A DNA stretch of 64,000 nt from a virus. The notes below the pieces were generated by a model that saw only the letters and a list, made by a program, of their open reading frames with translations, had not been told where the DNA came from and did no database searches. Below are positions 1 to 64,000 of this stretch, in pieces. The translations under genes and the position numbers were made by a program. The stretch covers positions 1-64,000 of IMG/VR virus record IMGVR_UViG_3300023202_000137; one strand, given 5' to 3'. Each line of letters begins with the position of its first letter. Positions within the stretch are counted from its first letter, which is position 1.

Positions 1-803
1 GACTCAACAGCAGAGCGAAACTCACGGGCCATTCCCATCAGCCCCGCGTCTACCTCGTCAACGATGAGCTGGCGGCGTTTTGTGCGGGCGCGCTCCAGGG
101 CGGCGGGGGAATCCCTCAGCACACTGGCCACCGTACCAACCCCAACACCCAGTGCATTCGCGACCCCACGGTAATCGAGTTGCAGGTCCTCCTCATAGGT
201 CTTCACGATGGCCAGCCGCATTTCACGGGTCAGTGGTGAGTGCGGACTTGTTCCGTCGATTCGCTTAGTTACAAGCCCCACGCTCTCGTGCGGTGTGGTT
301 TCTGCAGGGTGTGGCTCGACTATCTCGGGGTCTTCAAGGTGGTGGCTTTGGGTCGCTTGTGGTGGGGCTGGTGGGTCAGTAGGTGGTGTGCTGGGTGGTG
401 TGGTTCCTATCTCGATGGGTGGTGTGTCTGGTGGTTCTGGTCGCGCGGGTTCTGTGAGTAGGTGTGGGTTGGTTGGGTTCGTCTTCGCTTCTTCGTCGGG
501 TCCTCTTTCACTTTGATGGGTCTTCTCTGGGTGGGGTGTCTGCTCTCTCTTCTGGGTTGGGTGAGACTGGGCTGCTATGAGCGCGTCGGTCTCGTTGGGG
601 GTGTGGCGGGGTTGGTCGGTGGTTACTTTGGGTCGGCGGCCCTTGTTGCGGGAGAAGTGGGCTCGGACTTCAGCGGCGCGTCGTTCCAGTTCGCTCATTG
701 GCTTGGGGGTCGTGTCCAGCTTCGGGCGTTTGGGGTTGCGCTTGGTTGCCGTTTGAGCGCTCGTGGGCGTATCGCCCTGGGGGTTTGGTTGGGATGTGCT
801 CAT
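1..803 (-). CDS. Partial ORF (runs off the window): long Pro/Thr-rich disordered N-terminus plus HTH; terminase small subunit candidate
   Basis: Not in the ORF track. Manual translation from ATG 803 is open to base 1. Contains the HTH-like LDYRGVANALGVGVGTVASVL followed by a helical segment. Alternative ATG at 698. Confidence 0.6.
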   Translation of the reverse strand, partial: MSTSQPNPQGDTPTSAQTATKRNPKRPKLDTTPKPMSELERRAAEVRAHFSRNKGRRPKVTTDQPRHTPNETDALIAAQSHPTQKREQTPHPEKTHQSERGPDEEAKTNPTNPHLLTEPARPEPPDTPPIEIGTTPPSTPPTDPPAPPQATQSHHLEDPEIVEPHPAETTPHESVGLVTKRIDGTSPHSPLTREMRLAIVKTYEEDLQLDYRGVANALGVGVGTVASVLRDSPAALERARTKRRQLIVDEVDAGLMGMAREFRSAVE

Positions 804-1056
804 GGGGTAACCCTACCAGCTCGGCGCGGCGGGCGGTATAGCACCAGAAGCATAGGCGCGGTTTGGGGGTGGCGTTGATGCTCTGCATGAAGGGGATGAG
901 TAGGTGTGCGAGTACGAGCCGGTGGCCGTGGGCTGCTAGGTGGGTGAGGGAGTAGAGCCCGCAGAGCGTGCGACCATCGGCAACGAAGTGGGTCCGCCTC
1001 TCGGGATAGGTGGTCGCTTGGGTGGGGGGCACGAGTGGTGGGCCTAGGGTTCTCAT
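670..1056 (-). CDS. Hypothetical protein with H..CG / CxxC motif
   Basis: Restarted at ATG 1056 after AAAGGA SD; THF...LCG...CFWC. Confidence 0.45.
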   Translation of the reverse strand: MRTLGPPLVPPTQATTYPERRTHFVADGRTLCGLYSLTHLAAHGHRLVLAHLLIPFMQSINATPKPRLCFWCYTARRAELVGLPHEHIPTKPPGRYAHERSNGNQAQPQTPEAGHDPQANERTGTTRR

Positions 1057-1117
1057 GGTTTGTAGGGGTCCTTTAATCCTTGAGTGCGTGCGGCTTCTGC
1101 GCCGCCCTCTATTGTAG

Positions 1118-1459
1118 TTAGGTCGGGCCTGGTAGTGTCTCCTGCTGCCCGTGTATCGGGATGCTGCGCTTGCCGGTGCGCCGTTGTCGCTTGTGGTCGC
1201 GTACGCATGCCTCACTGCACCAGGCGCGCTTGGGTGCTTGGACTGGCCCTTGGCAGTGGTGGCACTTCGGTAAACACTCCCCACACGTCGGCTCTCGACG
1301 CGCCACTGCTACCGGGAAGATCACAACCATCCCGCACGCTGTGCTCACCTGACTATTCGGGTCAGGCTGCACTCGCTGAGCTTTCGCTCTGCACCACCCT
1401 TCCCCGCCGTCCGGGCTGCGGTACTTCACACACCACACCATGCTATGCCTCGCGGCCAA
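1118..1459 (-). CDS. Cys-rich zinc-finger hypothetical protein
   Basis: TACG, CGEC, CHHCQG, WCSEAC motifs. Confidence 0.5.
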   Translation of the reverse strand: MAARHSMVWCVKYRSPDGGEGWCRAKAQRVQPDPNSQVSTACGMVVIFPVAVARREPTCGECLPKCHHCQGPVQAPKRAWCSEACVRDHKRQRRTGKRSIPIHGQQETLPGPT

Positions 1460-1592
1460 TGCGCACGAACAACCCGCGCGGCATCATGGCGCGGTCCCGG
1501 ATTCGGAACCACGCAACATCCCACGACACGTACGCACTTACCCTGCCTCGTCTAAAGTACACGCGAACCTCCCTGGTTCTTCTCCGTCATGA

Positions 1593-1979
1593 CTACTCTT
1601 CTCCGGTTGGTGTGTTCATCCCCGTACGCGCTATGCCTGCGCTCGGGATAGGTGTTGGGCTCGCTCTTGCCGCTTGGTCTCTTTGCTCCACATGCTCGCT
1701 TGTGTACCCCTCGCAGTTGCCGCAGTACCCTTCCCGCACATCGTCGGGGTGGTGCGTTGTCAGCCCGCAGCGCGGGCATGTTAGCGACTTCACTACCGGT
1801 CCCATCAGCGCCACCGTTCCCCGTAGCCGTTGCGCAGGTCGTTTGCTCGCATGCGACGGTCTAGCTCCCTTTGCCAGTCCGTTGGATCCCCGCCGTTCGC
1901 CATCGGCGTGTTTGATGCTGAACCCCGCAGCCTCTATCGCTTCGCGGTCCTTCGCTGGGGCTGCAATGTATCCCTTCAT
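1593..1979 (-). CDS. Hypothetical protein with zinc ribbon
   Basis: CPRCG...YCGNC; ATGA overlap with upstream gene. Confidence 0.55.
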   Translation of the reverse strand: MKGYIAAPAKDREAIEAAGFSIKHADGERRGSNGLAKGARPSHASKRPAQRLRGTVALMGPVVKSLTCPRCGLTTHHPDDVREGYCGNCEGYTSEHVEQRDQAARASPTPIPSAGIARTGMNTPTGEE

Positions 1980-2395
1980 CGCCCACCGCTCCGCGTCGGA
2001 AGGTTCTTGAGCGGGTCCGAGAATCCCATACCCTCTACGGCTGAATCTTCGCCGCGCACCTCAACCTTGAGACCTGGGAAGGTTCCCTCCGTCGCTTGCT
2101 TCATGAACTCCCCAGCCATTGCGTAGATCTCTGCAATAGACCCGCACTCGATGAGCCCCGCGAACTTCACGCGCGCATCACGAGGCGCAGCGTACTGGCT
2201 CTGGCAACAGGAGAAGTCAGGGACGCAAATCCCTTCATGATGTTGAGAAAGACCGCCGATCCACTCGGCCAGTTGGTCGCGCGACCAGTTGGGAAGCTCG
2301 ATGCCTACTTGGTCGCGCGACCCATCGCCCGGGGTGGGCTTTGGGTCGTCATTGGGCCACACCGCCATCTCATCACACTCTCGCTCACTCATCAA
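1976..2395 (-). CDS. Hypothetical phage protein
   Basis: Operon packing; CVPDFSCC motif. Confidence 0.6.
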   Translation of the reverse strand: MMSERECDEMAVWPNDDPKPTPGDGSRDQVGIELPNWSRDQLAEWIGGLSQHHEGICVPDFSCCQSQYAAPRDARVKFAGLIECGSIAEIYAMAGEFMKQATEGTFPGLKVEVRGEDSAVEGMGFSDPLKNLPTRSGGR

Positions 2396-2406
2396 GATCT
2401 CTCTTT

Positions 2407-2676
2407 CTACTTGCGCTGGTTCCGTCGCCGCATCGCAGCGTCAGTGAGTTTTGCTGCATAGTCCGCACCTTCATCGGGGGGCATTCCACGGCTCGCTACT
2501 CCTTGGAGGGCGTGCCCAAAGAACACGTCCCATTCGGTCATGCCTCCCCAGCCGTACTCCCATGATACGGTTCTCCCGTTGTTTGGATCGTCAACGATAG
2601 GTTGGGGATACGCTGGCCCGTCCATCCTTCTGCTGGCTGGGTCGTGGACTGTTCCTTTCTCAAGTTCCGTGCTCAT
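2407..2676 (-). CDS. Hypothetical phage protein
   Basis: GPAYP...GMT..D.F..HALQG...Y..AD AM pattern common in small phage proteins. Confidence 0.65.
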   Translation of the reverse strand: MSTELEKGTVHDPASRRMDGPAYPQPIVDDPNNGRTVSWEYGWGGMTEWDVFFGHALQGVASRGMPPDEGADYAAKLTDAAMRRRNQRK

Positions 2677-2852
2677 CGTTGACGGTGATAGCTAGAGCGC
2701 TTGGCAGACACCATGCGCGCTGTCCCTGACGTACCCCTGTAGAAGTTGGATCGCAAACTTGATGCCTCTTCTCTTGTGGTCTCCGCTTTCCTTCCTTCGC
2801 ACTGCATGCACACCCTTGGGCTTCGGCAGTGGTGCGGGCAGTTGTCAGTCAT
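2673..2852 (-). CDS. Small hypothetical protein (59 aa, below ORF-track cutoff)
   Basis: MTDNCPHHCRSPRVCMQC...; GAGG SD; fills the gap and ends with an ATGA overlap. Confidence 0.45.
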   Translation of the reverse strand: MTDNCPHHCRSPRVCMQCEGRKAETTREEASSLRSNFYRGTSGTARMVSAKRSSYHRQR

Positions 2853-3246
2853 AGGATGCCTCTACCTTTGTTGCGCCGCCTTCCTTCAGCAGCTCGGTTG
2901 CGCGTTCTGTCAATCGCCGCTTGTACCCTCTGGTACGCGCCCACCATTCGAGCCGGAAGCTCACTCCAACCTCCGACCCATTGCGGTACAGCTCGATCCA
3001 ACGCACCCCCAAAAACTCCCCAGGGATGTGCCGCACAATAGGCAAAAACAGCCGATGCCGATCTGAATACTCGAAGGGCTTGCACCATTTCGCAGCCTCG
3101 TTCCCTCTTTCATCTAGCCTCGCCTGCTGGATTTCCTGTACCACCTTGCTCGCAGTCTCCGTGCGTGTTGAGCCATTCGTCTTCGCGCTTCTGCGCCTCG
3201 GGGGTAAGTTGCCCTTGGCCTTCCATGTCTCTCTCCTGTAGCTCAA
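2845..3246 (-). CDS. Hypothetical protein
   Basis: Overlaps neighbours at both ends in the minus-strand operon. Confidence 0.55.
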   Translation of the reverse strand: MSYRRETWKAKGNLPPRRRSAKTNGSTRTETASKVVQEIQQARLDERGNEAAKWCKPFEYSDRHRLFLPIVRHIPGEFLGVRWIELYRNGSEVGVSFRLEWWARTRGYKRRLTERATELLKEGGATKVEASYD

Positions 3247-3638
3247 TCATCGAGCCTGATGCGGACCCGTTGCGTGCTACCGTCCCCGCATGGGACAAAG
3301 AACGCGGGGGTCACACCGTAGGCCAGACCAAACCACGCACGCGACCAATCTGCCCCGCCGTGGTCCTGTAGTTCACTCTCTGTTTCTGTGCCCTCTACCA
3401 GCTTGGGTCCGGCCTGTAGCTGTTCTGGATGTGGCTTCATTTGTAAGCGTCCCCACAAATTCGTTACAGATCTCTCCCATCCACGGACCCAAAAAAAACT
3501 GATTCCCATTGGGGTATTGGGGTCCCATCGTTCGAGCGCCCTTGCATAACGCTCGTTGCATCGGTGCAGCTTATCCACCGACCGTCCCCGCCGATGCTGT
3601 CGAATGCTCATAGACATTGATGCAGTCAGAGCAATCAA
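3243..3638 (-). CDS. Hypothetical protein (start uncertain)
   Basis: Stop overlaps the next ATG; several possible starts. Confidence 0.35.
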   Translation of the reverse strand: MIALTASMSMSIRQHRRGRSVDKLHRCNERYARALERWDPNTPMGISFFWVRGWERSVTNLWGRLQMKPHPEQLQAGPKLVEGTETESELQDHGGADWSRAWFGLAYGVTPAFFVPCGDGSTQRVRIRLDD

Positions 3639-4167
3639 CTTCCTTGATGTCAGACTTTGCAGTCACCGACACCCATGCAATCCCCTCGGGCCACTCAACT
3701 GGACTCTTGCCAGGGTACGCGCCGCACATCGCGACACCCGCTCGCAAGATGTGGACTTGCGGCTCCGGTTCCTCACCGTACGCTATCCGACGAGCGAGAT
3801 CATCATACGCCCCGTCGTAGCGATAGTTCTCACTCCAGATGTGATCGACGTAGTGCGCGAATGTGTCCGGGTTCATGTCGAGAAAGAACTTGGCCGCAAC
3901 CTCGATTGCGAGGTCTGGGTCTAGCCGGGTCTCTGGGCAGTCACGCCACGCATCCTGCAGAGCATCCCAAACGCGGGTATGGATCTTGTGCTCGTGCATC
4001 AGTCGCTTGTAGCACGACTCGGAGGTCTCTCCGTTCTCTGGTGCGAACTCCCAGATACGCTCCCCCTCCGCTTGCACGTAGTACCACTGCACCCCCTCGC
4101 GTACCTCACCCTCTGCCATAGTGAACCGCTCACGGTTACCAACCCCATGCAATCTGTTGACCTTCAT
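3571..4167 (-). CDS. Hypothetical protein with C-terminal H..CG..CxxC
   Basis: Restarted at ATG 4167 (ATGA overlap). Confidence 0.6.
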   Translation of the reverse strand: MKVNRLHGVGNRERFTMAEGEVREGVQWYYVQAEGERIWEFAPENGETSESCYKRLMHEHKIHTRVWDALQDAWRDCPETRLDPDLAIEVAAKFFLDMNPDTFAHYVDHIWSENYRYDGAYDDLARRIAYGEEPEPQVHILRAGVAMCGAYPGKSPVEWPEGIAWVSVTAKSDIKEVDCSDCINVYEHSTASAGTVGG

Positions 4168-4394
4168 TTGACCACTACCTGTACCTCTCCCGTTGCGAGT
4201 CCACACTCGCGCAGTTTATCTTTGCTGATCTCAATTACGGTTAGACATTCATCGGGGACACTCACCACACTGGCTGGGATGTTCGCAGTACCCCGACGCA
4301 ATCGACCAGGGGAGATACTGTCGAGCAACTGCGACACCGCTTCTTGCTGCTCCAGACGCGCGCTCCGCGCAATCTCTAATCGCGTCGTGTTCAT
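4164..4394 (-). CDS. Hypothetical protein
   Basis: Restarted at ATG 4394 (ATGA overlap). Confidence 0.5.
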   Translation of the reverse strand: MNTTRLEIARSARLEQQEAVSQLLDSISPGRLRRGTANIPASVVSVPDECLTVIEISKDKLRECGLATGEVQVVVK

Positions 4395-4666
4395 CGTAGC
4401 TTCTTTGTTAGCTCCGGTGGGAGCAACGGTAGTTCTTGCTGTACGCTCTGCCTCGGGTGCACAAAGCAGTAATGTGTATTCGGCCCCAGCTCGTGCGCGC
4501 ACCCTCTGCAGAGGGCGGCATCGCAGGTCTTGTTTTTAGACTTTGGGAAGTCACAAAGAAACCCTGAGTCCTCCCCGCAGAACTTGCACCCATCCGCGAC
4601 TCGCCGCTTCCCCCTATGGCAGACAAACCCAATACCCCCAGCAATCCTGACGCGCTCGCATGTCAC
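4391..4666 (-). CDS. Cys-rich zinc-finger protein
   Basis: CKFC..LCD..TCD..LC..CA..YC..H. Confidence 0.65.
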   Translation of the reverse strand: MTCERVRIAGGIGFVCHRGKRRVADGCKFCGEDSGFLCDFPKSKNKTCDAALCRGCAHELGPNTHYCFVHPRQSVQQELPLLPPELTKKLR

Positions 4667-5250
4667 GCCGCCGACTCCACCCCGTACTGCTCCTGCAGAT
4701 ACACGCGGTCGGGCAACGTCACGCCGTACGCACCTTCAACTGCTGTTTCATACATCACTGAATCTTTGCCCTTGTCGTGGGCGAGTCCCGCGACGTGCCC
4801 AAGCTCATGTGCCAAGGCACGCTCGATGATTGCGCCGGACAACGTCGCAGCCATTCCCAGGTCGATGTAGACCGCAGCATCTACCATGCGCCCTTTGTCC
4901 ATCGTGATCCGTGTGTACGCCAAAGCGTGACACTTTCGGATCGACCCCCACCCATCCAGCCTCGATGCAGGCAGCACGGGAATGATCTTGCCAGTGCGCT
5001 CAACCTCTTCGGTGAACAACCCGGGAGTTGCTCGTTCCCAAAACTGCACCGCGTTGTGGATGTGCGGTCGAAGGTTGCCCGCTTCCTCATCGAGCATCAC
5101 AAGAAAAGGAATCGCCTTGGTTCCCCAAACTGTGATCTTGGTCAACGATGTCTTTTCGTCCTCTGGCCTCTTCACCACCACAACCGCAATAACCGTCGCA
5201 AGGATTCCCAACGACGCAACAATGACCGCAGTCCATTCAATGGCATTCAT
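4663..5250 (-). CDS. Membrane-anchored matrixin-like (M10 metzincin) metalloprotease
   Basis: N-terminal TM helix; HELGHVAGLAH zinc motif; SVM Met-turn. Confidence 0.85.
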   Translation of the reverse strand: MNAIEWTAVIVASLGILATVIAVVVVKRPEDEKTSLTKITVWGTKAIPFLVMLDEEAGNLRPHIHNAVQFWERATPGLFTEEVERTGKIIPVLPASRLDGWGSIRKCHALAYTRITMDKGRMVDAAVYIDLGMAATLSGAIIERALAHELGHVAGLAHDKGKDSVMYETAVEGAYGVTLPDRVYLQEQYGVESAA

Positions 5251-5557
5251 CGATCTTTCCCTCTTGCATGTACTGGTCGAAACGGTCCTGCGTTACGCCA
5301 CCGTTCTCGGCTACGCACCTACAGATGATTGGAACTCGAAGGGGCTCGGACTCTTCAGTGGGTACGACGCGATTGCCCAGCTTCCCCGTGCCGTGGCACC
5401 GCTTGCATTTAGGATCTGCCTTGCTGAGATCTACCTGGCTTGCGAGGCGCACACGCTGAGGGGCAACGTCCACTGCAAACTCTTGGTTCTCGCCGCGCTC
5501 TTTCGCTTCCTGCGCTTGCCGGAACAACTCCAGGGCTACCTTGGAATTACGATCCAT
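5237..5557 (-). CDS. Hypothetical protein with DnaJ-type CxxCxGxG
   Basis: CKRCHGTG...ICRC. Confidence 0.6.
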   Translation of the reverse strand: MDRNSKVALELFRQAQEAKERGENQEFAVDVAPQRVRLASQVDLSKADPKCKRCHGTGKLGNRVVPTEESEPLRVPIICRCVAENGGVTQDRFDQYMQEGKIDECH

Positions 5558-5753
5558 CTTTATGCCCCCTGCATCGCTGGCGCTTCACTGTCCCCGACCA
5601 TCGCCCCAGCCGACATTCAAGACACTCCCTCGCATCGCTGCCTGGTGGGCAGGCAAACTTTTTCCCGCACGTGCACTCTCGAATCTCGGCAGCGTCCATA
5701 TTCCCTCCGGCCATATGCACCCCACCGCGCAGTCTACTTGGTCGCGCGACCAC
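5547..5753 (-). CDS. Small zinc-ribbon protein
   Basis: CTCG...CLEC. Confidence 0.4.
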   Translation of the reverse strand: MVARPSRLRGGVHMAGGNMDAAEIRECTCGKKFACPPGSDARECLECRLGRWSGTVKRQRCRGHKDGS

Positions 5754-5811
5754 GCAAGGGGAGCCAACCCAACCGCCTCGTTGCGAGGCGACCGGCCAGC
5801 TTTACCATGCC

Positions 5812-6090
5812 CTACCCTCCCCGTCTACCCTGCGTTATGTTGCATACGTGGGAGTCAACAACACCCACGACGCCCCCTTCTGCAACTTTGATGATCTCGG
5901 TACCGCACCCAGGGCATTTCACGGAAGTTGTGTTGCGAGCATCTAAACTCTTTGCCCACTCATTGAGCTTGTCCGTGCAGTCAACTGCGTCGTCGGCAGG
6001 GTCGGTGCTGACGATCTCTAAGATCGTTCGGTTGCGCGGCTCAACTTTCGATGGCTTGGCTATACCGTACGCCTCACGCAGATGACCCAT
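5812..6090 (-). CDS. Hypothetical protein, CxxC...HxC
   Basis: Restarted at ATG 6090 after GGAG SD. Confidence 0.5.
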   Translation of the reverse strand: MGHLREAYGIAKPSKVEPRNRTILEIVSTDPADDAVDCTDKLNEWAKSLDARNTTSVKCPGCGTEIIKVAEGGVVGVVDSHVCNITQGRRGG

Positions 6091-6532
6091 TGTTATCTCC
6101 CGCTGCATCCATCCAAACCTGAAACAGAAACACACAGAACTTATCGCGCACTTCGTCATCGACTTGCGTACGACGCCCAACACGCTGGAACGCTTCGGCC
6201 AGGTGCGACGCAATCACGTTGCGCACAGCGTTCTGCACTGGCTCGCTCACCCCTCTTCCGTCGAACTTGCGTAGCTTCTTTGAGAGCGCATCGAGATCAA
6301 CGGGCACGTCCAGCTCAATCGACGGTGGCACGTACGGTTTCCCCTTCGGGCACACGTGGTTCTCTGCGGACAACGGCATTTCGTGGTTTCGATCCATAAC
6401 TCCAATCACCTCGTTGCATGCGGGGCATTTGATCTGTCGCTCCCGACGCGCCTTTTCAATCTGATTTCGCTCATACTCTTCACGACGGCCCCTTGTTCTG
6501 TCTGCTGATGGTACCTTCCAACGCGGACTCAT
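6074..6532 (-). CDS. Hypothetical protein, CxxC...HxC
   Basis: Restarted at ATG 6532 (ATGA overlap). Confidence 0.55.
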   Translation of the reverse strand: MSPRWKVPSADRTRGRREEYERNQIEKARRERQIKCPACNEVIGVMDRNHEMPLSAENHVCPKGKPYVPPSIELDVPVDLDALSKKLRKFDGRGVSEPVQNAVRNVIASHLAEAFQRVGRRTQVDDEVRDKFCVFLFQVWMDAAGDNNGSSA

Positions 6533-6759
6533 AGCTGCACCGCGCTGCGCTCGAAGCAAACTCGCGTCCCATCCTCCAAGGTTTCCCACGAGTGATCACC
6601 CTGGCATTCGCTGGGTATGTTCTCGGGGTCCATGGTAAATATCTCTCCCGCAGGAATGATGCCCGGCATCAGGTCGCGCACTTCCCTTACCTCGGCTCGT
6701 TCCTCTGTACTCAGCGGTCGCAGCTCCAGTCCAGGCACCATCGGAATTACTTTACCCAT
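6529..6759 (-). CDS. Hypothetical protein
   Basis: GAGGGGAG SD; operon overlap. Confidence 0.55.
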   Translation of the reverse strand: MGKVIPMVPGLELRPLSTEERAEVREVRDLMPGIIPAGEIFTMDPENIPSECQGDHSWETLEDGTRVCFERSAVQL

Positions 6760-6970
6760 TGCTCTCCCCTCTCACGTCACGCAAGCATGCGTTCTCGTAT
6801 CGGTGGCACACGTACTTGACCCGCTCCTCGTCGCCGTTCTCTATCGCTTCTTTGATCAAGTCGTTGAACTTGCGGAATCGCTCGGAGTCAAACTTCGTAC
6901 CGGCAACCCAGAACGCGTTGATGCGCTCCAGGCTCGCGCGGATGATCTTGTCCATGGCTCGCGTGCTCAT
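6752..6970 (-). CDS. Hypothetical helical protein
   Basis: Operon overlap. Confidence 0.55.
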   Translation of the reverse strand: MSTRAMDKIIRASLERINAFWVAGTKFDSERFRKFNDLIKEAIENGDEERVKYVCHRYENACLRDVRGESNG

Positions 6971-7317
6971 GCCGTTATCTTCTTGCGCTTACCGATACTC
7001 ATAGTTCCGGGAACGAAGTAGACACCCCCGCCCGTAATATCGTACCCCTCTCCCTTCTTCTCCACCAACAACACTGCGTTGCCGCAACGACCGCATGTCG
7101 TCTGGATTCTATCCTTCACCAATGGCTGCCCACCCCGCGTACGCAGCTTCCCCTCTGGATCTCGGTACCGGTACTTGTCCCCGATGTCTGGATCGACCTC
7201 CAGAACCTTGAACGTGTTGAGAAACTGCGTGGCGTCCGCTTTCTTTCCTACCTCAAACTCCACCGTGCCAATTACCTTGCGCTCACCTGCACAGTACACT
7301 CCGAACGTTTCTCTCAT
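6967..7317 (-). CDS. Hypothetical protein
   Basis: Restarted at ATG 7317 after TGAGGG SD. Confidence 0.6.
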   Translation of the reverse strand: MRETFGVYCAGERKVIGTVEFEVGKKADATQFLNTFKVLEVDPDIGDKYRYRDPEGKLRTRGGQPLVKDRIQTTCGRCGNAVLLVEKKGEGYDITGGGVYFVPGTMSIGKRKKITA

Positions 7318-7328
7318 CTGTACCCTCA

Positions 7329-7386
7329 CGACCACCGAGAAAATTGAGGGGGCGGGACTGTTGGTGGTCTTCGTTCCCGCCCCCTC
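7329..7386 (-). promoter_or_regulatory. Stem-loop / H-type pseudoknot between rusA and the next gene
   Basis: Perfect 12-bp stem GAGGGGGCGGGA/TCCCGCCCCCTC; loop GACCACC complementary to downstream GGTGGTC. Confidence 0.55.
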
Positions 7387-7389
7387 GAC

Positions 7390-7779
7390 TCACCACCCTT
7401 CGGGGATGGTTTTACTCAAGGGCTTTCGCCCATCCACTATCACAACCTCGACTCGCGGATTGCTTTTGTCGTACACCGGAGGGCAAAAGGCACCACCCGT
7501 GTACTTGTCTCCACCAGGCTGCCCGTAGAACAGCGCGTCAGCAATGGCCTTGCGGACGTTCTCGGGATCTGGGTGCCTCCCATCCGCAAAAAAAGCCCTG
7601 GTGTAAATACTGACCGGCCTTTCCCGAGTCACTGGCCCGTGCCGGTATCCTGCAACCATCGCTGCAGCTCGCACTCCATCACAATAGAGGGAGTACCTGC
7701 GCTTCGTTGACCACTTGCTTTTGTCGTATTGCGCAAGGAACGCAACCGGTGGTCCCGGTATCGTGAACTGTATTCTCAC
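7390..7779 (-). CDS. rusA: RusA-family Holliday junction resolvase
   Basis: FTIPGPP start, PDPENVRKAIADAL, GDK, NPRVEV. Confidence 0.8.
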   Translation of the reverse strand: MRIQFTIPGPPVAFLAQYDKSKWSTKRRYSLYCDGVRAAAMVAGYRHGPVTRERPVSIYTRAFFADGRHPDPENVRKAIADALFYGQPGGDKYTGGAFCPPVYDKSNPRVEVVIVDGRKPLSKTIPEGW

Positions 7780-8165
7780 TCAACCAACCTAAACCGTACC
7801 GCAAAGCACTCACGCTGCAACGGTAGCTCTCCGTAGATATCCATCAGCCCACGCCAAAGTTCATCGTGCGTACTCATTCCCTCGGCCTTCGCATCCTCAT
7901 CTGTGAAGTCGCAAACCTTCTGCGCTCGCACGTCCAATATCTCAATGTCTGCGATCTTCTCAGCCTCCAACTCTCCAACTCCCTTGCACTCGTAACAGCA
8001 CTCGTCGAGCAACACCTGTTCCCCGTGGCAAACCGGGCACTGGCCTTTGATTGTAACCGCTTCCTCGATCATGCCCGCTGCAACCTTGGGCACGTCCCAG
8101 AAGCGCCGAGTCTCTGTCTTTCGTCCCTGCAGAATCATTCGCTTGTGCCTTGGTAGAAACTTCAC
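7776..8165 (-). CDS. ASCH-domain protein with inserted zinc finger
   Basis: ILQGRKTETRR...DFTDEDAKAEG...VRF; CPVC..CYEC insertion; GTG start 8165. Confidence 0.8.
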   Translation of the reverse strand: MKFLPRHKRMILQGRKTETRRFWDVPKVAAGMIEEAVTIKGQCPVCHGEQVLLDECCYECKGVGELEAEKIADIEILDVRAQKVCDFTDEDAKAEGMSTHDELWRGLMDIYGELPLQRECFAVRFRLVE

Positions 8166-8545
8166 CGTTGCTCCACGATCCGAAGATATCGGATGAGTGT
8201 GTTCACCATGTGGTGTTTCCAATCGAACTCTGGGAGCTTCCCGGTCTGGCGTAGGTCATGGCAGCGGCGGCACAAAGGGATTGTTCGATAGTCATCCGTT
8301 TTCTGCGACAGTCCACGCGGACCGATGTGATCAGGATCTACGCGGGGCTCGGCTCCGCACCGGCAACAATTTTGTTGGCGTACGAACTCCAAATAGTGCG
8401 GCGCTTTCGCTGCCCCCTCGGGTTTGGACCAGAACAATCGTGGACGTTCCCGGTGCGACTTCGCGAGCCAGTAACCGATCATCGCCTCCATTGCATCGGT
8501 CCCATACTCTCCGCTTAGATCTTCCAGCAATTCTTGTGGTGTCAT
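8162..8545 (-). CDS. DUF968-like / HNH-like protein
   Basis: YLEFVRQQNCCRCG..DPDH..K.DD..IPLCRRCH. Confidence 0.75.
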   Translation of the reverse strand: MTPQELLEDLSGEYGTDAMEAMIGYWLAKSHRERPRLFWSKPEGAAKAPHYLEFVRQQNCCRCGAEPRVDPDHIGPRGLSQKTDDYRTIPLCRRCHDLRQTGKLPEFDWKHHMVNTLIRYLRIVEQR

Positions 8546-9357
8546 TAGGCAACTCGGATGATTGGGATCACTTCGTAAAACAGAGGGTCGTTACTCTGGG
8601 TGTTAGTGCCCGGTGAGCTTCCTCCGGTGTTCGCAGAGCTTGGTCCCCCCGTCGTGTTGTTGCTCGGGCTTCCAGTATTCGCCGTGCTCGGGCCGTTCGT
8701 TGCTGGCGGGGTAGTGACCTGGGTAAGAGCAGCCCGCGCTGGTGCGCTCACCTCTGCAGCCTTCGCCTGCGTCGAACGCCTCGCAGTGAAAACTACCGAC
8801 CCGTAGAGGGGGAGATCGGACGCATTGCCTATCCAATATTCCGATCCATCATCAAAACCGATTGGCATATTGTGAGCATGGGCACTTTGACCGTGTACGT
8901 GGTTTTGCATCGAATGAAAGTGGTTCTGCATTGAGTGGGTGTGGCTCTGCATCGAATGGGTGTGCGAGTTTACCGTGTGGCTGTGGTTCGCTGCACCGCC
9001 CGTCCCTCCTGCCGTCGCTGCAGCCTTGAAGTAGCGCCCGATTAGATTGGGTGTGCCGTTGCTTCCGTCTGCGATCTGCCACCCATCCGGTATTGCTGCC
9101 AGAGTGTTGACGAAACGGATCGTCCCGATAGGCGATAGCGTGTCGTAGAAGAAATCAGCAACCGCATTGATGCCCGTGTTTATTGCGCTGTCCTCGGGGT
9201 CGTACGCGATTCCTGTCTCTAGGTCGTCCTGCCTTGGTATCGGCACAACACTCCCCGGAGTACCAAAGCCAATGCGCACACCATCCTGCGAGCTGGCATC
9301 AGCCAGCAACTGCAGGATGGTTCGCAGCGCATCGCGTACCGCTTGCGGGGCCGCCAT
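8545..9357 (-). CDS. Tail-fibre/collar-domain protein with HxH repeats
   Basis: PIGTI...IPDGWQIADGSNGTPNLIGRY collar motif; HxH heptads; start 9357 (TGATG overlap) or 9375. Confidence 0.75.
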   Translation of the reverse strand: MAAPQAVRDALRTILQLLADASSQDGVRIGFGTPGSVVPIPRQDDLETGIAYDPEDSAINTGINAVADFFYDTLSPIGTIRFVNTLAAIPDGWQIADGSNGTPNLIGRYFKAAATAGGTGGAANHSHTVNSHTHSMQSHTHSMQNHFHSMQNHVHGQSAHAHNMPIGFDDGSEYWIGNASDLPLYGSVVFTARRSTQAKAAEVSAPARAALTQVTTPPATNGPSTANTGSPSNNTTGGPSSANTGGSSPGTNTQSNDPLFYEVIPIIRVA

Positions 9358-9611
9358 CAGTCTAGCTCTTTCCACATGATTGGGACCCGCTCACCATCTC
9401 CAACATCAGCGAATACCACCATGGCACTGCCATCCTCTACCTCGTTCGTGCTCCTGTCTTCCAACTGGAACGAAACTTTGAACGCCCCCAAGGACACCGG
9501 CTGGATATCTCGAACCTGCCCTATTGGGTACGGCTCGTTGTCCACCACCATGTTGATCGTAGGATCGATACAAAGCGCCTCAACCACTGCGTCACGTAGT
9601 TCCTGCTTCAT
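9357..9611 (-). CDS. Hypothetical protein
   Basis: Operon overlap. Confidence 0.55.
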   Translation of the reverse strand: MKQELRDAVVEALCIDPTINMVVDNEPYPIGQVRDIQPVSLGAFKVSFQLEDRSTNEVEDGSAMVVFADVGDGERVPIMWKELD

Positions 9612-9859
9612 AGGTCCACCCTAACCTTGTACTGGTCCGCGAGGTTTCGTAGCCAATCTAATTGGCGTTCCGTACACACTGCGTTGTCTCCCTCAACCGC
9701 AATGCGTCCCGCCATCTGCTCGATGAACTCTGCCGACTTCTTGTTCCCGTAGTGCATCGCTTGCACCTTGGGGGCTAGCGCCGACAGCAGCTTGCGAGCT
9801 TCGGCCAAGGTCTCGTTGTGCCTCACGGCTTCCATCAGTGGGTTGATCTTTCTACTCAT
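9608..9859 (-). CDS. Hypothetical protein
   Basis: EFIEQM...TERQLDWL motif. Confidence 0.6.
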   Translation of the reverse strand: MSRKINPLMEAVRHNETLAEARKLLSALAPKVQAMHYGNKKSAEFIEQMAGRIAVEGDNAVCTERQLDWLRNLADQYKVRVDL

Positions 9860-10157
9860 CTGCTGGTCTCAATCCTCCGGTGCCACGCCGTACGGGCTCG
9901 GCCCTGGCAGCGAATGTTTGCAATCCGCGCGCACGCAACGACCGTGCTGCGTTCTCGGCTCGCTTCCGTGTCTGTATCTGTCGTCGCTGTTCGAGGGCTT
10001 CCTCTTCCAGCATTTCCTCCAGCTCGCTCCCGTCTTCGGCCTGGAATATCTCGTGCTTTGCGATCTGCAAAGCGTGCTCATATCCCGACGCCAACTCTGC
10101 ACGTCCGGCTGCTCGTGCCCTTGCTGCCAACTGTTGGAGTCGTTCAAAGAGCCTCAT
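9852..10157 (-). CDS. Hypothetical helical protein
   Basis: Operon overlap, GGGAAG SD. Confidence 0.5.
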   Translation of the reverse strand: MRLFERLQQLAARARAAGRAELASGYEHALQIAKHEIFQAEDGSELEEMLEEEALEQRRQIQTRKRAENAARSLRARGLQTFAARAEPVRRGTGGLRPADE

Positions 10158-10453
10158 CGCTTCCCTCTCTTACCTTTGCTTCTACTGCGTTGAACTTTGC
10201 GACCCTGCCCTATCGGTCCGTCGTGCCGTACGGGTTTGCCGCGCTTCTTTTCTTCCGGTGTCGTTTTCTCCGTCACGTACGAGATCAACCCCCCCGTGCT
10301 CTTAGGGCCCAACGCTCGCACGCGGTACTTCTTTTCCAACTCCTCCCTCGCCAGCTTCTTCGCTTCGGAAACCGTTCGGCCAGTAACCTCGAACGTCGCA
10401 ACCGCATGCGGGTTCGCTCTGCCTTTGATCACTTCGTAGACTTCAACCTTCAC
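10154..10453 (-). CDS. Basic hypothetical protein
   Basis: Restarted at GTG 10453 (GTGA overlap). Confidence 0.55.
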   Translation of the reverse strand: MKVEVYEVIKGRANPHAVATFEVTGRTVSEAKKLAREELEKKYRVRALGPKSTGGLISYVTEKTTPEEKKRGKPVRHDGPIGQGRKVQRSRSKGKRGKR

Positions 10454-10830
10454 GACTTCTTTCCTCGCCGCAGGGACACAACGTCCAGCCCCTTGCCAAG
10501 TTTGTTCACACTCATCGCACGGTACCCTCCGCATCCTCGGGGGTCTTCGTTGTCCCGGTAGAATGGACAGGGGAGTGTAACCCCAGGCGCTTCCTTCTTG
10601 GACAGCCAAGAGCACATGCCGTGCTTGTCGATATGGTCACATGGGGTTGCAACCTGAGCCTCCCAAAGCTCCCGCAGTTTCGCCCGCAAGGCGTTAGGTG
10701 GAACGATGCCCTGCTCGTGATAGCTTTTTGCCTTGAGTACCCAGCCCAGCTCACTTTCGCCTCCATGTCCTGATTCGACAATTTCCCGGAGCTTTGGTTC
10801 AAGCTCTTCGATCAAATCTTCGTAGTTCAT
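10450..10830 (-). CDS. Hypothetical protein
   Basis: Restarted at ATG 10830 (ATGA overlap). Confidence 0.55.
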   Translation of the reverse strand: MNYEDLIEELEPKLREIVESGHGGESELGWVLKAKSYHEQGIVPPNALRAKLRELWEAQVATPCDHIDKHGMCSWLSKKEAPGVTLPCPFYRDNEDPRGCGGYRAMSVNKLGKGLDVVSLRRGKKS

Positions 10831-11588
10831 GTCCGCTCGTACCCTGCGTTCTCGAACGCTGGCCATAGCGTCAACCCTGGGTCCACCTTTGTGCTGCTTA
10901 CCTGGTAGTGCCCCACCACCCCTGACTCGATCTCATCGAGCTTCTGACTTGGCAACGGTATCCGTTTCGGAATCTCGAACGCTTTGCAGATTGCATCTGC
11001 CAGCTCAACGCAACGACTCTTCTGGGCTGCGGTGAAGTCCTGATGATTCCAAACCTGCCGACCATTGGGTTTTGCTTGCTCCTTCACCATTGGCCGACCA
11101 TCCTGTGGGTTCCACCACTTTTCGAGAACGGGATTGTTTACTTCAACCCCGATGCTTCGCCAGTTGATAGGCGGCGCATGTTGGGCAATCCATTTTGCTG
11201 GGTCACAAAGCTGATAGAGCGTTGCTGCAGCATCGCCGTCGATCATGAAATGGATACCCAACCCTCGCTGTAGCAAAACCTCGTGGCACTGGTGCGAGCT
11301 TTTGCAAACATCCCAATGGAACACGAACACATCTGGGCGACGCGAGCGCGGCTTTAGATGCGCAGACGGCAAACCAAGTCCACCGTCCTGATCCCAACGT
11401 ACCACCGGAAACTCTACTGGCACCTCTCGACCTGCAATGATCAATGCGTTTGTGCTCATCTCCCCTTTGCCTTTCGTTCGCAGGTAGATCGTTCCACCCA
11501 TCGTTACAATGTGCGCGTCTTGATCTCGCGCTGGCTTTGCGTACAGCCACGCGAAGAACCGACGCAGTGCCTCTATCAGTTTTTTCAT
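10827..11588 (-). CDS. N-acetylmuramoyl-L-alanine amidase (endolysin)
   Basis: FVFHWD, IHFMID, AQHA, SIGVE, VVGH, KVDPG (Amidase_2 motifs); starts at 11588 or 11459. Confidence 0.85.
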   Translation of the reverse strand: MKKLIEALRRFFAWLYAKPARDQDAHIVTMGGTIYLRTKGKGEMSTNALIIAGREVPVEFPVVRWDQDGGLGLPSAHLKPRSRRPDVFVFHWDVCKSSHQCHEVLLQRGLGIHFMIDGDAAATLYQLCDPAKWIAQHAPPINWRSIGVEVNNPVLEKWWNPQDGRPMVKEQAKPNGRQVWNHQDFTAAQKSRCVELADAICKAFEIPKRIPLPSQKLDEIESGVVGHYQVSSTKVDPGLTLWPAFENAGYERT

Positions 11589-12001
11589 GGCGTTGTCTGC
11601 GGGTATCCGTTCGACGCCAAGAACTCCGCTGCAACGTACTCCAACATAACCCCTTTCCAAGCTCGCTTGCCTGGGATCTGCGTTGATAGCTCTTTCGCTC
11701 GCTCCATCGCAGCCATGATTATGTCCCGTTGCTCTAGGGTGATTCGGAACCGCAGTGTGGTCCAACCGTCTTCGAGTTTTGGATCTTTGTTCGGTCGTAC
11801 GCGCCGCTTGCGCGTGAGCTTCTCATCCTTGGTATCGGATAGAAACTTGTTCGTGGCGCCCGACACGTCGCGCTCTACCACTTCCGTGTCCGGGTCAAGC
11901 CCTCCCGATGCAATGTGGGTCTCAGCTTCCTGCTTGAGATCCTCCATCACATTGCGAGCTTTTATCAGTTTCTTTTTTGTTTCCGCTGTTAAGTCTGGCA
12001 T
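11585..12001 (-). CDS. Hypothetical protein (possible DNA-binding C-terminus)
   Basis: GAGGG SD; FRITLEQRDII..A.E.A pattern. Confidence 0.6.
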   Translation of the reverse strand: MPDLTAETKKKLIKARNVMEDLKQEAETHIASGGLDPDTEVVERDVSGATNKFLSDTKDEKLTRKRRVRPNKDPKLEDGWTTLRFRITLEQRDIIMAAMERAKELSTQIPGKRAWKGVMLEYVAAEFLASNGYPQTTP

Positions 12002-12185
12002 TTGGTTTCCCTCGTGCGAAGTCCTCGCACAGTCTGATTAGATTGCTCCAAAGATAATTGGCGTTCGCGTCCTCCGGTTCGCACAAGCCCTTCGCTTTTG
12101 TCGCCTGCTCCAGTGCATCAGCAACCTGCCGTGTAGAGGTCGCGATTATTTTTCTCGCTGCCTGCGGTGTCGTTATGGAACTCAT
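11922..12185 (-). CDS. Hypothetical protein
   Basis: GGGGAGGG SD; ATGA overlap with the primase-helicase. Confidence 0.45.
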   Translation of the reverse strand: MSSITTPQAARKIIATSTRQVADALEQATKAKGLCEPEDANANYLWSNLIRLCEDFARGKPNARLNSGNKKETDKSSQCDGGSQAGS

Positions 12186-14260
12186 GAGCCCTCCCCTGCT
12201 GGCTGCCTATCGCTTGGGCTTCCGGTGTAGAGCTTAAAGGCTTGCTGGCTTGGTTCCGGTTCCGGCTCGGGCTCGCTTGCTGCAGCAGCCTGCGCCGCTT
12301 GCTGGATTGCATCAGCCACTGCCTGCGGGCCAGCTTGCAGGGTGGTTGGGTTTTGGGTTGGGGTCCCTTCCGTGTACTCATACCGCAAAGAGTTTCGGTC
12401 GAACTCCAACTGCACTGACCCTTCCTTGGCAAAATCAGACCTCGCCTTGAGCGTCGTAATCTCGGAGTAGGGCACGTGGTTGTTGCTGCGGTCTAGGTCC
12501 CGTGGCACCCAGACCCGCAACACGTTGTCAGCAACTTTCTTGATCTCCGACGACCCCTTTAGATCGTTCAGCTCAACTTTTAGGGGCACCCCTTCGATAT
12601 CAGTTCGCAGCTTTGATGGGTGCACGACGAGTACGATGTGAACTTGCAGCTTCAACGCCCAAGACTTTATTGCTCGCATAGTCTTGTCGATCATGTAGCG
12701 TTCTTTCTCGGGCGATCCTTCAAGCATGAAGTGCAAGTGATCTACCACGACGTACCAAAGCCCGTACCGTCGCACCCCGTACTCGATAGCGTCTCGCAAA
12801 TCATCGAGTGGTATTTCACCGTAGTGGTCCACAAAGAAAATGTTTCGACTTCGCAGGTTGGACATTGCGTTGTGAAGATCTACGTTGTCCATGTCAACGA
12901 ACGACTTGCCCGCCTCCATGCTTACGAGTTTTCGCGCAGTGTCTCGGCTCGGCATCTCGAATGATGCAATCAATGTCCCAACCCCGTCCCGACTGTCGCC
13001 AGGATCTCCCTTCGACTGGTCCCACGCACACGCAGTTGTCCAAGTAGTTTTGCCCGACCCCGTGTCACCGGTAACCACAGTCACCTCGCCAGCTCGCCAC
13101 CCCGCAATGAGGTTGTTGACCCCGTGCCACATGCTCTGACGACCAAGAACTTTTTCGCTGTCCCCTTTCTTCAGCTCCCAAAGCTCTGCCTCGAAGTCCC
13201 CAATGTGTTTGACCGATGAGTGTTGATAGGCTTGCGCACCTTCGATGTATGTTTTGATTTCCTCGACGCTGCGACCATTTCTCAGACAGTCGTTCACGTC
13301 CTTGTCTGGAAACTTCACTCGCCCGCACCGGTACCTGCCCAACTGCCCCGCAAGTTTCTCCGCGCCATCCTCCCCAGCCCGGTCACTGTCGTACGCGATC
13401 AATACCTCGTCAAATCTCGCGAGTCGTTCGCGTGCGTCGTCATCGAGGTTACGTCCCGCTGTTCCCGTGCCGATAGCCACCTCGTATCCTAACTGCCAGA
13501 GGGTCATCACATCCAACTCTGCCTCGCAAATCATCACGGACTCGTAGTGGTTCTCTAGCGAATCCAAGTTGAACAGTAGATTGGGTGCGCCCTTCCATTT
13601 CTCGAACCGCTTCTGTCCTTCGTAGGATCGAAACTTGTAGTTGACCAACTGCTTGCCAACAAACACTGGGATCGCAATTGCTTCGTACACGTTCGACACG
13701 TAGCCCTTGCACACGTGGCAGGCTTCCTTCGATACGAGCACCTGCCCCTCGCATGCCTTGCAGTACCCTCGACGCGCCAACCCTAGGCGGAAGTGTTTGA
13801 TCGTTTTTTCTTCTAGGCAGCGCTCCTCTCGCAAGTACCCCATCGCATCGCCAACCGCTTCGAGTCGCTTCTCAAAGAACTGCACAGACTCAGAGGGCGG
13901 CAACGAGTGCCCCTCCCACGACGACCCACGCGACTGCTTGAGTCGTTGAGTCAGTCGATCCACCATCGGATCCCCTTTACCGAACGGTCGCTCTAGCTCG
14001 ATGAGTCCCAGGTGTTTCTTGAGCGTGATCAAGTTTCCTTTTTCCATACAGCAGTAGGTACAGTATTGGCCGGTCGTTGCGTTGATGTAGAAGTTTCTGT
14101 CCGTACGCTTCTTGCTCGACTTCCCACAGAGCGGGCAGCCTTGCAGAACAATCTCTCCACCTTCGTGCTTTTGAATCTTCCAACCTTGGCGAGCGATGAA
14201 ATCATCAACGCTCTCTTCCAGCTTGCTCTCTTCATCAATCACGACGGATACCCTCACCAC
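12182..14260 (-). CDS. Bifunctional primase-helicase (T7 gp4/Twinkle-like)
   Basis: CPLC zinc-binding domain; TOPRIM (ICEAELD, YDSD.AG); Walker A GDTGSGKT; VVVDHL, VVHP, LKGS. Confidence 0.92.
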   Translation of the reverse strand: MVRVSVVIDEESKLEESVDDFIARQGWKIQKHEGGEIVLQGCPLCGKSSKKRTDRNFYINATTGQYCTYCCMEKGNLITLKKHLGLIELERPFGKGDPMVDRLTQRLKQSRGSSWEGHSLPPSESVQFFEKRLEAVGDAMGYLREERCLEEKTIKHFRLGLARRGYCKACEGQVLVSKEACHVCKGYVSNVYEAIAIPVFVGKQLVNYKFRSYEGQKRFEKWKGAPNLLFNLDSLENHYESVMICEAELDVMTLWQLGYEVAIGTGTAGRNLDDDARERLARFDEVLIAYDSDRAGEDGAEKLAGQLGRYRCGRVKFPDKDVNDCLRNGRSVEEIKTYIEGAQAYQHSSVKHIGDFEAELWELKKGDSEKVLGRQSMWHGVNNLIAGWRAGEVTVVTGDTGSGKTTWTTACAWDQSKGDPGDSRDGVGTLIASFEMPSRDTARKLVSMEAGKSFVDMDNVDLHNAMSNLRSRNIFFVDHYGEIPLDDLRDAIEYGVRRYGLWYVVVDHLHFMLEGSPEKERYMIDKTMRAIKSWALKLQVHIVLVVHPSKLRTDIEGVPLKVELNDLKGSSEIKKVADNVLRVWVPRDLDRSNNHVPYSEITTLKARSDFAKEGSVQLEFDRNSLRYEYTEGTPTQNPTTLQAGPQAVADAIQQAAQAAAASEPEPEPEPSQQAFKLYTGSPSDRQPAGEGS

Positions 14261-15329
14261 GCTTCAGCGCTTGGTAGTGTGCTTCGTTCTCTTCTTGTGT
14301 GCGCGGTACGAATGAGGGGTGACCAGGCCCAACCCCTCTCGGGGTTTCTGCATGGCCTTGTTTAGTAGCTGCACGCACTTGCACCTGTCGTTTGTTGAGA
14401 AACATATTCACTCGGTTTTCGCTTTGGCAGATGTAGTCCAGCTCGTGTTTGCTGTGCTGCCTGTGCCATTGATCGTTCGCGTTCCCCTCAATAGCTTGCT
14501 TCAATTCATCCGCAGTGAATCCCTCTTTCAGTCTAGCTATAACTTTCTTGTAGGCACCGTTTCTCGATGCGTTGACCCCAGTCTTGACCCTCCGGTTTGG
14601 AAACTTCTGCAGGAAGTGGTCAACGACTGCTCGTGCATCTGCAGCGTAGTCAGATCCCCCTGGTCGCTCTGGTCGCTCGGCTTCGTCGTCCTCATCCGGG
14701 GGATCCTCTCCAGTGCGAGCCGCGCTCGCACTAAAGAGAGTTGGGTTGGGTTGGGAAGGGTTGGGTTGGGTAGGGTCAGGAAAGGAAGGGGAGGGTAGGG
14801 AAGGGGGTTCAAATCCGTTGGGCTTCCGTTCAGATCCGTTACCGCCCCGTTGAGCATCCGTCAACGCTTCGTTAACGGACCGTTCAGTGGTCTGTTTCTC
14901 CTGGTTTTTCCCTGGTTTACGCTTGGACCTTTTCTTCTTTTTGCGCGCTTTTACGCTCGCCTCCCCCCCCGTGCGGGCTGCTTGGCTTCGTTTTTCATAG
15001 CCAGCGAGCCAAGATTGGTGCTCCTCCCAATCGTGTATTTCGCGCTCGTTTTCGTCGCCGTCGAGGAACCCGCAGTTGACCAGAGCACGAACGAACACCC
15101 CTTGGTCGCGCGACCACTTTGATTGCAGCTCGATTTGACGGTCGGTCATTCCGTGAAGATTCCCGTCTCGTCGGTTGGGTTGTTTGCCGCAAAATTCCCA
15201 GAGTCGCTGGAAGCACACCACGGCATGGTCCCCCAGAACCATGTCACCGTCCCCACACTGGTCGCGCAGATCGTCGGTCTTGTAGTGGTCCAAGAAACCA
15301 AACCGCACGCGGAAGTCGTCGTTGCTCAT
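14235..15329 (-). CDS. Phage replication initiator / replisome organiser
   Basis: N-terminal wHTH-like region (LW...GFLD...IHDWEEHQ), low-complexity linker, C-terminal ARLKEGFT..LKQAI; immediately upstream of the helicase. Confidence 0.75.
   Translation of the reverse strand: MSNDDFRVRFGFLDHYKTDDLRDQCGDGDMVLGDHAVVCFQRLWEFCGKQPNRRDGNLHGMTDRQIELQSKWSRDQGVFVRALVNCGFLDGDENEREIHDWEEHQSWLAGYEKRSQAARTGGEASVKARKKKKRSKRKPGKNQEKQTTERSVNEALTDAQRGGNGSERKPNGFEPPSLPSPSFPDPTQPNPSQPNPTLFSASAARTGEDPPDEDDEAERPERPGGSDYAADARAVVDHFLQKFPNRRVKTGVNASRNGAYKKVIARLKEGFTADELKQAIEGNANDQWHRQHSKHELDYICQSENRVNMFLNKRQVQVRAATKQGHAETPRGVGPGHPSFVPRTQEENEAHYQALKRGEGIRRD
14741..14806 (+). repeat. (TTGGG)n-type pentamer repeat, G-quadruplex-competent
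   Basis: ttgggttgggttgggaagggttgggttgggtaggg... Confidence 0.8.
14815..14884. repeat. Seven helically phased CCGTT iterons (putative phage origin)
   Basis: Copies start at 14815, 14826, 14836, 14847, 14858, 14869, 14880. Confidence 0.65.
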
Positions 15330-15342
15330 TCTATACCCCGAG

Positions 15343-15376
15343 AAGGGGAGCGGCTCGCGTTTGCGCCGCTCCCCTT
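15343..15376 (-). terminator. 12-bp stem-loop (weak terminator or stabiliser)
   Basis: aaggggagcggc...gccgctcccctt; short U tail. Confidence 0.45.
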
Positions 15377-15389
15377 GTTCACACGATGC

Positions 15390-15923
15390 TTAGAACGGTA
15401 CGTCGTCCATCGGCGGTGGCGGTGTTCCGCCACTTGCTTGTGCTCCAGTTGGAGCGTCCGGCAGTGCGCTCCTACTGCCACCACCACTCATTGCCTTGCT
15501 GAACGCTTGGCGCTCCTCCGGGGTCATCCGCATCCACTGCTGTACTTTTGTGCGCTTCTCGCCTTCGTACTCTTCCATCTTGGTTTGGACTTTTGCGATC
15601 TTGCCAACGAGTGCTCGTTTCACCTCCGACTCGTTGTCGATGTCGATCTCAGAAGTCACACCGCACGACACTGCAAGTTGCGCAATCTTCCACACGGCAT
15701 TGTCGCTGGTAGAGAGCACGTCCCAAAACTTCGCATTCTGAAAGTCAGCTTTGGTTTTTATCCCTGAGAGAACTCGGATTGTTCCGTTGTAGTACGGAAT
15801 CCCAGAAGACTGACTGTCTCTCTTTTCCATGTCTTCGATCTTCACGAAGTACACGTCAGGTGGAGGGGTTTTGAACCCTTCCATATCCCCAGCATCAGCT
15901 TCTGGATTGATAGTACGTCCCAT
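15390..15923 (-). CDS. DUF669-like single-stranded DNA-binding protein
   Basis: F..PP..Y.VKI, SG..Y, acidic DDVPF C-terminus; follows the Sak4-like gene. Confidence 0.75.
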   Translation of the reverse strand: MGRTINPEADAGDMEGFKTPPPDVYFVKIEDMEKRDSQSSGIPYYNGTIRVLSGIKTKADFQNAKFWDVLSTSDNAVWKIAQLAVSCGVTSEIDIDNESEVKRALVGKIAKVQTKMEEYEGEKRTKVQQWMRMTPEERQAFSKAMSGGGSRSALPDAPTGAQASGGTPPPPMDDVPF

Positions 15924-15949
15924 TGGTTTCTCCTGCTTTGTAGTTGGTG

Positions 15950-16873
15950 TCAGCTAGCAGCGGCGGCGGCGGCTGCTGCTGCTGCTGCCCCTTCCTCTGC
16001 TGCGCTGTTTTGTTTGTTGCCCTTGCCCTTTTTGCTCTCCGATTTCTTTGCGGGCTCTTGTCCCGGTTCAGCGTTGAGCTTTTCGTCAGGCGCTTCCACT
16101 TCCTCCTCCGGTTTGTGCCGATGTCCGGTCTCGGTAGCCCCTATCGCTTTGAGCTTCTTTAACTCTTCATCGCTGCATGCGCCGAGAGTACCGGCTCCAT
16201 ACATCTTGCGAAGCCAAAGCGGCACGTTGGGAACTTCAACCCGCTCTAGGTCTGCATCACCTTTAGTCAAGAAACCATCGACACCCTCGAATAGAGTCAA
16301 GTGTACGATCTCTCCGTCAGGGTTCTGTTTCTTGAACTGGTACCCAACGATATTGAAGAAGCCAGCAATGTCGTTGGGTAACTTTTTGCCTTGGAGTGAG
16401 GGACGCACGAACCGCTCGTCATTGGAGAATGACTCCTCGCTTCGGCACAAAACGAGCACGTGCATCGGAAGGTCTCGAAAGCTCCGAGTGATGTTCGCGG
16501 TACGGTCGATGACCACGCCCCATTCTCCCATCGTAAGACTTTCCCGTTTTGCTTGGTCGAGAATGTCTTTCTTTAGGATCTGCTGCATTTCGGTCAACGA
16601 ATCGAGCACGACCCCATCGTACGGGCAGTCTCCGCGCTGGTGCTGCATCTTGAGCATTGACAATGCGCCACGTAGATCGTCGGTGCTCTCAATGAATTCG
16701 ATCTCTGCATCCGGGTTGCGTCTGCGGATTGTCCGCACCGCTTGCCGTTCGCAGAGAAGTATCAGCGGGCGATAGAACGTAGCGCCCAGCTCGCTCTTTC
16801 CCGCCCCACTGTTCCCATGCGTCAGTATTTTCGCATGGTCAGCGGTATCCAAGTCACTGGCCTTTGTCGCCAT
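15950..16873 (-). CDS. Sak4-like AAA_24 ATPase / recombinase
   Basis: HGNSGAGKS, VVLDSLTE, WG, RPSLQGK. Confidence 0.85.
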   Translation of the reverse strand: MATKASDLDTADHAKILTHGNSGAGKSELGATFYRPLILLCERQAVRTIRRRNPDAEIEFIESTDDLRGALSMLKMQHQRGDCPYDGVVLDSLTEMQQILKKDILDQAKRESLTMGEWGVVIDRTANITRSFRDLPMHVLVLCRSEESFSNDERFVRPSLQGKKLPNDIAGFFNIVGYQFKKQNPDGEIVHLTLFEGVDGFLTKGDADLERVEVPNVPLWLRKMYGAGTLGACSDEELKKLKAIGATETGHRHKPEEEVEAPDEKLNAEPGQEPAKKSESKKGKGNKQNSAAEEGAAAAAAAAAAAS

Positions 16874-16919
16874 AGGTTTACCTCATAGGGGGTTGCCCCG
16901 GTTAAAACTCAGCCCTGAA

Positions 16920-18074
16920 TTAGGCTGCGTCGATTTCTTCGGCTTTCAGCTCTGGGTGTTCGGTGTCGCGTACGATGAAGTTGCGACGCGCGATTGGATC
17001 GTCTTCGAGACAGATTCGGCGGTACGGGCACTTTCGCCCATTGACAGAGCAGGCACTCACGTTGCGGTAGAAGGCCTCACACGTGTCGATGTCGCGAGTG
17101 ATTTGGTATGTCTCGCGTTCCCAATCCTCGATGTCCTGCAGCGATACAGGATGCCAGAACCGCCAGAAGAATCGGTCTCCTCTAGAGGTCAGCATCGAGA
17201 TCACATCTTCATAGTCCTTGTCGTTGATGTCTAGATGCGGGTAGCTGCGAATTGCTGCGACGTACTTCTCAACTGTCGTGTCGGTGCTTTGCTTCGTGGA
17301 GATCCCCACCACACCAGTTGCGTTGCAGGTCGGGCAACTCGTGTGGCCTTCCTTCTGTGCTTTCTTTGTGGGCTGGCCACTCCCTTTGCATGACTTGCAC
17401 TTGAGCGGGTGTGGGTCGGCGGGGAGTTTCTTGCGTAGTACGTTGTAGATGATTCCTCGCAACGGTGGCCAACCCATTTCCTGGATCAACTTCTCTGCCC
17501 CCCACACGTAACCGATGGGTTGGGTGTCGAGCATCAGTGTGGTTTCGTATTTGTCCTTGTCCGTCTCCTGGGTCGTCTTGTTCTCTAAGATCCAGGACCC
17601 GTCTTGGTCCGCAAAGAGTAGATCGATCTTCCCCCCGAAGTCCCATGTTGCAGAACTGCGCCCGCGCGTACCGCTCTTGAATGTGGAGATCGGATAGCGA
17701 AACGGTTTCTCGCATGCGAGGATGCGCCAGGTGTTCAGATCGTTGGCGTACCGTTGCACGTACCCCTGCATCATCCCGGTTGCGAGTTTGCGCAGGTCTG
17801 CGATCTTGTCGTGGTCAACGTCTGCGTATTCGTTGCTCCCTGCAGCCGCATCCACTTCTGCGTGGTGCTTTATCTCCCACGCATTCATGACGTGATCGAA
17901 AAGCACGTTTTTGTTTATGTGGAAGTCTTCAAGGCAGTCGTGCACGAGCTGCCCGAAACTCAGGGGAGGGGCTGTCACTATGGGGGACAGTCTCTCGGGA
18001 TAGACAAAGAAATATTTACGCCTGCACTGCGTAAAGGTTCGCCGCATTGAATTGGTCAGGAGCCGTCTGGTCAC
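16920..18074 (-). CDS. PD-(D/E)XK Cas4/RecB-like exonuclease
   Basis: F..CRRKY, FG..VH, GKIDL...LENKT, Q..Y, C...CPY...C. Confidence 0.85.
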   Translation of the reverse strand: MTRRLLTNSMRRTFTQCRRKYFFVYPERLSPIVTAPPLSFGQLVHDCLEDFHINKNVLFDHVMNAWEIKHHAEVDAAAGSNEYADVDHDKIADLRKLATGMMQGYVQRYANDLNTWRILACEKPFRYPISTFKSGTRGRSSATWDFGGKIDLLFADQDGSWILENKTTQETDKDKYETTLMLDTQPIGYVWGAEKLIQEMGWPPLRGIIYNVLRKKLPADPHPLKCKSCKGSGQPTKKAQKEGHTSCPTCNATGVVGISTKQSTDTTVEKYVAAIRSYPHLDINDKDYEDVISMLTSRGDRFFWRFWHPVSLQDIEDWERETYQITRDIDTCEAFYRNVSACSVNGRKCPYRRICLEDDPIARRNFIVRDTEHPELKAEEIDAA

Positions 18075-18343
18075 GTCGTCACCTCTTCTGGTAGTTTAGT
18101 GATATCGGGCAGTGCGTCCCTCAATTCACCGTCGAGCAACCATGCGGTTGTCACCCCAAGGGCTTCCGCCATTGGATCCAACGTCCTCACCGAACATGCG
18201 TACGGGTCCTCCAGGATTTGCCAGAGGCGTTGCCGTGTAATGCCCATGCTCGCTGCTAGCGATGATCGGCTACTGTTCAGCACCGCCAAGCGAACGCGAA
18301 CGCGCTCGCAAAAGGATGCTACTCGTTGCTCGTTGAGATCCAT
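18071..18343 (-). CDS. XRE/Cro-like HTH regulator
   Basis: SRSSLAASMGITRQRL...AEALGVTTAWLL.G. Confidence 0.8.
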   Translation of the reverse strand: MDLNEQRVASFCERVRVRLAVLNSSRSSLAASMGITRQRLWQILEDPYACSVRTLDPMAEALGVTTAWLLDGELRDALPDITKLPEEVTT

Positions 18344-18426
18344 GTGAGTCCTTCACTGCCACCAACAATGGGCGCTTGTTTAATCTGGATCGTTTGCCAT
18401 CGTCAATGCAAAACTTTACGGCAGGC

Positions 18427-18455
18427 AAAAAAAAGGGAGCCGCTTGGGCTCCCTT
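18427..18455 (-). terminator. Intrinsic terminator
   Basis: AAGGGAGCC-CAAGC-GGCTCCC followed by T8 on the minus strand. Confidence 0.85.
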
Positions 18456-18475
18456 GTGGATAGAGTTGTGGATAC
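18455..18475. promoter_or_regulatory. Tandem DnaA-box-like 9-mers
   Basis: TGTGGATAG (18455) and TGTGGATAC (18467), each 8/9 to TGTGGATAA. Confidence 0.4.
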
Positions 18476-18478
18476 CTG

Positions 18479-19105
18479 CTAACTCGCGAGTAGGTTCCAT
18501 TCGCTACCGCAGTTGCAATGGGCGTCTCCCGTGCGCAAGTCTATCTCTCCCTTCTCACCACACTGTGAACAGACTCCCCCACCTGTGGATAGCGCCTCGA
18601 CGAGTCCAGGGGGCATGGCGCCCTCGGGTTCCTCTTCGAACGGTCGCTGCCTAGATCCACTTGGGTTGCTGCCGTCCGGGTTCACCGGGCCCGAGATAAT
18701 GCGCCCATCAACGTACCCCAAGGGGAACGCTGAATCTGGGGGCAGGCACCAAAGGTGGTACTGGTTTGCCGTGTCCACCATGCGCCACTCTGCAGGATAC
18801 AGCTCGACTGCCTCTACCTCGGGCCCCATGATCTCACTCTTCAGCCGCTGCAGGTCGCGCCAGTCTTTGATCTCGCGCTTGTCGTGTCGCTTGATAGAGA
18901 GCTGGACGATCTCCAACGGCATACCTGGCCAGTAGTTCCCCGGGTACCTGAAGAGCGTCACCTGATAGCGACTGTTCACATACACCGCGACGGCCTGATT
19001 CATTGGGTCGGGTTCCCATCCAATCCTCGCAACGCGCTCGTGGTGTCCATCAACAGGCACCTGCTCGAACGGTGTCCACTTCGGTTCTACTTTCCTACGT
19101 CCCAT
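18479..19105 (-). CDS. Conserved phage hypothetical protein
   Basis: LSIKR.D....DWRDLQRLK.EI.G.E.EAVELYP....VD.ANQYHLW; restarted at ATG 19105. Confidence 0.7.
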   Translation of the reverse strand: MGRRKVEPKWTPFEQVPVDGHHERVARIGWEPDPMNQAVAVYVNSRYQVTLFRYPGNYWPGMPLEIVQLSIKRHDKREIKDWRDLQRLKSEIMGPEVEAVELYPAEWRMVDTANQYHLWCLPPDSAFPLGYVDGRIISGPVNPDGSNPSGSRQRPFEEEPEGAMPPGLVEALSTGGGVCSQCGEKGEIDLRTGDAHCNCGSEWNLLAS

Positions 19106-19164
19106 CACCAACTCCGATGAATGAAGCGAGCGCCACCTGGCATCTCGCAAAGTGTCAAACTGAC

Positions 19165-19380
19165 TCACGCGGCTACTTCCTCGGGCCCGTGGTCGTGGCA
19201 GATCCAAACCATCGCGTGCTCTGGGTTTTTCCCCAGGTGCTCATCGCGCTCCCGGTTGTGGGCCATGTGTGTTCTGCAGGTACCGCAGAACCAGTGGCCG
19301 TCATCCTCTGCGCACTTCGACTTCACCCCATACGGGCTGCCGTCGATGGTTACACTGTCTCCCTGTTTCAAAGTCTTCAT
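19165..19380 (-). CDS. Small zinc-binding hypothetical protein
   Basis: GAAAGGA SD; WFCGTC...H...H...WIC..HG. Confidence 0.6.
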   Translation of the reverse strand: MKTLKQGDSVTIDGSPYGVKSKCAEDDGHWFCGTCRTHMAHNRERDEHLGKNPEHAMVWICHDHGPEEVAA

Positions 19381-19393
19381 TGCTCTGGTCCTT

Positions 19394-20929
19394 TCAAATC
19401 TCAAAGACAACATCGGTTGCAGAGTTGGGGCCGCTCACGTCATCGATCTGCATTACCTTGTCGCAGAAATTATCGAGCGCAGTCTCCCCACCCCAGCCAC
19501 CGATCTCGATGCCGTAGGTTCTAACTTCCTTCTGTGCGCACCGCCTGCGGAAGTCTTCCGCAAAGGATGTGCCTGCAGCACCGTCCGTGATCAGCACGAT
19601 GTCTGCTTTTGTGAACTGGTCCTCCTCCACAATCGTCAGTGCCTCTTTCAGCACTGGTTCAAAGTTGGTGCCTCCCCCACTGAAATATTCCATCAGCTCG
19701 CATACATGCTCCCAACTGGGTGGGTTGGGTCCACGCTCCCATACGAGTTTGCATCCTACCTCGGTGCAGAAGTGAAGGACGGCAAAGCTACGGTTTTCCT
19801 TGCGTGCGATGTCCAGCATCGCCAGGGCCACCGCTTTGCTCCACACTTCCCGGTCACCAGCCATTGAGCCGCTGTTGTCGATGCACACGACGATGGGCCC
19901 GCGGCCTTGGGGGGCTTGTCCCTTTAGCTCGTAATTGAGCAGCGACCGCTCCATGAGCCCCTGAAAGAACAGAGCCTCGAAGTCTGGATCGGATAGCTTC
20001 AGAGTTTCCACGGGGAGCAACCGTGCGAGGTCATCACCGTGGGTAATGTCTGAGATCTCATCACGCCGGTAGTCTGCTTTGCTTCGTTGCTGCGCTGCAG
20101 CTACTCGGCGCATTCGTCCCGCCAGCTCTGCAAGGGCCTTGAGCTTTTCTGACCTACCAACCCTCTCCATCAACTTTCGCTTCTGCTCAAGGTCCCCGCC
20201 ACGGCCAGCCGACCCAGACTCGTTGCCCCATCCGAAAGCGTCGAGCGTAGCCTGGGCCTGGTCGATGTCCGTGTTCGCCTTCTGAATCCCCTGGCGCATG
20301 GCGTGACGCATGGCCGAGGGGTCCATCTGTTGCTGGAAGTTCTGTGCAGTCTGTTGCATCTGTTGCATGCGCTTCCTGGCTTCTGCTTGCTCTGCCTCGC
20401 ACGGGACTCCAGCGGCCTGTAGTTGTTCATAGCCCTGCAGCAACCGCTCGACGCTTTGGCTGTCCCGGATCTGCTCCGACGGTTCCGGCAATGCCTGCAG
20501 AACTGACTCAGCAAGCGCAGTGCTGGACACACCGGACCATAGGCGGTCACCACGGCAACGGTCCTGCAGTCGCTTGAATTCGGGCAGCTCCTCGACTACC
20601 TCATGGGCTTGCTCTGCCCACCCGCTGGTGGGTCGAACATCCTCCGCTGGGAGTCGCTGCGCGTTCTCGGCATAGAGCCTGGTGAACACTTCTCGCATGT
20701 ACGCAGGCCAGCGCTCCATGCCCTTAGAGCCTTGGTCAGCCATCAGCGCAGCTTCTTCGCTGCCCTGCGCAAACTCAGAGTATTGGTACCGGTGCCACTT
20801 GTTCGTCTGGTACACGAGGTCAGAATCGACGCGCCGTTGCGAAGCGGTGGAGGGGCTGACTGCAGCAATAAGCCCATGCCCCGCCTGCTCTTTGGCGGCC
20901 TTGGTCGGGTCCCATAGTTTCCGTGCCAT
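19394..20929 (-). CDS. ViaA-like VWA-domain protein
   Basis: GDDLARLLP.E, GPIVVCIDNSGSM (MIDAS), GGTNF, VLITDG. Confidence 0.85.
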   Translation of the reverse strand: MARKLWDPTKAAKEQAGHGLIAAVSPSTASQRRVDSDLVYQTNKWHRYQYSEFAQGSEEAALMADQGSKGMERWPAYMREVFTRLYAENAQRLPAEDVRPTSGWAEQAHEVVEELPEFKRLQDRCRGDRLWSGVSSTALAESVLQALPEPSEQIRDSQSVERLLQGYEQLQAAGVPCEAEQAEARKRMQQMQQTAQNFQQQMDPSAMRHAMRQGIQKANTDIDQAQATLDAFGWGNESGSAGRGGDLEQKRKLMERVGRSEKLKALAELAGRMRRVAAAQQRSKADYRRDEISDITHGDDLARLLPVETLKLSDPDFEALFFQGLMERSLLNYELKGQAPQGRGPIVVCIDNSGSMAGDREVWSKAVALAMLDIARKENRSFAVLHFCTEVGCKLVWERGPNPPSWEHVCELMEYFSGGGTNFEPVLKEALTIVEEDQFTKADIVLITDGAAGTSFAEDFRRRCAQKEVRTYGIEIGGWGGETALDNFCDKVMQIDDVSGPNSATDVVFEI

Positions 20930-20930
20930 G

Positions 20931-22109
20931 TTAGATCCTCACCCCTGCCAGCTTGGCTGCCTGGCGCTGTACCTCTTGGTGCATCTTGGCAACCTCGTCT
21001 GCAGCTTCCTTGAGTTTCCGCGCCTTGTTTGGATTGGACTGGATCGAATTCTGCAGCTCTGATTCCATGCGCTCGAATTCAGCGTTGGTCTCTGCCATCG
21101 CTGCAAGGCACTCAGCCTTGGGACGTGCGTCTGGGCCATCAGTCTGGGGCAGTTCCCGGAACAGCTCTTTTGCTGCGTCGAGAACCTCGCTTGCCTTGGC
21201 TGCCATTGGGTTAGCGACCTTCCCAACTTCCTGCACCAGCGTTGCCCGCTCTTTGGGTTCGCGCCAGAGAACGTCGGGCAAGATATCGAAATGATCCTCG
21301 CCCACTTCAGTGTCCCCGCATACGTAGGCAAACGCCTTGAGAACCTTGACTACCTTTTTCCAGCGACGGTCCGAGGCACGCACACCAGCTCGCTCCGTTG
21401 CAACCTTCACATCCAAGAGAACGTCCATTGCCCCCGGCTCCAGCTTCACTTGCTTGGCTTCTTTCTGCATGGCTTCGAGATCTGCGAGGGCTATGCTCGT
21501 TGCGATGGTGGGGTCTTTGCTCGTGAGCATCGCTTTCAAGTTGTCTCGATCTGAAATGGAATCGACCCAGTAGCGAAAGACGAAGCGATCAAAGAGGGCC
21601 TCCAGCTCCTCTGACTCGGGCAGCTCGTTGGAGGCGCCGAACATCGAGAGCAAGGGAACGTTGATCACTTGGTCGTTGTCGAATACGCGCTCATTCGCTA
21701 CGCGCAAAAGAGAGTTGAGTACCATCGTGTTGGCCTTCCAGATCTCATCGAGAAAAGCGATGTGCGCTTCGGGCAACTTGCGGTCGATCTTCCGCTCGAA
21801 GCAATCGTTCTTGAGCGCCGACACCTTGAAGGGCCCGAACAATTCTTCGGGTACGGACCCCTTGCCGAGCAAGCGCTCAAAGTAATTGGCTCCCTGGATC
21901 GCATTGCAGAGAACGCGAGCCAGGGAAGACTTGGCTGTGCCCGGGGGGCCCAGCAACAGGATGTGCTCGCCCGCGATGAGCGCAGCCAAGGCACCGTCAA
22001 TGATGTGGTTGCGCTCGTAGAACACTTGGCGCAGCTCGTTGCGCAAAGTGCCGAGGGTTTGCTGGTGGGTGGAGGGTACTGCTTGGATGTTGGTTTGTGC
22101 TTGTGACAT
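20931..22109 (-). CDS. RavA-like MoxR AAA+ ATPase
   Basis: LLGPPGTAKS, PEELFGP, FLDEIWKA, ASNELP, ALFDRF, SDRRW. Confidence 0.9.
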   Translation of the reverse strand: MSQAQTNIQAVPSTHQQTLGTLRNELRQVFYERNHIIDGALAALIAGEHILLLGPPGTAKSSLARVLCNAIQGANYFERLLGKGSVPEELFGPFKVSALKNDCFERKIDRKLPEAHIAFLDEIWKANTMVLNSLLRVANERVFDNDQVINVPLLSMFGASNELPESEELEALFDRFVFRYWVDSISDRDNLKAMLTSKDPTIATSIALADLEAMQKEAKQVKLEPGAMDVLLDVKVATERAGVRASDRRWKKVVKVLKAFAYVCGDTEVGEDHFDILPDVLWREPKERATLVQEVGKVANPMAAKASEVLDAAKELFRELPQTDGPDARPKAECLAAMAETNAEFERMESELQNSIQSNPNKARKLKEAADEVAKMHQEVQRQAAKLAGVRI

Positions 22110-22121
22110 TTGTCTGGTCTC

Positions 22122-23015
22122 CTACTTTTTGTTTTTGGCTTTGGCTTCCTTCGCTTTGGTCTTGACGCCGAGCATCTTGCTGACCTTGCGCTGTAGCCGT
22201 TGGATGGTTTTGTCGAGGTCGTCGTGTGCAACCTCTAGCATTCCTTCATAGAGCGCAGCACGGCTGCGCAGGGACTCGAAGGTTTCGAGCCGACGTTCGA
22301 GGGTGTCAATCCTGCTGGTCTCGTCGAAGTCTTCGATCTCCCTCTTGAGGGCTGCAAGCTCGTCAGCCATCGTAGATCGGAATGCACCGGTCAACGTGTC
22401 GCGAGTATCTGCGGTGTCGTGGACTGGGAGCAGCCAGACTTCAGATCCCCCCAACCTGTTCACGAGGTCGCGCATCGAGCGGAGCAACTGCGCGTGGTTC
22501 CCAGGCACGAACCACTCGGTACCGATGGGGATCCCCTCGTTGTCCTTGCAGATGCGCTTCATGGTGGAGCGGATTTGATCCGTGGTCACCGACCCTCGAA
22601 GCTCCAGAAACTTGGAATCCACCCGCTTGCAGACGGGGTGAGCCCGGTTCTCATAGAGCCGCTTGCCTGTTTTTCGATGCAGGGTCATGCGCGAGGTCGT
22701 CGCGTATTCTAGATCGTTGTTGGTAGTGTCGGCAGTCTCCGCGACCACGGCCCAGGTTATGTGCTCTGCATCCTTGGCGACGGGTCGAATCAAGTAGCCT
22801 TCCTCATGCACGAGTCGCATGGCGCGAGTCCAGGCGGCATCGTCGTCCATGCCCTTGGGTACGAGATCTTCCGGGAACCCAACCTCCCCCGCGATATGCA
22901 GCACGCGCTCGCGGGGGCTGGTGGCTTCCCAGAGCCGGTAGAAAACTAGGTCTCCCAGGTGAACCCCTGCAGTCTGCAGGCTGTCCACAATCTGGGCTGC
23001 TGAGTGTCTGGTCAT
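22122..23015 (-). CDS. DUF6744/DUF3150-like protein
   Basis: LGDLVFY.L, G..WFVP, C-terminal coiled coil with A.LYE..L; first gene of the AAA/VWA operon. Confidence 0.55.
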   Translation of the reverse strand: MTRHSAAQIVDSLQTAGVHLGDLVFYRLWEATSPRERVLHIAGEVGFPEDLVPKGMDDDAAWTRAMRLVHEEGYLIRPVAKDAEHITWAVVAETADTTNNDLEYATTSRMTLHRKTGKRLYENRAHPVCKRVDSKFLELRGSVTTDQIRSTMKRICKDNEGIPIGTEWFVPGNHAQLLRSMRDLVNRLGGSEVWLLPVHDTADTRDTLTGAFRSTMADELAALKREIEDFDETSRIDTLERRLETFESLRSRAALYEGMLEVAHDDLDKTIQRLQRKVSKMLGVKTKAKEAKAKNKK

Positions 23016-23060
23016 GTTTCAATCCGTTTCTGTTTTCAAAGAGTTGATAAAGAACTGTCC

Positions 23061-23095
23061 TGACTCTTGTCTCATGATTCCTTTACGAGAGTCAA
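23061..23095 (-). promoter_or_regulatory. Inverted repeat overlapping a TTGACT -35-like element
   Basis: tgactcttgt-N14-acgagagtca (9/10 arms) in an AT-rich intergenic gap. Confidence 0.4.
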
Positions 23096-23106
23096 GCGCA
23101 TTGTTG

Positions 23107-23649
23107 CTAATCGTCTAGGTGGTCCATTGCCCATGCGCAGTCGTCCCAGGATGGGTGGTAGAGTGGCGGAAACTCGCGCTTGGTCACTCGGGTACCCGGG
23201 GGCTCTGGCAGCGGCTTACCGAGGCGCTCAGCGCGTCTCCATAGGGGGTTTGATGTGTATCGAGCACGCCAAACTTGCAGATGCTCGAAGCGCCAGACCC
23301 CATCCGTCACGCGCTCCAGTCCATCGAAACCGCGCGACCACTGATAGCCCCAGGCCACTGCGCCAGATCTCAAGGTGATCAGCTCCCGACAGTAGACTTG
23401 GGGGTGACCCTCCCGACGGTCGAGAGCTACCAGGCCCTCCAGGTCCACATAGAGAAGCTCGCCAGCAACGAGCCCCTTTCCCTGGAAGTCCACGGCGGCC
23501 TGTCCTGTCTCCCGAAGATAGAGCGAGCCACGGGCCCAGTGCCGTCTCCGTCCTTCCTTCAGTGAGCCGTAGGCAAACACTCGGAACCGGCCCCGGTAGG
23601 CAGCACGGCGTAGGTTGGCTTTTGTCTGGGGCAATAGTTGTTTGGGCAT
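23107..23649 (-). CDS. Gamma-glutamylcyclotransferase (AIG2-like) protein
   Basis: VFAYGSLK, V.GEL, LDRREG.P..Y.R. Confidence 0.85.
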   Translation of the reverse strand: MPKQLLPQTKANLRRAAYRGRFRVFAYGSLKEGRRRHWARGSLYLRETGQAAVDFQGKGLVAGELLYVDLEGLVALDRREGHPQVYCRELITLRSGAVAWGYQWSRGFDGLERVTDGVWRFEHLQVWRARYTSNPLWRRAERLGKPLPEPPGTRVTKREFPPLYHPSWDDCAWAMDHLDD

Positions 23650-23669
23650 GTCGTGGTCCTTTCAACGCA

Positions 23670-23740
23670 CCGTGCCCACCTGGTTAGTGGGCACGGGTCA
23701 AGATCGAATGCGGGGGATGGGGAGACCAATCCCCACCCCC
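23670..23740 (-). other. Two intergenic hairpins
   Basis: ccgtgcccac/gtgggcacgg (perfect 10 bp) and gggggatgggga/tccccaccccc. Confidence 0.55.
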
Positions 23741-23754
23741 CTAGATGGACCGCC

Positions 23755-24684
23755 TTACGCGGCGCTTTGCTTGTCGAATTTGGTGCAGAGGCGACGAAGC
23801 TCTTTGCGGTACTCTGCGACTTGCTCAAGATCGATAATCCCGAAGGCATCGCACTCAGGCTTGCCGGAATCCTTGCGGCCTAGCTTCCAACCCATGAGGC
23901 AGAAGAAGCGATTGATTGCCTTGCGAGCCTCGCCAGTGGTCTTGGTTTCGTATGCTTTGGTATCGGTGCGGTCCCAGGTAGCCTTGCGACCGAGAGCCCG
24001 CTCGCACATCGCGAGGCACATCGAAACCCAAGCAACCATCTTGAGGCCTTCGGTGGTACCGGAGAAGGCGCGGAACTCAACCGTATTGAGGCGGGTTCCG
24101 TTCACGTTCTGGAGATTCAGAAGGTGATAGCGCCCGCCATTGTTGATTGTTCCACCGCGAACGTGGCTGGCTTGCCCCTTGCGCACGCGCTCAGCCGCTT
24201 GCTTGTTCTGCTCGTTTCGGATGCTCTGGCACCACCGACCGTTCACTCGCTGAGCGGAACCAGCGGCGCCCCGGATGGCTTGCTCGAACTGAGCGACCAC
24301 GTTGGTCAGGTTGCCCACCCACTTTTGCTGGGCATTGGGCATCCGACCGGCTACAGACTCAACCCCGACGTGGACGTGGGTCCCGCAAGATCGGTTGGTC
24401 TTGAATCCGTTGGCGTTCATCCACTCAGCTACCTGCAACACCTGACGAAGGCCCTCAGCTCCCTTGAGGATAGGGGAGACAATTTCCATGGGCTGGTACC
24501 CGCTCAGGCTGGTGGAGAGCGAGCAATCAGTGTGTGCGTTCCACCCTTGGGGGAGGCCAGGAATCTGAGCGCCCGAGCGGTACCCGCCAATTCGAATCAG
24601 GCCACGGGGCATGAGGGTCTCAATCTCAATTCCGAAGGTGAAGTTGTGAGCTTGCTTGCTTGCGATTTGAACTTGCTTTGCCAT
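23755..24684 (-). CDS. Putative amidoligase (COOH-NH2 ligase type 2)
   Basis: TFGIEIE, EIVSPIL, CGTHVHVG, RY..LN, TVEFR; restarted at ATG 24684 after AAGGA SD. Confidence 0.88.
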   Translation of the reverse strand: MAKQVQIASKQAHNFTFGIEIETLMPRGLIRIGGYRSGAQIPGLPQGWNAHTDCSLSTSLSGYQPMEIVSPILKGAEGLRQVLQVAEWMNANGFKTNRSCGTHVHVGVESVAGRMPNAQQKWVGNLTNVVAQFEQAIRGAAGSAQRVNGRWCQSIRNEQNKQAAERVRKGQASHVRGGTINNGGRYHLLNLQNVNGTRLNTVEFRAFSGTTEGLKMVAWVSMCLAMCERALGRKATWDRTDTKAYETKTTGEARKAINRFFCLMGWKLGRKDSGKPECDAFGIIDLEQVAEYRKELRRLCTKFDKQSAA

Positions 24685-24734
24685 GGTCTTGGTCCTTTTC
24701 TTTGGGGGCTTTGTTGCCCCGTCCATCTGTAAAT

Positions 24735-24763
24735 AGAGTACGCGAATACCCGCATAGGGTCTA
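24735..24763 (-). promoter_or_regulatory. Sigma70-like early promoter
   Basis: TAGACC-N17-TACTCT with upstream A-tracts. Confidence 0.6.
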
Positions 24764-24959
24764 CGACTTTTTTCGCTTTCGTGCACTTTTTTGTAAGTGC
24801 CTGTTTTTGCTAGGGAAATAGTGGCGAAATCCACTAATTTTAGGCGATCCAACCCCTCCCCTTGTCTATGTGGCTTCCCGCATATATATAGGAAGCATGG
24901 CCCCAGGGGCCGGGGGGTGGTCCCCCGGAGATAGCCAGGGGCTTGGAAGGGACCAGACA

Positions 24960-25400
24960 ATGCGTTGCGTAGATTGTGGCGAGAGCTTGAGGGCAAAACG
25001 GGGGGTGGACCCCCACGACCATGGGTGGGGGCAGCGGTCCGACGATTGCTGGCAGTGCCCTGAGTGTTTCCATTCAGTGGACGGGCAACACCTGGTTTTC
25101 GTCTATGGTATTTTGAAGACAGCCGAGGTTGCCAACGATCCCCCACACTCTGCCGAGGGGCGGATGTACTGCAGTGGGATCGCGCTCGTTCGTTTTGACG
25201 AGCCCGGTTTGGTTCGTGGGCAGGTCCGCGCAGTGGACTCGGACACCCTCGCGAAATGGGATGGCATCGAAGGGATCTCCCACGGCCTCTACCAGCGCGT
25301 GCGCATTACGACGCGCGAGGGCGTGGACTGTTGGGCCTACCAGTTCAACCGGTCGGTCCAAGGCTGCCAAGTGATCAAGTCAGGCGTGTGGACGCGCTAG
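24960..25400 (+). CDS. Zinc-finger plus GGCT (AIG2-like) protein
   Basis: CVDC..CWQC, then LVFVYGILK, V.G, D.IEG...LYQR; restarted at ATG 24960. Confidence 0.8.
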   Translation: MRCVDCGESLRAKRGVDPHDHGWGQRSDDCWQCPECFHSVDGQHLVFVYGILKTAEVANDPPHSAEGRMYCSGIALVRFDEPGLVRGQVRAVDSDTLAKWDGIEGISHGLYQRVRITTREGVDCWAYQFNRSVQGCQVIKSGVWTR

Positions 25401-25416
25401 CGTTTCACGTGAAACC
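25401..25416. promoter_or_regulatory. parS-like palindrome
   Basis: cGTTTCACGTGAAACc: perfect 14-bp core of the consensus TGTTTCACGTGAAACA, intergenic. Confidence 0.75.
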
Positions 25417-25435
25417 TATGCTAAGGAGTGCAGAT

Positions 25436-25792
25436 ATGAGCGCAAAAACTCGCGTTCTCTTTGTAGATGACGACTCGATGATGCTCCGCGCAGTCGTTCG
25501 GATATTCAGAAACCAGGAGCGATGGGAACTCATCACAGCTCAAGACGCTGAAAGCGCGCGACCACATCTCGCCTCGGTGGATGTGGTAGTAACTGATTGG
25601 GATCCTTCGGGCGCGGCGATGGTCGCCCTCTGCAGGAAGCACGGTCTACCGGTGGGGGTGGTGTCTGGCCGCGCGGTCGGGCAAGATGACTCGGAAGCCG
25701 GGGAACGTGAGCGCCGTCAGCTCGACGGTGCTCCGTTCATCAGCAAGCCTTTCCAGCGTTCTGAAATGGTCGAGTTTCTGGAGTCGTTATGA
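25436..25792 (+). CDS. Single-domain response regulator (CheY-like receiver)
   Basis: VLFVDDD, VVVTD phospho-Asp, VVSG, KPF; AAGGAG SD, ATG 25436. Confidence 0.85.
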   Translation: MSAKTRVLFVDDDSMMLRAVVRIFRNQERWELITAQDAESARPHLASVDVVVTDWDPSGAAMVALCRKHGLPVGVVSGRAVGQDDSEAGERERRQLDGAPFISKPFQRSEMVEFLESL

Positions 25793-26169
25793 CGCTACAG
25801 GAACAGGTCGAGGCTTTCGAGAAAAGCCTGATCGAACGGACGTTGACCATGACGGACGGCAACGTTCGCGCATCAGCAAAGGCCCTGGGCACGGCAGAAC
25901 GAACACTGTGGGACAAGCTCGGGAAGCACGAGATCGACCCCAAGGTCTTCCGGCCCGGGGCCAACCCCGATGCCGCAGGTATCAAACGGGTTGCCCTCTA
26001 CGTGAGCACCATGATCGAGCACTTCAAGGAACTCAACCTCGACTCGGCCATGTGCGACCTAGACGATCTGAGTGACCGCCTCTACTACGGTGGGTGGAAA
26101 ACCGAGGACCCACGGACAGCCGCCGCCGTCTCGCGAGCCCTCATCACTGGGTCACTTGAGCATCTCTAA
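25789..26169 (+). CDS. Fis-type HTH protein
   Basis: L.EQVEAFEKSLIERTL...GNV..SAKALG...RTL..KL.KH.I. Confidence 0.8.
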   Translation: MTLQEQVEAFEKSLIERTLTMTDGNVRASAKALGTAERTLWDKLGKHEIDPKVFRPGANPDAAGIKRVALYVSTMIEHFKELNLDSAMCDLDDLSDRLYYGGWKTEDPRTAAAVSRALITGSLEHL

Positions 26170-26561
26170 CCGGGAGAAGCCACGGCATACATAATGCCAA
26201 CGGTGACCCCAACTCCTGCACCAAAGGCTAGCCCGTACTTCAGCACCAGCCCTGGGGTCGAATCCCAGAAGCCTGGGGTTTTGATTTCCTCAACCTCCCG
26301 TTGCTCGCAGGCTCCTAGGTCGCGCGAGCACGACTCCAGGTCTTTGCCCATGACCGAGATCTTCTCGAAGTCCTCGCGGTGTAGAAGGTACGCCTTGGGG
26401 TAGAGCTTCAGCTCACCTCCACGTTTCCCCTTCACATCGCGCAGCACGGTAGGGGCAAAATACTCGGGCCACTCTTGGGCGGGTTCCTCTGCAGCCGCGC
26501 TAGTCGCGACGACCAAACACCCCAGCAACGTCGTCCAGAAGCTCCTCGTCGTCCATCGCAT
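26166..26561 (-). CDS. Spanin-like exported protein with C-terminal TM
   Basis: N-terminal signal (LLGC or AAA cleavage), short coiled coil, C-terminal hydrophobic helix; overlaps the upstream gene. Confidence 0.5.
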   Translation of the reverse strand: MRWTTRSFWTTLLGCLVVATSAAAEEPAQEWPEYFAPTVLRDVKGKRGGELKLYPKAYLLHREDFEKISVMGKDLESCSRDLGACEQREVEEIKTPGFWDSTPGLVLKYGLAFGAGVGVTVGIMYAVASPG

Positions 26562-26757
26562 CAGCGTCGTCCTTTGCCTTGTAGTGTTCCAGCTCGCGCT
26601 GCAGTTCCAGGCGAGACTTTCGTTCGAGCGCGTGTTGCTCTGCCACCTTGCGCAACTTCCAGTGGAGGATAGCTATCCACAAACCGCCACCCCCACCCAA
26701 GAGCAGCACGAGTATCACGACCCCTTTTACTGAGTCACCGTCCATCTCACATCCCAA
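26500..26757 (-). CDS. i-spanin-like membrane protein
   Basis: N-terminal TM plus coiled coil; 62-nt overlap with the next gene. Confidence 0.5.
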   Translation of the reverse strand: MGCEMDGDSVKGVVILVLLLGGGGGLWIAILHWKLRKVAEQHALERKSRLELQRELEHYKAKDDADAMDDEELLDDVAGVFGRRD

Positions 26758-28423
26758 TCACACGCATTCGCATGCTTAGTTCTGGTCCGTCTTCCTCGTC
26801 CTCGTCTTGCTGAAACTGAGCCAGTGCATTGATGGCTCGCAGGCAAGCGTTTACGAACGCGTCCACCATATCGTCATGTCTCGCCAAGGGGAACTTGGTC
26901 AGCTCCCCGATTAGGTTTCCTTTTTCCTTCACGAACCCAAGTCGCTCGGGGTCCATGTTCGGGTGAAAGAGAATATCTCCGCGCTCGATGTATGGTGTGA
27001 TTCGCTTGAGTCGCGACATTTTATCGACTCTCGGTCGCATTCGAACGATAGGCAGTTGAGGTACGCGACGAACCTTGCGCATTTCAAGCGTCGTAGACCC
27101 ATCGCTGGAAACAGACTTCTCCCATCCAAGATCTCTGAACGAGCGGTTTGCGATGGTGTCCAGGTATTGAGGCAGTGAGTCCTGATAAGCGATGGCCTCA
27201 ATTGCGACTTCTTCTGACGTGTGGAGCATGAAGTCTTCAACAACGTGGCGAGCTTGATTATCGAACGTCGTTTTTGTGTGGTACGCATCTGTCACGTAGA
27301 TCTTCCCAAGTTCAAAATCCACGTACACGGTAGCCGAGGCAAAAAAGTCTGCTTGTTTCTTTTGGGAGATCGCCAGGTCGTAGCCGGAATATGGAACGAC
27401 GTGCTCTGCAAGTTTCTTTGGGTCGAAGTATTCGATCCAGTCCTCGTCAACGACAATAATCTCCCCGGACAAAGCCTGGTTTCGAAACGCTCGATTGAAC
27501 TCTACGCTCCCAATTTCTTGTTCGCGCTCTTTCAGTGCAGCGGTGTGCCAGTGCTCCTCCCATAAACCCTCGGTCCACTTTTTGGGTTTGCGGTTTTTTC
27601 CAGGCACGCGGTACTCAACGTCGAAGCCGTCCACGTCGTCGTTGACTGCGTACATCAGGCAAGCGTACGCAGGGTTCTCCATCAGCACGTGGCTGTTGTC
27701 GTCAGTGTGCCAAAGGGTGCAGATGTAAACGATACGACCATCCGGCTCTAGCAGGTTGGTCCAGTCTGACTTCCATGCGTGCTTGATTGTCTCGCGGATT
27801 TGGGGGTACTGGATTGCGTTTCGTCGGTCTACGATGTCGTCTGCAATGAGTAGGTCTGCACGACCACCGGTTGCAGTCGAGAGAATCCCTAGCGCCTCAA
27901 TGCTCGCATCTTTCGAGAACAGATCACGCTCAACGACTACCTTGTGCTTTGTCCAGTCGCCGCGCTGTGCTGGCTTCAGATGCGGGAACACTTTTTGGAC
28001 GCGCTCGTTGCGCTCCATGTGGTCAGTGATTTCAAATAGCCGCTCCATCGCTTTGGAGTCTGACTGGCAGGCAATCTTGATACGAAGGTTTGGGTTATTT
28101 CCAAGTTCCCACAGCACGCGACCCACGGGAATCTGCGTAGTCTTGCCGTGGTCACGAGGGGCGATGATCATTGCACGCTGGTATCCGTTTGGATTCCAAG
28201 TAGGGTGCTTGACCTGACGCTGCCAGTTCCGGTGGAACTGTTGCTGCTTTAGGTTCTTTCCGCTCTTGTCTGCAAAGACGTACTCAATAAATGCGTTGGG
28301 ATCTTCGCGTGCGGCCTCAATCTGCAGCTCCTCGTTGAGCGCACGGATCTTGAGAACGAGGTCGTGTAGCTGCTCTAAGTCATCTTCAGACTGTGCGGCT
28401 CGAATTGCTTTTTCGAGCCGCAC
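26747..28423 (-). CDS. terL: Terminase large subunit
   Basis: APRDHGKT, TGGRADLLIADD, YDLA, DF.A, HDDMVDA; may start at CTG 28456. Confidence 0.92.
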   Translation of the reverse strand: MRLEKAIRAAQSEDDLEQLHDLVLKIRALNEELQIEAAREDPNAFIEYVFADKSGKNLKQQQFHRNWQRQVKHPTWNPNGYQRAMIIAPRDHGKTTQIPVGRVLWELGNNPNLRIKIACQSDSKAMERLFEITDHMERNERVQKVFPHLKPAQRGDWTKHKVVVERDLFSKDASIEALGILSTATGGRADLLIADDIVDRRNAIQYPQIRETIKHAWKSDWTNLLEPDGRIVYICTLWHTDDNSHVLMENPAYACLMYAVNDDVDGFDVEYRVPGKNRKPKKWTEGLWEEHWHTAALKEREQEIGSVEFNRAFRNQALSGEIIVVDEDWIEYFDPKKLAEHVVPYSGYDLAISQKKQADFFASATVYVDFELGKIYVTDAYHTKTTFDNQARHVVEDFMLHTSEEVAIEAIAYQDSLPQYLDTIANRSFRDLGWEKSVSSDGSTTLEMRKVRRVPQLPIVRMRPRVDKMSRLKRITPYIERGDILFHPNMDPERLGFVKEKGNLIGELTKFPLARHDDMVDAFVNACLRAINALAQFQQDEDEEDGPELSMRMRVIGM

Positions 28424-28448
28424 AACCTGGGCGCGTAGCTTTTTCTTG

Positions 28449-28967
28449 CTAGCCAGATGCCGCTTCCTTTTTCTTTGCCTCTTCCTTTTTCTCGCGCTTG
28501 TTCATTAGGAGGTTAGCTATCGACTCGTGCTGCGCAATCGCAGTTGGCCCGGTAAAGACTCCCACCATGATAGCTTCGACGGGAGAAGCTCCACCTAGGA
28601 TGGATGCGAGGACCCCAGCAACTCCGCCTAGTACGATAGGTATCGCGGTGCGCCAGCGTTTAGGAATCTTCTTTGTCACACCCCCCAACATGGGCAAGCG
28701 AAACAAGTTTCCGAGCAGCATGATGAGAGTGCCAGCAATGCCAATCCAAGATCCGGTGCGCACTGCATTCACGAGATCACCAGCACTCTGCAGGGTTTCT
28801 GGAAGCGTGGACTCCCCTTCCATGTCTGCAGGTGCTGGCGCTGCAGGTTCCGCCGCTGCAGAGGCGGTAGCTTCTTGCGCGTACGCAACCGGCACCACCT
28901 CTGCAGGATGAGGGTTTACGCTGAACGCGCCCAATGCGAGGGCGAGGGACAAGAACAATCGCTTCAT
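28449..28967 (-). CDS. Multi-TM membrane protein with signal peptide (holin/antiholin-like)
   Basis: Signal peptide plus 2-3 TM helices and a basic tail. Confidence 0.55.
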   Translation of the reverse strand: MKRLFLSLALALGAFSVNPHPAEVVPVAYAQEATASAAAEPAAPAPADMEGESTLPETLQSAGDLVNAVRTGSWIGIAGTLIMLLGNLFRLPMLGGVTKKIPKRWRTAIPIVLGGVAGVLASILGGASPVEAIMVGVFTGPTAIAQHESIANLLMNKREKKEEAKKKEAASG

Positions 28968-28969
28968 GC

Positions 28970-29311
28970 TTAGCCTCCGTTTTTCACTGCTGCTTGAGTG
29001 AGCAGATTTAGCTCATCGAGCCCCTTGGTCAAGCCGTTGGACTTGGCCACGGTACGCTCGACCATTCGCTTCAGCTCTTTGTGCCCTAGCTCACCTCGCA
29101 ACGCCTTTTGCTTGGCAAGTGCCAAGTTTAGTTGGTCGCTCGATATCTTGCCAAGGTCTAAAAGGGCCTCGCCCATTTTCTTTTCTTGGAGTAGCTGAAG
29201 CGCACTGTCCACATCGACCTGCTTGCAGAGGCCCATTTCAATCAGCACGTTTCCGATGCTCGTTGGGTCTTCCTCGGGTGTCTGTCGATGGCGACGTTTG
29301 CTTTTCAGCAT
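28970..29311 (-). CDS. MshEN-like (PilB/GspE N-terminal) domain protein
   Basis: SIGNVLIEMGL...AL / KMGEALLDLGKISSDQLNLALAKQ tandem motif. Confidence 0.65.
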   Translation of the reverse strand: MLKSKRRHRQTPEEDPTSIGNVLIEMGLCKQVDVDSALQLLQEKKMGEALLDLGKISSDQLNLALAKQKALRGELGHKELKRMVERTVAKSNGLTKGLDELNLLTQAAVKNGG

Positions 29312-29314
29312 GCC

Positions 29315-29551
29315 TCATCCTCCTGGTGGTTTGATGAACGTGATCACGAAGTCTTTGAGGTTCGTAATTGTGGATTCTAGCTTAGTGAACGACGCGCTGT
29401 TGGCTTCAACCAGTTTGACGATCTGCATTGCAAGGTCGCGGTTGTCCCGGTCCTTCCGCCAGTAGGCCCAGCCGAGAAAAACAACGAGGCCCCAGGGTCC
29501 GGCCTCCCTCAAAAATTCTGCTGCTAAAGCGAGGGCATCCATCTGCGACAA
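29315..29551 (-). CDS. Holin-like single-TM coiled-coil protein
   Basis: GPWGLVVFLGWAYW plus coiled coil. Confidence 0.55.
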   Translation of the reverse strand: MSQMDALALAAEFLREAGPWGLVVFLGWAYWRKDRDNRDLAMQIVKLVEANSASFTKLESTITNLKDFVITFIKPPGG

Positions 29552-29575
29552 CGTACCATCGTCAGATCTGTCTAG

Positions 29576-29923
29576 CTAGTGGGATACCGGTTCGGCCTTC
29601 TCTGGCGTCTCGACGAGGGTTTCACTCGGGGGGTCGACTCGAACATAGTCGTCGTACCATTTAATCAGGGTGTCGCGCGACATTTGCAGGGCCCCTTTTT
29701 TGCCGATGCATGAGTCCTGTAGCGAGGCGAGCATCTGCTTTGCGCGTTCCATGCTGATCATGTCACTGGCCAGAGCTTTCGCTAGAGTGCGAGCGTCATC
29801 CAGGAATGCGTTGAAGCGTGCGTCGGCTGTTGGGTTTTCTTCGTTCGACTTGAGCAGCTCGTCGATGATCTGCGCGGTGCTCTTGTCTTGCTCCTGCGCT
29901 TCTAGTGGTTGTCCTTTTTCCAT
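29576..29923 (-). CDS. Hypothetical coiled-coil protein (fibre chaperone?)
   Basis: Directly follows the fibre gene. Confidence 0.55.
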   Translation of the reverse strand: MEKGQPLEAQEQDKSTAQIIDELLKSNEENPTADARFNAFLDDARTLAKALASDMISMERAKQMLASLQDSCIGKKGALQMSRDTLIKWYDDYVRVDPPSETLVETPEKAEPVSH

Positions 29924-29945
29924 GTCTGTACCTGTACCTGTTGGG

Positions 29946-32459
29946 TTACTTCTTCTTTTTGGCGGGCTTCGTTGTCGCGTCCTTCTCTACCTCTAGCGTC
30001 TCCTCTTCGATGAAAGTTTTGCCGGTCAGTTCTTCGAGTGCCCTGATAGCTCGCTCCATCCTGAACACCTTACGAAATCCTCGCACCTTGTTCTCGGTGT
30101 GGAGATAGTATTCGCCGGTCTTGGGATCGTGTGGAGAGATTTGGGTGACGGTACCACCCTGGTCTCGAACGAAGACTTCTGCGAGCCCGCCAACATCTTT
30201 GGCATAGACTTGGGCTTTGTTGACTAGGCCGGTTGGATCTCCAACTCGCTCCCCCAAGTAGATTGCGTGGTTGTCGCCGCCGATGTTTCCGACGTAAAAC
30301 CCATCGGTGTTGCTCCCTCCACCGTGCACCATCCTGAACCGTGTGTTGGAATCGAAACGAAATGTTAGCTCATCACCACTGGTTATCGATCCAATCGCCA
30401 CCTGGAGGGATGCTGCGAGGTCGGAGTTAAAGCGCAGAGCCCCTGTTCCCCCAAAAGACCCATCGAGTTGTAGTCTATTTGCAACACCACCCGCACGAAC
30501 GGCGAGTATGCCTTGGCTGGATCCAACATCAAGGCTCATGTACTCCGTGTTGCCGATCAACCAGTCCCAACTGTCTGCGCTTCGGTCGTACCGGATAAAG
30601 TCTCCAGAGTCGCCACGAAACTCTCCGTCAACTCCGTTCCAAAACAGACCAAAGTTCTGGATACCAACCTCTAGGCCATCTACGCTCGTAGGCCCAAACC
30701 CCACTGCGCCAACGACGAGACCCTCTCGAATATTCACGCCGCCATTCTGCAGAACGAAGTCGTTGGTGCTACCGCGCTCGAATCGAAACGAGTCGAAGGT
30801 TCGACTGTAGATAAGCGCGTCACCACTATCGAAGCGCAAAATCCGGTCGTCACCGCTAAGACTCAAGTTGAAGTTGGCGTCATCTACAACGAACGAGGTA
30901 TCGACAAAAACTGACTGGTACGGGTTGGCAAGGCTACCGATGTTCGAGTTGGATTGCAGAGGAATGATAGAGCCACGTTGACGGAACTCACTGACGAGTG
31001 GCTCGATTTCCAGAACTCGAATCGGAACCCCGCCTGAATACACATCGGCCTGCAGCTCACCTGTGTCATCTGCGCCAGCCCGAACCGCCGCAAGGGAGGC
31101 AATGACGTTGGTGACCACAGCGTCGTCTTCGATTGCGAAAGCAACCAAGGGGCCAAACCCGTCTGCCATGTTTCCACTGGAGAGGGCGCGGAAGTCCAGA
31201 GCTTGCTGTGTGCCCGTGGTGGAGGCAGTGTCGATCCGTATCGCGTCCGGGCTAGTGCTTCCCCTTCGTATCCGTTTGCTCATCTCGGTTACGAGAAAAT
31301 CGAGAGTGTTGGCCACGGTATCTGCAGGTGCCGTGAACACTGGCGGTACGAATGAGGGCGCCCCAGCTTGGCCGTCGTATCCGACTTGCGCAGACCCCAG
31401 GCCACCCGTTGTGGACTGCAGATCGTCGATCAATTCCTCGATAGCTGCTTGGACATTTCCCGAGCTAACGTAGTCGTGTGGGGTGAACGAAACACTCGCT
31501 GCTGTGAAGGGAGTCGTGCGAATGGTTTCTAGGTAGTCGAGCAGGGTTTCGATCTGTGCGTTGACAGTACCCTCGGCCAGGGTCAGTGGTGACCCAAGGG
31601 CAACGCCGCTACCACTCTTTGCGTTCGCCCCTACTTTCGTCGCGCCGTTGCTTGCACCGCCCGCAGTGGCTAGGTCTGTGATCACATCGTTGATGGCTGC
31701 ACGAAGGGTTGCGCTTGCATACCCAAGGGCAGTACCCCCGGTTGGGGTAAGCGTAAATCCTTCGATCCCGATGAGGGTGGCACCCTCACCAGCCGCCTGA
31801 CTTGCTAGCTCCCCTACGTAGGCGTTGTAGTCGGACAAGATGTCGTCGAGAACTTCCTTGGTCCTACCACGCACAACGTCGAGCCTCGTGTTACCCGTAC
31901 TGCGAAAGAAATCCTGACGGCGAGAAACATCCAGGTTGCCGTTCGTAATGGTGGATTGCCCAAATGCGCGAGTGATGTCTACGAGCAAGATCGCATCTGG
32001 TCGAAGTGGTGGCGCTGTGGGGGCAACGTCTTCTGCGCTTTGAACCACGAAGAGACTGAACGATGCATTGCGACGAAAGAAAACCGTCACGCTGTTACCG
32101 TCCGTCTCAGGCTGCTGCAGATCTTCTGCGAACTCTGCAAAAACCGAGATTATTCGGCTGTTTCCGGGCGTGAGGACTTCGGTAGATGCCCCGAGGTTGT
32201 CTTGGCTAACGTCAACGATCTGCGGGTCTGGCCAGGAAACCTGCTTGCCTTCGGGGGTAAATAGAAGCGCATCGCCACTCACGTCAACAGTGAGAGCTGG
32301 TGGCCCCGACTCTGTAACCTCGCCATTTTTGACGATTCCGCTGAAACCTTTCTGCTCGTCACCAATTGCAGACTCGATACGATCCTGCACCTGGTCGAAC
32401 GCCAGATCCATATCGCCTTCGGTCACTAGCTGGCGGAAGAAAAAGTCCAGTCTATCCAT
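29946..32459 (-). CDS. Tail fibre protein
   Basis: MDRLDFFFRQLVTE.. N-terminus after the gpI-like gene; beta-rich repeats; chaperone-like C-terminus. Confidence 0.75.
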   Translation of the reverse strand: MDRLDFFFRQLVTEGDMDLAFDQVQDRIESAIGDEQKGFSGIVKNGEVTESGPPALTVDVSGDALLFTPEGKQVSWPDPQIVDVSQDNLGASTEVLTPGNSRIISVFAEFAEDLQQPETDGNSVTVFFRRNASFSLFVVQSAEDVAPTAPPLRPDAILLVDITRAFGQSTITNGNLDVSRRQDFFRSTGNTRLDVVRGRTKEVLDDILSDYNAYVGELASQAAGEGATLIGIEGFTLTPTGGTALGYASATLRAAINDVITDLATAGGASNGATKVGANAKSGSGVALGSPLTLAEGTVNAQIETLLDYLETIRTTPFTAASVSFTPHDYVSSGNVQAAIEELIDDLQSTTGGLGSAQVGYDGQAGAPSFVPPVFTAPADTVANTLDFLVTEMSKRIRRGSTSPDAIRIDTASTTGTQQALDFRALSSGNMADGFGPLVAFAIEDDAVVTNVIASLAAVRAGADDTGELQADVYSGGVPIRVLEIEPLVSEFRQRGSIIPLQSNSNIGSLANPYQSVFVDTSFVVDDANFNLSLSGDDRILRFDSGDALIYSRTFDSFRFERGSTNDFVLQNGGVNIREGLVVGAVGFGPTSVDGLEVGIQNFGLFWNGVDGEFRGDSGDFIRYDRSADSWDWLIGNTEYMSLDVGSSQGILAVRAGGVANRLQLDGSFGGTGALRFNSDLAASLQVAIGSITSGDELTFRFDSNTRFRMVHGGGSNTDGFYVGNIGGDNHAIYLGERVGDPTGLVNKAQVYAKDVGGLAEVFVRDQGGTVTQISPHDPKTGEYYLHTENKVRGFRKVFRMERAIRALEELTGKTFIEEETLEVEKDATTKPAKKKK

Positions 32460-32461
32460 GG

Positions 32462-34690
32462 TTACGGCTCCACCGTATTGATGTGGTGCGTATGGGGCGG
32501 TTTCATGAAATCCACAATCTCTCGCAGTTGTCGTCGTTCCTCGTCACTGAGTGTCCTATCAACTTCAACGTCAAAACTGTAGAGGGAAGCCGAGTCGTCC
32601 AACCCCAAGAAGGTACCCTCTCCAAGCTCATCCTCCCCCAAAACCCAGCCGTCTAGGTCGTTGAACTCTACAATAAGGCATTGCGCGATACCTAGAAAGA
32701 ACTCCACGGCAGCACAGATCCCAGGGGCCGTACCCTTCAGCTTGTAGATATCCACGAGGATTCTTGCCAGCTTGCGCTTGTCGTTCTCGCTGAGATCGAA
32801 GGCGAAGGGGTTACCGAGCGATTCCAGAATCACGTCGAGGAACTGCTCGTCTGCTGTGTCGATGTCGAGAATATCAACCCATTCATCGATCTTGCAGAGA
32901 ATTAGATCGACCACGTCCTGCAGGACGTTCGAGAACCGCAGTAGATCGAGCGACTCATCTTCGCGACGGTTCAGCTCAGCAAACATTTTGTAGATGCAGA
33001 AGTTTCTCCGGTCCGGTGCTTGCGGTTGGAATGCGTCGAACACTGCCTGTGCTGGGCCTGCAGCATTCCCGAATAAGTCCTCAACATTGTTGATGATCAC
33101 ACGGTACTGCAGCTCATTTCCTTCACATGAAAGGTGCCGGCTCATCTCAACATCTAGGGTTACGTCGTACTCCGTGTCAGAAATCTTCTCGACCGACACT
33201 GCGTTGAGCGACACTGCTGGCGTGATGCTGTCGTGGATTGCCTCGAAAGTGTAGTTCGATGGCGTAAGCGCATCTGCTGCTGTGCCGTCTCCGGTCGCGC
33301 GTACCGCCTCGTCAAAAATGACTCGCACAGTTTTCTTGTCCAGTGCGATTGCTGAGGCTGCCTCTGGCGGTGTGAGGTCTTCGATGGTGAACGAGTACGA
33401 CTCTGCGAAGGGTGATCCCCCACCAACGAGGTCGCTAGTCACATCGACTTGGATAACATCGAGGCTCAGGAACACCGCAGGAGGAACGAGTAAGAAGCTC
33501 AACCCGTCCGGGCCTCCTGCACCTGGGGAGGTCAAATCAGTCACAACAACACCCCACCCGTTCTGTGGTGAGGCTCCGTCCCAAGCAAGTACGCCGTCAA
33601 CTGTTATGGTCGTTGCTGTTTGATCTGGCTGGCTTGCTCCGGTGTTCCAGATCTCCAAGTACACGTTGGAACTGATGGGTACTTGGGTTTCGTTGGGCTC
33701 CGGGTTCTGGCTGAGGATGACGATGCCCGTGTCCTCGTCACAGAAAACGTTGTCCAGGTAGATCGCAGGCAGCTCAACGTCGATGGCTGGGTTGATGCTG
33801 CTGACCACCGCAGAGGCAGTGCCGCCGCTTTGCCCAGGCACGATACCGCTCACAACGTTCTGAGCTGTTGGCTGCGCGCTGCTACCGCTCGTTGCTGCAG
33901 AAAGTCCCGAGGTCTCCCGCGTCACTTCCGGCACTGCGTTCGAGCCGGATTGAGCCTCCACAGTACCGCCGCTTTCAATGTCTCCCGTTGCTTCAGCTCG
34001 AAGAGTGATCAGGTGACTGATCCAATCGTCGAACGGAACCGTGTCCCCACCAAAGGTCAGACTTTCACTGACGCTTTGAGTGACGGTAAGGATTAGATCA
34101 TGGACAGTGATCTTGCCTTCGATTGTCCCGAAGCCGACTGGACCGTCTACGCGCTGGGTGAACGTCGCTGGGGTGTGGGTTTGGCCGCCGTCGTTTGAAC
34201 CGATAAAAGCTATCGCAACTTCATCAGCTTGCGATGTCACACCGGTTGCTCCGGTGGTTATTGGATCTCCGTCCCCTTCGTTGGTTACGAGTTGATCCTG
34301 TGCGGGTACCAGGATGTTGACGTATTCTAATGCAGCGATGTTGAAGTTGTATGCGCTGCTTTTTGGCGCGAGCACTTCAACGAAGCGGCTCGCATTGTTG
34401 TCTGGAACAATTCCCAGCCAAACCTCGTGCCGAATGAAAACATCGCCAGCACTTTGTGCGTTTGCAATTCGCGCGTAGCTGAATCCGGTCTTGGTCCCAC
34501 TCTCTGTGCTTTGGATGACACTGGTGATTGCTTCTGGATCGCCGTCGTTTGGATCTAGCGCCGTGGCCCCAACGACAATGATGGACCCAGGCAACGGGTC
34601 CTGTGGCAGCTCGAAGACGGGGGGGTTTAGAAATGCCCCCGCACCCCCAGCACGTATTACGTGCGATTGTCTGAAGACAGCGCCAGCCAT
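32462..34690 (-). CDS. Baseplate wedge / P2 gpI-like tail protein with N-terminal extension
   Basis: C-terminal DID.A...LD..L..LG...Y.LKGT..G...MKP.HT. Confidence 0.75.
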   Translation of the reverse strand: MAGAVFRQSHVIRAGGAGAFLNPPVFELPQDPLPGSIIVVGATALDPNDGDPEAITSVIQSTESGTKTGFSYARIANAQSAGDVFIRHEVWLGIVPDNNASRFVEVLAPKSSAYNFNIAALEYVNILVPAQDQLVTNEGDGDPITTGATGVTSQADEVAIAFIGSNDGGQTHTPATFTQRVDGPVGFGTIEGKITVHDLILTVTQSVSESLTFGGDTVPFDDWISHLITLRAEATGDIESGGTVEAQSGSNAVPEVTRETSGLSAATSGSSAQPTAQNVVSGIVPGQSGGTASAVVSSINPAIDVELPAIYLDNVFCDEDTGIVILSQNPEPNETQVPISSNVYLEIWNTGASQPDQTATTITVDGVLAWDGASPQNGWGVVVTDLTSPGAGGPDGLSFLLVPPAVFLSLDVIQVDVTSDLVGGGSPFAESYSFTIEDLTPPEAASAIALDKKTVRVIFDEAVRATGDGTAADALTPSNYTFEAIHDSITPAVSLNAVSVEKISDTEYDVTLDVEMSRHLSCEGNELQYRVIINNVEDLFGNAAGPAQAVFDAFQPQAPDRRNFCIYKMFAELNRREDESLDLLRFSNVLQDVVDLILCKIDEWVDILDIDTADEQFLDVILESLGNPFAFDLSENDKRKLARILVDIYKLKGTAPGICAAVEFFLGIAQCLIVEFNDLDGWVLGEDELGEGTFLGLDDSASLYSFDVEVDRTLSDEERRQLREIVDFMKPPHTHHINTVEP

Positions 34691-34700
34691 GGGTTAGGCC

Positions 34701-35111
34701 CTAGTCTAGCGTGACTTCTAGGTTTCCTGCAGGAAACTCCAACGTGTCCCCGTTGTCGATTGCTTTGGCTGGGTTCAGCGCACCATAGGCCAGAAGATTC
34801 CCTCCACCACCAGCGTCGAAGATACCAAAATGAGTCAGCACGCCCCAGCTACCGCTTGCTTGTGGAAAGCTAATTAGTGCCGCGTTTGGTTTGCTGGAAG
34901 GGTCTCCCGTTACCGCAGGGTCCCACCCAGCACCAGTGTTAGGCACAGACACGCGAGCGTAGCCGTTGCCGACTGGCTCGGTGAAGTTTGTTCCATCGTC
35001 CGCAGGGGTCGTGGTTGAAAGCCCAATATGAACCGGGTCAGGGAAGAGTGAAGAGGTAGCCCCGAGCAACGCATCGAGCACAGCATCTTCGGTTTGGTTT
35101 GTGAAACTCAT
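34701..35111 (-). CDS. Small virion fibre-associated protein (paralog of 51929..52330)
   Basis: IGLST..P.D.G...EPVGNGYARV...FP.ASGSWG..THFGIFD...GNLL. Confidence 0.7.
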   Translation of the reverse strand: MSFTNQTEDAVLDALLGATSSLFPDPVHIGLSTTTPADDGTNFTEPVGNGYARVSVPNTGAGWDPAVTGDPSSKPNAALISFPQASGSWGVLTHFGIFDAGGGGNLLAYGALNPAKAIDNGDTLEFPAGNLEVTLD

Positions 35112-35503
35112 GGTGCCTCCAGTTTTAATTGAACCCCAACGTTATGAAAGCCGGATAGCTTACTGACGTTGATCCCAAAGTTTGTCATGTTCCTGGTGCG
35201 ACCGATAGGAAGGTCAGTCGATGCGGCCTCGATAAAATCCACGAGCCACTTGCATCGCCAGATCGCTCCGGGGATTGCAGCGACCGGGCCACGTAGGCTG
35301 AAAGTCGCTCGAAGAAACGTCATGCCCGTCAAGTTCATATCCTGATAGACGTGTACGAAGTCATTGATCGCAAGTCGTTCCATGACTCCCTCGATGTCAC
35401 TTCCAAGAACAAAGCTCGCCAGTCCAGGTTGGTTGAACCCTTCGGGCTGTACCACCCGCAGTTGCCGGTCGCCTCGGCCTCTGTCCCATGCACTGAAACT
35501 CAT
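35108..35503 (-). CDS. Hypothetical virion protein
   Basis: In the structural operon. Confidence 0.6.
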   Translation of the reverse strand: MSFSAWDRGRGDRQLRVVQPEGFNQPGLASFVLGSDIEGVMERLAINDFVHVYQDMNLTGMTFLRATFSLRGPVAAIPGAIWRCKWLVDFIEAASTDLPIGRTRNMTNFGINVSKLSGFHNVGVQLKLEAP

Positions 35504-36222
35504 TAGATCTGTTTGAGGGCCTCGATGTGATCAAAGAATGCTCGACGGGAAGCATCGGAGAACTGCCCGCCAAACCCCATGCGGCCGTTCACGAAAGGCT
35601 GGGACCCGCTGTTGATCCCTAGGGCATCGTCTACGAAATCCGTGATCCCAGGAATCGCTTCCCACACCGGAGCCGTGACAGGGTTTGCATCGAGGTCGTT
35701 TTGGAACCCCTTGAGAACTACGTCGCCGTTGCTGTTGACCACCATGTCTAGCCGAAGGTGAAACCAGTCGTCGCTCGCCAACAAGAATGAATCTGTACCC
35801 CGTCGCAGACTGTTGGCAGCAGTGGCCGAGGGGATGCCGCTCACCATCGTACCCTTGCGAAGAACAAGTCGGAACGGCTCCTCGTTTTCGAGCCCCAACA
35901 TGTAGGCATTGTCGTTGATGCTTTGACCCTGGGCACCGATGAAAAGAAACGGAGACCACCCAGTGTTACCAGGGGACGCGCCTTTTTTGATAGCGCCTCG
36001 GATCGACCCCCCGAGAAGCAGCGGGTCAAAGTCGGTCGATGCCTGCGGTGTTGCACGCAGCCCAACCCCACCCGCTGCAGCCGTGAGGCTGTTCATGCCA
36101 AAGATGAATGACCCCCCTCCATTGGGAGGGGTGACACCAGAGGTAACCCCACGGTCTACGACCCCAGCCCCGAGGATGTCGTTCATAAAACTCCAATCCA
36201 ACTCAGACACGTTTACACCCAA
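35503..36222 (-). CDS. Hypothetical virion protein (beta-sandwich-like)
   Basis: In the structural operon; W.HLRLD motif. Confidence 0.65.
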   Translation of the reverse strand: MGVNVSELDWSFMNDILGAGVVDRGVTSGVTPPNGGGSFIFGMNSLTAAAGGVGLRATPQASTDFDPLLLGGSIRGAIKKGASPGNTGWSPFLFIGAQGQSINDNAYMLGLENEEPFRLVLRKGTMVSGIPSATAANSLRRGTDSFLLASDDWFHLRLDMVVNSNGDVVLKGFQNDLDANPVTAPVWEAIPGITDFVDDALGINSGSQPFVNGRMGFGGQFSDASRRAFFDHIEALKQI

Positions 36223-36237
36223 ACCCTTTCTCGCACA

Positions 36238-37266
36238 CTAGATCGTTTCCATGACCACCGTTGGCCATCCGTCTTCATAGTTCTCGAACTGTTCCGTAGG
36301 CCCGAGGTCGTCGTCGAATTCCGCGAAGGTAAGATCTGTGCCTGGGCCAACGAACCCAAACAAATAGTTTTCGTTGCCGCCCCATTCTTCCTCGAAGTCT
36401 TCGACTTGCTCTGTTGCAGTATCAAAGTCTGCGAAGTCTAGCGAGCCCGAGGTCAGGTCTGTCTCTATGACGCCCGCACCCCCTCCAGGAGCTAGCAGCT
36501 CATCCACCAGAACCATCGAATTGCTGGGGTCCTGCAAGATGGTGAGCGTAGCGCCGCTTGGGCTGCCAGTTGCCCTGGCCGCACTTGCGGTAACCGCTGC
36601 AGCTAGCCCTGCAGCAATTGCCGTTTCGTTGTCCCCGTCGGCAACGAACGATGCCGTAATCGGCGACACCACCGAGTTTTCGTCGATGACTCCGAAGGTG
36701 ATTCGCCACTCTCCATCTGCAGCAATGTCGATGCGGACACGTACTGGTGTGAAGGACACGAGAAACGGATCGTTGTCCCACTCTTCCTCGAAGTCCTCGA
36801 AGGCTTCCGGGATAGCAGAGTCAAAGACAGCCGCCGCCGTACTGACCAGCTCGTCGCTGAAGTTCTGATTGTCTAACCAGCCTTCCTCGAAGTCTTCAAA
36901 GGATTCCAGCACTCCAATGCTTTGGTCGAACTGTGCATTCGAAAGGTCTGCAAGCTCAAAGGCTGTTTTGAAGTCGTCGTTGCCCCATCCAAGCTCGAAC
37001 CCGTCGAACGCGACAGTTGGCGGGGAACTCTGGTTGAATGCTGCGTACTCTTCTTTGCTGGCTTTGGTCAGAACGTTCCAGAAAATTGCATCGCCAGGGT
37101 TTGGTCCGCCAACCTCAAAATCAAGGTTTGCTACGTTGCAGTCAATTAGCGTCCCTGTGAGAGCAGACACGGCATCGAGAGAAGCAGCGAGCCCAACAAG
37201 GACCCCCATGTTCCCGCCCATTGCTGATTGCCCAGCGAGGGTCCCCTCCATTTCGATGATGGCCAT
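36238..37266 (-). CDS. Acidic virion protein with FExxW repeats
   Basis: Five FD...E.FE..W repeats. Confidence 0.65.
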   Translation of the reverse strand: MAIIEMEGTLAGQSAMGGNMGVLVGLAASLDAVSALTGTLIDCNVANLDFEVGGPNPGDAIFWNVLTKASKEEYAAFNQSSPPTVAFDGFELGWGNDDFKTAFELADLSNAQFDQSIGVLESFEDFEEGWLDNQNFSDELVSTAAAVFDSAIPEAFEDFEEEWDNDPFLVSFTPVRVRIDIAADGEWRITFGVIDENSVVSPITASFVADGDNETAIAAGLAAAVTASAARATGSPSGATLTILQDPSNSMVLVDELLAPGGGAGVIETDLTSGSLDFADFDTATEQVEDFEEEWGGNENYLFGFVGPGTDLTFAEFDDDLGPTEQFENYEDGWPTVVMETI

Positions 37267-38798
37267 TAGAGATCTAGTCCGGTGTCTCCGTTGATGATTG
37301 TGACGTTACCAATGATCGGGAACTCGTCGTTCTCAAGCGGTACGTCTCGATCACTCAGGTTCAGCAAAAAGTCCTCGAAGGAATCACCGATCTTTCGTAC
37401 CCCGCTCGTGTCGCGCACGGCGTTGTAAACATCGGAGAAAGCAACCTCGCCCGCAGGATTTCCGCTCGCATCTTTGAAGTTGAATCCAAAGTCTACGTTG
37501 GGGTTTGGGATTTCATCACCGCTTGCATCGGTTGTGACCAAGTCGAAGAATGCTTGAAGGCTCGCAAGTATCGCAGCTCGCACCGTGGCAGAGTTTGCCC
37601 CTTGCTGCAGAAACACGGTGGCCGAAATGTCGATAGCCAAAAATGAGGGGTCTACCACGAACAGCTTGAATGTCACCGTGTTTGGAAATGTCTCGGTCAC
37701 CTGTACCAGCACTGCGTCCTTTAGGGCGGTTGATGGAACGCCCCCCCCGGTGGGAATGATGGTGAGCTGCCCTTGGTTCTCTGGGATCCCTGGGTCCTGG
37801 TCGGAGGTCAGCATCAAAGCACGAGCTACGCCGGGAACTTTGAGTGCGTTGATCTCGTAGTCTTCCCTTGCAACCGTTCGATTCAGAACACGGAGAGATA
37901 GCGGTGCCTGCAAGCGCGCAGTTGCAACACTCATCCGAGGCCCACCACCGCTGGCTTTCAGAAGGTTCTCTACCCCAACACGAACAGGATTCCCGAAGCT
38001 ATCCTGAAAGGTGCCTTCCACTACCTGAATGTCGCCAACCTCAACGTTTCCATCCGATCCACCGCCAATCTTAAAGTCGAACGTGATGGTTCCGGTGGGG
38101 ATCAACCCCTGTATGCCGTCTCCAAAACGAACGCGTGCGCGGTCGTTTTGATCAACAGACACCGTGAAGTGACGGTCGGTTGCTTCGCTTTCCAGAAAGT
38201 TGTCTACCTCGGTAAAGGTTCCCTGGGGAGTGCTGATGACCATCGATCCGTCGAGGTACGGAGTACGCAGAAGCAAAAACTCTTGGTCTCGAAGGCCGGT
38301 CGAAGCTCGCGTGTCCTGAACTGTCTCGCTGTTCTCAACGCTGACCCCTGTGATTTCTGCAGGGTCCGCACCTGCAGGGATGACGGCCTCTGCTAGAAGT
38401 TGGAAGCGCACCGGATCGGTGATCTCCAGAGTGCGAACGATGGTTCCAACAGGAAAGGTAACCGACCCAGGCGTTGGCCCGTCCGGCAGAAACAGGCGAG
38501 TGTCTACGCTTGCTGCGGTTTGCGTTGGAAGCTCGAAGCCTATGAGCTTTGCGAGTGCGATGATCGAACGTCGCTGGGTTGCTGTAACGATGAATGCTTC
38601 GTTTGCCTGGTTGTCCTGGTACAAGCCAAGAACGTCGCCGACGAACGCCATCAGCTCCATCAAAAGATTCCCGAAGCTCAGCACGTTGAAGTCGGTCCAG
38701 TCCGGGAAGATAGATCGAATCAACCGGATGAGTCGTTCACGAAGTGCGTCGAAATCCTTGTCGGTGTAGTCAACGCTGCGTGGGAGAATGGAAGTCAC
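37266..38798 (-). CDS. Baseplate J/gp47 family protein
   Basis: DYTDKDF, WTD, GN.L.EL.A, F..TA..R.S, RFGDG..G.IP, R.V..EDYE. Confidence 0.9.
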   Translation of the reverse strand: MTSILPRSVDYTDKDFDALRERLIRLIRSIFPDWTDFNVLSFGNLLMELMAFVGDVLGLYQDNQANEAFIVTATQRRSIIALAKLIGFELPTQTAASVDTRLFLPDGPTPGSVTFPVGTIVRTLEITDPVRFQLLAEAVIPAGADPAEITGVSVENSETVQDTRASTGLRDQEFLLLRTPYLDGSMVISTPQGTFTEVDNFLESEATDRHFTVSVDQNDRARVRFGDGIQGLIPTGTITFDFKIGGGSDGNVEVGDIQVVEGTFQDSFGNPVRVGVENLLKASGGGPRMSVATARLQAPLSLRVLNRTVAREDYEINALKVPGVARALMLTSDQDPGIPENQGQLTIIPTGGGVPSTALKDAVLVQVTETFPNTVTFKLFVVDPSFLAIDISATVFLQQGANSATVRAAILASLQAFFDLVTTDASGDEIPNPNVDFGFNFKDASGNPAGEVAFSDVYNAVRDTSGVRKIGDSFEDFLLNLSDRDVPLENDEFPIIGNVTIINGDTGLDL

Positions 38799-39226
38799 AC
38801 CAGCACCTCAACTGTGTCTGGGCCCAGCAACACTTGGTTGCCTGGCACGTTCTGATCGATGAAAGCCCAGACCACCTTGAGCACCATCTGGTTTTGCTCG
38901 TCGATTCGCTCGGGCTCTATCAGCTCGATGTCGAGCACGCGAACCCTGGTATCCTGACGTGCGAGAGCTTCCTGCGCAAAGATGCGGGCCTTCTCTCTGT
39001 TCGCCGGACTATTGTTTGCGTGACGCAACGTGTAAAGGAGCGACCCGGCTTCGGTGCGCCACGGAAGCTCCCCTTGGGCCACCGCAGATGCAGCCCGGGT
39101 TCCAAGCACCTGACCGATGGTCGCGCGAATTAGCGACGACGCTTCGGCGTGCGCAAAGTCTCCCTTGCCGTCCCGTTGGAACGGTCGTATCAGGCCCGAC
39201 CCTAGAAACGACTTGAAGCTGCTCAT
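38795..39226 (-). CDS. Baseplate wedge gp25/GPW
   Basis: I.QVLGT...GE.P.R.E.GS.L...AL.R.D.RV. Confidence 0.85.
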   Translation of the reverse strand: MSSFKSFLGSGLIRPFQRDGKGDFAHAEASSLIRATIGQVLGTRAASAVAQGELPWRTEAGSLLYTLRHANNSPANREKARIFAQEALARQDTRVRVLDIELIEPERIDEQNQMVLKVVWAFIDQNVPGNQVLLGPDTVEVLV

Positions 39227-39230
39227 GCCC

Positions 39231-39944
39231 TCACACCGGAATCGCGTTGCGTACGTTCGAGATTATATCTACCACGCTATTGAGTAGTTGCACGAGGTCT
39301 TCCAGTGACTCGGGGTCTCCAGCCCCGCTGATGTCTATGGGGCTCTGCCCGATAAGGGGCAGAATGATGTTGACCGAATCGAGCAACGCTCCGAGAGATC
39401 CAAGTGAGTTGGCAACGTTCGTTGCCGACGTGTCTACGTCTGTCTGTGCGCACTCAAGGAACTGATCGAGGTTGGGGTCGTTCAAGGCTTCTGCCTGCTC
39501 AACTAGCAAGGCAATGCGTTCGGTGTCTTCTAGAAGTTTCTCTAGAGTACCAACTGCTCCCTCCAAAAACGCAATGACGGCATCGAGTGTTCCCACGATG
39601 AAAAGCGGCGCAGAGATCTGAGGAACGAGCGCGAGCAGTTGGGAGATCTTCTCTTGAAGGTCCGGGATGCAGTCCAAGATCGGACTCGGGTTGAGCTGGG
39701 AGATTGCTTTGGGCACTGCGAGTACGCAATCAAACAGTGTTTGAATCGTGCCGATGATATCGAACAACGGTTTCATCGGAGCAAGTGCGGTACCGGCTTG
39801 TGCCATGATGTTGGCCGCAGGTACTTCAGGAAGCTCGATCTCTGCCACACTCTGCTGAATGCTTTGTAGAGTCGCCCCACCCGGGAAGGTGATGGTCAGT
39901 GCCGGTGGTGGGTCTGGGAGCTGGACGCAATCTGCGATAGCCAT
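39231..39944 (-). CDS. Hypothetical helical virion protein
   Basis: Between the spike and gp25. Confidence 0.65.
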   Translation of the reverse strand: MAIADCVQLPDPPPALTITFPGGATLQSIQQSVAEIELPEVPAANIMAQAGTALAPMKPLFDIIGTIQTLFDCVLAVPKAISQLNPSPILDCIPDLQEKISQLLALVPQISAPLFIVGTLDAVIAFLEGAVGTLEKLLEDTERIALLVEQAEALNDPNLDQFLECAQTDVDTSATNVANSLGSLGALLDSVNIILPLIGQSPIDISGAGDPESLEDLVQLLNSVVDIISNVRNAIPV

Positions 39945-39953
39945 GTGTACCTC

Positions 39954-40529
39954 TCAAATTGGTTTGTTGCTCGGCGTCACTTTGCGTCCTTTGATTTGAA
40001 CGTTTGGCGCGTCGATGTTCACGATACCAATGGACTGAATGTCCACCGATGTTGTTCCTTGAATCGTGATGCTGTTTTCCTCCGCGTTCATCTCTATCAG
40101 GTCGCCAGTCTTGCGGTTGATGATCTGCAGCACGCGCCCATCCTGCGTGTCGTCCAGAAGGATACCCCAATTCTCGCTGCTCCAGATCTGAGCATCTAGT
40201 TTTCCCGCAACCTCTGCAGGAATTTCGTCGCGACCTTGGGATGCTGCCTGATAGTATGGGTGGTCTGGGTCACCACGGTTAAACCAAATCGCAACGGCTG
40301 CTCCGAGGCGAGGTACGCCATCGAACCCAACACCCTTGGATCCACCTGCAGCCGGGCCACCAAGGGGAAATGCCCATGCACTCGACGGCTCAATGAGCCC
40401 TGGGATCTTCACCTTGACTCGACGAAGCTCCGGGTCTCGGTCAACAACTTCTCCAATATACATCCCGAAAAATCGTTGCTCTTCGTCGTCATATTGCCCG
40501 TCGTCGAATCCACTGAAGCCACCCATCAC
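39954..40529 (-). CDS. Baseplate spike gpV/gp5 OB-fold protein
   Basis: G.V.D.DP...RVKV.IP...S.WA.P...P..G..V...F..GD...P. Confidence 0.85.
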   Translation of the reverse strand: MMGGFSGFDDGQYDDEEQRFFGMYIGEVVDRDPELRRVKVKIPGLIEPSSAWAFPLGGPAAGGSKGVGFDGVPRLGAAVAIWFNRGDPDHPYYQAASQGRDEIPAEVAGKLDAQIWSSENWGILLDDTQDGRVLQIINRKTGDLIEMNAEENSITIQGTTSVDIQSIGIVNIDAPNVQIKGRKVTPSNKPI

Positions 40530-41731
40530 GTACCTCGCTTTATTGGGTTGGGATGGAATGTGGTTTCGCCGCTCATCTCATTAACACGTTCAAACAGCTC
40601 GTTTCCTTCTTTCACTTGCTTGGTGTTCTTGTCCGCATCCGTGTCGCTTCCCCCGAGTGCTACTCGCAAGGCGCTTCCGCGTCGCAGATTGATTGCCTGA
40701 TCGTAGCCGTTGCCCGTGATCGTGTGTTTGGAAACAGCCACGTAGTATTTCCCAGACAGGTAGTCCCCCATCCCCCCAACCTCGATCACGCGCTTGGCTG
40801 TCAGGGTAGGGTCTCCCACGATATTCAACTTCATCTTGATTCGCTCACGCGAGGCTTTGCGAAATCGTGCGTCAGCCTCTCGCTTTGCCTGCCGCTCATT
40901 CTTTGCCGACGAGTAGTGTCGCGTACCTGTCGCGTTCCGATCCTGGATGCTGGTTTCTCCGGTGCGTGGGTCGACTACCTCTATCTGATTACCTAGCTCC
41001 GTCCTCGACGTTTTCGAGTCTGACCCTTCCCCCTCAAACTCTTTTTTCGTTTCCGGGTCTCGACCTTTGACTCTGATGTTTGCTGGTTGGTGTGCGAGAT
41101 TGGCGTCCAACTCAAAGCTGATGATGTCCCCCCGACCAGGGTCGGTGAAATATTGAAGACGATGGGTTGGTTGCGTGTCGAACTCTTCCTCATGCCAATG
41201 CAATCCCGTGTGATCCACGTAGAAGGTGAATCCTTCCTTGTTTGCAAGTCGCTTGAGTAGCCGGGCGTCGGTCTCTGCAGCCTGCACGATGGTCTCGAAC
41301 TCTTCGTCGGTATTCTCGACGAAGAGAAAGTTCCTGTCGAACCCGTTCTCTATAGCGATCTGTCGCACCACATCTGATCGACGTACGTTGTTGAAGGTGC
41401 GAGTCTTTTGCTCGCGGTCCATAAGTACGCTTGTCGCTAGTGCCTCTACTGTGAGATCGATACCCCCTCGAACCTTTTTGACCACCACCTGTCGTGGCGG
41501 GTGCATGTTGCCAATGTACCCCCAGGCCACTTCGAGCAATTGACCACGAGCCCAGGTTTCGTCGTCAATCATTTCCAAGTCCCAGTTATCGAGCTTGATA
41601 ATGCATCGGTCAGCCATTCGTGCGTTGTCTTCGAACTCGAAGGACATAAGACGATCTTGCAGGTCCACACGCCGGTCTGAGTCATCCCCCCCGACAATAC
41701 GAATGGAAACTACAGGACCGTCACGGCTCAC
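40526..41731 (-). CDS. Baseplate hub / late control D protein
   Basis: SD+V..IA, Q..ETD..L.RLA, GDP.L.A, SG.YYV...H. Confidence 0.85.
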   Translation of the reverse strand: MSRDGPVVSIRIVGGDDSDRRVDLQDRLMSFEFEDNARMADRCIIKLDNWDLEMIDDETWARGQLLEVAWGYIGNMHPPRQVVVKKVRGGIDLTVEALATSVLMDREQKTRTFNNVRRSDVVRQIAIENGFDRNFLFVENTDEEFETIVQAAETDARLLKRLANKEGFTFYVDHTGLHWHEEEFDTQPTHRLQYFTDPGRGDIISFELDANLAHQPANIRVKGRDPETKKEFEGEGSDSKTSRTELGNQIEVVDPRTGETSIQDRNATGTRHYSSAKNERQAKREADARFRKASRERIKMKLNIVGDPTLTAKRVIEVGGMGDYLSGKYYVAVSKHTITGNGYDQAINLRRGSALRVALGGSDTDADKNTKQVKEGNELFERVNEMSGETTFHPNPIKRGT

Positions 41732-42070
41732 CTAGAAAAGCTCTCGTCGTTTGGGGTTGAATATTTCCTCGCGCACAGTTCTCTCTGATGGGACAAAAAG
41801 AACCGTACCTTCCTCCAGCTCTAGCGTTGGATCGTGAATTGGGTTTGGCTGAAAATCAGCAATGATCCACCAAAGGCCTGATGGGCGCTCGGTCACTCCT
41901 TTGAAGTACCTGCCCGCAATCGTGAACAGACTTTCCCCCGCAGAAACCAAGTGCTGCACGTTATCGTTCAAGTCCTGAAAGCGAAACGGAACGCGCCGTG
42001 TCAGGACGCGAACGCCGTTTGCTTCGATGGCGCTTGTGAACTCGTGTCGGCTGTTGAGTCGTGGAGGCAT
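41732..42070 (-). CDS. LysM/tail X-like baseplate protein
   Basis: H.V..GESL..IA..Y...WWIIAD...DP..L..G..L.VP. Confidence 0.8.
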   Translation of the reverse strand: MPPRLNSRHEFTSAIEANGVRVLTRRVPFRFQDLNDNVQHLVSAGESLFTIAGRYFKGVTERPSGLWWIIADFQPNPIHDPTLELEEGTVLFVPSERTVREEIFNPKRRELF

Positions 42071-42642
42071 TACAGGTTTGCCCTTCTGCTCCCTTGAAAG
42101 AATACGTCCTCAGACACCATGCGAACGTCACGGATCTCTGCGAAGTTCACTGTCGCAATGTAGATCAAAGGGCTTCCGTCGGTGGCAAACTGCAAGTAGC
42201 GGATTCGTAAATCATTCAGTGTGCACACGAGTGAAATCACCTTGGGCCAAATAAACAGAACGCGTGGAGGAGCCCCGCCCGCTACAGTTCTGGCGTTCGC
42301 ACGAGGCACGGTCAGACTCTGCAGAAATCGCTTGAACAGCAGTATGTCTCTCGGGGGGGAGGGTGGGCCCGTCAGGTTTCGGTTGAGCTGCTCTTGCTGG
42401 CTCGCTTGGGCAAAGGCTGACACGTAGAATTGGACACCGGGGATTGTGTGCGGCCCAGTCCCAACGTACTGCCTGGTCGGGTGACTTTGGCCAACGATCT
42501 GCTTTTCGGCCCATCGCACATTGATGGATTCTTCCAACTCGGTCGGGTTGAAGGGGAATTCGAACTCGCGTTGGTCCACACCTTCGAGGGGATCGACCAG
42601 AGTCAGAGTGCCACGGGCTGGGAATGCGGTACCTGGGAACAT
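42070..42642 (-). CDS. Tail tube initiator (CIS tube-like)
   Basis: FNP.EL, G...P..QY, PP.VLF.W, F..DG.P..A. Confidence 0.75.
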   Translation of the reverse strand: MFPGTAFPARGTLTLVDPLEGVDQREFEFPFNPTELEESINVRWAEKQIVGQSHPTRQYVGTGPHTIPGVQFYVSAFAQASQQEQLNRNLTGPPSPPRDILLFKRFLQSLTVPRANARTVAGGAPPRVLFIWPKVISLVCTLNDLRIRYLQFATDGSPLIYIATVNFAEIRDVRMVSEDVFFQGSRRANL

Positions 42643-42644
42643 AG

Positions 42645-45083
42645 CTACACCGTAGGCACCGGAGCGTGACTACGTCCAGCAGCAGATCGCTGCCCGTTGT
42701 TGGCTGCGCGAGCAATTTCTTCCCCATCCACCTGCACGCTTACCGTCTGTGGTCGCTCGACAAATTGTTCGAGCTTTTGAAGAAGCGTACGCATCATGTC
42801 CCCAGACCCCTCCTCCTGGCGTCGTGGATCCTGCTTGGATGCCACCACCTGGGCGACCGATGGAGCACTCACCGGGCTGACTGTCGGAGCTGTGGGTGGC
42901 TTCTTTTCGCCTGGGCCAGAGGTCGGCGCGTCGCTGTTGAAGCCTAGATCGATGTCGAATCCAAAGAGGGAAGCAATGCCTTCGTTCACTCGCGCAGCGA
43001 CGCTCAGGAACTTCAGTAGTTTGCTCGTGATGGCGTTCATGGCAGAGGTCCCAAGGTCTTTGACGAGCTGCCAGGATTTGGCGAAGTTCCCAGAGATTAG
43101 GTTTGCGATGATAGCAATGGTCGATGCAATGAGATTTGCGATGGGGGAGAACACCTCACCAAGAACCTTCCAGACAAAACTCACCACGCGAACTGCTGCA
43201 GCGATCTGTTTCAATATCGGAACAATGAGCGTAACGCTGATCCCTGCTACGACTGCGAGCACTCGCCCAAGCGCTTCCCCTGCAGCCCTGAAGGCTTCAA
43301 ATGCTGTTGCGTTTTCCTTGGGGTTTCCAGGTCCAGAAAACACGAACCCGAACGCCTCCCCGACTTCGCGAAGGGCTCCGACGAAAATATCGAACAGAGG
43401 TTCAACAAACGTAAAGCCAGCCTTGAGCCCTTCGATCAGTCCGTCGAAGAATCCCTTGATTCGATTCACGAGCACGAACACGCGAATAGCGAATCCTTTG
43501 ACGCCTTGGTTTTCAGCCTTCGATAGCTCCTCTTGAACTGCACCAGAGAATCCACCCTGTGAAAACAGTTGCGCCATGGCTTGGAAAAATAGCTTCACAC
43601 GCTCAAAGATTCCGCGAACTAGATCTCCGAACCCACCAAGATTTGCGTCAAACGCTGCTTTTACGAGCTTGAAGGCGACAACGAGACCACCAACAGCAAG
43701 CGCAAACGGAGCAACCGCAGCCAACGCGCCACCCAACAAAGCAACGAACCCGCTCAAGATCACACCCAAAAGAGCCAGACCACCTTGCACTAAAAGAAGC
43801 GTACCTGCTGCGGCGAGAAAGGCACTTCCAAAGACAAAGACACCAGCGACAATCTTCTGCATGTCCGGCCCAAGAGCTTGAAACCCTTTGATGACAGCAT
43901 TGAGCGCGTTCGTTATGCCTTCGACAAAGGGGCGGAATATTTCAGCGAATGGCCGACCGAACACAATCGCCAAAGTCTGCAAAGTACCACCCAGCAAGGT
44001 TTTCTGACCTTCAAACTTATCGAGAAGTTGATCCTTGAACTCTTTGGCTGTTCCCTCTGCATTGGCCATCTTTCGTCGAAGTTCCTCGATTGCTTCGGCC
44101 CCCCGCAGTGTTACCTGCTCACCATCTCTCACTACCTGGGTTGTTGCGCGCTGGATGGCATTGAACGCGAGCATCCCTCGTGCTCCGAACGCAGTAGCTA
44201 GTCGTTGCTGCCTCTGCTTGTCGGTCATGTTCTCGGTGGCACTTGCAAAGTCTAGTGAGATATCGATCAAAGATCGCATCTGCCCTGTTTGTTCGTCGAA
44301 TACCTTCACCCCTTTTTCAGTGAGTTGTCGTTGTGCATTTTGGTCAGCACCAAGTCGTCGTACAGCTTCACGAAAGGCAGTAGCGGAACTCGACGCATCA
44401 ATGTTGGCGTTTCGCAACTGACCGACCGTGATCAATGTATCATCCAGGGTTTGGCCGAATTGAGATCCCGCCGCCGCTGCTTTCGCAAGCCCAACACTGA
44501 AGTCGCGAGTTTGGAAATTGGTAAGCTGAGTCACACGCAGCAACTTGTCCGTCACACCCCCAGCTTCCTCGGCTGCTATTCCATACGAGTTTAGGGTACC
44601 GACCACAGCTTCAGCAGCTCCAGCAACACCCAATTGCCCGAGAGATCCTGCAGCAAGATCGAGCACCGGTAACAAGGTCTCGGTCGCCTGGGCTGCATTC
44701 TGCCCAGCGGTTGCTAGTGATGTCAGTCCAGAGACAGCTTGGTCGGGAGAGAACTGCGTTTCTATGCCTGCCTGGACCGCCGCCTCTTCAAGGGATTTCA
44801 TCTCTGCCGTAGTGGCTTTGGTAACAGCCCCAACAGCAGCAACCGACTGCTCGAACTTACCTGCGGCACCTGCGAGAGCAAAGCTGGTTGCCAGACCCGC
44901 AGCTCCAACACCCGCAAGAATGAAACCAGCTTTTACCTGGCCCATCCCTTTGCCGATTCGAGCTGCTGCAGCATCAGAAGTTGCAGCAGTTTGTTGTAGG
45001 TCGCGCTGTACGCTCTTGAATGTTGCAGCACCAAGGTTCTGGGCCGTAAAGACAAAACCGAGACCCAGACTATTCAGCGCCAT
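42645..45083 (-). CDS. Tape measure protein
   Basis: FE...A.V.A, TQFS..Q....L..LA.AG, L.LAA core; TM segments. Confidence 0.9.
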
Positions 45084-45089
45084 CTCAAC

Positions 45090-45335
45090 CTACTTTGTTT
45101 TGCTTGCCTCTTTGATCGCTTTGGCTTCTGCCTTCCGCTGATCAGTAATCCTTTCGGCAAGCCAGTTCCTATGAGTCACCGTTAGCTCCAGGTAGTCAGA
45201 CCGAGAAATCCCGTACCCGCTACCTCCGTGCTGACTCCAGAGTACACCAAACTCTAGCTCCTGACACTGCTCTGCATCTGGGATGATTCCGAGATATCCT
45301 CCTGCACCTGGGATCTCTTCTTGCTGCGAGAAAAA
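45090..45335 (-). CDS. -1 frameshift extension of the tail assembly chaperone (gpT-like)
   Basis: 81 open codons without an ATG, from slippery A AAT TTT TTT to TAG 45090-45092, just before the TMP start. Confidence 0.75.
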
Positions 45336-46042
45336 AAATTTTGGCTACCCACCGGCAACTCAGTGTCGAACTGAAAATCGCAGTGGGGACACTCAACATC
45401 AATAGTGGTCTCTATCCCACACCCTGCCCGGTCGAATTCTTCTCGAAGCTCCTGAGCCTGATCTGAGTCGAGGTTCTCGATCCAGGATCGCAATTGCTTC
45501 TTCTCTACCCCTTCCACTTCGATAATCTGCAGCAGCATCGACTCGGTTGCGAGCTGATCCCGCTTCTCTGCTCGGATTCTCGTGTGAGCCTTCTGCACGT
45601 CAGCAGTGAGTAGCTTGAAATGCACCCTTGTTCCGTTGAGGGTGGTCTCGAATCGGTTTCCATCTTTGTAGATTCGTTCCGATTCCTCGGACAGCTTCTT
45701 TAGTTCGAGCTTATCGAGAGGTACCTCCCACTCAAACTGCTGTTTGCAGAGAGGGTTTACACACTGCTGACGAAAGGCAAAGTCCTTGCCGTAGGTGGCG
45801 ATCCGCATCTGCATAACCGCGTAGAAATGATCTCCAACGAGAACGCGCGACCAATTTGGTCGACCACCGTCAGGAATGGGGTAGGGTCCAACTGCGGTGG
45901 TTTCCTCCCAGATTGAAGCCAGAACCTTGTTGAGGCCCGATCCGTTACGCGCCTGGCGCGTGTCGGAAAGGATGTTCTCTTCTTTGACTTTGAGTTTGCG
46001 GATGACCCCAGACAACCCGCTGGGGCAAGTGATTTCAGGCAT
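45254..46042 (-). CDS. Tail assembly chaperone (gpG-like, Zn-binding)
   Basis: Between tube and TMP; CxxxxC and CPHC; ends in ..NFF slippery site. Confidence 0.75.
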   Translation of the reverse strand: MPEITCPSGLSGVIRKLKVKEENILSDTRQARNGSGLNKVLASIWEETTAVGPYPIPDGGRPNWSRVLVGDHFYAVMQMRIATYGKDFAFRQQCVNPLCKQQFEWEVPLDKLELKKLSEESERIYKDGNRFETTLNGTRVHFKLLTADVQKAHTRIRAEKRDQLATESMLLQIIEVEGVEKKQLRSWIENLDSDQAQELREEFDRAGCGIETTIDVECPHCDFQFDTELPVGSQNFFSRSKKRSQVQEDISESSQMQSSVRS

Positions 46043-46098
46043 TGGAGCCTCCGTATCTTCGCGACCCTTATTGGTCGCGCTGTACCTGTTCTTCGACT

Positions 46099-46566
46099 CT
46101 AGCCGTCGCTAGGATCGAAGTAGTCATACGTCACGGTAACCGAGTTGATGGTGACTTCATCGGCGTTGTTATCCCAATCCCCTGCAACGAAGTTGGTGGG
46201 CCATGCTTTGTTGAGCTGCCACCGTCGAAGCTCGGAACCGTCACGATCTTGCTGCACAACATCTGCGTCGCGCTTGTACTCTTCATCGACCAAACCGGTA
46301 CCGGTCGCAGCGTCCGCCACTTCCTTGAACCAATTGTACAGGTCGAGATCTTCAGTGGCCCCACGCCCCAGGGTCACGTCGGAGAACGTCACACGCCCAG
46401 GACTCTTGTTGGGGATGATTGCGCCACCCTCGTAGTATTCGACCTTCGCCGCCTCTGCGGACAGCTCGCTCGCCGTTTGGAACCCGGCTCGGTCGAATCC
46501 GTCAACATCCACAATGAACTTGAACTTCTTGTGGAAGCTACGGGGATTTCCTTGCAGTGAAGGCAT
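46099..46566 (-). CDS. Tail tube protein (T4 gp19-like)
   Basis: F.VDVDG...GF...S, EY.EGG, K.PG...F.D+TL.RG, AWP. Confidence 0.92.
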
Positions 46567-46583
46567 GGATCAACTCCTTGTGG

Positions 46584-48182
46584 CTACGCTGCCAGTTCCT
46601 CTTCCAGCGCACGCGTGTCTTGCGTCACCTTCAGGATGATGAACTCGGCAGGTTTGTTGGTTGCCAGCCCAATCCGCACGATGAGCTGCCCAGCAAACAC
46701 TACCGAGGGTGGGTTGAGTGCGTCCGACGCGTCGATGAAGAACGCGGTTGCTGGATTCTGAGATCTGAATGCTTCGTTCCTCATCTGGGTAATGAGAAAC
46801 GCGTTGATGGTACGTCGCACCCGCGCTCGCAATTGGGGGGTATTGTTCGAATGCTTCGCGAACAGAAGCCCAATCTTCAACGAGGTCTCGATGAAGATCA
46901 CCCCACGCCGCTCTGCTACGAACGGGAAGTTGCCATCCCCCTTGAGGGTACGGCTCCCGTCGATGTGACGAGGGGTTCCAGTGAACGCAGTCAGAGGGTT
47001 GATGCGCTTGGGAAACACGATGTCCCGCTTGCGCTCGTCGAGAACTTGGTGTTGGGGCAACCCGTCCGGGTCGTCCTCGAATCCGACGCAGCCAAAGATG
47101 ACTCCACGCTCGACACCCGCAGGGGACTGGTAGATTCCACCGGGTCGGCTGCTGTCGATTCGAGCATACACCCCGACAATGAAGCCGGAAGGCGGTACCG
47201 TGATGGTATCACCGCTACCGAAGACTGCAGCGCTCGGATTGACGATCTTGATTCGAGGCCAGTAGATGGCCGCGAACTCACTTAGCCCAAGCAACGCAGC
47301 GGTGCTCTCGACGTAGGTTACGATAGCTGCAGCGTTGTTCGACGAGGGCGGGTCGAGTACCGCAAAGCAAGTTCCGTCGCGAGTCACTTCGCAATAGGTC
47401 ACCATCGCGTTGTGGATGCCGGAGGTCGCTTGCCCGGGGACGATCAGCAGGGTGATGTTCTGGATGATATCCAGAGCACGTAGCCCAGTTGGACCTGCGT
47501 CGCTTCCGATGAAGTCGGTATCAGCGAGGGAAGTCAGGCCGTCGTCGCCACTGGTCAGGGAAAAGGTACCGTTGACCGGTCGGTCTTGCAGCGGGGTTCC
47601 CCCTGCGTCTTGATCGGTCACACTGATCAGGTTCGATCCTGCGCTGCCATTGACGACAGTCTCGGCAAAGTTTGGAGACGTGTCATCCATGGTGAGGTTC
47701 GGGAAAACCTCTACGACAATACCGCCGTCGATCACGAACAGGTCGAACTCGGCAGCTTCACCGCTGGTTGCATCTGCGACTTCAACGTCGAGATCGTTAG
47801 CGTATGCCCCTGGTGTTTTGCCATCCACCTGCAGGGTGTTGTTCGGTCCGGTTGCGTCCTGGAGTGTGACTGTACCTACAACTGCGGTTGCGGTTCCGGG
47901 GTCTGTGATGTCCGTGTAGTGAACCGTACGAACGATCCACATCTGCTCGCCGCCATTGAGAAAAAACCCAAAGGCTGCCGTGGCTACGTCAGACGCTGTC
48001 GTGAAGCCACCAAAGACACGAACGTACTCATCGAAGCTGGTCACGAGTGTTGGAACACCAACCGGACCTCGCTCCGTGATACCAACGACACCGACCACCG
48101 CAGTTGGCAGTGCAGGGATCGAACGGATCCGAGGTTCTTCTTCGATAATTACGATCTTGGAAGCGAGCAGTGCTTGGGACAT
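46584..48182 (-). CDS. Tail sheath protein
   Basis: GITERGP, SFDEY...FG, FFLNGG, YWP, PPSG, INP, GSRTL, KPAEFI. Confidence 0.95.
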   Translation of the reverse strand: MSQALLASKIVIIEEEPRIRSIPALPTAVVGVVGITERGPVGVPTLVTSFDEYVRVFGGFTTASDVATAAFGFFLNGGEQMWIVRTVHYTDITDPGTATAVVGTVTLQDATGPNNTLQVDGKTPGAYANDLDVEVADATSGEAAEFDLFVIDGGIVVEVFPNLTMDDTSPNFAETVVNGSAGSNLISVTDQDAGGTPLQDRPVNGTFSLTSGDDGLTSLADTDFIGSDAGPTGLRALDIIQNITLLIVPGQATSGIHNAMVTYCEVTRDGTCFAVLDPPSSNNAAAIVTYVESTAALLGLSEFAAIYWPRIKIVNPSAAVFGSGDTITVPPSGFIVGVYARIDSSRPGGIYQSPAGVERGVIFGCVGFEDDPDGLPQHQVLDERKRDIVFPKRINPLTAFTGTPRHIDGSRTLKGDGNFPFVAERRGVIFIETSLKIGLLFAKHSNNTPQLRARVRRTINAFLITQMRNEAFRSQNPATAFFIDASDALNPPSVVFAGQLIVRIGLATNKPAEFIILKVTQDTRALEEELAA

Positions 48183-48205
48183 TTTCGATTGGCCTCCGGT
48201 TCAGG

Positions 48206-48556
48206 TTAGCTCGACGCCTTGTCTGATTCCGCTTCGGCCCTGTCACGCCGCTTCGGTTGCGCTGCTGGTTTCGGCTTCGCCTTCTTTTTCCGCAGAGCTT
48301 TCATGTCGAGTTGCTTTTTGACTTCCGGGGCCTCCATTGCGGCCTCGGGAACGGAGACTTCTGCCCCTGGGGGGAACCAAATCGCGCTTCCGTAATAACG
48401 ATCAACGCGCCTGGTCTTCCGCTCGCCCGTACCTGTGTCATGGTGTAGCAGAGTTTGCTTGCCCTTGACTACTGGCAACTTCGCCTTCTCGCAGAGATCC
48501 GCTGGTATATTGCAGACGATCATATGGTTGGTCGTGTTTTCCAGCGTCTCACTCAT
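48206..48556 (-). CDS. Hypothetical protein
   Basis: GAGG SD; precedes the sheath gene. Confidence 0.6.
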   Translation of the reverse strand: MSETLENTTNHMIVCNIPADLCEKAKLPVVKGKQTLLHHDTGTGERKTRRVDRYYGSAIWFPPGAEVSVPEAAMEAPEVKKQLDMKALRKKKAKPKPAAQPKRRDRAEAESDKASS

Positions 48557-48563
48557 TGCTACC

Positions 48564-51464
48564 TCACAAGGGCTCGATTTCTAGCGTCACGCATCCGTCG
48601 TCCGCGTCCAGCTCGAACGACTCTTGCTCCACTGGTAGTTCTATATCAAACCCACGGATTACGAAAGAACCCTCAAAATGCCGCACGTTTGACCGGTTGG
48701 CCCTTGTGCGCACTGAGAAATCTGCCGTCACGTCCATCTCAAACCTGCAGACCCCGGCCCCAGGGTCATCTGGGTCGCGGTCCATCTCAAAAAACTTGTT
48801 CAGCTCAAAGAATCGCTCGATTTCCCCCAGCATGTCCAGCATTACAGCCGTTTTGTCTGCAGCCCCAACGAGGGTGAAAGTGAGGTCTACAGTACGGGGC
48901 ACCTGGGGTGCCGAGAATTTTCTGCCGTCCTGTAGGTATTGTCGCTCGTTTACAGAGTAGAAGCGGTTGTTGGTCAGGTCTGGCCCTTGGACGATTACCG
49001 AGGGCAGCTCGGAGAGTTTGATCTGATCTAGCATGTCGTCCACGGTGTCGTCGTAGTCGATGTCCACGGTCATGCTGACGTTGGGATGAAACTGACGCTT
49101 GATGGTTCGCAGTAGCTCACGCACCCCTCGCTTCAGATTGGTAGAGGCTCCAAACTTTGGGCGTCGGTACTGGAAAACTTCAGGCAAAACGAGCACGTCA
49201 CCAACTCCGCTCAACTCCCCCCCTGTCTCGGGGTCAAGTGCGACGATTCTGATATCCGATGGAGGGATTGGACTCACATCAGCATTGCCTCGGTAGGGCG
49301 GGACAACTGCGGTCATCAGTTCTTCAGTGAGCACACGTACGTCGGGGGAGGGCTCACCATTGAACTCTACTCGCATTGTTCGAGGGTAGGTGCCGCCAAC
49401 AAAACCAGGGGGCGGATCTGGTGGAAGACGAAACCCAGACCCAGTAAATACAGCAAGGTACCCACCGCTTGCAGGTGAGCCAACCTCACCCGTTGGGTTG
49501 TTTGGAACATCTACGCCCCCAGGAGGAACCGTGATGATCGGCAAAACCGAAGGCGCGACGAATATCGACGTGCCTTGGATGATCTGACCAGAAAGCGCGA
49601 GCGGTAGACGATTCAGAGTCGTGGCGACAAAGGCTGACACTGCATCAATCTGCCCCTGAACAGAGGGCAGCAAGCGAAGACTTCCAGACAGTGCGCTTTG
49701 TCCGTCGATGTTTCCGCCGTCAATGGCCTCGGTCTCAACCATTGTACCTTGGAAAGTCGACACACCGTCGAGGGAGGCCTGCATTTGAACGATCTCCGCA
49801 AGCAGTCCCTCAAACCCCCCAGTGCTCCCAAGGGCTCCCTGCACCGCGAGTATCAGTCCAACCATGGCGTCGAGCGATGAGTTGCCGTCAACCTGTCCCT
49901 GAATAGCTCGTGCAACTGCGATGTCTGCCTGCAGCTCGCTCGTTGCTTCGATGGATCCAGGGGCGAGACTCAACTGGGGAAACGAAAGCGTACCGCTCAA
50001 ATCCCCAGAGCCAACAATCGGGAAGGGGATCAGAACCATCGGGGTAAGGTTCATGTTTGCTTGAAGAGAAGAGACCCCCTCGATATCGGCAGTGATATCG
50101 TTTTCGCTTAGCAGCATGTTCCCTGCGATGTCCGATTGACCATCGACTGATCCATCGACATTCAGCAGTGCTTCGAGTCGTGCTGCCTCTAGCGTTGAGG
50201 TCCCATCCATCTGCGCATTGATGTTGTCGAACGTGCGCAGGTTTGCGTCGAGGCTCCCAGATCCAGACACTAGCGCGCTCATGGCGAGGGGCGTTCTCTG
50301 CAGGGATGGGGCCCGTATGTCGCTGAACCCTACAACCTCACTTTCCATAACCGGGCCAGGGACGTAGGTCACATCGAGTCGGGGTTCTGCAAAGCTCAGG
50401 TTGTCCCAGGCTGCGAGCTGACGGTTACCAGAGGAACCACCCTGGACAATCAAAAACATTGGGTCGTTCGCAACGTAGTCGATGCTAGATGCGGACTTTT
50501 GGATCAGAGCACTGATGTCCGGGGAGACGAGTTGAGTCCCAGGTACAGTGACTCCTATGTCCCAAGGGACCAGGGGTCCGTTGTTGATAGCTGGGCTCCA
50601 AACCTCGACCGCGAGATCAGCGCCTGCTGGGTAGTTCTGGAAGTCAACACCTTCCCCGGTACCGAAGTGCCACATCTCACCCTCGTCTTCGGGTGTAATG
50701 ATGAATCCACTTCCTATTTCTGCTTGGATAAAATCAGTCGCGTTTGCCCTGAACGTTCCCCGGAGGACGATCACAATGCTCTGATTCTGAAGAAGCTCGA
50801 TTCGATTGACTCCAGAGAAATCGAATCGAATGGCTGTCGAGCCCGTTGGAACAGTGTTTGCGGGCAGTGCCAGGCTGGTGGCCAATGGAGCACCAGTCGG
50901 AGATCCTTCAAGCGGTCCTGGTGTGAGGTCTGCAGCATAGATCTCTAGGAACAAATCTCCAGATGGGTTTCCTATTCGGCGAAGGTCCATGTCTACAGAC
51001 CCAAGCTGAAAGGACTGCTCCAAAGTAATCCGCTGCCCAAGCTGTTGGTGTCGTGCAGGAGAGGAGTCGCGTCGAAGCTCCCAGAACTGGCTAGAAGCGT
51101 CTCGTGTGTCTTGCTGACTAACATCGCTCACGTCGTTTACGTTGAGCTTCATGTCGCCAAAGATCTGTCGGCTCCAACCAGTCCTGTTCAGCGGATCCCA
51201 TTTCCCATCCGGCAGAGCGAGTGCAATGTTTGCGTTTTGAGTGCCTAACCTGTTTGCAGTGGCAACCATGGTGAGTGTTGCGCTTTGGATGTGTGCGGCT
51301 CGTGGGATATTTAGACCGCGAAATACCATCGCTGCGTTGGAGGTGATTCCAAAGAAAACGTTTCCAACTGCTAGGTTAACGGCAGCACTGTTTTGCCTGT
51401 TCTGGAACCCGATAGACGATGTGTCGTCCGTAGAGCGGGAGATCGTACTGAATACGCTGGTCAT
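48564..51464 (-). CDS. Large virion protein: carbohydrate-binding-like N-terminus, repeats, IPT-like and tail-terminator-like C-terminus
   Basis: Position before the sheath gene; G..DG.S.L repeats; G.GF/F.Y IPT-like segment. Confidence 0.55.
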   Translation of the reverse strand: MTSVFSTISRSTDDTSSIGFQNRQNSAAVNLAVGNVFFGITSNAAMVFRGLNIPRAAHIQSATLTMVATANRLGTQNANIALALPDGKWDPLNRTGWSRQIFGDMKLNVNDVSDVSQQDTRDASSQFWELRRDSSPARHQQLGQRITLEQSFQLGSVDMDLRRIGNPSGDLFLEIYAADLTPGPLEGSPTGAPLATSLALPANTVPTGSTAIRFDFSGVNRIELLQNQSIVIVLRGTFRANATDFIQAEIGSGFIITPEDEGEMWHFGTGEGVDFQNYPAGADLAVEVWSPAINNGPLVPWDIGVTVPGTQLVSPDISALIQKSASSIDYVANDPMFLIVQGGSSGNRQLAAWDNLSFAEPRLDVTYVPGPVMESEVVGFSDIRAPSLQRTPLAMSALVSGSGSLDANLRTFDNINAQMDGTSTLEAARLEALLNVDGSVDGQSDIAGNMLLSENDITADIEGVSSLQANMNLTPMVLIPFPIVGSGDLSGTLSFPQLSLAPGSIEATSELQADIAVARAIQGQVDGNSSLDAMVGLILAVQGALGSTGGFEGLLAEIVQMQASLDGVSTFQGTMVETEAIDGGNIDGQSALSGSLRLLPSVQGQIDAVSAFVATTLNRLPLALSGQIIQGTSIFVAPSVLPIITVPPGGVDVPNNPTGEVGSPASGGYLAVFTGSGFRLPPDPPPGFVGGTYPRTMRVEFNGEPSPDVRVLTEELMTAVVPPYRGNADVSPIPPSDIRIVALDPETGGELSGVGDVLVLPEVFQYRRPKFGASTNLKRGVRELLRTIKRQFHPNVSMTVDIDYDDTVDDMLDQIKLSELPSVIVQGPDLTNNRFYSVNERQYLQDGRKFSAPQVPRTVDLTFTLVGAADKTAVMLDMLGEIERFFELNKFFEMDRDPDDPGAGVCRFEMDVTADFSVRTRANRSNVRHFEGSFVIRGFDIELPVEQESFELDADDGCVTLEIEPL

Positions 51465-51901
51465 CTAAGGTGAATCCTCACCGTTTGGATTTCAGATTCA
51501 GGATCTACAGACTTCGCCTCAAACCCTTCTGCGGCAATCTCCATCTCCGCTTCGACTTCCGGGGACAGCGGAAACGAGGGGACAAGATCTCCCAGCAACT
51601 CTGCAACTCCGTCCTCCAGGCTTTGAAACTCTACGTTGTGGAACAACCCACCGCCGTAGATGTATCGAGTGACCGGATGAGCGATGGCGAAGAGGATTGC
51701 GTAGTCCTCATAAGGGGTTTCCGTCAGGTCCGGGTGTAGCTTCATCCATTTCTGGATGATTGCTCCATAGCACTTTGCGATGTCCGACTGCTGATTGGTC
51801 GGCTCATAGGGCATCGTACGTATGTCGATCAACAAGACTGGCGTGGGCGTGTCCGTGAGCCCAAGCGTCTCTTCCAGAACTGGGAGCGACGTAAAAGACA
51901 T
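51461..51901 (-). CDS. Hypothetical protein
   Basis: ATGA overlap with the next gene. Confidence 0.55.
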   Translation of the reverse strand: MSFTSLPVLEETLGLTDTPTPVLLIDIRTMPYEPTNQQSDIAKCYGAIIQKWMKLHPDLTETPYEDYAILFAIAHPVTRYIYGGGLFHNVEFQSLEDGVAELLGDLVPSFPLSPEVEAEMEIAAEGFEAKSVDPESEIQTVRIHLR

Positions 51902-51928
51902 GCCCCCATACTACCGGGGTGGTGGTGG

Positions 51929-52330
51929 TTAATCGAGACTGATGGTGATTTCACCAGCCGCAAATCGAGGCTGGTCGCCATCCCCGACAGTGCGAGCCAC
52001 CGTCAGGGCGCCAGATCCCAAAAGGTTTCCCCCAGCAAGTTGGTCGAAAATGCCAAAGTGGGTGATATTCCCCCAGCTACCAGAAGCCAAAGGGAAGGTG
52101 ATGTCGTTCGCGTTGTTCTTGCTTCCCCCTGCAGCAGCAGGCCACTGGGTCAGGTTGTTGGTCACCTGCACGCGGGCGTAGCCGTTACCTACTGGTTCTG
52201 CTAGGCCTGCTCCGTCGTCCCCTGGGTCTGCGGTGGACAACCCGATGTAGAGATCTCCAGGAGCGGAGTAGGCTGAGTTGCCAAACACATGGTCCAGCAG
52301 CTCGTTTTCTAGGAAGTCGGAAAAACTCAT
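51929..52330 (-). CDS. Small virion fibre-associated protein
   Basis: MSFSDFLENELLDHVF...LYIGLSTADP...GYARV...WG.ITHFGIFD. Confidence 0.75.
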   Translation of the reverse strand: MSFSDFLENELLDHVFGNSAYSAPGDLYIGLSTADPGDDGAGLAEPVGNGYARVQVTNNLTQWPAAAGGSKNNANDITFPLASGSWGNITHFGIFDQLAGGNLLGSGALTVARTVGDGDQPRFAAGEITISLD

Positions 52331-52905
52331 GGTTTCAGCACCTTGTTGATCGTTTTTTCTACCCTGCCCTTCGCGCCTTTACGAAGCATTTCTGCCACCG
52401 GCTGAAAGGACGGTCGTGCTGGTACTCTTACCACCAACGTCGAGCGTACGGAAGATGGCGGGAGTAGCCCAGACTGACGAAACATCAGGCCGAGAAATCG
52501 ACTCATCCCAGGGTTGAGCCGTATCACGCTCGTTGCCCCAAACTCCTGCACCGCGGCGACATTCACCAGGTCGTCACCATCCCGGTTTCGAGCAGAGCGC
52601 AGGACACCAACAAAGATCCCATCCGGTCGCTCGACCACTTTCAAAGAGCGCACGAGATCTCCACCAGCGTTGAGTGGCTTCGTGCCCCTGAACCCACGGA
52701 AGCGACGAGTTGCAATGGTGAAGGGGGACAGCGGCTTGAATCTCTTTCCCCCGGGAGCGCCGCTTCGGATCCCTTTGACCAGCTCTGTACGGAACAGTTG
52801 GGCCTCGCGGCGTAGTGCAACCTTCAAAGCCAGGTCAGTAGTTGCTGGTCCGGTACGTAGGAAAAAGTCTGCTGCTTTCCATTGCCCGACGCGTACAATG
52901 CTCAA
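52327..52905 (-). CDS. Virion morphogenesis / tail completion protein
   Basis: PLSP.TI..R...KPL...G.L..S...A..QEFG...PARP. Confidence 0.75.
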   Translation of the reverse strand: MSIVRVGQWKAADFFLRTGPATTDLALKVALRREAQLFRTELVKGIRSGAPGGKRFKPLSPFTIATRRFRGFRGTKPLNAGGDLVRSLKVVERPDGIFVGVLRSARNRDGDDLVNVAAVQEFGATSVIRLNPGMSRFLGLMFRQSGLLPPSSVRSTLVVRVPARPSFQPVAEMLRKGAKGRVEKTINKVLKP

Positions 52906-53438
52906 GTTTGGACTCCCTGCTTACGCTCTCCCAGAGTACATAGTAGCAGGTTTCTAGTGGGGTGTGTGAGGTCGAGCCCAAAACCGATGGGTCTGGCTTC
53001 CGCGATGTAGAGCCCTGGAGGATTCTCGACCGCCTGCACGAGCTTTCCTTGTCGAGTGTAGATGGCGTTGAGTCTATCTCCCACCCCTATAAGCGAGTCG
53101 CCCGTGGTCGCGTCGACGAGACCGTACTTCTCCAAGTCTTTGTAATGGAACACCAGGCCCATGTTGGTGTCGGGGGCGTTGCCCGAGAGAAACTGGTTGA
53201 GCGCCTCGAACACGTCAGATTCGATCTGACACGGGATGCGGACCAGGGCTTTCTCGGCTCGTGTGGATGGTCCGACCTGTTGGTCCAGGTTCTCGATGAT
53301 CGTGAGCGGTTCTCGGAAGTCTGCATCGTAGCCGCTTTCGAGCGGACCAGCGCCGTCGGGGTCTTCGGCTGTTGCTTCAGTGTCGAGCTGCGCAATCTCA
53401 GCCAAAAACTTGAAGATGAGGTCACCACGAAACGGCAC
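52902..53438 (-). CDS. Putative head closure protein
   Basis: Neck position; GYD.DFREP motif. Confidence 0.55.
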   Translation of the reverse strand: MPFRGDLIFKFLAEIAQLDTEATAEDPDGAGPLESGYDADFREPLTIIENLDQQVGPSTRAEKALVRIPCQIESDVFEALNQFLSGNAPDTNMGLVFHYKDLEKYGLVDATTGDSLIGVGDRLNAIYTRQGKLVQAVENPPGLYIAEARPIGFGLDLTHPTRNLLLCTLGERKQGVQT

Positions 53439-54544
53439 TACGCAGCCCCCAGCTTTGGCCCCCTGGCGAACATCAGCAGGATGTTATCGATCTCTGGATC
53501 TCCGGTGAATGGTCCCGGGGCTGCGCCGCCAAGGTTGTTCGTGTTCACCGCGAACTCAACCTCTTGATCGCGAGTTTTCAATCGCTTGATGGGCCCGCCT
53601 GGGACCGGATCGTCTCCTGCGGTAAATGCTTTTCCAATCAGTCGCTTCCCAACCAGCAATGTTGCGGCTCTACGGATCAAACGAGGCACATCTCCCATTG
53701 GTGACCCATCGGGCTCGGTGTACCCAAACGCGCCAGCAATTCGAATGTTCTGTTGCCCAAAGGGGAAAATGAAATTGGGAAACAGTGGTCGTTTGTCTTG
53801 GTTGGTGTTGCCGAGATAGTCCGTTAACCGAAAGAAACTGATCATCGGATTCTCGCGGTCGTCTGGATCTGAAAGGTTCTGGGTCAGATGACGGTTGTAG
53901 ATGCTGATATCCTCTAGGTCTGTTGCGGTGGACACCAACTCGGAGCCAAACAGGTTCGATAGAATCTCCAGAGAACTCAAGCCAACGATAGGCTCGTCGA
54001 GAAGAAGGTCTGGGCTGTCTCTGCCGTCTACTGCAATCAGTTTTTGCGTCACCCCGAAGACTCGATTGGTGAAGTTTTCGATCATCTGGGAGGCAACAGC
54101 AATGGATTGCAGTACGCGTGCGTCGTCGGCCTGCGTCTCGGGTAAGTCCTCTGCACGAATCTCACTGATGAGCGCGTAGCATCGTTGGCCGAAAGGCTTG
54201 ACCGTACCTTGCTCAATAACGTCGAACTCTTGCTCGAAGACTTGCTCAGGGTCTCCGTTGTTGACCACCAGAAACCACTTGATGCTGTGGAGTCCTTTTG
54301 GCTCCGCGCCGTCAACGGTGTAGTTCGCGATGAAAGCACCCTCGCCGATCTTGTGGTTCACGAGATCTACGGGCTCGCGGTTTGGTGCAGGAGTCGGGAA
54401 CACCTGGACCGGTGCCCCGCCCGTACGGTTGAAGATTTGAAACTCTAAGGAGAATGGATCTTGGAGTATTCCAGCAGACTGGATGAAAGCACTCAGCACC
54501 GGGTTGGTAGTTGAGTTGGCTTCATTCTGTGCAAGGAATCTCAC
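53438..54544 (-). CDS. Head-tail adaptor (gp6/gp15-like) with N-terminal extension
   Basis: YA...+R, AS..IE.FT.R.F, G.QN+...FGY, P..I..A, TG.PEID.IL. Confidence 0.7.
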   Translation of the reverse strand: MRFLAQNEANSTTNPVLSAFIQSAGILQDPFSLEFQIFNRTGGAPVQVFPTPAPNREPVDLVNHKIGEGAFIANYTVDGAEPKGLHSIKWFLVVNNGDPEQVFEQEFDVIEQGTVKPFGQRCYALISEIRAEDLPETQADDARVLQSIAVASQMIENFTNRVFGVTQKLIAVDGRDSPDLLLDEPIVGLSSLEILSNLFGSELVSTATDLEDISIYNRHLTQNLSDPDDRENPMISFFRLTDYLGNTNQDKRPLFPNFIFPFGQQNIRIAGAFGYTEPDGSPMGDVPRLIRRAATLLVGKRLIGKAFTAGDDPVPGGPIKRLKTRDQEVEFAVNTNNLGGAAPGPFTGDPEIDNILLMFARGPKLGAA

Positions 54545-54801
54545 CGTCGTTTGCCGTTCCCGTTTTTCCGATGCTCGCCCGCGAGCTTTTTGAGTGCTCG
54601 CATTTCGTCATCGTATCGCCTGCACTCGCTGTTTGTGAACTCTACAGCATACGTGTCCCATTGGCGATTAGGATCCTCAAACGTAAACTCCCAGTCGTGC
54701 CGCCCCTTGCGAAGTGCTCGAACGATTCGCAGACCGCGTAGCTTGAGGTACGCCGCCAGTGCGAGGTCGCGAGTGATACGCAGGGCCTGGTCGCCCTGCA
54801 T
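54541..54801 (-). CDS. DUF5659-like protein
   Basis: TRDLALAAYL...G.....F.F.D. Confidence 0.65.
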   Translation of the reverse strand: MQGDQALRITRDLALAAYLKLRGLRIVRALRKGRHDWEFTFEDPNRQWDTYAVEFTNSECRRYDDEMRALKKLAGEHRKNGNGKRR

Positions 54802-54804
54802 GGG

Positions 54805-55512
54805 TTATCCCTTGGCCAGTTTCTTGGCGTGCTTCTGGATGTCTTTCACCTTGGAGCCGACCAGCTCTTGCAGGGCCGCGCTGTCTGCCTCGGCAACAGC
54901 TTGGTAGCTGGTGAACCCTGCCTCGTAGAGCTTCTGCTCGGTAGCCTGGCCAACGCCGTCGATCTTTTGCAGGTCTTCGGGCGTCGGGGAGTCTCCCGGA
55001 GGGGGGGGGAGATCATCCGTGGGGGCCCCTGGAGGGGCTGGGGGGAGGTCGTCGCTAGCTCCGGGGTCTTCTGGGGGAGGGGGATCCCCTTGGCCGCCCT
55101 GGGGCAGCTCGTTGGTGGTGAGGGCTCCTGGGTCGCTCGGATCGAGTACCCCCACCTGCTCTGCAGGGCTGCGCATGCTGGCTGCCTCTGCAGCTCGGGC
55201 ACGAGCATCCTCAGTCATGTCCGCAGCGGCATCGAGGGGGTCAGCAGGGATCCCGCGCTTGAGCTTCGCTCGCTTCTCTGCCTCCACGACGCGTCGAGCC
55301 TCTGCCTCGCTGCAAACGTCGAAGACCATCGGAGAATCCGGGTCGTTGTTGTTCTGGTGAACGGTCTTGAGGTAGGCGGCTGCTGCTGCGTCTACCCGAT
55401 ACCAGCCGTTCTGGACCTGGAACTTGATTCCAAACACCGTGTAGCGTTTGACCTTGTAGCCGCGCTTTGGATTGAAAGGCTTGATTCGAGCCAAGTAAGT
55501 TTGCTGCGCCAT
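54805..55512 (-). CDS. Protein with C-terminal helix-hairpin-helix domain
   Basis: EDLQKIDGVGQATEQKLYEAGF.SY..VA; Pro-rich linker. Confidence 0.75.
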   Translation of the reverse strand: MAQQTYLARIKPFNPKRGYKVKRYTVFGIKFQVQNGWYRVDAAAAAYLKTVHQNNNDPDSPMVFDVCSEAEARRVVEAEKRAKLKRGIPADPLDAAADMTEDARARAAEAASMRSPAEQVGVLDPSDPGALTTNELPQGGQGDPPPPEDPGASDDLPPAPPGAPTDDLPPPPGDSPTPEDLQKIDGVGQATEQKLYEAGFTSYQAVAEADSAALQELVGSKVKDIQKHAKKLAKG

Positions 55513-55539
55513 GTTGGGAGTCTCCTTTTACCGTACCTG

Positions 55540-56121
55540 TTAGACCGCAGGGACAGTCAACGGCGTGAAGGTGAGTGAGTCTGCAGCCTTCAACGCTGCG
55601 ATGTCCAATGCGATTGCTTGCAGGGACTGTACGATCCAATCGTACGTCCCATCAGGTCCGATTCCTGGGCTCGGTACGCCGCCGTCATCTTCTGCGGGGC
55701 GAACGTTTCCGAATGCTGGATTGCGGTGCATGTGTTTTCCGCCCGACATAAAGTCGACGGGCACCTTTGCAGCAGTGTGGGTTTGCGAAAACCCTGAACC
55801 AGCAACGTTGATGTCTGCCAGATCTGCTGCCACGTCGAGCATGAGCTGGCGCATCCCATCAGGGCCGCCAGCCTGGAGGGCTCCACCACCCTGTCCGTAG
55901 TCCGTGTCACGGGTGGGAACCTTGTTGAGTCGTGCTGCCGTGAGTCGAAGAGTGACGCCGAATGCTCCCTCGACGTTCGCTGCATTGAGGTCGGTGGCTA
56001 TGTCTAGGATGGTCTGTTTGATGCCAGCCTCATCACCGATCTGGGCAACAGCGGTTTTGATGCGAGCCCCACCCGTGCCCATGCCGCGAGCGTTGCGTAC
56101 GAGAGATCCAATGTCGGTCAT
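55540..56121 (-). CDS. Hypothetical virion protein with internal repeats
   Basis: Three copies of G..G...G.DG......D+A.DL. Confidence 0.6.
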   Translation of the reverse strand: MTDIGSLVRNARGMGTGGARIKTAVAQIGDEAGIKQTILDIATDLNAANVEGAFGVTLRLTAARLNKVPTRDTDYGQGGGALQAGGPDGMRQLMLDVAADLADINVAGSGFSQTHTAAKVPVDFMSGGKHMHRNPAFGNVRPAEDDGGVPSPGIGPDGTYDWIVQSLQAIALDIAALKAADSLTFTPLTVPAV

Positions 56122-56135
56122 ATTGACTCCGTAAC

Positions 56136-56167
56136 AAAAAACGCCGGGGGGCGCGAGCCCCCCAACG
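56136..56167 (-). terminator. Intrinsic terminator after the capsid/decoration genes
   Basis: CGTTGGGGGGC-TCGC-GCCCCCCGGCG followed by T6. Confidence 0.8.
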
Positions 56168-56175
56168 AGTAGGGC

Positions 56176-56514
56176 CTAGCGGTACTCGACCAACAGGTCG
56201 AAGGTCACGCCGCTGAGGTTGGTTGTGTTCGGCACCTCCTCATCAGCAGCGTTGATACCCGCAGTCCTGGTGACCAACAGTGCGTCGTTGGCGGAATCAT
56301 AGATGGGAGTAAACCCACCACAGAGACCGACACGGCTCACCGAAATGATGTCCACCCCTTCCTTATCCAGCGCAGATGCTATCAGCGCTGCAAATCCGGT
56401 GCTCCCACCGGTAGGGTAAGATCCGTCGCCCGCAAACTGCACGTGCGCCTTGAAGCGAGGTTCGAGCGTCTTCGCGCCCTTCTCACTTACTGAAGTAATT
56501 GCTCCCAAAGCCAT
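56176..56514 (-). CDS. Putative capsid decoration protein
   Basis: D.SYPTGG...EV.N.T.LS; directly after the MCP, before the terminator. Confidence 0.55.
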   Translation of the reverse strand: MALGAITSVSEKGAKTLEPRFKAHVQFAGDGSYPTGGSTGFAALIASALDKEGVDIISVSRVGLCGGFTPIYDSANDALLVTRTAGINAADEEVPNTTNLSGVTFDLLVEYR

Positions 56515-56590
56515 AATGCTTGCTCCTAGTTAAATCGGTTCGAGGTTAAAAAGCCTGCCCAAAAATCCTAGCTGCTCAGTTCCAGAGGAA

Positions 56591-57532
56591 CTACGCAACC
56601 AGTACGTTCTGAACCTTCACCGCAGCGGTTTCCTCTGCGAGCTTCGTATCGAAGCGTAGAGTTGCCACGATGATCACAACGCCAGCCGACACGTCCTTGT
56701 CGGTCTCCACGCGGATGTTCCGCCAGATACCAACGTTGACGTTCTTCGGATCTGTCAAGATCATCTCGGTGCTGTCGTTGCCGCCGCCCAAGTCTTCCGG
56801 TGCCACGGGCACTGGGACGATTGGAACACCGGAATACATCACCGGGGCATCTTGCTCCAGGAACCGATCGCCAACCACCGTCGCACGCTCAGCGAGCGCG
56901 TCACGGTAATCGATCTCGGAGTCGATGCTGGTCATGAACCGCATCTGACGCTTGTTGCGTAAGAACTCCGAGGGCATGGTCTTCAGCGAGTCACGGAACA
57001 ACGTCTTGTTGGTCCGTGCGCCCGCTGCATCCACCAGGTTACTGGTGGTCAGCGCACGCACGCCGTCGAACTTGGCAAAGAAGGGGTCGGCAGAGCCGGT
57101 GTCCCCGTTCCAGATCATATCGTCCATGTCGAGCGCGACGCGCTCGGCCATCAACTCCATGACCGTTTGGCGGAAGTTGCCCCGCTCGATGCTGTCTTCC
57201 AGCACCTCGTTGGACAACCGTACCTCTGCCTTGAAGAGTTGGGCATCCAACTCAACCAGAGAGAGGTCCGGCTTACTCCGCTCTGCCTGGGTCAGAGCTA
57301 CGGCCTCGTTTCCAGCTCGGAGAATTCGTCCGGCGAACCGGATCTTCTCGATGAGCTGCTTGGGCGACCGCATCGGAACCACGGTGGCCATCTTCATGAG
57401 CACCGCTTCGTCGATGAGAATGCGCATGAAGCGCTGGGCTTGCGCTGGCTGCAGAAGCCCACCGTCGTTGGTGAGATCCGCCAAGGCCATATCGGCCTTT
57501 TCCAGCAGGGTTCGGTTTGCAGTAACAGTCAT
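56591..57532 (-). CDS. Major capsid protein (HK97 fold, XkdG-like)
   Basis: GGLL.P.QA..F, E.LEDSIE, D......NGD, +LT.P.N...G. Confidence 0.9.
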
Positions 57533-57578
57533 TTCTCAAATACTCCTGCGCCTAGGTGACGCGATTTCGGGTTGAATC

Positions 57579-58778
57579 TCAGTAGTCCCGCTGCTTGGCG
57601 TTCATGTCGTGGGGCCAAACTACATCCCCAGTGTCTTTCTTCGTCACGCTCTCCCCGGTGGGGGTTTGCGACGATGGAAGACCAACGCCATTCTTCAAGG
57701 ACTCGATCTCCTCGCGTTGCTTCTCAATGGTTTTGTTCTGCTTGGAGACCTTCTTCTTGAGGTCGCGCATCTCATCCAGACTTTCCTGGAGTTGGTCCGC
57801 AACCTTGGTGAGATCGGCCAACCCCGGAATGTCCCGCATGATACGAGCTGCATCCGAAACCGCGCTGTCATCAGGCTGCTCACCTGACCCAACGTTCGGG
57901 CCCTTGGTATTCGGAGCATCTTGGGGGGCTTTCTTTGCTTCGGATACGACTTCTTTCATCGTACCGAAAAGCTCCTTTAGCTCCTGCATCCACTGACCTC
58001 TGGCCTTGCTTGTGCCTTCCCGATTGTCGCTGTTGCCGTCATCGCTTCGCCCTTCAACGAGCGAAGGATCACCGCCACGACTTTCGAGTACGGCGTCGGC
58101 ATGTCGCTCCAGGTGCCGACGCGCTGCAGCCAACTCATCCTCGGGCAAGTCGGATTTCTCCAACGCCTTGAGAGATCGCTTCAACGCCTCAACGTCCAGA
58201 GTTTCATGCTCGTTCGGGTCACCCACATCGGAACTGTGGTGACGGAAGAAACGCGTGGCTGCATCCTCACCCTTCGCAGTCTTCACAACTGCAAAGGCAG
58301 AGTCGGGAAACTTCTTCTGCGCCTTCGCCTTCTTCTTCTTCTTATTCTTCTTGCCTTTGTCTTTGCTGTAGGTGGTGTCATCGTCGTCGTCATCGTCGTC
58401 GTCCTGTTTGACGATGCCTGACTTGGACACCACACGGATGGCATCCCCTATATCCTTGGCTAGTTCCTCGGGAATTGAAGCACTCGTGTCGTCAATCTGT
58501 GCAGACTTCACAATTTCTTGGATGCCCTGCAGGCGACTCAGGGTTTTGCCGACGGCTTCGAGGATGGACTCGCGTGACTCAGTGCTGAGTGCGAGCGCGC
58601 TCTGGGCACTGAAGCTGCCGTCATCGTTCTCAACGATCTCGGGAGCAACGTTGCCGCGCTTTGTGAGAATGAACTTGCGCTTGTTTGCGGCGCGATCTAC
58701 GAGGCTCACCTCTTCGGTTTCGATGTCTTCGAGTCGATGTAGCCCGTCGCCATCGGACCGTGCTTTTCGAATTGTCAC
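57579..58778 (-). CDS. Capsid scaffold-like protein
   Basis: L.D....EVSLVDRAANKRKF N-terminus, FPDSAFA..R...HH domain, C-terminal coiled coil. Confidence 0.65.
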   Translation of the reverse strand: MTIRKARSDGDGLHRLEDIETEEVSLVDRAANKRKFILTKRGNVAPEIVENDDGSFSAQSALALSTESRESILEAVGKTLSRLQGIQEIVKSAQIDDTSASIPEELAKDIGDAIRVVSKSGIVKQDDDDDDDDDTTYSKDKGKKNKKKKKAKAQKKFPDSAFAVVKTAKGEDAATRFFRHHSSDVGDPNEHETLDVEALKRSLKALEKSDLPEDELAAARRHLERHADAVLESRGGDPSLVEGRSDDGNSDNREGTSKARGQWMQELKELFGTMKEVVSEAKKAPQDAPNTKGPNVGSGEQPDDSAVSDAARIMRDIPGLADLTKVADQLQESLDEMRDLKKKVSKQNKTIEKQREEIESLKNGVGLPSSQTPTGESVTKKDTGDVVWPHDMNAKQRDY

Positions 58779-61700
58779 GCAGCCTCCTTAACAGGTTTTC
58801 GAAGTGCGGACCCTCCGATAGAAAACCCTGTGAGATCACCTCGTTTTATCGCTCGCCAGAGTGCGTCGTCAAGAACGCGAACAGCGAGCAGCCACGTGCC
58901 CTTGCGGACCTTCGTTCCGTTCACGTTCATCTCCACTGGGGCAACGTAGCTTTCCAAGATCTTGACCTTGCTGTTGATCACCCCCTTGTGCATCAGTCCG
59001 ATATTACGGAACTTCTCCATGAATTTGTGGGCGCTCTCTCGAATATCCTCTGCGCTGTAGATGTCCTTCTGGGTGTCGGGATCGAGCGGCGCGCCTTCCG
59101 TACCATCGTTTGGCTCCAGCACCACGCCAAGCACGAAGCGTTCGTCGTCGGTAGACTTCTCGGTCTTCAGCAATGGCAGCTTTTTCTGCAGGACCTCGTC
59201 AAACGCCTTCTGATCCTCTGTCTGTGCATTACCCTTGAACACTGCGCAAAGCTCATTTCCACCGAACGTGTAGCTCGCATCGGCTGCTTTGATGATAGCA
59301 CCGTTCGACTCGGGAGACTCATTTGCCCAGACCAGCGCCTCCTGCAGCTCGATATCCGTACGGACCAATTGCGAGGGGGTCAGGTACACCTGCTCTGACT
59401 TCTGCAACAAATGCTCGACCTTGCGGCGTCGCTCGATATATCGCTTCGCCGTCACATTGCCTGCACTGGGGAGGAACAGTGCGTCATGAATACCTAGGTA
59501 AGTGGTCGCGCGATCACCAGAGGTAATAAATCCGTCGAGCACAAAGTCCCCGCCCAGCTTTCGTACCTCGTTCTCGATGTCGCATCGAAGCTCCTCGCGC
59601 TTCTCGGTCTGTCGCTTCAGGATTCCAATCACACCCTTAACCCCAGCGGTCAGGGTGATGGTTCGGAACGATCCCTCTTTGAACTCTCCGGGCTCTCGCT
59701 GACGGAACCGATAGGAATCCTCGGTTTCATCAACCTTGCCCGAAGTGAACTCATGCTCTTTCAACCAGCGTCGAGCATCGGCTTCGCTCTTGAAACGCTT
59801 TTTGTCCAAGATCAGTGTTTGCAGCGTCGTGCTTTGCTTCATGAAGATGCGCACGCGCTCGGCTCGCTTTTGCACGGAGACTTCCAGCCCATCGAGGCGT
59901 GGTTCCACGAGCATCCCACCTTGCAACGTGGTCGATGTCGCAACCTTCTGCAGAAGCTCCTCGCCGCTTGCGTACTCTGAACCCATCATGGGTTCGTAGA
60001 GTGCGAACGGTCGTAGCTGACGACGGTCCAGAGAGGGATCTGTCGAATTCGCCCAGACCTGGAGCCCCTGACGTACCGGGACTTGCTTGATCACGGAGTA
60101 AGATTCGACGGGCTCCAACTCGGCTTTCGCCAATTCGTACTCTGCGAAGCGTTTGGACAACTCCCCTCTGTTCTGGACTTCGTTGATGTGGCCGGGGGCA
60201 AAGCTCGCAGCACAGTCGTTGCACTCGACAACAGACAAAGAGCGACCGCCGTCCATGTGGCTTTTGCCGGTCTTGCGAACATTGAGGCTACCGCAAGGCG
60301 GGCATTCTACATGGCTGAGGTCTTCCCCGCGACGCAAGAAAACCTGCGCCGACGCTCCGCGACTCGACTTGCTAATCTCCTGGGACTCCTCTGCGACGAG
60401 AACCCAATGCCTTGATCCCGGCTCCTCTGCCTTGAGCGTGTAGATGCCTCGCATCTTTCCACGGAACCGCAGTCGGATCTCATCCTCACTTTTGCTCAAG
60501 AACTCCACAAACCCAGAGTCCACGTTTCGTACCCAGCTCTCCATGCTCTTGGTAGCATTGAGAATCTCGCCACCGATTTGCTCGGCAGGCTTTGCCTGAC
60601 CCTCGAACTTCATGAGCTTTGTGCTCTTGAGCGTGCGGCAATCCCCTGCGATGCGCTCGTGCCCCTGCAAGGGGTCGCGGTCTAGCGCCCAGGCTTGCTT
60701 TCCAATCACAAGATGCCACCGCTCTCGCGTGGGGCTGTCACCCTCTGCCGATTTCCATTGCTGCCAAGCAATTCCGTAGGGCTTCGATGTCTCTTTGTCC
60801 TTCTGTGTTCCTGTGTCGAGGTATATTTTATGTAGGACCCGCTGGAAGTCCCCGTTAACGACTTTCACGTTCGAGTCAGTGAAATGTCCACGCTTCACCA
60901 ACTCGTCGCGCATTGCGCGAGCTTCCTCCCCACGAGCCTCCCAGTATCGCAAGGAACTTGGCACGAGTCGTTCGAGCGAAACAGGAATTCCAGAGTACCC
61001 GTCAGGCGGCATGACTCTGGCCTTTGCTGCACGCTCGGTGAGCACGAGTGGGCGAAGGTCCGTCTGCCATTGGGACCACCACCGGGGTTTCTCGGTTTTT
61101 TGCAGCGAGAACAGCAACCGCCCCTGGAACTCTGGGTCGCCCGTAAAAAAATACTCGTGAGCCGATGGTGTCTGCAGGCCGTACTCGACCTTTAGGTCTG
61201 GATCGGTCACCCGAGATAGTACTGCGGGCTCCTCTGCAGTTGCCCCAACCTCACCTGGCTGGACCTTCTCGTGATCGAGATTTAGCCAGGCCATGGGGCT
61301 CTGCCCCTTCGGGGTAGCAGCAACCCCCTCATTCCAATCACGCTCAAAGTAAGAGCCGCTCTTTTGAAATCGTCGAGCAAATCGCCTGGCCTCCCTTACG
61401 TCTTTGACTGTCGGAACCCGACCGGGCTGGTGGTTGTCAATGGTCCACCCCACCGTCACGTCGTCGAGCTGCAACCGGAGGTCGCCGTGCATCCCCTTGC
61501 CTATAAAATGGTACTGATAGACGGCCTGGCGCTTCCCCCTAGACTTCGGAACCAAGCACAGCGCCTCGGCCTTAGTCACAGTGTCGATGCACTGCTGACC
61601 GTGAACCTCAGCGTCACTGGCCTGGAGGATTCGAAACTCTCCATCCCCGGGCCGTACCTCGTGAGACTTGGGCACCAGCCATAGGTCGTACAGGCCCACC

Positions 61701-64000
61701 CTATTTTCAGGACCCCCGATGTCTCCACCCTCCGCTGCGGCGGTTCGACCAAACATTCCCTCGGGAACAAGGGATTCTATGTGAGGGGAAAGACTGGGCC
61801 CGCTCAATAGAAGGTCGATGTCACCTTTGGTGACTCCCCAGTTCGCGAGACCGCCGACAACTGACACCGCATCACGCTCCAGAAGCACGGGTCGTAGCTG
61901 GGTCGTCACTTGATCTAGCTGAATTTCTCCGCTGTGCTCTCGGGAATTCTTTGAGTGATGCGAGCGGCCAAACTCATCCGACGCCAGTCGCATCACTTCA
62001 GACAATGCACCCAGACCGTTGGTAACTCCCTTGCCAAGCGACTTGATAGCGTCCTGTGGAAGTTTCGACAGATGTCCGTGGAGATCTTTGACCACCTGCA
62101 GAAGATTGTGTTCCCCACACTTCGTCAGCTTTCCGGTGTTAACCGCCGAGAGATCTTTCTTCAAAGCCTCCGCGCGTCTGGGGAACGAATCAAGAAACGA
62201 CACGATTGGTTGCTTGCCCTGCATGCCCGACAGCAAAGAGACGCTGCGCTTGCAGAAGCTCGGCGCGAGTACAGCGAGCTGATGTGCTAGCGACTGTGCA
62301 GACTTCAGCGATTCAACTTCATCGTCGTTCAGCTCTATGGCTTCGGGCTCTGGGTCTTTGAACTTCTCTACTTTTGAAACGCGGTACCCCCAAAGAACTT
62401 TGGATTTCGGCCACCGCTTCTCGCGCTCCTCATCAGTCAACCCATGCTCGGTCACCGTCTCGGCAAACTTCCATGTCGAGATCTTCTCTGCGGCCTCAAC
62501 TTCGATGATTCCGTAGTCGGTGCTTCCGTCGGTAACCAGCACCGGGCCTTCGATGCTGTGCTTCTTTGCTTCGAGAAACATCGACACATCACCGTCGATG
62601 ATCTTACGAGCGTGGTCCGGTGTCGTCTCGAATTCCAGAGCTGCTCGTCGTCGCCTTTCATCGCTTTCACGCAACGAGTGTCTTGCCTCTGCACCAGCGT
62701 CGATGAACAAATCGCTGGTGCCGAACCAATTGATCGGACCGTCCACCACCTGGCACTCGCCAACCGACCCGGTCTCCGCTCGAAGATAGAACCGGCAATT
62801 GCCGCACACCCGCTCCCGGTCGGCAGACTGCCCTAGCTCTGGGACATAATCGGCCTCGTCTTGATTGAATTTCCTACCGTTTTCCTCCACCCGCCTGATC
62901 GTCTCGTCGGCCTCCCAGCCACGGCTATTTTGGGGGGCTTGCTTGGTCGCGCGATCTCGATCTTCCTCGATGGCCTTTCGGATGTGCTCGGTTTCGGGCC
63001 CGACGTACACAAGCAACGGACTCGTGTAGCTCTTGGCTAGCTCAACGACCTCGCGATCCATGGTATCGAACATCTCGTCGTAGCCAAGCATCGCCTTTTG
63101 CATGGGGAGTATCTCCCCCTTCTCTAGCGACTTATTTATATGGCTGTTGAGTTTCTGGAAAAACCGTTTGTAGGTTCGGATCGAAAAACGCAGTCGGTCT
63201 TCCCGCTTCAGGAAGTCAAATCCCTTGGCTTGCGCAGAGTCTCGAATTTCCTTTGGAACTTTGTCTTTCGCGAAACCTGATACACCTGGCCAACCGTTCT
63301 TTCGAGTCGTGAGCACTTCGACGCGACCGTAGGCAGGGCCAAAGGCCCACGAGGTAAAATCAAACGAGTCAACGTGCTTCCAGAACTCTGCGTACCGCCA
63401 ACTTCGGCGACCAACACCCAATAGATGCAAGTAGGTGTGGTTGTGTGTCTTGCAGAGATCTGTACGCTTTCGACATACCTCGATAAGCTGGGTGTTCGTT
63501 GCGCTCCGATAGCTTCCCTTGCCTTTTCCCCCTTCAGAGCTTCCCCCTTTGCCGTCCTTCTTTTCTTCTTTGTCTTTGCGCGACAGCCAAAACGAATTGA
63601 CCATGCCACCCCAGGCAACTTTCTTCCCGGTGCGGTAGTATTGCTTCGCGCGGTCCGTGATCTTTGTTGGGATGTGGTCAACATATATGGGGGCAACACC
63701 CAACTTCACTAGGGCTTCAAAGTTTTCGTCGGTCTTCTTTGGGCTCGACGGAACGTCGATGGGCATGAACTCTTCAACAAGTGACTTGTGAGACTTCACA
63801 AAGTCGGCGTACTCTTCGATTGATACCTTTCCCCCATGCACTGCTGCAGAAAACGCACCCGAGTCCAGCAACACACGCACGCCGTTTAGCTCCTTGGGTA
63901 ACCCTTTCTTGAAGTAGTGGTAGGAAACGAGCATCTCTCGGATGCCCTCTTCCTTGAGTATCTGGATCTGATCTTTGGCTACGGCGACGAAATACGAGTG
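58775..64000 (-). CDS. Giant multidomain protein: TGT-like, HiPIP-like, ASCH-like, NTase, 2x LigD-PE-like, Zn ribbon, degenerate ATP-ligase, XkdF prohead protease (5' partial)
   Basis: Frame open from 64000 (HSYFVAV...MLVSY). DSGAFS/HLLG/DFTSW; QYH....HGDLR; EPRLDG; C-terminal VLEP, D.Q.D, AH.FM, MH, ESY, GTW, TGFSIGG. Confidence 0.85.
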   Translation of the reverse strand, partial: HSYFVAVAKDQIQILKEEGIREMLVSYHYFKKGLPKELNGVRVLLDSGAFSAAVHGGKVSIEEYADFVKSHKSLVEEFMPIDVPSSPKKTDENFEALVKLGVAPIYVDHIPTKITDRAKQYYRTGKKVAWGGMVNSFWLSRKDKEEKKDGKGGSSEGGKGKGSYRSATNTQLIEVCRKRTDLCKTHNHTYLHLLGVGRRSWRYAEFWKHVDSFDFTSWAFGPAYGRVEVLTTRKNGWPGVSGFAKDKVPKEIRDSAQAKGFDFLKREDRLRFSIRTYKRFFQKLNSHINKSLEKGEILPMQKAMLGYDEMFDTMDREVVELAKSYTSPLLVYVGPETEHIRKAIEEDRDRATKQAPQNSRGWEADETIRRVEENGRKFNQDEADYVPELGQSADRERVCGNCRFYLRAETGSVGECQVVDGPINWFGTSDLFIDAGAEARHSLRESDERRRRAALEFETTPDHARKIIDGDVSMFLEAKKHSIEGPVLVTDGSTDYGIIEVEAAEKISTWKFAETVTEHGLTDEEREKRWPKSKVLWGYRVSKVEKFKDPEPEAIELNDDEVESLKSAQSLAHQLAVLAPSFCKRSVSLLSGMQGKQPIVSFLDSFPRRAEALKKDLSAVNTGKLTKCGEHNLLQVVKDLHGHLSKLPQDAIKSLGKGVTNGLGALSEVMRLASDEFGRSHHSKNSREHSGEIQLDQVTTQLRPVLLERDAVSVVGGLANWGVTKGDIDLLLSGPSLSPHIESLVPEGMFGRTAAAEGGDIGGPENRVGLYDLWLVPKSHEVRPGDGEFRILQASDAEVHGQQCIDTVTKAEALCLVPKSRGKRQAVYQYHFIGKGMHGDLRLQLDDVTVGWTIDNHQPGRVPTVKDVREARRFARRFQKSGSYFERDWNEGVAATPKGQSPMAWLNLDHEKVQPGEVGATAEEPAVLSRVTDPDLKVEYGLQTPSAHEYFFTGDPEFQGRLLFSLQKTEKPRWWSQWQTDLRPLVLTERAAKARVMPPDGYSGIPVSLERLVPSSLRYWEARGEEARAMRDELVKRGHFTDSNVKVVNGDFQRVLHKIYLDTGTQKDKETSKPYGIAWQQWKSAEGDSPTRERWHLVIGKQAWALDRDPLQGHERIAGDCRTLKSTKLMKFEGQAKPAEQIGGEILNATKSMESWVRNVDSGFVEFLSKSEDEIRLRFRGKMRGIYTLKAEEPGSRHWVLVAEESQEISKSSRGASAQVFLRRGEDLSHVECPPCGSLNVRKTGKSHMDGGRSLSVVECNDCAASFAPGHINEVQNRGELSKRFAEYELAKAELEPVESYSVIKQVPVRQGLQVWANSTDPSLDRRQLRPFALYEPMMGSEYASGEELLQKVATSTTLQGGMLVEPRLDGLEVSVQKRAERVRIFMKQSTTLQTLILDKKRFKSEADARRWLKEHEFTSGKVDETEDSYRFRQREPGEFKEGSFRTITLTAGVKGVIGILKRQTEKREELRCDIENEVRKLGGDFVLDGFITSGDRATTYLGIHDALFLPSAGNVTAKRYIERRRKVEHLLQKSEQVYLTPSQLVRTDIELQEALVWANESPESNGAIIKAADASYTFGGNELCAVFKGNAQTEDQKAFDEVLQKKLPLLKTEKSTDDERFVLGVVLEPNDGTEGAPLDPDTQKDIYSAEDIRESAHKFMEKFRNIGLMHKGVINSKVKILESYVAPVEMNVNGTKVRKGTWLLAVRVLDDALWRAIKRGDLTGFSIGGSALRKPVKEAA

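Follow-up and report, generated by a model that had tools for sequence, protein, structure and literature searches.

In phage HK97, the capsid protein is cut at K103/S104 (PMC10275583), that is, after Lys and before a small P1' residue, and the scaffolding segment that is digested, the delta domain of 103 residues, is rich in h-x-K-[SAQ], with five copies (IQKA, AQKA, VSKQ, LTKS, and LIKS). Cleavage after Arg and Lys has also been described for phage phi12 and SaPIbov5 Ccm (PMC8569155). For T4 gp21 and for gp175/gp245 of phiKZ/SPN3US, a P3-x-P1 code is repeated in propeptides that undergo several cuts each, and the substrates of these proteases include the scaffold or core, the portal, and packaged enzymes (PMC10052503). 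The polyvalent proteins of phages and conjugative elements, which are very large, combine variable nucleic-acid-modifying or repair domains (Dam methylase, ligase, 2H phosphoesterase, UDG, and NUDIX), and are encoded among head genes, contain a peptidase, a zincin metallopeptidase, that was proposed to process them (Iyer et al, 2017, PMC5512222); XkdF has 0 occurrences in that article. For the XkdF proteases, which also occur as single-chain protease-scaffold proteins (PBSX XkdF type; phrog_3017; 0105phi7-2 gp5), neither biochemical characterisation nor substrate specificity was found in the searched literature, and a sequence search found no solved structure.

The window analysed here is a stretch of 64,000 nucleotides from an uncultured phage of ~91 kb (record of 90,757 bp with 114 ORFs; completeness of 87% by CheckV), and its last three genes, encoding a polyprotein, a scaffold, and a capsid protein (MCP), are the head-maturation unit (Table 1). 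The polyprotein has 1719 aa when read from the ATG at 63934 (58775..63934, minus strand), from which its residues are numbered here, and the ORF most likely begins beyond the window at genome position 64051, giving 1758 aa in total; two relatives (P0015 and P0023) have N-termini homologous to this extension. The C-terminal 130 residues are a serine protease of the XkdF family (Peptidase_S78_2), to which ~1,600 residues of enzymes are fused. The protein belongs to a family of at least 27 large XkdF-terminated proteins with variable cargo, with 247 relatives in IMG/VR; these 27 range from 985 to 2031 aa and differ in their combinations of Dam, ligase, 2H, UDG, NUDIX, SAM-decarboxylase, and TGT-like domains. 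Like the polyvalent proteins, it is a large multidomain protein of varying domain content encoded in a phage structural module, whereas its candidate processing peptidase would be the head-maturation protease itself. The scaffold gene lies between the protease and the MCP, in the same place as ORFs taken for scaffolds in related loci, and its GTG start codon shares the letters GTGA with the stop of the polyprotein, downstream of an AAGGAGG Shine-Dalgarno sequence. Its N-terminal motif (invariant columns L16, V24, V27, D28, A31, N32, and K40) precedes XkdF in the single-chain proteins: positions 4-34 of phrog_3017 match this motif and positions 36-158 match the XkdF domain of the polyprotein, and 0105phi7-2 gp5 carries both in one chain. 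The locus thus shares with the single-chain type the XkdF domain, the VSLVD..AN...F...K motif, the partner MCP family, and abundant h-x-K-[SAQ] in the scaffold part, and differs in being split, with XkdF ending the upstream polyprotein and the N-terminal motif and scaffold forming the next gene.

Table 1. Features of the head-maturation unit, with positions counted from the first nucleotide of the window; a slash within a peptide marks the predicted scissile bond.
Feature	Position	Strand	Basis
Cargo-protease polyprotein	58775..64000	-	ORF list and translation
TGT/DpdA-like domain, residues 1 to ~262	63149..64000	-	phrog_887 queuine tRNA-ribosyltransferase, E 3e-20
Low-confidence spacer past the TGT-like domain	62939..63139	-	Block pLDDT 32-54
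Low-confidence linker preceding PE1	61541..61675	-	pLDDT <50 at residues 749-795
Two LigD 3'-phosphoesterase-like beta domains, PE1 (~800-1034) and PE2 (~1049-1183)	60386..61537	-	
Disordered linker from PE2 to the zinc ribbon, with ISK/S (K1189)	60365..60385	-	pLDDT <50 at residues 1184-1190
Zinc ribbon/ligase-like border, with LAK/A (K1270) and VIK/Q (K1283)	60083..60133	-	
ATP-dependent-ligase-like fold	59222..60100	-	Foldseek, DNA ligases, E 1e-8; weak PF01068 match
Disordered linker preceding XkdF	59144..59221	-	pLDDT <50 at residues 1572-1597
XkdF/Peptidase_S78_2 domain	58805..59164	-	PF14550, E 2e-25
Candidate catalytic residues, His1649 and Ser1705 (in GFSIGG)	58988-58990 (His1649); 58811-58828 (GFSIGG)	-	
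Probable scaffolding protein, 399 aa, nine motif sites	57579..58778	-	
Invariant scaffold N-terminal motif RL.DI..EEVSLVDRAANKRKFILTK, residues 15-41	58656..58736	-	Alignment A6
XkdG-type HK97-fold major capsid protein, 313 aa	56591..57532	-	PF05065; phrog_1623, E 1e-93
MCP leader and predicted maturation site, K12/A13 (LEK/A)	57494..57532	-	

The initial annotation had proposed that XkdF cuts after Lys within a recurrent tetrapeptide, so as to release each cargo domain, degrade the scaffold, and trim the MCP. All of the tetrapeptides that it listed were found, in the polyprotein (starting at INKS 266, MQKA 278, LAKS 299, IRKA 318, ATKQ 329, SLKS 542, AIKS 629, VTKA 786, ISKS 1187, LAKA 1268, VIKQ 1281, FMKQ 1364, and TEKS 1591), in the scaffold (IRKA 3, IVKS 89, VSKS 117, IVKQ 122, LEKS 206, and TSKA 256), and in the MCP, where LEKA occupies residues 10-13 rather than 9-12. 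The motif was defined as [ILVMAT]xK[SAQ] and compared with composition-preserving shuffles, and the enrichment previously judged by eye was borne out by a count of 22 sites against 7.5 expected in the polyprotein (z 5.6) and nine against 3.2 in the scaffold (z 3.2), with a definition drawn up after viewing the same sequences in which it was counted; the MCP showed no overall enrichment (2 observed against 1.2 expected). Thus, h-x-K-[SAQ] is over-represented in the polyprotein and the scaffold, and the excess is specific to Lys and to direction: hxR[SAQ], hxE[SAQ] (0.91x), and hxD[SAQ] showed no excess over shuffles, and the reversed motif was at the chance level (7 in the polyprotein and 2 in the scaffold). 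Among the 114 ORFs of the record, the polyprotein and the scaffold ranked first and second for motif enrichment, followed mostly by head-module genes, the portal among them. The motif was denser on the head side than on the tail/replication side (1.44 vs 0.40 per 100 aa), part of this per-residue excess being supplied by the Lys content (8.2% vs 4.2%); the share of Lys residues lying in a motif was 17.5% vs 9.6% (Fisher p 0.007), only a 1.8x difference per Lys. The motif sites are encoded by 12 different hexanucleotides with both Ser codon families in use, indicating that the signal is at the protein level and not at the DNA level.

The enrichment extends to relatives, with the motif at 1.8x the shuffled expectation in 38 non-redundant polyproteins and 2.05x in 28 related scaffolds; these counts come from homologues and so lack independence, a few conserved sites being enough to swell the totals for the family. 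In an unbiased scan of gapped pairs in the same 28 scaffolds, V-x-K came first (153 vs 65) and I-x-K was among the top four. It is rather improbable that the motif has no proteolytic meaning and represents a structural preference of Lys-, helix- or beta-rich head proteins together with inherited Lys, the K-A-D of the MCP then being a structural element of its N-arm. The contribution of Lys content noted above, the mild excess in unrelated control ORFs (1.28x), the presence of several conserved sites within catalytic or structural motifs, and the lack of concentration in disordered segments of the polyprotein agree with such an origin. Against it, the reversed motif has equal composition and periodicity and is nevertheless at chance (7 vs 22 and 2 vs 9), as are the Arg, Glu, and Asp versions, and within the related loci the head-side ORFs were at 1.42x whereas the tail-side ORFs (downstream of the MCP) were at 0.80x. 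It also fits poorly with the cleavage of the same type of site in HK97 and with the MCP leader, which was undetected in the virions of a relative, as described below.

The MCP is ~40% identical to those of the cultured phages RcZahn, 0105phi7-2, and DLP5, and XkdG-type capsid proteins are very common, with 2,591 clusters (50% identity) matching the MCP profile. Alignments A3 and A5 each have K12 and A13 among their invariant columns, which number only 11-13. Across 151 sequences (150 cluster representatives at 50% identity plus the MCP of the window), K occupies position 12 in 145/151 and R in 4/151, A occupies position 13 in 133/151, and position 10 holds I, L, or V in 130/151; the resulting [ILV]-x-K-A-D follows a variable leader of mostly 8-12 residues. 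This near-invariant K/A stands 12 residues before GGLLQP and the HK97 K103/S104 stands 10 residues before GSLIQP; in a profile comparison of the MCP of the window with that of HK97, the N-arms did not align. Mass spectrometry of virions of Bacillus phage 0105phi7-2 detected the gp6 peptide 12-38 abundantly and residues 1-10 not at all (PMC10219371). The protease of this phage is of the XkdF type, and its MCP, gp6, shares 40% identity with that of the window and reads TIIEK11/A12DV. The missing leader is suggestive of leader removal and not decisive, because digestion was with trypsin, itself a protease that cleaves after Lys, the absent N-terminal tryptic peptides are just 5 residues long, and tryptic peptides as short as this are often missed.

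With respect to the enzyme, XkdF was the only prohead or maturation protease family detected across the record, from which PF04586 was absent in a profile search. The PF14550 profile gave the domain a score of 89.5 bits (cut-off 24), and 94.5 bits when the genome was scanned, and alignments A4 and A7 of 13-14 diverse sequences show no variation at His1649, at Ser1705 (G-[FY]-S-[IM]-G-G; residues 1703-1708 here), or in a DxQxD motif. As in HK97 gp4 (S78), the candidate catalytic His lies N-terminal to a Ser that sits in a G-x-S-x-G-like turn; however, Pfam places XkdF in a family of its own (S78_2), and the weak hhalign comparison (E 0.098, probability 0.6%), which aligned 23 columns only, around the catalytic Ser, placing the Ser of GFSIGG on gp4 Ser114, does not establish homology to gp4. 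The locus differs from HK97 also in that the scaffold is a protein of its own and not an MCP domain, that the leader has 12 residues and not 103, and that the protease is fused to its enzymes. It is very improbable that another protease makes the cuts, whether from the host (a trypsin-like or Lys-specific enzyme) or encoded by the phage in the unsequenced ~13% of its genome. The incompleteness of the record leaves room for such an enzyme, and a host protease processes capsid and scaffold proteins in staphylococcal 80alpha (as cited in PMC8569155). However, XkdF lies directly upstream of the scaffold and the XkdG-type MCP, which is the usual place of a maturation protease and the order also seen in RcZahn and 0105phi7-2, and the motif accompanies XkdF/XkdG modules over hosts as distant as Bacillus, Rhodobacter, Vibrio, Streptomyces, and archaea, which fits a phage-encoded enzyme.

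On balance, we favour the reading that a hydrophobic residue, Thr or Ala, followed by x-Lys and then by Ala, Ser, Gln or Thr, is what XkdF recognises and cuts, Lys being P1, and h-x-Lys is a plausible cleavage code for this uncharacterised protease family. Cleavage after Lys as proposed in the initial annotation is supported in part, by an enrichment that is specific to Lys and to direction and that, in this phage as in its relatives, is limited to the head module, by the near-invariant MCP site together with the virion data of 0105phi7-2, and by Lys-(Q/A/S) kept in variable linkers upstream of several cargo modules. K[SAQ] occurs within 22 residues upstream of PE2 in 26/34 members (9.4 +/- 2.6 in random windows), of the ligase in 13/18 (5.2 +/- 1.8), and of XkdF in 29/46 (13.3 +/- 3.2), and h-x-K is found upstream of the XkdF core in 46/46 family members. 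Before these three domains, the junction K[SAQ] has a fixed position within flanks that are otherwise unconserved and often acidic, and at several conserved junction Lys residues P1' is loose, being also R, T, Y, or G. In the polyprotein itself, the spacer past the TGT-like domain holds five sites within 66 residues (INK/S, MQK/A, LAK/S, IRK/A, and ATK/Q), the linker preceding PE1 holds VPK/S (756), VTK/A (788), and VPK/S (797), and the linker preceding XkdF holds LLK/T (K1590, nearly invariant) and TEK/S (K1593). The linker between PE2 and the zinc ribbon is unconserved, with K-[S/A/Q/G] in 6/6 of the closest homologues as judged by eye.

The release of each cargo domain was not supported, since about half of the sites lie in folded domains and the linker between PE1 and PE2 has no canonical site (only TQK/D, DK/E, and SK/P). 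The placement of sites near domain borders was borne out only in part: 10/22 fall in 10-residue blocks of mean pLDDT <60 in two AlphaFold models of polyprotein parts, whereas 12/22 lie inside confidently folded domains, and motif Lys residues showed no preference for low-confidence regions over other Lys (mean pLDDT 66.9 vs 67.4; Mann-Whitney p 0.93). Two conserved motif-bearing Lys, K1129 (LNxTK) and K1549 (ligase GAxxK), are probably conserved for structural or catalytic reasons. The Lys aligned to K788 is kept family-wide as h-x-K-[QA]-DDP and, because two family members that lack XkdF (P0026 and P0028) also have h-x-K-Q-DDP, may belong to the phosphoesterase fold. Likewise, the conserved Lys before XkdF, which is also found in stand-alone XkdF proteases, may be part of the XkdF fold; the XkdF alignments show K22 to be invariant or almost so. 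These distributions bear on a narrower code, in which XkdF would cut only the MCP leader, the scaffold, and its own N-terminal linker for self-release. This we regard as unlikely, as we do its corollary that the rest of the polyprotein, left intact, either stays out of the head or enters it whole, most cargo motifs being incidental or weakly selected. Conservation is indeed strongest for the MCP site and within the scaffolds, the absence of linker bias and of a canonical PE1-PE2 site agrees with such a restriction, and the vRNAP of N4 is packaged unprocessed despite a peptidase domain (Iyer et al, PMC5512222). However, the polyprotein has three times the expected sites, five of them clustered in the low-confidence spacer, and most relatives keep Lys-(Q/A/S) at fixed positions in the variable linkers before PE2 and the ligase.

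If XkdF uses the broader h-x-Lys code, events might proceed as follows. All of the polyprotein, or its protease end as a minimum, would enter the procapsid together with the scaffold; the protease would then trim the 12-residue MCP leader at LEK/A and chop the scaffold at nine sites into pieces of up to 86 residues; finally, the polyprotein would be cut at exposed sites, namely in the spacer past the TGT-like domain and in the linkers that follow PE2 or precede PE1, the ligase-like domain, and XkdF, whereas copies buried in folded domains would probably stay uncut. We infer packaging of the polyprotein in the virion, and its delivery to the host, solely from its fusion to the sole maturation protease. 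More tentatively, across a widespread clade of at least 247 IMG/VR loci, XkdF might carry cis-fused DNA-modification or repair enzymes (up to ~1,900 residues) into the procapsid and cut the linkers by a family-wide hydrophobic-x-Lys/small-residue code, with the enzymes co-injected with the DNA; this would amount to polyprotein processing of the RNA-virus type within a tailed-phage head. Such protease-fused cargo polyproteins may deliver anti-restriction or DNA-repair enzymes to the host, and the code, if true, would give a handle on this large, unstudied class, make the mature ends of capsid, scaffold, and portal proteins predictable from sequence, and explain the invariant N-terminal K-A-D of XkdG-type capsid proteins.

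A three-position code repeated many times, as predicted here, is a likeness to T4, phiKZ, and SPN3US. The T4 prohead protease site is L/I-x-E. P1 is Glu in T4 and in phiKZ/SPN3US (A-x-E for SPN3US), whereas the predicted P1 here is Lys, and the cargo of those phages consists of separate proteins with N-terminal targeting propeptides, whereas here it is cis-fused to the protease. Capsid targeting of cargo of the T4 type was considered and rejected, given hxE[SAQ] at 0.91x and a cargo that is fused to the protease and has no propeptide of its own.

Several cargo domains were also characterised individually. The TGT/DpdA-like domain has a low-complexity K/G-rich insert at 111-144 (AF2 model of residues 1-795). 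PE1 and PE2, which were modelled confidently by AF2, matched an archaeal LigD phosphoesterase (3p43) in Foldseek, and residues 809-1179 matched, by tblastn, an ANMV-1 gene annotated as 'ATP-dependent DNA ligase'. In the ligase-like fold, which has an insert of ~70 aa, the motif I Lys is replaced by Arg (EPRLDG).

The initial annotation had proposed that the XkdF domain ending the giant cargo-protease ORF (the polyprotein) cuts after the Lys of a recurrent motif, [ILVMAT]xK[SAQ] (h-x-K-[SAQ], with a hydrophobic P3, P1 Lys, and P1' Ser, Ala or Gln), at the domain junctions of the polyprotein, in the scaffold and in the major capsid protein (MCP). Every tetrapeptide on which this was based was found in the sequence, the LEKA of the MCP lying at residues 10-13 instead of 9-12. 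Composition-preserving shuffles indicated a clear enrichment over chance: the polyprotein had 22 copies where 7.5 were expected, and the scaffold had 9 where 3.2 were expected. The reversed motif, [SAQ]Kx[h], stayed at the chance level (7 in the polyprotein and 2 in the scaffold), the replacement of Lys by Arg, Glu or Asp gave no excess, and a charged P3 before K[SAQ] was depleted; these controls indicate that the excess is more than an effect of Lys content. When all 114 genomic ORFs were ranked by the motif, the polyprotein and scaffold came first and second, and four of the seven next-ranked ORFs were upstream head-module genes, encoding a 457-aa protein whose sole match is a PHROG family of unknown function (5 observed vs 1.2 expected), a 277-aa protein (5 vs 1.8), the portal (5 vs 2.4) and a molybdoenzyme. 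The anticipated difference between head and tail/replication proteins was also borne out, at 1.44 vs 0.40 motifs per 100 residues, or, counted per Lys, 17.5% vs 9.6% on the tail/replication side (p 0.007). A repeated nucleotide word, or any similar cause at the DNA level, was rejected: 12 different hexanucleotides encode the motif sites, and the signal thus sits in the protein. Four copies, against about 1 expected (p ~0.01), were also present in a 113-aa Lys-rich (11.5%) ORF, an excess that loses significance once corrected for the approximately 114 ORFs. The portal-to-polyprotein region, just outside the window, encodes a molybdopterin oxidoreductase domain, a FolE2-type GTP cyclohydrolase, a SLOG-family protein and three unknowns.

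The polyprotein is a member of a family whose proteins are 985-2031 aa long and end in XkdF, and at least 247 relatives are present in IMG/VR. Across the family, the cargo is shuffled and includes Dam methylase, ligase, 2H phosphoesterase, UDG, NUDIX, SAM decarboxylase and TGT-like domains. We retrieved 79 IMG/VR loci, including the scaffold and MCP genes in them, and compared the motif counts with those expected by shuffling, bearing in mind that the counts are non-independent because homologues share conserved sites. The motif was in excess in 38 non-redundant polyproteins (367 observed, 203 expected; 1.8-fold), 28 scaffolds (177 and 86; 2.05-fold) and 59 upstream head-side ORFs (139 and 98; 1.42-fold), and stood at 0.80-fold in 44 ORFs downstream of the MCP (26 and 32.5). 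The related scaffolds are only 19-28% identical to that of this phage, and when all residue pairs in scaffolds were counted without bias, V-x-K came first (153 vs 65, z 10.9) and I-x-K was likewise high. The motif observation is real and specific.

The polyprotein, scaffold and MCP genes are co-directional. The C-terminal domain of the polyprotein is XkdF/Peptidase_S78_2 (PF14550, E 2e-25), and N-terminal to it are a TGT/DpdA-like domain (phrog_887), an alpha/beta domain without assignment, a helical bundle, a small alpha/beta domain, two LigD-phosphoesterase-like domains (PE1 and PE2), a zinc ribbon and a ligase-like fold. Polyprotein residue numbers count from the in-window ATG, and adding 39 gives the full-length numbering: an ATG at genome 64051, beyond window positions 63935-64000, adds 39 residues beginning YFVAVAKDQIQILKEEG, which align with the N-termini of the TGT-like relatives P0015 and P0023, so that the real protein probably has 1758 aa. 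This longer ORF would share 41 nt with the molybdoenzyme gene that lies upstream. In the ligase-like fold, Arg replaces the adenylated Lys of motif I (EPRLDG), this Lys being missing also from the closest relatives P0004, P0005 and P0009, and a module about 70 aa long, beginning STTLQTLILDKKRFKSEADARRWLKEHEF, interrupts the fold; in the relative P0018 this module occurs by itself just before XkdF. The TGT/DpdA-like domain contains a K/G/S-rich low-complexity insert, KDKEEKKDGKGGSSEGGKGKGS, predicted to be disordered.

Coordinates of the genes and sequence features discussed (window positions unless stated otherwise)
Feature	Position	Strand	Residues or description
Polyprotein ORF	58775-63934, off window end	minus	full protein 1758 aa if start is genome 64051
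TGT/DpdA-like domain insert	63503-63604		111-144
Ligase-like fold	59222-60100		1279-1571
Scaffold ORF	57579-58778	minus	399 aa
Scaffold N-terminal motif	58656-58736		15-41
Scaffold Asp run and Lys-rich run	58299-58403		126-160
Scaffold C-terminal V(S)WP.DMN	57579-57620
MCP ORF	56591-57532	minus	313 aa; XkdG-type HK97-fold; PF05065; phrog_1623 E 1e-93
113-aa Lys-rich ORF	28970-29311	minus
Portal-to-polyprotein region	genome 64011-71245

The MCP is about 40% identical to those of Rhodobacter phage RcZahn, Bacillus phage 0105phi7-2 and Stenotrophomonas phage DLP5, and is not motif-enriched overall (2 vs 1.2 expected). In 60 distinct MCPs of the fetched loci, a leader of variable length is followed by N-R-x-h-h-x-K-A-D, and K12 and A13 are among only 11-13 invariant columns in alignments reaching down to 23% identity. 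When 150 representatives of clusters at 50% identity were added to this MCP (151 sequences), Lys stood at position 12 in 145 and Arg in 4, Ala stood at position 13 in 133, and Ile, Leu or Val stood at position 10 in 130; the leader was mostly 8-12 residues long. The same module is present in 0105phi7-2, in which gp5 combines XkdF and scaffold and gp6 is the MCP, beginning MTLNNKTIIEK11-A12DVTL. Virion mass spectrometry of this phage detected the MCP peptide 12-38 in many spectra and residues 1-10 in none, from which its authors concluded that the particles are without the N-terminal 10 MCP residues (PMC10219371); the exact boundary is ambiguous because trypsin was used. Cleavage between the conserved Lys and Ala would be expected to remove just this N-terminus, and the MCP of the phage studied here is quite probably trimmed at K12|A13.

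The placement of the sites at domain junctions was borne out in part: nine sites lay in low-confidence segments (five at residues 266-332, and VPKS 756, VTKA 788, ISKS 1189 and TEKS 1593), whereas 12 lay in confidently folded domains. The mapping on linkers did not favor the proposal, as disordered segments were not preferred on pLDDT and motif Lys residues were no more disordered than other Lys, and the PE1-PE2 linker of this polyprotein was without a canonical site. The family-wide comparison was more telling. Within 22 residues upstream of PE2, Lys followed by Gln, Ala or Ser was found in 26 of 34 non-redundant members, compared with 9.4 +/- 2.6 in random windows, at a fixed position with flanks otherwise unconserved and often acidic. 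Likewise, K[SAQ] was found upstream of the ligase in 13 of 18 members (5.2 +/- 1.8 in random windows) and upstream of XkdF in 29 of 46 (13.3 +/- 3.2), h-x-K being present there in all 46. Read by eye, the six closest homologues have K-[S/A/Q/G] in each post-PE2 linker and nothing else alignable; linkers defined by BLAST coverage numbered only 40 and gave an under-powered excess of hxK[SAQ] (9 vs 4.4, z 2.2). Against a cleavage role, the K-Q-DDP preceding PE1 is kept in two relatives without XkdF, and the Lys preceding XkdF is found in stand-alone proteases too. Furthermore, the N-terminal border of the Dam methylase has a conserved h-E-K with P1' often Arg, Thr or Tyr, and K[SAQ] in only 4 of 8 internal cases, a looseness that weakens the P1' part of the rule.

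Codes like the proposed one are familiar from other phages. The HK97 capsid protein is cleaved at K103/S104 (PMC10275583), and its 103-residue delta domain, as translated here, holds IQKA, AQKA, VSKQ, LTKS and LIKS. Cleavage also occurs after Arg128 in the phi12 CP and after Lys87 in SaPIbov5 Ccm (PMC8569155). In SPN3US, the code of the protease gp245 is an analogous P3-x-P1 pattern, namely A-x-Glu, for which Ser is the favored P1' residue; propeptides contain multiple copies of it, and one of the substrates is the portal (PMC10052503). No published cleavage specificity of XkdF was found in the literature searched. An hhalign comparison of XkdF with the HK97 protease gp4 did not establish homology; its sole aligned stretch puts the Ser of GFSIGG on gp4 Ser114 in a weak match (E 0.098). 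A profile comparison of the MCP with HK97 gp5 left the N-arms unaligned. PDB sequence and profile searches with XkdF, MCP and PE1 gave no usable match, the MCP profile matching the RcGTA capsid protein marginally (E 0.13).

XkdF was the sole maturation-protease family found by a genome scan of the 90,757-bp IMG/VR virus contig (87% complete by CheckV), in which S78 and ClpP were looked for and absent. Because it is the only candidate, the procapsid must take in the C-terminal end of the polyprotein, if not more of it. In the most likely order of events, the polyprotein, or at least its protease end, would co-assemble with the scaffold, and cleavage after Lys would then occur in the MCP leader, the scaffold and the exposed polyprotein linkers. 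Degradation of the scaffold at its motif sites appears likely, and the release of at least some cargo modules from the polyprotein has about an even chance. Taken together, cleavage by XkdF after Lys is a plausible and partly supported reading, but unproven; if true, it would represent a variation on known prohead-protease codes, with P1 Lys and with cargo fused to the protease.

Near the N-terminus of the scaffold, a motif of about 27 aa, RL.DI..EEVSLVDRAANKRKFILTK, is invariant in all 16 aligned scaffolds. The motif is of the same kind as the one that precedes XkdF at the N-terminus of single-chain XkdF-scaffold proteins, a likeness that points to a protease-scaffold gene having been split. 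The scaffold is matched by positions 4-34 of phrog_3017 and the polyprotein by positions 36-158, and 0105phi7-2 gp5 holds both the N-terminal motif and XkdF. We infer that an ancestral protease-scaffold gene was split and that its protease half now terminates the cargo polyprotein; RL.DI..EEVSLVDRAANKRKFILTK may be a tether between scaffold and protease. The scaffold is separately translated from AAGGAGG-N-GTG, overlapping the polyprotein stop. A polyprotein-scaffold fusion by programmed frameshift was rejected because of this start and because in relatives the two genes may overlap by 4 nt or stand as far as 171 nt apart. Most family scaffolds share a conserved V(S)WP.DMN at the C-terminus, a candidate capsid-binding end. 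In addition, the scaffold has nine consecutive Asp residues and, no more than 10 residues further on, a Lys-rich run, KDKGKKNKKKKKAKAQKK.

Follow-up and report, generated by a model that had tools for sequence, protein, structure and literature searches.

A string of nucleic-acid domains ending in the head-maturation protease of an uncultured phage: a candidate capsid-targeted cargo protein

In an uncultured phage of about 91 kb, the sole recognisable head protease closes a 1,758-residue polyprotein; the roughly 1,600 residues that precede it are nucleic-acid domains that fold separately, one after another. This anatomy is best read as cargo borne by the head protease. With somewhat better than even confidence, we regard the chain as a capsid-targeted polyvalent cargo protein anchored by the phage's own head-maturation protease, the fusion probably serving to load nucleic-acid enzymes into the capsid. 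Head proteases with enzyme cargo are common in metagenomes and barely described.

The polyprotein gene in the head module

As originally predicted, the window (64,000 nucleotides) holds one uninterrupted minus-strand frame, free of stops from 58775 to the window edge at 64000. The complete virus record (90,757 bp) shows the frame reaching an ATG 51 nt outside the window, at genome position 64051, which gives 1,758 aa. This start is preferred over that of the gene caller (1,719 aa) because residues 18-39 are kept in an alignment of relatives. The portal and MuF genes are on the other side of the polyprotein from the scaffold gene. The gene order (portal, MuF-like, polyprotein, scaffold, capsid) bears out the predicted position directly upstream of the scaffold and major capsid protein genes. 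The genes immediately upstream of the polyprotein encode a FolE2-like cyclohydrolase, a SLOG protein and a molybdoenzyme.

56591-57532, minus strand: HK97-fold major capsid protein gene, 313 aa (phrog_1623, E 1e-93; Pfam Phage_capsid, E 2.3e-13)
57579-58778, minus strand: scaffold-like protein gene, 399 aa, GTG start overlapping the polyprotein stop
58775-64000 in the window, to 64051 in the record, minus strand: cargo-protease polyprotein gene (P0002), from the open reading frame; identical in an independent Logan contig
58805-59164, minus strand: XkdF-type (Peptidase_S78_2) prohead serine protease domain, aa 1630-1749 (Pfam PF14550)

The GTG start of the scaffold gene and the polyprotein stop overlap as GTGA, preceded by a strong ribosome-binding site (AAGGAGG); the polyprotein gene is a late gene translationally coupled to the scaffold gene. 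The scaffold protein carries a conserved N-terminal motif, R-L-x-D-h-x-V-E-E-V-S-L-V-D-R-A-A-N-K-x-x-F-h-h-h-K (58656-58742), that also opens the gene after XkdF in 35 related IMG/VR loci, where the start usually overlaps. The predicted protease was confirmed at the C-terminal end of the chain, stopping 9 residues short of the terminus, by matches to PF14550 (E 2.2e-25; 89.5 bits, cut-off 24) and phrog_3017 (E 1.9e-34). By alignment, it contains the invariant family residues D1659, D1663, H1688 and S1744, the last within G-F-S-I-G-G. A search of the genome record for a second head protease gave no other XkdF, S78 or ClpP match, and upstream of the protease domain no internal start was preceded by a ribosome-binding site.

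A fusion of this size might be an artefact, produced by chimeric assembly or by a sequencing error merging adjacent genes. The general ground for suspecting this is that the sequence is a metagenome assembly; no specific support was seen. Against it, Logan's independent assembly of the run from which the record probably comes gave one 90,604-bp contig in which 58700-64000 is identical and without joints, another sample from the study contains near-identical fragments, and collinear homologues with 32-45% identity span aa 472-1758. In twelve relatives a DpdA-like domain lies N-terminal to the same core. Since related cargo ends in XkdF in more than 100 protein clusters (50% identity), the chimera that the original prediction had raised as a concern is rejected. 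An artefact is scarcely credible, and already refuted as far as sequence data allow.

Cargo domains and their relatives

The cargo comprises the following segments, N-terminal domains last; their coordinates agree closely with those of the first reading.

59222-60094, minus strand: degenerate ATP-dependent DNA-ligase adenylation domain, aa about 1320-1610, from family profiles
59618-59842, minus strand: domain of about 75 aa inserted in the ligase-like domain, aa about 1404-1478
60179-60322, minus strand: four-cysteine Zn ribbon, aa 1244-1291 (CPPC...CNDC)
60389-60787, minus strand: LigD-phosphoesterase fold, unit 2, aa 1089-1221, without the catalytic His/Asp motif
60797-61546, minus strand: LigD-phosphoesterase-like unit 1, aa 836-1085, active-site motif intact
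61679-61885, minus strand: minimal pol-beta-type nucleotidyltransferase (NTase; MNT-like), aa 723-791, from its motif and weak fold matches
61955-62326, minus strand: four-helix bundle, aa 576-699 (pLDDT > 90)
62336-62656, minus strand: ASCH (PUA-like) domain, aa 466-572, from predicted structure and fold matches
62738-62821, minus strand: Cys-rich motif resembling HiPIP, aa 411-438, not established
62795-64000 and beyond, minus strand: TGT/DpdA-like base-exchange domain, about aa 18-419 (phrog_887, phrog_7068)

The predicted TGT/DpdA-like domain matched in PHROG (phrog_887, E 1.8e-21; phrog_7068, E 2.6e-8), with no match in Pfam, NCBIfam or PADLOC and a weak one to the solved DpdA 7ui4 (E 0.47). 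It bears a Lys/Gly-rich loop insertion and, in the alignment, retains the family-invariant D63-S-G, D99, D125-H126, H209 and D231. The HiPIP call was not sustained: the segment searched alone reached 21.9 bits with Pfam HIPIP (cut-off 22), three of the four cluster cysteines are present and the model has pLDDT < 50. The ASCH domain was confirmed by fold (model md45fb6b0d08a, pLDDT > 90 in this region), with Foldseek matches to 2dp9 (E 2.2e-5) and ZmASCH (E 5e-5; probability 1.0) and VIA matches to 5guq_A (Z 12.6) and the YqfB structure 9kyf_A (Z 10.9). The helix bundle that follows, missed in the first reading, gave generic ferritin/Dps-like bundle matches only (Z 8-10). For the pol-beta-like NTase the motif held, as G733, D744, D746 and D789 are each 96-100% conserved in 83 relatives; the recurrent fold matches to MNT structures are weak (8xeh_E, Z 4.7; 7ae2_B, 4.2; 1no5_B, 4.1), and the family-conserved arginines R757 and R760 are substituted in this phage's own copy.

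Both predicted LigD phosphoesterase-like units were confirmed, the second as a fold without the catalytic motif. Unit 1, the family's most conserved block, carries Q846-x-H848-x6-H855-x-D857-x-R859, which is > 93% conserved in 147 relatives and aligns with the catalytic strand of 3p43; its C-terminal extension is strongly conserved and its model has pLDDT > 94. Unit 2 matches unit 1 (hhalign probability 94%, E 1e-7), 3p43 in a profile search against the PDB (E 3-5e-6) and, by VIA, 3p4h_A (Z 14.5, rmsd 2.1, 111 aligned) and 3n9b_A (Z 12.8); LigD phosphoesterases are all seven of its best Foldseek matches. It is without the metal-binding histidines throughout the family. The four cysteines of the expected Zn ribbon are in place, with weak Pfam Zn-ribbon matches and VIA Z scores of 3.6-4.0 to the NrdR and TFIIS ribbons. 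For the ATP-ligase fold, family profiles match solved DNA ligases (E 1e-18), while the domain's own Pfam score (22.8 bits) is below the cut-off of 26.2. Compared with 44 active-type relatives, which retain the complete motif set, it has the substitutions K1385R, R1390E, E1508F, D1514R, E1583N and K1604V and a deleted loop. As the adenylation lysine and five other conserved residues are lost, it is probably a dead enzyme; the motif I lysine is also absent in its nearest relatives (P0004, P0006 and P0020).

The proposed tabulation of cargo on XkdF homologues yielded more than 100 fusion clusters. Of 155 representatives (at 50% identity) sharing the phosphoesterase core, all of the relatives found being metagenomic, 113 have XkdF, always as the last domain and, in 112, within 17 residues of the C terminus. 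Their cargo varies (Dam and C5 methylases, MBL fold, NUDIX, InPase, DpdA-like, ligase), and such shuffling is a signature of polyvalent proteins. The NTase-ligase-phosphoesterase module also occurs free-standing without XkdF (for example, ANMV-1).

Capsid loading and its alternatives

Loading into the capsid is suggested by the position of the gene in the head module, its GTGA overlap with the scaffold gene and the lack of any other recognisable head protease. Consistent with it are the terminal XkdF of all 113 fusions with their shuffled cargo, the conserved scaffold motif after XkdF in related loci, and InPase-XkdF fusions, which connect the family with domains described as virion-packaged by Iyer et al. 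During procapsid assembly the XkdF domain would be incorporated into the scaffold core, perhaps by docking on the scaffold protein's conserved N-terminal motif, and would bring the cargo inside. Once activated, the protease would cleave the scaffold and the linkers between cargo domains; scaffold fragments would exit, and the folded domains would remain with the packaged DNA, probably entering the next host together with it. In this phage the DpdA/TGT-like domain, the minimal NTase and phosphoesterase unit 1 still look catalytic, and unit 2 and the ligase-like domain are most likely DNA-end or nick-binding modules or structural modules. These data support the idea of a domain-carrying protease. 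The 'end-repair kit' of the original prediction is weakened here by the lost ligase residues, the missing histidines of unit 2 and the failed HiPIP call; several catalytically decayed domains fit poorly with a tuned, injected repair kit. Counting against capsid loading, the protease could release itself in the cytoplasm before assembly, and a 190-kDa passenger per protease copy would fill much of the capsid volume unless copies were few.

Alternatively, the chain may be a cytoplasmic array of late enzymes acting on phage DNA after its replication, ahead of packaging or in the course of it, with cargo absent from the virion; we think this unlikely, though it deserves serious weight. The DpdA-like domain would exchange bases, the NTase and phosphoesterase would process ends, and the self-cleaving XkdF fusion would provide co-expression with head genes or recruit enzymes to the assembly site. 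The enzymes would be useful without a capsid, given that their core module exists free-standing with no capsid anchor; the free base substrate that DpdA-type enzymes require for TGT-family base exchange is at hand in the cytoplasm; and the FolE2-like, SLOG and molybdoenzyme genes suggest a cytoplasmic modification pathway. However, this leaves unexplained both a terminal XkdF that always directly precedes the scaffold gene and an anchor common to unrelated cargo (methylases, InPase, NUDIX), and mere co-expression needs no covalent fusion. It is still less probable that the chain acts chiefly as an internal structural protein of the head, with cargo domains that in this lineage are decaying pseudoenzymes, retained as DNA-binding filler or as a scaffold-core component and not as catalysts. 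The six replaced catalytic or near-invariant ligase positions with the deleted loop, the motif I lysine missing also in the nearest relatives, the family-wide loss of histidines in unit 2 and the two lost NTase arginines would all fit. Yet unit 1 retains Q-x-H...H-x-D-x-R, the NTase G...D-x-D...D and the DpdA-like domain every family-invariant Asp and His, and forty-four relatives have a complete ligase motif set; selection on retained active-site residues speaks in favour of at least some catalytic function in the chain.

Comparison with known systems

The polyvalent proteins of phages and conjugative elements are the closest known concept: there, as here, many unrelated effector domains per chain are encoded among virion genes and shuffled, and InPase is common to both, here in the XkdF fusions of relatives. 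They are predicted to be packaged and delivered with DNA, and an assemblin-like head peptidase, where present, is always at the C terminus and probably processes them during assembly (Iyer et al. 2017, PMC5512222). The original view that such fusions sit mainly on MuF/portal proteins was therefore incomplete, and the fusion principle was anticipated. The present cargo set was not: that paper has no mention of DNA ligase, LigD phosphoesterase, queuine/TGT-type or ASCH domains, and lists pol-beta NTases as restricted to conjugative-element proteins. Its main anchors are MuF/portal proteins and zincin-like peptidases, here XkdF. Its 'assemblin-like' peptidase may or may not include XkdF; a later paper from the same group describes XkdF as unrelated to the SH peptidase superfamily.

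Bacterial LigD, which acts in NHEJ, combines a polymerase, a 3'-phosphoesterase and an ATP-dependent ligase; the family core likewise joins nucleotide-adding, phosphoesterase and ligase domains, and unit 1 keeps the LigD active-site motif. In contrast, the NTase here is MNT-like and minimal, whereas LigD has an archaeo-eukaryotic primase-polymerase. There are two phosphoesterase copies here, the second inactive, and the phage's ligase has no catalytic lysine. A Ku gene was sought and none is present.

The T4 proteins IPI-III and Alt are loaded via a capsid-targeting sequence and cut by the prohead protease gp21; these internal proteins enter the prohead core, remain with the DNA and are injected to counter host defences. 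The present phage would share prohead uptake, protease trimming and injection. In T4, cargo with a short N-terminal targeting peptide and a protease of family S77 are separate, whereas here cargo and XkdF are covalently joined. The XkdF protease-scaffold fusions of small siphophages (phrog_3017), with 40% identity in the protease, have the same motif at the scaffold N terminus and likewise lie upstream of the capsid gene. In those phages, Lactococcus phage 28201 with gp33 being an example, motif, XkdF and scaffold follow one another in a single cargo-free protein of about 350 aa; here, by contrast, XkdF closes a 1,758-aa chain and the motif starts the next gene.

The open frame and its gene neighbourhood

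The frame encoding the polyprotein (P0002, a chain of cargo domains ending in an XkdF protease) lies on the minus strand and is free of stops from 58775 to the window edge. In the full record (90,757 bp, of which the window is bases 1-64000; 87% complete by CheckV estimate) the frame reaches an ATG at genome position 64051, giving 1,758 aa. The run from which the record probably derives was also assembled independently in Logan, where the identical stretch lies in a single 90.6-kb contig without joints, and a second sample from the same study yielded matching fragments; the frame is therefore real. The sequencing runs listed for this sequence include none of RNA. The single long open frame of the original prediction is upheld, and a check for an assembly chimera found the fusion reproduced in the Logan contig.

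The public gene call (P0003, 1,719 aa) begins at window position 63934 rather than genome position 64051. It starts 39 codons late, and the DpdA-like domain thereby loses an N-terminal strand that is conserved. From the sequence, this shorter start is unlikely because residues 18-39, which it excludes, are kept in relatives, with Y20 invariant in the alignment of DpdA-like domains (A8).

Extending the contig, as had been proposed, located the true start at the ATG and placed portal and MuF-like genes upstream.

Genes around the polyprotein, all minus strand, in 5' to 3' order
Portal protein (phrog_12)
MuF-like minor head protein, followed by two small unknown genes
Within genome 64011-66473: SLOG protein (SLOG cluster-4; PF18306, E 6e-34)
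Within genome 64011-66473: FolE2-like GTP cyclohydrolase (PF02649, E 3.5e-8)
Within genome 64011-66473, adjoining the polyprotein gene: sulfite-oxidase-type molybdoenzyme (PF00174, E 1.8e-29)
58775 to genome 64051: polyprotein, 1,758 aa
Directly after the polyprotein gene: scaffold-like protein, 399 aa
After the scaffold-like gene: HK97-fold capsid protein (phrog_1623, E 1e-93)

The molybdoenzyme gene runs 41 nt into the start of the polyprotein gene. At the other end, the polyprotein stop and the GTG start of the scaffold-like gene overlap as GTGA, with AAGGAGG five bases ahead, and the junction reads as an ordinary coupled restart. Fusion of the two proteins by a -1 frameshift was rejected: reading back from the GTG, the scaffold frame meets a stop after five codons, and no slippery site is present.

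Domains of the polyprotein

Domains, minus strand, numbered on the 1,758-aa protein
aa ~18-419: TGT/DpdA-like domain (phrog_887, E 1.8e-21; phrog_7068, E 2.6e-8)
aa 411-438: HiPIP-like motif (Pfam 21.9 bits, cut-off 22)
aa 466-572: ASCH (PUA-like) domain (VIA matches 5guq_A, Z 12.6, and 9kyf_A, Z 10.9)
aa 576-699: four-helix bundle (confident model; generic structural matches only)
aa 723-791: minimal pol-beta nucleotidyltransferase, MNT-like (motif G...D-x-D...D)
aa 836-1085 (window 60797-61546): phosphoesterase unit 1, better conserved across the family than any other block
aa 1089-1221 (window 60389-60787): phosphoesterase unit 2, LigD phosphoesterase fold with the catalytic histidines missing
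aa 1244-1291: four-cysteine Zn ribbon
aa ~1320-1610: ligase-like domain (family profiles match solved ATP-dependent DNA ligases)
aa 1630-1749: XkdF (Peptidase_S78_2, PF14550), ending nine residues short of the stop

On its sequence, the N-terminal domain is best described as DpdA-like, not as DpdA. The match to phrog_887 (annotated as queuine tRNA-ribosyltransferase) spans 341 profile positions, and D63 (in D-S-G), D99, D125 and D231, together with His residues, are invariant in 12 relatives. Going by known TGT motifs, these aspartates may correspond to the catalytic aspartates of the TGT TIM barrel. The PHROG match and invariant residues fit the predicted TGT/DpdA-like assignment, but Pfam TGT, Pfam DpdA, NCBIfam and PADLOC gave no match (the last two were silent for the whole polyprotein) and DpdA 7ui4, to our knowledge the only solved DNA-guanine transglycosylase structure, matched weakly (E 0.47). 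Atlas matches (0.86-0.88) are leads only. A word-based search found no short stand-alone relatives of the domain. The DpdA-like domain also contains an inserted low-complexity loop rich in Lys, Gly and Ser (window ~63500-63580, aa ~158-185).

The predicted HiPIP domain was rejected. The motif has three of the four cysteines of a 4Fe-4S site, with W-F-G-T-S in place of the fourth, its Pfam score is borderline and the model is of low confidence (pLDDT < 50). The predicted ASCH/PUA-like fold is clear: in addition to the VIA matches, Foldseek on the model gave a best E of 2e-5 and nine ASCH chains with probability 1.0 at E ≤ 1e-3. Pfam ASCH matched none of 35 relatives. The four-helix bundle that follows was absent from the domain list of the original prediction.

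For the pol-beta-like nucleotidyltransferase the fold evidence, from the model, is weak but consistent. Several MNT structures align to the same 70 residues (pLDDT 70-89) at Z 3.2-4.7 only and the segment has no Pfam match. The motif residues G733, D744, D746 and D789 are 96-100% conserved in 83 relatives.

Both phosphoesterase units are, from their sequences, divergent relatives of the LigD phosphoesterase and not members by the curated model (Pfam LigD_N, 12.6 bits for the polyprotein against a cut-off of 31.1; only one or two relatives at E < 1e-3). In unit 1 the motif Q-x-H-x6-H-x-D-x-R is > 93% conserved in 147 sequences. Its residues Q846, H848, H855, D857 and R859 correspond to the LigD phosphoesterase motif, with a loop one residue longer, and align with the catalytic strand of the archaeal enzyme 3p43. 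Unit 2 resembles the second half of unit 1 (hhalign probability 94%) and matches LigD phosphoesterases by profile (E 3e-6), at Foldseek ranks 1-7 and in VIA alignments (3p4h_A, Z 14.5, rmsd 2.1 Å, 111 of 118 residues aligned; 3n9b_A, Z 12.8). The Q-x-H...H-x-D-x-R motif is missing from it. The prediction of two LigD-like units holds for the fold; the motif is kept in unit 1 only. A BFVD search with the nucleotidyltransferase-phosphoesterase model returned a single significant match, which is unnamed.

The predicted ATP-ligase fold is borne out as homology, but not as an enzyme. Profiles of relatives recover solved DNA ligases with E values between 1e-18 and 4e-15, and Pfam PF01068 is passed by 20 of 35 and 26 of 33 relatives in two sets, whereas the polyprotein itself scores 22.8 bits against a cut-off of 26.2. 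Motif I reads E-P-R-L-D-G against E-P-K-x-N-G, with R1385 in place of the adenylation-site Lys. Five further replacements (R1390E, E1508F, D1514R, E1583N and K1604V) fall at sites 86-100% conserved in 44 active-type relatives. One loop is deleted, and the chain gains an extra domain of some 75 aa. The nearest relatives show the loss too. By these residues the domain is almost certainly a degenerate, inactive homologue. A search of the whole genome found no second ligase and no Ku.

The inserted domain follows ligase motif I (window 59618-59842, aa ~1404-1478) and has the core motif D-E-T-E-x-S-[FY]-R-x-R-Q-R-[DE]-P-G-[DE]-F-K-[DE]-G-S-[FL]-R-T-I. It also occurs in a near relative of the polyprotein (P0004) and in small proteins, with two tandem copies in P0132. 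Neither the insert nor its stand-alone relatives match any Pfam family.

The XkdF anchor and the family of fusions

The XkdF-type protease was correctly called. It matches PF14550 with 89.5 bits (cut-off 24; E 2.2e-25) over profile positions 5-122 of 126, and with 94.5 bits in the genome search. S1744 (in G-F-S-I-G-G), H1688, D1659 and D1663 are invariant across 26 aligned XkdF domains (A3) and, because the family description says so, are assumed to be the candidate catalytic residues. XkdF is the sole recognisable head protease in the record. A nested internal start yielding free XkdF was rejected, as past residue 1500 there is no start codon with a ribosome-binding site. From the position of its gene upstream of the scaffold and capsid genes, XkdF is a putative processor of scaffold or capsid proteins inside the prohead. 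Read by eye, hydrophobic-x-Lys sites in the polyprotein linkers are candidate protease cut sites.

In many records of Pseudomonas and Lactococcus phages a plain XkdF protease is labelled 'DNA methyltransferase'. One such protein is the 150-aa CDS0132 of Pseudomonas phage Boevelstad (L004:6124-6576). The label probably comes from PHROG 1530, which bears that name and includes methylase-XkdF fusions.

The scaffold-like gene starts with the motif R-L-x-D-h-x-V-E-E-V-S-L-V-D-R-A-A-N-K-x-x-F-h-h-h-K (window 58656-58742, scaffold aa 13-41). It opens the gene after XkdF in 35 related, diverse phage loci (A4), where the starts usually overlap, and was found inside none of 157 polyproteins. In Lactococcus phage 28201 the motif, XkdF and scaffold form one protein; in fused protease-scaffold proteins the motif is N-terminal of XkdF. 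We read it as the probable meeting point of protease and scaffold, where it may serve for docking, as a strand, or be cut.

A scan with aa 440-1639 against 1.8 billion representatives returned 2,328 proteins with E ≤ 1e-3, of which 106 reach E ≤ 1e-30; the group exceeds 100 protein clusters at 50% identity, most of them from contigs near 90 kb. The collection and tabulation of XkdF homologues called for by the original prediction were made on the 155 distinct relatives within the proteins collected so far. XkdF was found in 113 of these, always as the last domain and in all but one (112 of 113) within 17 residues of the C terminus. The nucleotidyltransferase occurs in 82 relatives, the ligase in 73, ASCH in 37 and the DpdA-like domain in 12. 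Also seen in the family are Dam and C5 methylases, an intein and domains of the MBL-fold, NUDIX and InPase types. In related IMG/VR loci the place of the polyprotein gene can be taken by shorter fusions, Dam-XkdF and InPase-XkdF among them. Close relatives are all metagenomic, and most sit on contigs of roughly 86-98 kb.

A second class lacks XkdF and stands alone, in the order nucleotidyltransferase, ligase, unit 1, unit 2. The 'ATP-dependent DNA ligase' of the archaeal virus ANMV-1 (L006:3200-5800) is a case from a published genome. In viruses the domain order of this class (A9) is permuted relative to the XkdF fusions, and some members add RNA-ligase, 2H/LigT or pyrimidine-dimer glycosylase domains.

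Proposed capsid loading and known systems

Since XkdF is the only recognisable head protease and no internal start would release it, the procapsid must receive either the whole polyprotein or a C-terminal piece of it. T4 internal proteins and the polyvalent proteins of Iyer et al. (2017) serve as models: as with these, we infer that the cargo would be loaded along with XkdF, the polyprotein cut at its linkers and the cargo ejected with the DNA. On balance we think capsid loading somewhat more likely than not. As the main alternative, the enzymes may work in the cytoplasm, the protease freeing itself ahead of assembly. In its favour, a free-standing version of the module does exist, and the cytoplasm would suit a base-exchange enzyme for its substrate. 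Against it, XkdF is C-terminal in every XkdF fusion and varied cargo is carried on one common anchor; we consider cytoplasmic action the less likely of the two. The original observation is confirmed in its anatomy, and its proposal that the protease bears cargo into the prohead is partly supported.

A more specific role, which we regard as a long shot, is base replacement by the DpdA-like domain tethered to the head protease. Its target would be the phage genome, either at the capsid or within it, or else nucleic acid of a cell that has just been infected. The FolE2-like, SLOG and molybdoenzyme genes could form a base-modification pathway with this domain, the trio making the base. Because QueC and QueD had no match in the genome record, such virion-linked hypermodification would lie outside the known 7-deazaguanine routes. 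Pfam DpdA also had no match in the genome, a blank that says little as the control was silent in every control genome. None of the DpdA-like domain, molybdoenzyme, FolE2 or SLOG was found in 50 related IMG/VR loci.

If the cargo rides in the capsid, a large, unstudied phage group delivers nucleic-acid enzymes with its DNA; the family's cargo ranges over methylases, nucleotidyltransferases, ligases, base-exchange enzymes and phosphoesterases that heal ends. The known set of injected proteins for counter-defence and genome care would then extend beyond MuF- and portal-linked effectors, and XkdF would be a simple, portable loading handle that takes a protein fused to it into the capsid. XkdF fusions are a widespread, testable and unstudied candidate route for loading enzymes into capsids. 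The polyprotein also shows that cargo can decay to pseudoenzymes, and domain names alone overstate the abilities of the phage.

Polyvalent proteins of phages or plasmids combine from two to 15 effector domains, unrelated to one another, in a single polypeptide. Where such a protein has an assemblin-like head peptidase, it always lies at the C terminus and probably does the processing as particles assemble (PMC5512222). The principle is therefore not new. The same paper gives pol-beta nucleotidyltransferases as confined to conjugative elements and makes no mention of DNA ligase, LigD, queuine/TGT or ASCH domains, and no paper tying XkdF to cargo was found in the collection searched. Like polyvalent proteins, the polyprotein has at least nine separable domains in one chain and belongs to a family that shuffles domains among relatives in a head-module gene context; as predicted for them, it would putatively travel inside the virion and reach the host together with the DNA. 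The family core joins nucleotide addition, 3'-end healing and sealing, as LigD does, but unlike LigD has a minimal nucleotidyltransferase and a duplicated phosphoesterase. Distinctive to the polyprotein are its DpdA-like head domain, its dead ligase and the FolE2, SLOG and molybdoenzyme genes upstream.
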